Shown here in pieces: positions 1 through 64,000 of a stretch of DNA of 64,000 nt. Each line of letters begins with the position of its first letter. Position 1 is the stretch's first letter. The notes below the pieces were generated by a model, which did no database searches, had not been told where the DNA came from, and worked only from the letters and a program-made list of their open reading frames with translations. This stretch comes from the human T2T-CHM13v2.0 reference genome, Homo sapiens, in the NCBI GenBank assembly GCA_009914755.4, contig CP086569.2, forward strand, positions 352,001-416,000, given 5' to 3'. Position numbers and translations under genes: made by a program.

Positions 1-353
1 ACACAATACACACACAAAACACACAAATACATACTACACACAACACAAACCACACTAAACACACACTGCACCCACAAAATACACATTGCACACAACACAT
101 GCAAACCACACTAAACACACACTATGCACAATACAGATACCAGACACCACACACTTACAACACAGAAAATACACACTACACACAACACACACAAACCACA
201 CTAAACACATACACTCTGCACAGGACAGACGTCACACTGAATACACACACATAACACATAATCTACAATTACACGCAACAGACGCAGACGTCGCTAAACA
301 CACACACTCTGCACAGGACAGACACCACACTAAACACGCACACACACACAAAT
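1..353. repeat. CA-rich degenerate tandem repeat (acacac / cacactaaacacaca motifs, about 50-90 bp irregular period)
   Basis: Almost pure C/A on the + strand; the motif ccacactaaacacaca recurs at about 50, 106, 196 and 328; the His/Thr-rich ORF at 86-418 is a reading artefact of it. Confidence 0.85.
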
Positions 354-456
354 GTGGTAGGTCACCCCCACATCATGAGCCCCAAGAGCCAGTTGATTTC
401 TGCCTCAACAACGGTTGATTTGAAGGAACTTACGATGAATTAAGATGTGGACATCT

Positions 457-515
457 GGCCGGGCGCGGTGGCTCACGCCTGTAATCCCAGCACTTTGGGA
501 GGCCGAGGCGCGTGG
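457..515 (+). mobile_element. Alu SINE 5' fragment (start of left arm)
   Basis: ggccgggcgcggtggctcacgcctgtaatcccagcactttgggaggccgaggcg matches the Alu 5' consensus. Confidence 0.8.
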
Positions 516-580
516 TGGTCAGGAGGGTTGGATCCTCATGAATGGGATTCATCCCTTATAAAAGAGACTTCAGGCCGGAC
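516..580. repeat. Fragment of an ancient interspersed repeat (motif ctcatgaatgggatt..cccttataaaagag); family not assigned
   Basis: Same motif family as 8830-9060; a widespread primate repeat motif recognised from memory only. Confidence 0.35.
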
Positions 581-589
581 GAAGGGGCG

Positions 590-741
590 CCCACCACGAA
601 GCCCGGCTAATTTTTTGTATTTTTGGTACAGACGGGGTTTCACCGTGTTGGCCAGGATGGTCTCGATCTCTTGACCTCGTGATCCGCCCTCCTTGGCCTC
701 CCAAAGCGCTGGGATTACAGGCGTGAGCTACCACACCCAGC
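590..741 (-). mobile_element. Alu SINE left-arm fragment, inverted relative to 457-515
   Basis: gcccggctaattttttgtatttttggtacagacggggtttcaccgtgttggccaggatggtctcgatctc...ggcgtgagctaccacacccagc is the reverse complement of the Alu left arm. Confidence 0.8.
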
Positions 742-1163
742 TTCTCAATTTTTTAAAACTGAGATTAAGTTTGCATGGCACGCAAGCAATCCTTTCAAAA
801 GTGAACAGTTCAGGGACGTGTGTGTGCATTTACAATGTTGCTGTACATTTACAATGAGAGGGATTGGGGGTGTGTCTGTTTCATAGGGTTCCTTCTGGGG
901 GAGCAAAATATTCTAGGAATAGAATTTTCCAGAAGGAAACCTATCAAACAGTCACAGCCCCAATCCCTCTCTCTCAGCCCCTGGCAGTCACAAAGCTCCT
1001 TTCTGTCTCAACGAATTTGTCTGTTCTGCGTTTATTTTTTAATAGACTTGCTTATACATAGAAAAGAATTTCAAAGTTTGGCCACTGCTGTGCTTGCTGC
1101 TGGTGGCTATGGGGTCTTGATACTTCTTAGGATATCCCCCTAGGATAACATCAGGGTTCCTGA

Positions 1164-1782
<619 letters not shown>

Positions 1783-2218
1783 ACTGATTTATTTTCTTTA
1801 AACAAAGCCCAGGGGCCACCGTGAGATTATGTCACCTCTCTGTGGTGTTTTTCCCCTTTTTATCCAATATATTGCATTCTGAGACACATTTCTAATGTAC
1901 AGAAAGAGATGTTCATGCTTCTTGCACTTTTTTTTCAGAAGTTAACGCTAAATCTATGTGTCTTGGCCTCTTAAAAACAAAACAAAACCAAAAAAACAAA
2001 CCTACACTTCCATAGTTGAAAAACTGGACTGGTTTTGGGTGCTACCACACACGTCTCACAACAAACACAGTTGAGAATCAAGCGACTGTTTCAATAGCTC
2101 ATAAATGGTGGTGAGAAAAGCCTGTTTGTAACCACTTCAGCATTTGAAATTAAACTCATCATTTAAGGATTTCTAAAGGTAATCATTTGGTCAACAACAG
2201 CAAAAAGTATTCCCTTTC

Positions 2219-2326
2219 TTCCCTGCCTCCCTCCTTCCTGTCCTTCCCTCCTTCCTTCCTTCCCTCCTTCCTTCCTTCATTTCTTTCTTTTCTTCTTTCT
2301 CTCTTTCTTTCTTTTTCTTTCCCACA
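2219..2326. repeat. (TTCC)n/(CTTT)n microsatellite
   Basis: ccttccttccttccctccttccttccttcatttctttcttttc. Confidence 0.9.
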
Positions 2327-2384
2327 GGGAAAGGGGCGCCGTGAATGTAGCCCATATAGACCTAGAAGAGAGATGATCAGCTAT

Positions 2385-3575
2385 CATCTCTCTCTCTTTC
2401 TCTATCTATTAATCTATCTATATATCTTACCTATCGATGTATCTATTATATCTATGTATCTATATCTATTTATGTATTCTATGTATCTATTTTATCTATG
2501 TATCTATATCTATTGTATGTATCTATTATATCTATGTATCTATATCTATTTATGTATTCTATGTATCTATTTTATCTATGTATCTATATCTATTGTATGT
2601 ATCTATTATATCTATGTATCTATATCTATTTATGTATTCTATGTATCTATTTTATCTATGTATCTATATCTATTTATTCTATGTATCTATTATATCTATG
2701 TATGTATATCTATTTATGTATTCTATGTATCTATTTATCTATATCTATTCTATGTATCTATTATATCTATGTATCCATATCTATTTAATGTATTCTATGT
2801 ATCTATTTTATCTATTTATCTATATCTATTGTATGTATCTATTATATCTATGTATCTATATCTATTTATGTATTCTATGTATCTATTTTATCTATTTATC
2901 TATATCTATTGTATGTATCTATTATATCTATGTATCTATATCTATTTATGTATTCTATGTATCTATTTTATCTATGTATCTATATCTATTGTATGTATCT
3001 ATTATATCTATGTATCTATATCTATTTATGTATTCTATGTATCTATTTTATCTATGTATCTATATCTATTTATTCTATGTATCTATTATATCTATGTATC
3101 TATATCTATTTATGTATTCTATGTATCTATTTATCTATATCTATTCTATGTATCTATTATATCTATGTATCCATATCTATGTATTCTATGTATCTATTTT
3201 ATCTATTTATCTATATCTATTTATTCTATGTATCTATTATATCTATGTATCTATATCTATTCTATGTATCTATTATATTTATCTATGTATCTATGTATGT
3301 ATGTATCATCTATCTTATCATGTATTTATTATATCTATTATCTATCTTATCTATCATCTATCTATTGCATCTATTATCTATCATCTATTATATCTATTTA
3401 TATCTATCATCTATGTATCTATTATATCTATCATCTATCTTATCTATCATCTATTATATCTATCATCTCTCATCTATGTATCTATGTATTATATCTATCT
3501 ATCATCTATCCATCTATCTATGTATGTATGTATCTGTCTATTATCTATCTATCCATCTATCTATCATCCAACTGG
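2385..3575. repeat. TATC/TCTA-based minisatellite with an 80-bp higher-order period (about 15 periods)
   Basis: The motif tattgtatgt recurs at 2511 and 2591 (80 bp apart); the whole block is tatctatgtatctatatctatttatgtattctatg... and ends in (CT)n at 3603-3632. Confidence 0.9.
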
Positions 3576-4390
3576 ATTATCAATATCCGTGCTCCCACAC
3601 ATATTTCACTCTCTCTCTCTCTCAACCTTGCCAAAAGCAGGCAGAACGCAGCAGGAAGTGACTCCCTCCCGATCCTTTGCCCCAAGGGGCAGACACCCAC
3701 CCGTAGGAAGCTGCATTCCTGGGGTCTGTGGTCATGTCACCGTTAGCAATGTGGTACCTGGGCTGGACAAGAGAGTCAATTTACGGCTCTTTTGTGCTGA
3801 ATATCAGAAAAGCCGATCATTCAATTATCTCAGCGTTACCTTTCACTGGCATTATTTCATTCCTTGAAATGGCTTTTCATTCCAATTATAGGTTTTCATG
3901 GAGAAATTGTTGGATAATGTAATAATATTTGCCTCTTGCCGTCCTCTGAGGGCGATGATGAATGTTTAATAAGACACCAAAGTTGCAAAACCATTATGCA
4001 CTTCTCAAAAGAGAGATGCCATATAAATGAATAATAAGAATAAATTATGCAACTGTATTGGGTAGAAAAAAAAATCAATTACTCTTCTTCTAGTGGCCAG
4101 TGATCTACTTTATATGCTGGATTTTAGAGTTAATTAATTAAGTTACGTCCTGTATTAAAAAAACAAACGTGTCAGCTTTTTTACAGTTTTTTGCTTTTCC
4201 TGCCCTAATAGCGTGATGGTTCTATGGGGTGAGGTCCCCTACATCCTGATTGAAATGAACGATTTCCCGGTGAAGCTCCGAGTTTCCACTGGAGGGAAAA
4301 TGGTGACTGTCTCAAGAATTAGCCTGGGAGACCCTGAAGAGCTTCAGAATATGCCACCAAAAAAAAAAAAATACATATATATATATTGCA

Positions 4391-4693
4391 GGGGCCAGGT
4401 GGGGTGGCTCATGGCTATAATCCCAGCACTTTGGGAGGCCGAGGCAGGTGGATCAGGAGGTCAGGAGTTCAAGACCAGCCTGGCCAAGATGGTGAAACCC
4501 TGTCTCTACTAAAAATACCAAAAAATTAACCAGGCGTGGTGGCAGGCATCTGTAATCCCAGCTACTCGGGAGGCTGAGGGAGAGGATTGTTTGAACCTGG
4601 GAGGTGGAGGTTGCAGTGAGCCGAGATCACGCCATTGCACTCCAGCCTGGGTGACAGAGCGAGACTCTGTCTCAAAAAAAGAAAAAAAAAAAA
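4391..4693 (+). mobile_element. Alu SINE (full length, plus strand)
   Basis: ggccaggtggggtggctcatggctataatcccagcactttgggaggccgaggcaggtgg ... gagcgagactctgtctcaaaaaaagaaaaaaaaaaaa. Confidence 0.95.
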
Positions 4694-5006
4694 GCAACAG
4701 CTACGGAGGCTAAAAGGTCCCCTCCTTCTGTGTTTAACTGGGAATGTCGGCAACCTTTACACATGATTTGTTTTCTCTGAGGTTGATTAGGAAATGGAAG
4801 CCACCTCATCCATGGAACTTACTCCAAAACTCTAATACTCAACATAGGAAGAGCTTGGAGCCGATGGTCTGTTGGGAACTAGGTCATTACTCCCCTTGTT
4901 TTCTCTAACCTTATCCAATTTTCCCGGTTATTCCAAGCTCAGAGAAGGAGGGACCTTCGGAAATGATGCTACAACTGAGTGACTTCCCTCTAGTCATAGA
5001 AAACTG

Positions 5007-5323
5007 TTGTTTTTGTTTTTTGGGTTTTTTTGCAAGACACGGTCTCACTCCGCTGCCCACGCTGGAGCACAGTGGTGCAATCATGGCTCGTTGGAACTTC
5101 GAACTCCTGGGCTCAAGTGATCCTCCCACCTCAGCCTCCAGAGTAGCTGGGACCACAGGTGTGCACCACCATGCCTGGCAATTTTTTTGTTTTATTTATT
5201 TATTTTTTTTAGAGACAGTCTTGCCTTGTTGCTGAAGCTGGTTTTGAACTCCTGACCTCAAGTGATCTGCCTGCCTCAGCCTCCCAAAGTGTTGGGATGA
5301 CAGGCATGAGCCACCACTCGGGC
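5007..5323 (-). mobile_element. Alu SINE (older, diverged, AluJ/S-like, minus strand)
   Basis: T-rich leader, then gcaagacacggtctcactccgctgcccacgctggagcacagtggtgcaatcatggctc ... ggcatgagccaccactcgggc; many CpG to TpG changes. Confidence 0.9.
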
Positions 5324-5824
5324 TATAAAACCAATTTTGAAAAGAGGTGTTGTGTGAACAACCAGCAGTTGAATTACCTGCCAAAGACAACCTTTTGCTT
5401 CTCTTTACCTAGGGGTGGCCCTGGGGTCCAATCTCAGCCAATGGAACGGAAGGTAAATATACAAGAGGAGGTGTGGCTAGCACGGCCCCTCCACCTCTAC
5501 TCCGCTCCTGTCTCTGAGTGTGGCTGTGATGCCCGGATCAGCAGCAGCCTCCTTGCAACCTTGAGGCCACGTGGTGGTGAACAGAAAGGACCTCGGTTAC
5601 TTGTGGTGTAACTTGAGGCTGCCGTCTTGTGAGTCAGGTGCCTCGTGTTTTATTTTTTACAAGAGTTGTGTTTCTTTCCAAAGATGATTTTGGATTAGAG
5701 AGAAAGAGAGAGAGAGAGAGACAGTAGCGTGTCTGGGTCAGATTTTTACAAAATATCACTACTTAAGATACCAACGTAGAAATGAGCCAGCGTCCAAGTC
5801 CTGTTCATATATTTTGGCCAACTT

Positions 5825-6642
5825 TCTTTTTTTCAGTTTTTGTTTGTGTGTTTGTTTTATTTTACTTTAAGTTCTGGGGTATGTGTGCAGAACGGGCAGG
5901 TTTGTTACATACGTATACACATGCCATGGTGGTTTTCTGCACCCATCAACCCATCATCTACATTAGGTATTTTTCCTAATGCTCTCCCTCCCCTATCCCC
6001 CCACCCCCTGACAGGCCCTGGTGTGTGATGTTCCCCTCCCTGTGTCCATGTGTTCTCATTGTTCGACTCCCACTTATGAGTGACAACATGCGGTGTTTGG
6101 TTTTCTGTTTCTGTGTTAGTTTGCTGAGAATGATGGTTTCCAGCTTCATCCATGTCCCTGCAAAGGACATGAACTCCTCCTTTTTGATGGCTGCATAGTA
6201 TTCCATGGTGTCTCTGTGCCACGTTTTCTTTCTCCAGTCTATTATTGATGGGCATTTGGGTTGGTTCCAAATCTTTGCTGTTGTGAATAGTGCCGCAATA
6301 AACATACGTGTGCATGTGTCTTTATAGCAGGATGATTTATAATCCTTTGGGTATATACCCAGTGATGGGATGGCTGGGTCAAATGGTATTTCTGGTTCTA
6401 GATCCCTGAGGAATCGCCACACTGTCTTCCATAATGGTTGAACTAGTTTACAGTCCCACCAACAGTGTAAAAGTGTTCCTATTTCTCCACATCCTCTCCA
6501 GCACCTGTTGTTTCCTGACTTTTTAATGATCGCCCTTCTAACTGGTGTGAGGTGGTATCTCATTGTGGTTTTGATTTGCATTTCTCTGATGACCAGTGAT
6601 GATGAGCTTTTTTTTCACATGTTTGTTTGGCCAACTTTTTGA
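5825..6642 (-). mobile_element. L1 LINE 3'-end fragment (ORF2 C-terminal region plus 3'UTR plus poly-A), minus strand, 5'-truncated
   Basis: The reverse complement reads ...ccaccatggcatgtgtatacgtatgtaacaaacctgcccgttctgcacacataccccagaacttaaagtaaaataaaac. ORF 5976-6581 (minus) translates to [15 protein letters not shown]...[24 protein letters not shown], the well-known L1 ORF2p C-terminus. Confidence 0.9.
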
Positions 6643-6687
6643 TATGTTTAGATATTAGGACCAAGATATCTTCTTCTTCTTATTATT

Positions 6688-7407
<720 letters not shown>

Positions 7408-8216
7408 TCATAACCCAGGAACGTTTCCCCAAGGACCTGGGAGCCACCTCTTTTCAAATGAGATCATGAAGGAGGAAAACGCCCCTAGCTCCAGTGTCTG
7501 GGGACGAGAAGGGTCTAAGTTGTCACCTGACTCGAGATTGCAAAAGCCAGCTAAGGCAATGGGCTGTACACACTTACATCTAGCGAAGGGTGAGATTGCT
7601 TCGTGTCATTACAACCTCTTTAGTGAATTGCTTGTGATAGGCTTGGCATTCTGGTTTGATGCTGGTTCCACAATAAAATCATTTTCTTTTCTCTTTTACC
7701 TTCGTGGTGAGGTCCCCGGGGTTGGCAGATTTTGCTTTTAATGATATTTCTTCAACGCTGTCTCCACCAAGACCTTCAAATCCTTCCGGAGGCAGAGGGC
7801 CCTTGAGGATTCTCGGAGGCTTGAACGGAAATTCTCTACAAAGACCTTGCAAAGCCCTACCCAAGGCGGAGAAGATGAAATATCTGTTAATATGATTGTC
7901 ATGACAATGTTTTCAGAGATTCCTTCCTTTTGGCAGGATATTTACAGTATCTCAGTGTTCAGATTCCAACGAACGCTGTTTCTATCTGTGTCTTAATAAG
8001 CCCAGTTGCGCAGAAGGACGTGGCACCCAGAGAGAGCTTGATAAACGTTGGGTTTTTTGACTGTCCTTGGCATTTGATCTTTGACAGGCAAGCGGGCGTG
8101 CAGGTAGGTGGTGTCCACGGGGCGGCCAGCTCAGCAGTGATGCTTGTCCCGTGCTCAGCTGTGGCCTGAATGTCTGTGTTACCCAAATTCCTGTGTTGAA
8201 ATTGTCTCCCCATCCT

Positions 8217-8815
8217 TAGTTCAACCATTGTGGAAGACAGTGTGGTGATTCCTCAAGGATCTACAACCAGAAATATCATTTGACCCAGCAATTTCATTAC
8301 TGGGTATATACCCAAAGGATTGTAAATCATTCTCCTATAAAGACACATGTGCACGTATGTTTTTGCGGCACTGTTCACAATAGCAAAGACTTGGAACCAA
8401 TCCAAATGCGCATCAATGACAGACTGGATGAAGAAAATGTGGCACATACACACCATGGAATACTATGCAGCCATGAAAAAGGATGAGTTCATGTCCTTTG
8501 CAGGGACATGGATGAAGCTGGAAACCATCATTCTCAGCAAATTCACACAGGAACAGAAAACCAAACACCGCATGTTCTCACCCATAAGTGGGAGTTGAAC
8601 AATGAGAACACATGGACACAGGGAGGGGAACATCACACACCAGGGCCTGTCAGGGGGTTGGGGGAAGGTGAGGGAGAGCATTAGGAGAAACACCTAATGT
8701 AGACGACGGGTTGATGGGTGCAGAAAACCACCATGGCACGTGTATACCTATGTAACCAACCTGCACGTTCTGCACATGTACCCCAGAACTTAAAGTATAA
8801 TAAAAAAAAAAAAAA
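8217..8815 (+). mobile_element. L1 LINE 3'-end fragment (ORF2 C-terminus plus 3'UTR plus poly-A), plus strand, inverted relative to 5825-6642
   Basis: agttcaaccattgtggaagacagtgtgg ... ggcacgtgtatacctatgtaaccaacctgcacgttctgcacatgtaccccagaacttaaagtataataaaaaaaaaaaaaa. Confidence 0.9.
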
Positions 8816-8829
8816 GGAAAGAAATCCTC

Positions 8830-9060
8830 TCTCCAAAGTTGATGATATTGGGAGGTGGGGTCTTTGGGAGGTGAGGAGGTCATAGGGTTGGAGGCTCATG
8901 GCTGGGATGACTGCCCTTATAAAAGGGTCGCCGGGGAGGCCCCTTCCACCACGTGAGGGCACAGAGAGAAGGCGCTGTCTATGAAGCAGGAGGCCTTTCC
9001 ATACACACAGAACCCACCACACCTGGATCTTTGTCTTCCAGCCTCCAGAGCTCTGAGCGG
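8830..9060. repeat. Fragment of an ancient interspersed repeat (motifs gggaggtggggtctttgggaggtga, cccttataaaag, ccagcctccagagctctgag); family not assigned
   Basis: Matches a very common primate repeat consensus from memory; the same family as 516-580. Confidence 0.4.
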
Positions 9061-9159
9061 TAAATGTCTGCGGTTTCTAAGTTAGCCCCTGTGTTCTGTT
9101 CTGGGATAGCCGCAGCCCCAGCCGGCTGGGGTAAGAGAGATAAGAGACCACCTGTGGCC

Positions 9160-11932
9160 CCTCTCCCTGCAACCCCTTTCCCTGTGGGAGCAGGAGCTCC
9201 TTCCCTCTCCCTGCAGCCCCTTTCCCTGTGGGAGCAGGAGCTCCTTCCCTCTCCCTGCATCCCCTTTCCCTGTGGGAGTGAGAGCTCCTTCCCTCTCCCT
9301 GCATCCCCTTTCCCTGTGGGAGTGAGAGCTCCTTCCCTCTCCCTGCATCCCCTTTCCCTGTGGGAGTGAGAGCTCCTTCCCTCTCCCTGCATCCCCTTTC
9401 CCTGTGGGAGCAGGAGCTCCTTCCCTCTCCCTGCATCCCCTTTCCCTGTGGGAGCAGGAGCTCCTTCCCTCTCCCTGCAGCCCCTTTCCCTGTGGGAGCA
9501 GGAGCTCCTTCCCTCTCCCTGCATCCCCTTTCCCTGTGGGAGCAGGAGCTCCTTCCCTCTCCCTGCAGCCCCTTTCCCTGTGGGAGTGAGAGCTCCTTCC
9601 CTCTCCCTGCAGCCCCTTTCCCTGTGGGAGTGAGAGCTCCTTCCCTCTCCCTGCATCCCCTTTCCCTGTGGGAGCAGGAGCTCCTTCCCTCTCCCTGCAT
9701 CCCCTTTCCCTGTGGGAGCAGGAGCTCCTTCCCTCTCCCTGCAGCCCCTTTCCCTGTGGGAGCAGGAGCTCCTTCCCTCTCCCTGCATCCCCTTTCCCTG
9801 TGGGAGTGAGAGCTCCTTCCCTCTCCCTGCATCCCCTTTCCCTGTGGGAGTGAGAGCTCCTTCCCTCTCCCTGCATCCCCTTTCCCTGTGGGAGTGAGAG
9901 CTCCTTCCCTCTCCCTGCATCCCCTTTCCCTGTGGGAGCAGGAGCTCCTTCCCTCTCCCTGCATCCCCTTTCCCTGTGGGAGTGAGAGCTCCTTCCCTCT
10001 CCCTGCAGCCCCTTTCCCTGTGGGAGCAGGAGCTCCTTCCCTCTGCCTGCATCCCCTTTCCCTGTGGGAGTGAGAGCTCCTTCCCTCTCCCTGCAGCCCC
10101 TTTCCCTGTGGGAGTGAGAGCTCCTTCCCTCTCCCTGCATCCCCTTTCCCTGTGGGAGTGAGAGCTCCTTCCCTCTCCCTGCAGCCCCTTTCCCTGTGGG
10201 AGCAGGAGCTCCTTCCCTCTCCCTGCAGCCCCTTTCCCTGTGGGAGTGAGAGCTCCTTCCCTCTCCCTGCATCCCCTTTCCCTGTGGGAGTGAGAGCTCC
10301 TTCCCTCTCCCTGCAGCCCCTTTCCCTGTGGGAGTGAGAGCTCCTTCCCTCTCCCTGCATCCCCTTTCCCTGTGGGAGTGAGAGCTCCTTCCCTCTCCCT
10401 GCAGCCCCTTTCCCTGTGGGAGCAGGAGCTCCTTCCCTCTCCCTGCATCCCCTTTCCCTGTGGGAGTGAGAGCTCCTTCCCTCTCCCTGCATCCCCTTTC
10501 CCTGTGGGAGTGAGAGCTCCTTCCCTCTCCCTGCAGCCCCTTTCCCTGTGGGAGCAGGAGCTCCTTCCCTCTCCCTGCATCCCCTTTCCCTGTGGGAGTG
10601 AGAGCTCCTTCCCTCTCCCTGCAGCCCCTTTCCCTGTGGGAGTGAGAGCTCCTTCCCTCTCCCTGCATCCCCTTTCCCTGTGGGAGCAGGAGCTCCTTCC
10701 CTCTCCCTGCAGCCCCTTTCCCTGTGGGAGCAGGAGCTCCTTCCCTCTCCCTGCATCCCCTTTCCCTGTGGGAGTGAGAGCTCCTTCCCTCTCCCTGCAT
10801 CCCCTTTCCCTGTGGGAGTGAGAGCTCCTTCCCTCTCCCTGCAGCCCCTTTCCCTGTGGGAGCAGGAGCTCCTTCCCTCTCCCTGCATCCCCTTTCCCTG
10901 TGGGAGTGAGAGCTCCTTCCCTCTCCCTGCATCCCCTTTCCCTGTGGGAGTGAGAGCTCCTTCCCTCTCCCTGCAGCCCCTTTCCCTGTGGGAGTGAGAG
11001 CTCCTTCCCTCTCCCTGCATCCCCTTTCCCTGTGGGAGTGAGAGCTCCTTCCCTCTCCCTGCAGCCCCTTTCCCTGTGGGAGCAGGAGCTCCTTCCCTCT
11101 CCCTGCATCCCCTTTCCCTGTGGGAGTGAAAGCTCCTTCCCTCTCCCTGCATCCCCTTTCCCTGTGGGAGTGAGAGCTCCTTCCCTCTCCCTGCAGCCCC
11201 TTTCCCTGTGGGAGCAGGAGCTCCTTCCCTCTCCCTGCATCCCCTTTCCCTGTGGGAGTGAGAGCTCCTTCCCTCTCCCTGCATCCCCTTTCCCTGTGGG
11301 AGTGAGAGCTCCTTCCCTCTCCCTGCAGCCCCTTTCCCTGTGGGAGTGAGAGCTCCTTCCCTCTCCCTGCATCCCCTTTCCCTGTGGGAGCAGGAGCTCC
11401 TTCCCTCTCCCTGCATCCCCTTTCCCTGTGGGAGCAGGAGCTCCTTCCCTCTCCCTGCATCCCCTTTCCCTGTGGGAGTGAGAGCTCCTTCCCTCTCCCT
11501 GCATCCCCTTTCCCTGTGGGAGTGAGAGCTCCTTCCCTCTCCCTGCAGCCCCTTTCCCTGTGGGAGCAGGAGCTCCTTCCCTCTCCCTGCATCCCCTTTC
11601 CCTGTGGGAGTGAGAGCTCCTTCCCTCTCCCTGCATCCCCTTTCCCTGTGGGAGTGAGAGCTCCTTCCCTCTCCCTGCAGCCCCTTTCCCTGTGGGAGTG
11701 AGAGCTCCTTCCCTCTCCCTGCATCCCCTTTCCCTGTGGGAGCAGGAGCTCCTTCCCTCTCCCTGCATCCCCTTTCCCTGTGGGAGCAGGAGCTCCTTCC
11801 CTCTCCCTGCATCCCCTTTCCCTGTGGGAGTGAGAGCTCCTTCCCTCTCCCTGCATCCCCTTTCCCTGTGGGAGCAGGAGCTCCTTCCCTCTCCCTGCAT
11901 CCCCTTTCCCTGTGGGAGCAGGAGCTCCTTCC
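9160..11932. repeat. Minisatellite, 44-bp unit x ~63 (cccctttccctgtgggagcaggagctccttccctctccctgcag)
   Basis: Exact 44-bp periodicity over 2773 bp. Two variant sites alternate between copies (gcaggagct vs gtgagagct; ctgcagcccc vs ctgcatcccc). The 1055-aa and 960-aa minus-strand ORFs have a 44-aa period because 3 x 44 bp = 132 bp. Confidence 0.97.
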
Positions 11933-12009
11933 TCCACTGAAGAGATGAAGGGTCTCCACTCTGGCTTTTAGCAGGGGCAGAGGTTGCAGGTTCTGTGGGG
12001 GCTGCAGAC

Positions 12010-12600
12010 TGGACTGTGCCTCTCTCTCTCTCTTTTTCTCTTCTCTGCATTTTCCCTCGCTTCTCTCTCTTTCTTTCTCTTCTCTCTGTTTTTTTCCTCT
12101 TTTTTTCTCTCCCCGTCTCTCCTCTTCCTCTCTCTCTCTCTCTCACGTCTCCGTGTTTCTCCCCCTCTTTCTCTCTGTCTCTCTTCTGTCTGTTTCATTC
12201 CTTTTTTCTCTCTGTGCCTGTCTCTCTCCTCTTCCTCTCCCTGTCTCTCTCCCCCTCTCTGTCTGTGTTTCTGCCCCTCTCTTTCTCTCTTCTCTCTGTT
12301 TTTTTCCTCTTTTTCTCTCCCCTTCTCTCTTCTCTTCCTCTCCGTCTGCCTCTGTCCCTCCCCTCTCTTTCTTCCTCTCCCTCTCTCTTCTCTCTCTCTC
12401 CCCTCTCCTCTTTCCTTTCTCTGTTTCATTCCTCTCTTTTCTCTCTCTTCTCTCCCTCTCCCTTCTCCCCCCTCCTCTCACTGCATCCCAATCCTTTCCT
12501 GGCCGTCCTCTCGCCCTCCTTCGCCTCCTCCTCTCCTGGAGGGTCCTACATTCTACTCCTGGCTCTTTCCTTCTCACTCTAGGTTCTCCCAGGGACTTCA
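12010..12600. repeat. Polypyrimidine (CT-rich) low-complexity tract, about 600 bp
   Basis: More than 95 percent C/T on the + strand: ctctctctctctttttctcttctctgcattttccctcgcttctctctctttc... Confidence 0.85.
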
Positions 12601-13156
12601 TCCACACCTATAATCTCATCCACCATCTCAATTCCTACGTCTGTGTTTTCACCCGGGAGCAGGGCTCAGCCAATCTTTTATTATTATCATTATTATTTTA
12701 AATAAAGGACTAGATGGTAAGAAAAAATACTGTGCATGTGGGTGCTGGATCTTTGCTGTCCTCATGGCCCCTGGTCCGTGAGGTTGCCCCTAAAACATAT
12801 TTAAGAGAGTATCTCTGAAGTGTCTTCCTACCCTCATTAAATCTCTCATACACGGTCACCTCCCGGGATAAGACGCCTGTGAACCCCAAATATCTGAGAC
12901 AGATCTCCAGCAAGTCAGGAAGTTTCTTCTAGCCAAGGTTAAGAAGACAGCGTCCGTCACACCATCTTAGGAGGCTCTGACGACGTGTCCCAAGGTGGTC
13001 GGGGCACAGCTTGCTATGTGTTGCTTTGGTTTGGAAAAGCAGGACAATATGAGGCGGGAAGAGGGTTTCCAGATCACAGGTAGGCAAGAGACAAACACTT
13101 GTGTTCTGTTGAGTTTCTTTCTTTTTTTTTTCTTTTTTTTTTTTTTTTTGAGATGA

Positions 13157-13759
<603 letters not shown>

Positions 13760-14744
13760 CCTGTTGAGTTTCTAATTAGCCTTTCCAAAGGAGACCATGA
13801 GATATGCATTTATCTCAGTGAGTAGAGGGATGCTTTCAGCTCTTGAGTTCTGTCTTGTCCCTTGTCCACGAGGAATTTCTGTGGATAGATTGTGAGGGAA
13901 GACTGTGGCTCTTTTCTCCTGGTAGCTATCTTTTTTTTTTAGGAGTCAAATAGGAGACAGGGTTGTCTGAGACAGTTCCCAGCTTGAATTTTTCCCTTTA
14001 AGTCGTGTCCTGTATCAGCCAATGCTGGATTTCAGGTAGGCGGCTGGATTGAAAGATGGATAAATGAATAAGTGGGTGAGTGATTGACATCAGGGACCAG
14101 TTGGGGTGGGAGGTGAAGGGGCTTAACCCTCCATCCTCCACCTCAGCCTGTATAATATTATTTTATTCTTCTAAGGTAACATGAGTTTCTCTCTTTGGGG
14201 TTTATCTCTTTTAAAGTTTTGATGTATGTACGCTTTCTCCATCTTGCTGTCTTTGTTCACCTCTAACAATGTATTTTGTTCGATATAAGGTGCTTTGGTG
14301 TTTCGTTGTATTTTTTTAAGTTTGATTCTCCCTTTTCCATTTTTCTGTCTCCATGGCGGAGTCCCGGGACCTCCCCAGGGACGGGCGAGTCACAATATCT
14401 GTGGCCGACGGGCCCATCTGTCTTCCTCTCCTGCGTTTTTCAACGATGGTCCATTATGCAAACGATCCTGGCCAGAGACAAGGAATAATATCAGATAAGG
14501 GAGAATTACAATGCCATAAATAGAAGAAGGCTTTTTTTTTTTTTTTGGAATATAAACTTGATCATTTTTTTTAAATTTTATTATTATTATATTTTAAGTT
14601 TTAGGGTACATGTGCACAACGTGCAGGTTTCTTACATATGTATACATGTGCCATGTGTTTTTTGTAACATGGTAATACTCTCTTAGAGAAAGGACCACAC
14701 TCCCTTTATTCGTTTTTCCCTGGTATGTTATTAGTTTTTGTTTC

Positions 14745-14869
14745 TTTTTTTTTTTTTTAATTTTACTTTAAGTTCTGGGATACATATGCAGAACGTGCAG
14801 GTTTGTTACATAGGTATATACACGTGCCACGGTGGTTGGCTGCACCCATCCACCCGTCATCTACATTAG
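14745..14869 (-). mobile_element. L1 3'UTR fragment (minus strand); a second short fragment lies at 14592-14668
   Basis: ttttactttaagttctgggatacatatgcagaacgtgcaggtttgttacataggtatatacacgtgccacggtggttggctgcacccatccacccgtcatctacattag is the reverse complement of the L1 3' end. Confidence 0.8.
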
Positions 14870-14966
14870 TAGCTGAGATTACAGGTGCCCGCCACCATGC
14901 CCGGCTAATTGTTGTATTTTCAGTGGAGACAGGGTTTCACTATGTTGGCCAGGCTGCTCTTGAACT
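14870..14966 (-). mobile_element. Alu fragment (minus strand) abutting L1 and the inverted Alu below
   Basis: agctgagattacaggtgcccgccaccatgcccggctaattgttgtattttcagtggagacagggtttcactatgttggccaggctgctcttgaactc. Confidence 0.8.
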
Positions 14967-15261
<295 letters not shown>

Positions 15262-16189
15262 TTATTTGCAGGTGACAGAGGGATTCAGAAGGGTCACCTG
15301 GCCACTTTTGAACAAGAATCCTGAGAAATCTACCCAGTCTGGATGGCCGGCAGCTCAGGAGGGTGAAACTCCAATGGTGTTGGAAAAGCTGAATAATTTT
15401 TTTTTTTTAGGCACAAAGACTGAACTATCTCATGCATTCTTGTAACACCTTGGAAGATGACTTTCCAGCCACGTTCTGTTATTAGAAAATAAATTAGAAA
15501 AATTCTTGGTGAGTGTTTCTATGTATTCCAGGCTACACCTCCCTACCCGCCCCCCCTTTTTTTTTTTAAAGCCAGCGTGACTCTGACCTTTGGTAACCTC
15601 ACATTCTTTGCTCAAAAACATGTGATATGAACACAGATGGCTTTCATGCCAACCTAAGTGGTATCATATGCCTCCCTGAAGCCCCCGGCTCCGGCCAGCC
15701 AATTTGCACTTTTTTGCCGCTGAGGAATTGGTACGACGTGCAAACAATTCTGCCTTATCAAAAGCAGGACACCTTTTAAACTCTGTGCAAAGTCCTCAAA
15801 TTGGCTTGATGAATAGCTTGGACACGCACCCACACACAGGATGTTTTGACTTGTGGGTTTAGCCTTGGGATCTGGAGGTTTTGATTTCACCTCAGCTGAC
15901 ATGAACCAGAGACGGTGGGCTGAGAAAGGAATCGCTCTTCTGAAAATGAGGCATTTCCAGAGCTCAAAGGGAAGGGAAAAGGAAGTCAGTGTCTTCCCTG
16001 GTTGACGAAGTATGGGAGGTTTCTTTTTCTTTAGGAGTACCTTTCCTCAGGCCTCCCCCGATATTATGGGACATTTGCGGACCTGGATTTTTCTGGACAG
16101 AATTTATCTCAGTGTGGCTGTGATTGACAATGAGAGTCTAAACACAAATAAGTAGAAATATCTTAAACTTAAAGAACTTAAACAAATTG

Positions 16190-17062
16190 ACAAGAAAAAA
16201 AACAACCCATCAAAAAGTGGGCAAAGGATATGAACAGACACTTCTCAAAAGAAGACATTTATGCAGCCAACAAACCTATAAAAAAAATGCTCACCATCAC
16301 TGGCCATCAGAGAAATGCAAATCAAAACCACGATGAGATACCATCTCACGCCAGTTAGAATACGATCAGTAAAAAGTGGGGAAACAACAGGTGCTGGAGA
16401 GGATGTGGAGAAATAGGAACGCTTTTACACCGTTGGTGGGACTGTAAACTAGTTCAACCATTGTGGAAGACAGTGTGGCGATTCCTCAGGGATCTAGAAC
16501 CAGAAATACCATTTGACCCAGCCATCCCATTACTGGGTATATACCCAAAGGAGTATAAATCATGCTGCTATAAAGACACATGCACACGTATGTTTATTGC
16601 AGCACTATTCACAATAGCAAAGACTTGGAACCAACCCAAATGTCCATCAGCGATAGACTGGATGAAGAAAATGTGGCACATACACACCATGGAATACTAT
16701 GCAGCCATCAAAAAGGATGAGTTCATGTCCTTTGCAGGGACATGGATGAAGCTGGAAACCACCATTGTCAGCAAACTGTCGCAAGGACAGAAAACCAAAC
16801 ACTGCATGTTCTCCTTCATAAGTGGGAGTTGAACAATGAGAACACATGGACACAGGGAGGGGAACATCACACACCAGGGCCTGTCGGGGGCTGGGGGAGC
16901 TAGGGGAGGGAGAGCATTAGGACAAATACCTAATGTAGATGACGGGTTGATGGGTGCAGCAAACCACCATGGCACGTGTACACCTACGTAACAAACCTGC
17001 CCGTTCTCCACATGTACCCAGAACGTAAAGTATAATTTAAAAAATAAATAAAAATAAATTTA
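16190..17062 (+). mobile_element. L1 LINE 3'-end fragment (~870 bp, ORF2 C-terminus plus 3'UTR), plus strand
   Basis: aacaacccatcaaaaagtgggcaaaggatatgaacagacacttctcaaaagaagacatttatgcagcc ... gggtgcagcaaaccaccatggcacgtgtacacctacgtaacaaacctgcccgttctccacatgtacccagaacgtaaagtataatttaaaaaataaataaaaataaa. ORF 16461-16832 gives an L1 ORF2p-like peptide. Confidence 0.92.
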
Positions 17063-17269
17063 TCAACTGTCCTTTCTTCTCCAACTGGCAGAGCACCTTC
17101 CCTTTCTGTTGCATTTTTTTCCTCATCTTTCTGCAAGAATTCTCTCTTCCAGGAACAAGCCCTCTTTGGCAGTGGAGCTCTGGGGCCATTCTTATCCAGA
17201 ACAGACATGCCTGGGCAACTAGACATAGAGAAATTATGAGTTTTTTATTTTATTTCATGGACTATTTAT

Positions 17270-17560
17270 TTATTTTTTAGAGACAAAGTCTTGCTCTGTT
17301 TCTCAGGCTGGAGTGCAGTGGTACAATCAAAGCTCATGGCAGCCTCAACCCCCTGGGCTCAAGGGAATCCTCCTGCCTCAGCCTCCCAAGTAGCTGGGAC
17401 CACAGGCACCCACCACCACGCCTGACTAATTTTTTGTATTTTTAGTAGAGACGGGGTTTCACTGTGTTAGCCAGGATGGTCTCGATCTCCTGACCTCATG
17501 ATCCGCCTGCCTCGGCCTCCTAAAGTGCTGGGATGACAGGCATCAGCCATCACACCCAGC
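17270..17560 (-). mobile_element. Alu SINE (minus strand)
   Basis: T-rich leader, then agagacaaagtcttgctctgtttctcaggctggagtgcagtggtacaatcaaagctcatggcagcctcaaccccc ... ggcatcagccatcacacccagc. Confidence 0.9.
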
Positions 17561-17687
17561 TCAATTTTTTATTTTGAATGAGAGAGCAAAGTAGGATTGT
17601 GAGTGAGGTTCTATTTTGCCATAAGAGGAAAAGAAAACATACCTCCAGGGATAATCACCCTCATTCCATAGGAGAAAGTCATTTTAG

Positions 17688-17930
17688 GTCGAGCTTGATG
17701 GCTCATGCCTGTCATCCCAGCACTTTGGGAGGCTGAGATGAGTGTTCAGGGGTTGTAGACCAGTCTGGGCAACATGGTGAAACCCCATCTCTACTAAAAT
17801 ACAAAACATCAGCCAGGTGTGGTGGTGCATGCCTGTAATCCCAGCTACTCAGGAGGCTGAGGCATGTGAATTGCTTGAGCCCAGGAGGTGGAGGTTGCAG
17901 TTAGCAGAGATCGCACCACTGCACAGCCTG
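17688..17930 (+). mobile_element. Alu SINE, 3'-truncated (plus strand)
   Basis: ggtcgagcttgatggctcatgcctgtcatcccagcactttgggaggctgag ... ggaggttgcagttagcagagatcgcaccactgcacagcctg. Confidence 0.9.
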
Positions 17931-18057
17931 CTTGGCTGTTTTATTCTCTGCAGCTCCTCTGGTCCTGGTGGGTTCATTTCTTTGCTCCCATCTCAGTGAG
18001 ATCTGGGGAAGGAGCAGGTTGAACACCTGGATCCAAACAGCCAGGCTTAGCAAAAGT

Positions 18058-18088
18058 CTGTCTTTCTTTCTTTTCTTTTCCTTCTTTC

Positions 18089-18146
<58 letters not shown>

Positions 18147-18775
18147 CTTTCTTTCTTTTCTTTCTTTCTCTTTCTTTCTTTTCTTTCTTTCTCTTTCTTT
18201 CTTTCTTTCTTTCTTTCCTTTCTTTCTCTTTTTTCTTTCTTTCTTTCTTTCTTGCTTTCTCTTTCTTTCTTTTTCTTTCTTTTCTTTCTCTTTCTTTCTT
18301 TTCTTTCTTTCTCTTTCTTTCTTTTCTTTCTTTCTTTCTTTCTCTTTTTTCTTTCTTTCTTGCTTGCTTTCTCTTTCTTTCTCTTTCTTTCTTTCCTTTC
18401 TTTCTTTCTTTCTTTCTTTCCTTTCTTTCTCTTTTTTCTTTCTTTCTTTCTTGCTTGCTTTCTCTTTCTTTTCTTTCTTTCTCTTTCTTTCTTTTTCCTT
18501 TCTTCCTTCCTTTTTTCCTTCCTTCCTTTCTTCCCTTCTTTCTTTCTTTCTCTTTTTTCTTTCTTTCTTTCTTGCTTGCTTGCTTTCTCTTTCTTTCTTT
18601 CTTTTCTTTCTTTTTCCTTTCTTCCTTCCTTTCTTTTTTCCTTCCTTCCTTTCTTCCCTTCTTTCTTCCCTTCTTTCTTTCTTCTTTCTTTCTTTCTTTC
18701 TTTCTTTCAGAAAAACTTTCTTTCTTTCTTTCCTTCCTTCCTTCCTTTCTGTTTTCTTTCTCTTCTTTTTGGCAC
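18058..18775. repeat. (TTTC)n/(CTTT)n-rich microsatellite block, about 720 bp
   Basis: tctttctttcttttcttttccttctttcctttctttctttctttc...; the poly-Lys/Glu/Arg and poly-Phe/Leu/Ser ORFs over it are artefacts. Confidence 0.92.
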
Positions 18776-18852
18776 AAACACATTTATTTATTTACTTTTA
18801 ATAATAAATAAACACATTTATTTATTATTTACTTATTTTTGTAAATAAGTAA

Positions 18853-19142
<290 letters not shown>

Positions 19143-19330
19143 ACACATTTATTTATTAACCAAAGGGATGATCCTAATTAATCCAACACTTTGAAATAGC
19201 TGCATGGAAAATGGTTGTGATAAAGATAATTGAACACAGTAATGAAAAAAGAAGCACTATGCAGATTTGCTTCATTGGACTGAGCATGTTTATTCTCGTA
19301 GTTAATTCCTGTCCAAAGTAATGATGCGAT

Positions 19331-19631
19331 TTTTATTTATTTTATTTTATTTTATTTATTTATTTTTTTGAGATGGAGTCTCACTCTGTTGCCCAGGCTG
19401 GAGTGCAATGGCAGGATCTCGGCTCACTGCAACCTCCACCTCTCCTGCCTCAGCCTCCCGAGTAGCTGGGACTACAGGCGCCCGCCACCACACCCGGCTC
19501 ATTTTTGTATTCTTAGCAGAGACGGGGTTTCACCATGTTGGTCAGGCTGCTCTCAAACTCCTGATCTCATGATTTGCCCACCTCAGCCTCCCAAAGTGCT
19601 GGGATGACAGGCCTGAGCCACCGCACCTGAC
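19331..19631 (-). mobile_element. Alu SINE with a (TTTAT)n leader and an internal deletion (minus strand)
   Basis: tttatttattttattttattttatttatttatttttttgagatggagtctcactctgttgcccaggctggagtgcaatggcaggatctcggctcactgcaacctccacctctcctgcctcagcctcccgag... Confidence 0.9.
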
Positions 19632-20122
19632 CATGATGCTGGGATTTTGATTCTACTTGTTCATAGATGTGAGTAGAGGTGACTTTGCTCATCACACAGT
19701 CCGACACTAATTTCCCATCTTTTGGTTTTCTTGTTAGTCTGAGTTTTTCTGTCCTCACTTGTGGTTTCTTCAAACTTCTCTCCCAGGGTACAGGAACACT
19801 GTCTTCTCAAAGTGCCCTCAGTTTTTCTGGTGAGACTTTTGCCATCACAAGTCACGATACAATCTGGTTCGGCCATTGAGTCCGTTTTTCCCAAAGCGAT
19901 TCAGACTCCTAGTTCCTTCACGTATTCATCAAAGCGTTTGCTGTCCACCAGGTGCCATCTTCCTTCCGGCTGTTGGATGGGGGCCAATTCCTTAGAAGGG
20001 CGGGGGTCTCGGAGAGATGGATGAGGCTTCCTGGAGAAAGGTGGGTTGGCCCTGACCTGAAGGGAGGGTGCAGCCTGGGGCAGGGGAAGGGGTCCATGCT
20101 GGGTGCATCCATGCAGAGATAA

Positions 20123-20533
<411 letters not shown>

Positions 20534-20704
20534 TGATCGTACCTCCATTTAGAATTGGAACGTGTCTGTGGAAACCAATCCACAAACACAGACAAAAATG
20601 AGGAAGAACTTACGGGATTTGCTAAAGTTTTAACGTACGGGTGCCGTATCACCAGAATGCCACTCTTACATGTGTACCCAAAAGAATTTTTAAAAGGGAC
20701 TCAA

Positions 20705-21950
<1,246 letters not shown>

Positions 21951-21957
21951 AAGAAAG

Positions 21958-22085
21958 AAAAGGAACGAAGGAAGGAAGGAAAGAAGGAAGGAAGGAAAGA
22001 GGAAGGAAGGAAAGAAAGGGAGGGAGGAAGGAAGGAAGGAATGGAAGGAAGGAAGGAAGGAAGGAAGGAAGGAAGGAAGAGACAA
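21958..22085. repeat. (GGAA)n microsatellite, apparently derived from the L1 A-tail
   Basis: aaggaacgaaggaaggaaggaaagaaggaaggaagg...ggaaggaaggaaggaaggaaggaaggaaga. Confidence 0.9.
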
Positions 22086-23052
22086 AAATAAACCAAAATA
22101 GGGAATGTCCACCTTGGAGGCTGATGTTCACGTCCACAGGTGCTGCCTCCCCAGACACTTACTCAACTCTGAAGCCTTCACCGGTAAGACAGCAGGGGTG
22201 GGGGGACGGCGGAGTCTTTGATCAGAAGAGGGCTCAACAGGCAAGGGGACCTGGTCTTTGCAAAAAACTCGGACTGCAGTACGGGCCGTGGGATTGGCCT
22301 CGTGTGTGGCCTGCACCCTTTTCCCCGTCAGGGAAGGACTGTTTGTTTGTTTTCTGCATCATCATCCATCACGCGGCATTGTCAGCCCTGACAGCTCAGG
22401 AGGGCCTTTTTCAACATCTCTTTATCTGACAGCGTTCATGCATCATAAGACAGCAAACAGAATTAGATCAAAGTCTACGAGGCCGTGTCGGCTCGGTGAG
22501 GAAGGCGAGCCAGCTTGTATCTTCATAAGAGAGGTGACAGTTGGTTTGAACTGGCGTTGGGCCGCAGAGGGCTGGGGAGTGCAGAGAGGACTGGGGACGA
22601 GGGCTGGGATTCTTGGCTTTCCAGGAGGAACAGCCCTGCTCCCTTCTGTCCACTTGCCACCTTCCTGGGTCTCTTTCCCCAGTAGGTGTGGTTCCTTCTG
22701 TCCTGCAGGCCACAGTGCAACCCAGGGCTTCGGAGCACGCGTTGATAGTCCTGATTTTTGTCTGACATCTTTGCAGAAAACGGAGAGCATCCCCTCAGGC
22801 AATGGGATACTGTCCCTCTGGCGCCGACCACACTCTGCGACTTGTCATGATGGGTAACAGGTGTGTCTGCAGCTTGACCTTGCAGCTGGGGCAGCCGCAG
22901 AGAGGTGCAGGAAGGAGAGCGATGGGAGAGAAAACGAAGGTGTGCTCAGTGGCGGAGAGAAATTCCAAAATTTCACTGGAGCGAGTTTAGCCCAGCTGGC
23001 TGCTGGAGAAACGGTTCTCCTGGATACTGTGGAGACTATATGGAGAATGAAT

Positions 23053-26000
23053 TCCTTCCTTCCTCCCTCCCTCTTTCTTTCTTTCTTTCCTTCTTTCTTC
23101 CTTTCTTTCTTTCCTTCTTCTTTTTCTTTCTTCTTTCTTTCTTTCTTCTCTCTCTCCTTCCTTATTCCTTTTCTTCCTTCCCTTCCCTCCCTTCCCTTTC
23201 CTTCTTTCCTTCCTTCCCTTCCTTCCTTCCTCTTTCCTTTCTTTCTCTTTTTCTTTCTTCTCTCTCTCTTTCCTTCCTTATTCCTCATCTTCCTTCCTCT
23301 TTCCTTTCTTTCTCTTTTTCTTTCTTCTCTCTCTTTCCTTCCTTATTCCTCATCTTCCTTCCTCTTTCCTTTCTTTCTCTTTTTCTTTCTTCTCTCTCTC
23401 TTTCCTTCCTTATTCCTCATCTTCCTTCCTCTTTCCTTTCTTTCTCTTTTTCTTTCTTCTCTCTCTTTCCTTCCTTATTCCTCATCTTCCTTCCTCTTTC
23501 CTTTCTTTCTCTTTTTCTTTCTTCTCTCTCTTTCCTTCCTTATTCCTCATCTTCCTTCCTCTTTCCTTTCTTTCTCTTTTTCTTTCTTCTCTCTCTTTCC
23601 TTCCTTATTCCTCATCTTCCTTCCTCTTTCCTTTCTTTCTCTTTTTCTTTCTTCTCTCTCTCTTTCCTTCCTTATTCCTCATCTTCCTTCCTCTTTCCTT
23701 TCTTTCTCTTTTTCTTTCTTCTCTCTCTCTGTCCTTCCTTATTCCTCATCTTCCTTCCTCTTTCCTTCCTTTCTCTTTTTCTTTCTTCTCTCTCTTTCCT
23801 TCCTTATTCCTCATCTTCCTTCCTCTTTCCTTTCTTTCTCTTTTTCTTTCTTCTCTCTCTCTTTCCTTCCTTATTCCTCATCTTCCTTCCTCTTTCCTTC
23901 CTTTCTCTTTTTCTTTCTTCTCTCTCTCTTTCCTTCCTTATTCCTCATCTTCCTTCCTCTTTCCTTTCTTTCTCTTTTTCTTTCTTCTCTCTCTCTGTCC
24001 TTCCTTATTCCTCATCTTCCTTCCTCTTTCCTTTCTTTCTCTTTTTCTTTCTTCTCTCTCTTTCCTTCCTTATTCCTCATCTTCCTTCCTCTTTCCTTCC
24101 TTTCTCTTTTTCTTTCTTCTCTCTCTCTTTCCTTCCTTCCCTTCCTTCCTTTCTCTTTCCTTTCTTTCTCTTTTTCTTTCTTCTCTCTCTCTTTCCTTCC
24201 TTATTCCTCATCTTCCTTCCTCTTTCCTTCCTTTCTCTTTTTCTTTCTTCTCTCTCTTTCCTTCCTTATTCCTCATCTTCCTTCCTCTTTCCTTCCTTTC
24301 TCTTTTTCTTTCTTCTCTCTCTCTTTCCTTCCTTATTCCTCATCTTCCTTCCTCTTTCCTTTCTTTCTCTTTTTCTTTCTTCTCTCTCTCTTTCCTTCCT
24401 TATTCCTCATCTTCCTTCCTCTTTCCTTCCTTTCTCTTTTTCTTTCTTCTCTCTCTCTTTCCTTCCTTATTCCTCATCTTCCTTCCTCTTTCCTTCCTTT
24501 CTCTTTTTCTTTCTTCTCTCTCTTTCCTTCCTTATTCCTCATCTTCCTTCCTCTTTCCTTTCTTTCTCTTTTTCTTTCTTCTCTCTCTTTCCTTCCTTAT
24601 TCCTCATCTTCCTTCCTCTTTCCTTTCTTTCTCTTTTTCTTTCTTCTCTCTCTTTCCTTCCTTATTCCTCATCTTCCTTCCTCTTTCCTTCCTTTCTCTT
24701 TTTCTTTCTTCTCTCTCTTTCCTTCCTTATTCCTCATCTTCCTTCCTCTTTCCTTTCTTTCTCTTTTTCTTTCTTCTCTCTCTCTTTCCTTCCTTATTCC
24801 TCATCTTCCTTCCTCTTTCCTTCCTTTCTCTTTTTCTTTCTTCTCTCTCTTTCCTTCCTTATTCCTCATCTTCCTTCCTCTTTCCTTTCTTTCTCTTTTT
24901 CTTTCTTCTCTCTCTTTCCTTCCTTATTCCTCATCTTCCTTCCTCTTTCCTTTCTTTCTCTTTTTCTTTCTTCTCTCTCTCTTTCCTTCCTTATTCCTCA
25001 TCTTCCTTCCTCTTTCCTTTCTTTCTCTTTTTCTTTCTTCTCTCTCTCTTTCCTTCCTTATTCCTTTTCTTCCTTCCTCTTTCCTTTCTTTCTCTTTTTC
25101 TTTCTTCTCTCTCTTTCCTTCCTTATTCCTCATCTTCCTTCCTCTTTCCTTCCTTTCTCTTTTTCTTTCTTCTCTCTCTTTCCTTCCTTATTCCTCATCT
25201 TCCTTCCTCTTTCCTTTCTTTCTCTTTTTCTTTCTTCTCTCTCTCTTTCCTTCCTTATTCCTCATCTTCCTTCCTCTTTCCTTCCTTTCTCTTTTTCTTT
25301 CTTCTCTCTCTCTTTCCTTCCTTATTCCTCATCTTCCTTCCTCTTTCCTTCCTTTCTCTTTTTCTTTCTTCTCTCTCTTTCCTTCCTTATTCCTCATCTT
25401 CCTTCCTCTTTCCTTTCTTTCTCTTTTTCTTTCTTCTCTCTCTTTCCTTCCTTATTCCTCATCTTCCTTCCTCTTTCCTTTCTTTCTCTTTTTCTTTCTT
25501 CTCTCTCTCTCTCCTTCCTTATTCCTCATCTTCCTTCCTCTTTCCTTCCTTTCTCTTTTTCTTTCTTCTCTCTCTCTTTCCTTCCTTATTCCTCATCTTC
25601 CTTCCTCTTTCCTTTCTTTCTCTTTTTCTTTCTTCTCTCTCTTTCCTTCCTTATTCCTCATCTTCCTTCCTCTTTCCTTCCTTTCTCTTTTTCTTTCTTC
25701 TCTCTCTTTCCTTCCTTATTCCTCATCTTCCTTCCTCTTTCCTTTCTTTCTCTTTTTCTTTCTTCTCTCTCTCTTTCCTTCCTTATTCCTCATCTTCCTT
25801 CCTCTTTCCTTCCTTTCTCTTTTTCTTTCTTCTCTCTCTCTTTCCTTCCTTATTCCTCATCTTCCTTCCTCTTTCCTTTCTTTCTCTTTTTCTTTCTTCT
25901 CTCTCTTTCCTTCCTTATTCCTCATCTTCCTTCCTCTTTCCTTTCTTTCTCTTTTTCTTTCTTCTCTCTCTCTTTCCTTCCTTATTCCTCATCTTCCTTC

Positions 26001-29000
26001 CTCTTTCCTTCCTTTCTCTTTTTCTTTCTTCTCTCTCTCTTTCCTTCCTTATTCCTCATCTTCCTTCCTCTTTCCTTTCTTTCTCTTTTTCTTTCTTCTC
26101 TCTCTTTCCTTCCTTATTCCTCATCTTCCTTCCTCTTTCCTTTCTTTCTCTTTTTCTTTCTTCTCTCTCTTTCCTTCCTTATTCCTCATCTTCCTTCCTC
26201 TTTCCTTTCTTTCTCTTTTTCTTTCTTCTCTCTCTTTCCTTCCTTATTCCTCATCTTCCTTCCTCTTTCCTTTCTTTCTCTTTTTCTTTCTTCTCTCTCT
26301 TTCCTTCCTTATTCCTCATCTTCCTTCCTCTTTCCTTTCTTTCTCTTTTTCTTTCTTCTCTCTCTTTCCTTCCTTATTCCTCATCTTCCTTCCTCTTTCC
26401 TTTCTTTCTCTTTTTCTTTCTTCTCTCTCTCTTTCCTTCCTTATTCCTCATCTTCCTTCCTCTTTCCTTTCTTTCTCTTTTTCTTTCTTCTCTCTCTCTG
26501 TCCTTCCTTATTCCTCATCTTCCTTCCTCTTTCCTTCCTTTCTCTTTTTCTTTCTTCTCTCTCTCTTTCCTTCCTTATTCCTCATCTTCCTTCCTCTTTC
26601 CTTCCTTTCTCTTTTTCTTTCTTCTCTCTCTTTCCTTCCTTATTCCTCATCTTCCTTCCTCTTTCCTTTCTTTCTCTTTTTCTTTCTTCTCTCTCTCTTT
26701 CCTTCCTTATTCCTCATCTTCCTTCCTCTTTCCTTCCTTTCTCTTTTTCTTTCTTCTCTCTCTTTCCTTCCTTATTCCTCATCTTCCTTCCTCTTTCCTT
26801 TCTTTCTCTTTTTCTTTCTTCTCTCTCTCTTTCCTTCCTTATTCCTCATCTTCCTTCCTCTTTCCTTCCTTTCTCTTTTTCTTTCTTCTCTCTCTCTTTC
26901 CTTCCTTATTCCTCATCTTCCTTCCTCTTTCCTTTCTTTCTCTTTTTCTTTCTTCTCTCTCTCTGTCCTTCCTTATTCCTCATCTTCCTTCCTCTTTCCT
27001 TTCTTTCTCTTTTTCTTTCTTCTCTCTCTTTCCTTCCTTATTCCTCATCTTCCTTCCTCTTTCCTTCCTTTCTCTTTTTCTTTCTTCTCTCTCTCTTTCC
27101 TTCCTTCCCTTCCTTCCTTTCTCTTTCCTTTCTTTCTCTTTTTCTTTCTTCTCTCTCTCTTTCCTTCCTTATTCCTCATCTTCCTTCCTCTTTCCTTCCT
27201 TTCTCTTTTTCTTTCTTCTCTCTCTTTCCTTCCTTATTCCTCATCTTCCTTCCTCTTTCCTTCCTTTCTCTTTTTCTTTCTTCTCTCTCTCTTTCCTTCC
27301 TTATTCCTCATCTTCCTTCCTCTTTCCTTCCTTTCTCTTTTTCTTTCTTCTCTCTCTCTTTCCTTCCTTATTCCTCATCTTCCTTCCTCTTTCCTTCCTT
27401 TCTCTTTTTCTTTCTTCTCTCTCTCTTTCCTTCCTTATTCCTCATCTTCCTTCCTCTTTCCTTTCTTTCTCTTTTTCTTTCTTCTCTCTCTTTCCTTCCT
27501 TATTCCTCATCTTCCTTCCTCTTTCCTTCCTTTCTCTTTTTCTTTCTTCTCTCTCTTTCCTTCCTTATTCCTCATCTTCCTTCCTCTTTCCTTTCTTTCT
27601 CTTTTTCTTTCTTCTCTCTCTTTCCTTCCTTATTCCTCATCTTCCTTCCTCTTTCCTTTCTTTCTCTTTTTCTTTCTTCTCTCTCTCTTTCCTTCCTTAT
27701 TCCTCATCTTCCTTCCTCTTTCCTTCCTTTCTCTTTTTCTTTCTTCTCTCTCTCTTTCCTTCCTTATTCCTCATCTTCCTTCCTCTTTCCTTCCTTTCTC
27801 TTTTTCTTTCTTCTCTCTCTCTTTCCTTCCTTATTCCTCATCTTCCTTCCTCTTTCCTTCCTTTCTCTTTTTCTTTCTTCTCTCTCTTTCCTTCCTTATT
27901 CCTCATCTTCCTTCCTCTTTCCTTTCTTTCTCTTTTTCTTTCTTCTCTCTCTCTTTCCTTCCTTATTCCTCATCTTCCTTCCTCTTTCCTTTCTTTCTCT
28001 TTTTCTTTCTTCTCTCTCTCTTTCCTTCCTTATTCCTCATCTTCCTTCCTTTCTCTTTCCTTTCTTTCTCTTTTTCTTTCTTCTCTCTCTCTTTCCTTCC
28101 TTATTCCTCATCTTCCTTCCTTCCTCTTTCCTTCCTTTCTCTTTTTCTTTCTTCTCTCTCTCTTTCCTTCCTTATTCCTCATCTTCCTTCCTCTTTCCTT
28201 TCTTTCTCTTTTTCTTTCTTCTCTCTCTCTTTCCTTCCTTATTCCTCATCTTCCTTCCTCTTTCCTTTCTTTCTCTTTTTCTTTCTTCTCTCTCTCTTTC
28301 CTTCCTTATTCCTCATCTTCCTTCCTCTTTCCTTTCTTTCTCTTTTTCTTTCTTCTCTCTCTCTTTCCTTCCTTATTCCTCATCTTCCTTCCTCTTTCCT
28401 TTCTTTCTCTTTTTCTTTCTTCTCTCTCTCTTTCCTTCCTTATTCCTCATCTTCCTTCCTCTTTCCTTTCTTTCTCTTTTTCTTTCTTCTCTCTCTCTTT
28501 CCTTCCTTATTCCTCATCTTCCTTCCTCTTTCCTTCCTTTCTCTTTTTCTTTCTTCTCTCTCTCTTTCCTTCCTTATTCCTCATCTTCCTTCCTCTTTCC
28601 TTCCTTTCTCTTTTTCTTTCTTCTCTCTCTCTTTCCTTCCTTATTCCTCATCTTCCTTCCTCTTTCCTTCCTTTCTCTTTTTCTTTCTTCTCTCTCTCTT
28701 TCCTTCCTTATTCCTCATCTTCCTTCCTCTTTCCTTCCTTTCTCTTTTTCTTTCTTCTCTCTCTCTTTCCTTCCTTATTCCTCATCTTCCTTCCTCTTTC
28801 CTTCCTTTCTCTTTTTCTTTCTTCTCTCTCTCTTTCCTTCCTTATTCCTCATCTTCCTTCCTCTTTCCTTCCTTTCTCTTTTTCTTTCTTCTCTCTCTCT
28901 TTCCTTCCTTATTCCTCATCTTCCTTCCTCTTTCCTTCCTTTCTCTTTTTCTTTCTTCTCTCTCTTTCCTTCCTTATTCCTTTTCTTCCTTCCCTCCCTC

Positions 29001-29057
29001 CCTCCATCCTTCCTTCCTTTTTCTCTTCTTTCCTTCTCTTCTTTCTTCTTTCTTTCT

Positions 29058-29093
<36 letters not shown>

Positions 29094-64000: not shown

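What the first reader, a model, noticed from the sequence alone, without database searches (positions are those of the whole stretch)
9160..11932. 44-bp minisatellite x 63 with two interleaved variant positions and a G-run-rich complementary strand
Period exactly 44 bp. Two variant sites (gcaggagct/gtgagagct and gcagcccc/gcatcccc) combine into at least four unit types arranged in an irregular order, the pattern minisatellite-variant-repeat mapping exploits in hypervariable loci. On the minus strand each unit reads ctgcagggagagggaaggagctcctgctcccacagggaaagggg, i.e. four or more GGG runs per 44 bp, a classic G4-prone minisatellite strand like those at recombination-active subtelomeric VNTRs. The huge minus-strand ORF (1055 aa, 44-aa period) is an artefact.
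Basis: seen in the sequence. Interest (0 to 1): 0.55.

Follow-up and report, generated by a model that had tools for sequence, protein, structure and literature searches.

The report
G4-prone hypervariable minisatellite in human PAR1
This is a real 63-copy, 44-bp non-coding tandem repeat in the human X/Y pseudoautosomal region, already catalogued as a long G-quadruplex-prone tract; it differs in copy number and internal repeat order between two human haplotypes, as a classic hypervariable minisatellite does.

Summary
The array spans 9159-11932 and has 63.0 copies of exactly 44 bp with no indels. Two variant sites (T/G, and a linked TGA/CAG triplet) give four main unit types plus three singletons. 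On the minus strand, 62 of 63 units carry a canonical G4 motif, G3-N3-G4-N5-G3-N3-G3, with G4Hunter 1.79-1.83. The 1055-aa ORF is an artefact.

The same array is printed in Williams et al. 2020 (NAR 48:5907) as a "long G4-capable region". Its hg38 position is chrX:512,028-515,060, intergenic, about 0.51 Mb from the Xp/Yp telomere. That places it in PAR1, where the male crossover rate is about 24 cM/Mb.

The hg38 copy is 3033 bp (about 70 units), against 2774 bp here. The first 23 units are identical, with 0 substitutions in 985 nt. The remaining 40-46 units align no better than shuffled orders. So both length and variant order differ, and the difference is polar.

No PRDM9 13-mer, Jeffreys core or mouse mo-2 similarity was found. 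The G4 loops are purine-rich and 3/5/3 nt long, unlike the short pyrimidine loops shown to destabilise arrays in yeast.

G4 folding and germline mutation rate remain untested.

The parts
9159..11932 (-). The 44-bp minisatellite array: 63 units plus 2 bp. The G-rich, G4-prone strand is the minus strand. It corresponds to hg38 chrX:512,028-515,060 (the LG4 of Williams 2020).
9159..10170 (.). Telomere-side block of 23 units whose variant order is identical to the hg38 allele (0 substitutions over 9186-10170). This is the stable end of the array.
10171..11932 (.). Centromere-side block of 40 units whose order is unrelated to the corresponding 46 units of hg38. This is the variable end. It contains the duplicated 9-unit block AACAADBBA (units 45-53 and 53-61).
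10039..10082 (.). Singleton unit 21 (CCCTCTGCC...). It breaks one G-run, which is why there are 62 rather than 63 PQS. It is shared with hg38, so it serves as an allele-independent landmark.
9159..9202 (.). First unit, a singleton with A at variant site 1.
11095..11138 (.). Singleton unit 45 (GTGAAAGC). A similar TGAA-bearing unit occurs at a different position in hg38.
8979..12146 (-). Artefactual 1055-aa ORF. It is one of three open minus-strand frames across the array.
12020..12471 (+). CT-rich low-complexity tract that flanks the variable end of the array.
12515..12527 (+). The PRDM9 13-mer match nearest the array (CCTCCTTCGCCTC), about 580 bp beyond the variable end. Its proximity is not statistically significant; it is only a lead.

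Best explanation
The feature is a non-coding, intergenic, GC-rich minisatellite (VNTR) in human pseudoautosomal region 1, at hg38 chrX:512,028-515,060, about 0.51 Mb from the Xp/Yp telomere. From my own knowledge, not checked here, it lies between PPP2R3B and SHOX.

It most likely has no sequence-specific cellular function. It is best read as a by-product and a recorder of very high local repeat turnover.

Shown: every unit places a three-tetrad G4 motif (GGG-AAA-GGGG-MTGCA-GGG-AGA-GGG) on the minus strand. This is separated from the next G4 by a 20-nt linker that holds a palindrome. The palindrome is 10 bp (AGGAGCTCCT) in CAG units and 6 bp (GAGCTC) in TGA units. Both common variant sites lie outside the G-runs, one in the central G4 loop and one in the linker.

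Shown: two human alleles differ by about 7 units and have a completely different variant order in the centromere-side two thirds, while the telomere-side 23 units are identical.

Inferred: units are gained, lost and reshuffled mainly by recombination-associated repair, that is, gene conversion or SDSA with slipped re-annealing, and unequal sister or allelic exchange. This repair would be initiated preferentially on the centromere-proximal side, as at the polar minisatellites MS32, MS31A and MS205. It would be favoured by the obligatory male X-Y crossover in PAR1. Multi-unit slippage accounts for the 8-unit block duplication.

Inferred: G4 and hairpin formation on the displaced G-rich strand probably adds replication-associated slippage. 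The loop composition suggests this is the lesser contribution.
For: One PQS per unit with a high G4Hunter score. ViennaRNA with DNA parameters and G4 enabled puts one G4 per unit in the MFE and pairs the 10-nt palindromic linkers. The energy is -32 to -40 kcal/mol per three units, against -17 to -27 without G4.

Locus identity: the unit k-mers were found 58-61 times in Supplementary Information 4 of Williams 2020, under the header hg38_chrX_510077_515075. The master table row gives strand N, refined position X:512028-515060, 3033 bp, 275 GGG (90.7 per kb), INTER, no regulatory annotation and 64 potential kissing loops. The window array has 90.5 CCC per kb and the same 10-bp and 6-bp palindromes.

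Allele comparison: 23 units are identical, then the unit-level edit distance is 23 over 40-46 units. The alignment score of 1 is below the shuffle mean of 4.3 (P = 0.88). There are 0 substitutions in the first 985 nt.

Homogeneity: only 3 private substitutions occur in 2772 bp, and there are 0 CpG.

Block duplication and non-random order.

Regional recombination: the male rate is 24 cM/Mb at 200-700 kb of PAR1. PAR1 is unusually rich in tandem repeats, and 32% of this window is tandem repeat.

Non-coding status: no Pfam hit, homologue or Rfam family, and the period is not a multiple of 3.
Against: Only two alleles were compared. One of them was read from machine-extracted PDF text of a clone-based reference, so cloning or assembly rearrangement in either copy cannot be excluded.

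Polarity inferred from two alleles could also reflect a single old crossover inside the array.

No PRDM9-A 13-mer lies in the units; the best match has 2 of 8 specified positions wrong. No DSB map was available, so the flanking-hotspot step is inference.

G4 folding at this locus has never been tested. Williams 2020 validated only transcribed LG4s.

The loops (AAA, MTGCA, AGA) are purine-rich and 3-5 nt long. The G4s that destabilised CEB1 and CEB25 arrays in yeast had short, mainly pyrimidine loops and a high Tm.

A neutral, function-less status is a default assumption, not a demonstrated fact.
Confidence: 0.8

Rival explanations
1. Replication-driven instability is the main engine. G4s, with or without linker hairpins, on the minus strand stall forks in mitotic germline divisions. 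Slippage or template switching then generates the length and order changes, with meiotic recombination playing little part.
For: There are 62 tandem canonical PQS, G4Hunter is about 1.8, and the predicted MFE holds one G4 per unit. LG4s as a class show excess indels and CNV breakpoints, and a DIP2C LG4 accumulates deletions and duplications in yeast. G4-forming CEB1 is unstable in pif1-delta or Phen-DC3-treated yeast.
Against: Pure replication slippage does not obviously produce strong polarity, with 23 untouched units at one end and complete reshuffling at the other. The loop lengths and composition are not of the type that caused instability in yeast. The locus lies in the region of the genome with the highest male crossover rate.
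Confidence: 0.25
2. The array is a functional cis-regulatory or architectural element. It would act as an LG4 enhancer or a 'G4-kissing' higher-order structure that influences nearby genes such as SHOX.
For: Williams 2020 report that 217 of 301 LG4s overlap enhancers. They list 64 potential kissing loops for this locus. The palindromic linkers are real.
Against: For this particular locus the same table gives regulatory capacity 'NA', INTER, and no gene within 5 kb. There is no CpG island and there are 0 CpGs in the array. Large differences in copy number and order between alleles argue against a tight constraint. Variant sites show no significant avoidance of G-runs: two common sites fall outside G-runs, which cover 30% of the unit, and one singleton breaks a G-run.
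Confidence: 0.05
3. The difference between the window and hg38 is not biological. It would reflect clone instability, mis-assembly of a perfect 44-bp repeat, or errors in the extracted PDF text.
For: The hg38 PAR1 sequence is clone-based. The print lost single bases at line ends. Long near-identical repeats are error-prone in assembly.
Against: The text errors are single-base drops at line ends and cannot change unit types. The first 985 nt agree perfectly. The published refined length of 3033 bp independently matches the parsed count of about 69-70 units. The divergent parts differ at dozens of unit positions.
Confidence: 0.08
4. The array is a multi-copy PRDM9 binding platform, like the minisatellite-like PRDM9 ChIP peaks that Hinch 2014 describe in PAR1. 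Under this reading it is itself the hotspot.
For: Hinch 2014 report that many PAR1 PRDM9 peaks are tandem repeats with periods of 4-101 bp carrying 5-12 or more motif copies.
Against: No CCNCCNTNNCCNC match lies within 9159-11932. The best match in any unit type, on either strand, has 2 mismatches among the 8 specified bases.
Confidence: 0.05
5. The long minus-strand ORF encodes a repetitive protein with a 44-aa period.
For: There is an open frame of 1055 aa.
Against: All three frames are open, simply because the unit lacks stop triplets. A 44-bp period is not a multiple of 3, so each variant is read in three frames. There is no Pfam family, no homologue among 5.8 billion clusters and no called gene on record. 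The locus is annotated as intergenic.
Confidence: 0.01

Closest known systems
LG4 'long G4-capable region' hg38 chrX:512,028-515,060 (Williams et al. 2020, NAR 48:5907)
   Same: It is the same locus. The unit sequence is identical, the first 23 units are identical, and the G-triplet density is the same (90.5 against 90.7 per kb). The 10-bp and 6-bp palindromes and the G-rich strand orientation also match.
   Different: The window carries a different allele: 63 units and 2774 bp, against about 70 units and 3033 bp, with a different order after unit 23. The paper did not describe the variant-repeat structure, the polarity or the PAR1 context. It also did not test this locus experimentally.
Classical hypervariable human minisatellites typed by MVR-PCR (MS32/D1S8, MS31A/D7S21, MS205/D16S309). 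Comparison is from established knowledge.
   Same: It is a GC-rich array with strand asymmetry and tens of units of 20-50 bp. A few variant positions are interspersed along the array. It lies in a subtelomeric region. One end is stable and the other variable between alleles.
   Different: There is no good match to the Jeffreys core GGGCAGGANG or the 16-mer core; the best matches have 2 of 9 and 5 of 16 specified positions mismatched. The germline mutation rate and a flanking hotspot have not been demonstrated. The locus is pseudoautosomal, not autosomal.
G4-forming minisatellites CEB1 (D2S90) and CEB25 (D10S180)
   Same: Each unit has one G4-capable motif on one strand, and the array has tens of units.
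   Different: The loops are AAA, MTGCA and AGA: purine-rich, 3-5 nt. The destabilising CEB1 and CEB25 forms have loops of 0-1 nt or short pyrimidine loops and a high Tm. No biophysical or yeast data exist for this motif.
Mouse PAR mo-2 minisatellite (31 bp)
   Same: It is a large minisatellite array in a pseudoautosomal region that must receive an obligatory male crossover.
   Different: There is no sequence similarity (local alignment P = 0.13). The array is 2.8 kb and single-locus, whereas mo-2 arrays make up about 25% of the mouse PAR. There is no evidence of REC114, MEI4 or ANKRD31 recruitment in human.

Membership tests
Minisatellite / VNTR | Head-to-tail tandem array with a unit of about 10-100 bp and a length of 0.5-30 kb | tested here: met
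   Period 44, 63.0 copies, 2774 bp, 0 indels
Minisatellite / VNTR | Copy number varies between alleles | tested here: met
   63 units and 2774 bp here, against 3033 bp and about 70 units in hg38. Only two alleles were compared.
MVR-type hypervariable minisatellite (Jeffreys) | Interspersed variant repeat units whose order differs between alleles | tested here: met
   Four main unit types. The order after unit 23 is unrelated between the two alleles: edit distance 23, and the alignment is no better than shuffles.
MVR-type hypervariable minisatellite (Jeffreys) | Polarity: variation is concentrated at one end of the array | tested here: inconclusive
   The 23 telomere-side units are identical and the rest has diverged. 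This is consistent with polarity, but n = 2 alleles.
MVR-type hypervariable minisatellite (Jeffreys) | Shared G-rich core sequence GGGCAGGANG | tested here: not met
   The best match has 2 mismatches in the 10-mer and 5 in the 16-mer core.
MVR-type hypervariable minisatellite (Jeffreys) | High germline mutation rate (0.5% per gamete or more) | not testable with these tools
   This needs sperm small-pool PCR or long-read pedigrees.
G4-forming minisatellite (CEB1/CEB25 type) | A G4-capable motif in every unit on one strand | tested here: met
   62 of 63 units carry G3N3G4N5G3N3G3. G4Hunter is 1.79-1.83.
G4-forming minisatellite (CEB1/CEB25 type) | G4 folding demonstrated in vitro (CD, NMR, K+-dependent polymerase stop) | not testable with these tools
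   Only a ViennaRNA prediction is available. Williams 2020 tested transcribed LG4s only.
G4-forming minisatellite (CEB1/CEB25 type) | Short, pyrimidine-biased loops associated with G4-dependent instability | tested here: not met
   The loops are AAA, (A/C)TGCA and AGA, to be compared with the rule summarised.
LG4 (Williams 2020) | At least 121 G-triplets per 1.5-kb window on one strand | tested here: met
   The maximum is 137 CCC per 1.5 kb. Windows passing the threshold span 8961-12110. The criterion is given.
LG4 (Williams 2020) | Listed in the published master list | tested here: met
   Row X:511792-516234, refined X:512028-515060. The sequence is printed.
PRDM9-motif tandem repeat of PAR1 (Hinch 2014) | Multiple copies of CCNCCNTNNCCNC within the repeat | tested here: not met
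   0 matches in the array. The best match has 2 mismatches.
mo-2-like PAR minisatellite | Sequence relatedness to the 31-bp mo-2 unit | tested here: not met
   Local alignment score 9, against a shuffle mean of 7.2 (P = 0.13).
mo-2-like PAR minisatellite | Recruits REC114/MEI4/MEI1/ANKRD31/IHO1 aggregates in spermatocytes | not testable with these tools
   This needs immuno-FISH or ChIP in human testis.
Coding tandem repeat | Period is a multiple of 3, with one constrained frame and homologues | tested here: not met
   The period is 44. Three frames are open, and there is no Pfam hit and no homologue.

The most novel reading that the evidence does not exclude
The exceptionally dense tandem-repeat landscape of distal human PAR1 may act as a cis-acting platform for meiotic DSB formation. 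This 44-bp G4/palindrome array, together with its neighbours in the window (a 6-kb polypyrimidine 67-bp array, (ATCC)n and a 29-bp array), would help load the DSB machinery or remodel the chromosome axis. That would help secure the obligatory X-Y crossover. It would be a sequence-unrelated functional analogue of the mouse mo-2 minisatellite. Monteiro et al. 2022 already raise this possibility for PAR1 repeats in general. Nothing here tests it for this array.
Probability: 0.04. Interest if true: 0.8.

Novelty: already known. Interest (0 to 1): 0.27.

Why it matters
The practical value is modest. The array is a clean, indel-free MVR-type marker 0.5 Mb from the Xp/Yp telomere. Its 23-unit stable anchor and highly variable distal part could be read directly from long-read haplotypes. 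That would let one follow male-specific PAR1 recombination, repeat turnover, and X-versus-Y haplotype exchange.

It is also a natural test case for two questions: whether a G4 with medium-length purine loops destabilises a repeat, and whether palindromic inter-G4 linkers matter. The TGA/CAG variant switches the linker palindrome between 6 and 10 bp.

None of this changes current understanding. The locus and its G4 potential are already catalogued, and its behaviour fits the textbook picture of subtelomeric GC-rich minisatellites.

Tried and rejected
Searches that found nothing:
- A full-text search of papers for six unit k-mers gave 0 hits. The hit came only from searching supplementary files of a candidate paper.
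- The keywords '44-bp' plus 'minisatellite' returned irrelevant papers.
- The supplement of Course 2021 is not held.
- A search on the DXYS14, DXYS15, DXYS17 and DXYS20 locus names gave no link to this array.
- A search on SHOX, VNTR and PAR1 gave no locus-specific study.
- Exact-pattern scans of the metagenome and prokaryote genome collections gave 0 hits, twice each.
- The 1055-aa ORF gave nothing against the protein database, Pfam or the look-up of encoding contigs.
- Rfam found no family in the window.

Ideas rejected:
- Splice-site toggling. The G variant creates ...CCCTGCAG| and the TGA variant creates A|GTGAGA, so the two variant sites switch acceptor-like and donor-like motifs. The locus is annotated as intergenic with no gene within 5 kb, and there is no transcript evidence, so I treat this as coincidence.
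- Selection to preserve the G-runs. There are too few variant sites to test this, and one singleton does break a G-run.
- Origin from a transposable element. The upstream flank looks like an L1 3' end followed by an old MER/MaLR-like fragment. This rests only on my memory of consensus sequences and a weak hit (E = 0.013), so it is not relied on.
- The PRDM9 13-mer, the THE1 13-mer, the Jeffreys core, chi and mo-2 all gave no convincing match.
- The shared 6-unit block CDADAC, in different positions in the two alleles, is about what chance predicts.
Full report
**1. Observation**

Tandem Repeats Finder reports one array at 9159-11932 with period 44, 63.0 copies, 95% matches, 0% indels and score 4834. 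A degenerate 44-mer matches 63 times in perfect register, against 0 expected in shuffles.

Cutting the array into units gives two variable sites:
- Column 13 is T in 41 units, G in 21 and A in 1.
- Columns 32-34 are TGA in 37 units and CAG in 26. The three bases always change together.

This gives four main unit types:

| Type | Site 1 / site 2 | Count |
|---|---|---|
| A | T / TGA | 26 |
| B | T / CAG | 13 |
| C | G / CAG | 12 |
| D | G / TGA | 9 |

There are also three singleton units. The variant-repeat code is ECAAABBCBDDBBCAAABACFDACDADACAACADBCAACAADACGACAADBBAACAADBBABB.

The order is irregular but not random. A 9-unit block, AACAADBBA, is repeated with an 8-unit offset (units 45-53 and 53-61; shuffle P about 0.016). 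G-type units avoid each other (3 GG against 19 GT adjacencies; Fisher P = 0.014). The two sites within one unit are only weakly associated (P = 0.06). These patterns point to multi-unit duplications.

Apart from the two common sites there are only 3 private substitutions in 2772 bp, and the array has no CpG. The array is therefore young or actively homogenised.

**2. G4 claim**

On the minus strand each unit reads ...GGGAAAGGGG(A/C)TGCAGGGAGAGGG... and has exactly four G-runs.
- There are 62 non-overlapping canonical G4 motifs in the array, against 8 on that strand in the remaining 61 kb.
- The missing one is unit 21, whose private C-to-G change breaks a G-run.
- The 24-nt core scores 1.83 (A loop) or 1.79 (C loop) on G4Hunter.
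- 20% of the 25-nt windows in the array reach 1.5 or more, against 1.7% for the whole window.

With DNA parameters and G4s enabled, the ViennaRNA MFE places one three-tetrad G4 in every unit. It lowers the energy of a trimer from between -17 and -27 kcal/mol to between -32 and -40 kcal/mol. The G4 energy model used there was derived for RNA, so this is indicative only.

The 20-nt linker between successive G4s holds a palindrome. It is AGGAGCTCCT (10 bp) in CAG units and GAGCTC (6 bp) in TGA units. In the prediction, the 10-bp linkers of neighbouring units pair.

Both common variant sites lie outside the G-runs, one in the central loop and one in the linker. G-runs cover only 30% of the unit and one singleton does break a run, so there is no statistical evidence that the G-runs are protected.

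**3. The ORF**

All three minus-strand frames are open across the array (1055, 960 and 951 aa). This is because the unit contains no stop triplet in any frame. The 44-aa period is simply 3 x 44 bp. The translation has no Pfam family and no homologue in the protein collection, and no called gene is on record.

**4. Where it is**

The window is primate DNA. About 32% of the window is tandem repeat. There is no genuine CpG island and no Rfam family.

Searches of paper main text, prokaryote genomes and metagenomes found nothing. A search of the supplementary files of Williams et al. 2020 (NAR 48:5907, PMC7293029) found the unit 58-61 times, under the header hg38_chrX_510077_515075.

Their master table lists the locus as follows:
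- G-rich strand negative
- refined position X:512028-515060, 3033 bp
- 275 G-triplets (90.7 per kb)
- 462 dbSNP entries
- regulatory capacity 'NA'
- intergenic, with no gene within 5 kb
- 64 potential 'kissing loops'

The window array has the same G-triplet density (90.5 per kb). It passes their criterion, with 137 triplets per 1.5 kb against the required 121. It shows the same 10-bp and 6-bp palindromes that they annotated.

Position 0.51 Mb on Xp lies inside pseudoautosomal region 1. From my own knowledge, not checked here, this is between PPP2R3B and SHOX; the table does place PPP2R3B at about 0.34 Mb. The G-rich strand runs 5' to 3' toward the telomere, like the TTAGGG strand. This is an inference from the strand and coordinates.

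Hinch et al. 2014 give a male crossover rate of about 24 cM/Mb and a female rate of 0.5 cM/Mb for the 200-700 kb interval of PAR1. Monteiro et al. [quoted passage not shown]

**5. Polymorphism**

The printed hg38 sequence is machine-read from a PDF. It parses into 69 units plus a partial one, which agrees with the published 3033 bp. The window has 63 units in 2774 bp.
- hg38 code: CCAAABBCBDDBBCAAABACADABAABAAAABBACBBAACBDAADBAAAABAAACABAADDAACDADAC
- window code (singletons collapsed): CCAAABBCBDDBBCAAABACADACDADACAACADBCAACAADACAACAADBBAACAADBBABB

The first 23 units are identical, including the private CTCTGCC unit 21. At nucleotide level, window 9186-10170 shows 0 substitutions against the print. 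The only differences are three single-base gaps at PDF line ends.

Beyond unit 23 the two alleles cannot be aligned better than shuffled orders. The score is 1 against a shuffle mean of 4.3 (P = 0.88), and the unit edit distance is 23 over 40-46 units.

Three things follow:
- The window is a human haplotype other than hg38.
- Both length and variant order differ between the two alleles.
- The difference is polar, with the telomere-side third stable and the centromere-side two thirds reshuffled.

The caveats are that only two alleles were compared, one comes from a clone-based reference, and either copy could carry a repeat assembly error.

**6. Mechanism**

The best-supported reading is a functionless hypervariable minisatellite whose units turn over by recombination-associated repair. 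The mechanisms would be gene conversion or SDSA with out-of-register re-annealing, and unequal exchange. Repair would be initiated preferentially beyond the centromere-side end, as at the polar minisatellites MS32, MS31A and MS205 (established knowledge). It would be fuelled by the obligatory male crossover in PAR1.

The steps that are shown are the anatomy, the location, the two-allele difference, the polarity and the multi-unit duplications. The steps that are inferred are meiotic initiation and a flanking hotspot.

The array has no PRDM9 13-mer. There are 0 matches inside it, and the best match in any unit has 2 of 8 specified bases wrong. One match lies at 12515-12527, about 580 bp beyond the variable end, after a CT-rich tract. 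With 6 matches in 64 kb against 3.4 expected, this proximity is not significant.

G4-driven replication slippage is a plausible co-driver. However, in yeast only G4s with very short, mainly pyrimidine loops and a high Tm destabilised CEB1 and CEB25 arrays (Piazza 2015 and 2017, as summarised). The loops here are AAA, (A/C)TGCA and AGA. Williams et al. validated G4 folding only for transcribed LG4s, not for this intergenic one.

**7. Comparison with known families**

The locus is a member of the minisatellite/VNTR class and of the published LG4 list.
- It behaves like the Jeffreys MVR minisatellites but lacks their core sequence.
- It resembles the G4 minisatellites CEB1 and CEB25 in having one G4 per unit, but not in loop type.
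- It is not a PRDM9-motif repeat.
- It has no similarity to the mouse PAR minisatellite mo-2 (P = 0.13).
- A regulatory role is unsupported for this locus, given 'NA' regulatory capacity and an intergenic position.

**8. Verdict**

The element is of a well-known kind, and the locus itself is already catalogued as G4-prone.

What this analysis adds:
- the PAR1 assignment
- the explicit variant-repeat maps of two alleles
- the polar pattern
- the finding that one variant site switches a linker palindrome between 6 and 10 bp

Interest is modest. The only high-interest reading is that PAR1 repeat arrays such as this one act as a platform for the meiotic break machinery, as mo-2 does in mouse. That reading is speculative and untested.

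Noticed in passing
window 23052-29331: A tandem array of about 6.2 kb with period 67 (about 91 copies, with 132-bp and 199-bp higher-order rows). It is almost pure polypyrimidine on the + strand: A 170, C 2283, G 4, T 3567 in 23087-29110, with GC skew -1.0. This is a very long H-DNA/triplex-prone tract only 11 kb from the 44-bp array.
   Followed up: partly
window 49852-51723: An (ATCC)n microsatellite of about 470 copies (1.9 kb), with degenerate CCAT/ACCC-type repeats on both sides.
   Followed up: no
window 55285-56926: A second large minisatellite with a 29-bp unit, TGGAGAGGGGATATATGGAGAGGCTGCTC, about 56 copies and 91% matches. It is G-rich on the + strand but has only one run of three or more Gs per unit, so it is not G4-dense. 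No paper contains its sequence.
   Followed up: partly
window 32677-33945: An Alu-derived VNTR. The unit, of 153-171 bp, is made of an Alu 3' half plus a (TAT)n tract, and is repeated 6-8 times.
   Followed up: no
window 2401-3565: An AT-rich nested tandem array (TCTATGTATCTA...-type) with periods 17, 36, 80 and 396, about 1.1 kb long.
   Followed up: no
window 42971-43202: A small 46-bp repeat, 5 copies, 88% matches (ACATTTCCATGCATTCCACACCCAATATGGTGGCCGTAGGATGTTG). No paper contains it.
   Followed up: partly
window 12020-12527: A CT-rich low-complexity tract lies directly beyond the variable end of the 44-bp array. It is followed by the PRDM9 13-mer match nearest the array (CCTCCTTCGCCTC, 12515-12527). 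This is a possible but unproven flanking hotspot.
   Followed up: partly
window 1-64000: The window as a whole has about 32% tandem-repeat coverage and about 73 Alu matches, so roughly 60% is repeat. It has no genuine CpG island. This is consistent with published remarks that PAR1 is exceptionally rich in tandem repeats.
   Followed up: partly
window 8300-9140: The upstream flank looks like an L1 3' end with a poly(A) tail (about 8300-8915), followed by an old MER/MaLR-like fragment that ends about 20 bp before the array. The identification rests on memory of consensus sequences and one weak BLAST hit (E = 0.013), so it is unverified.
   Followed up: partly
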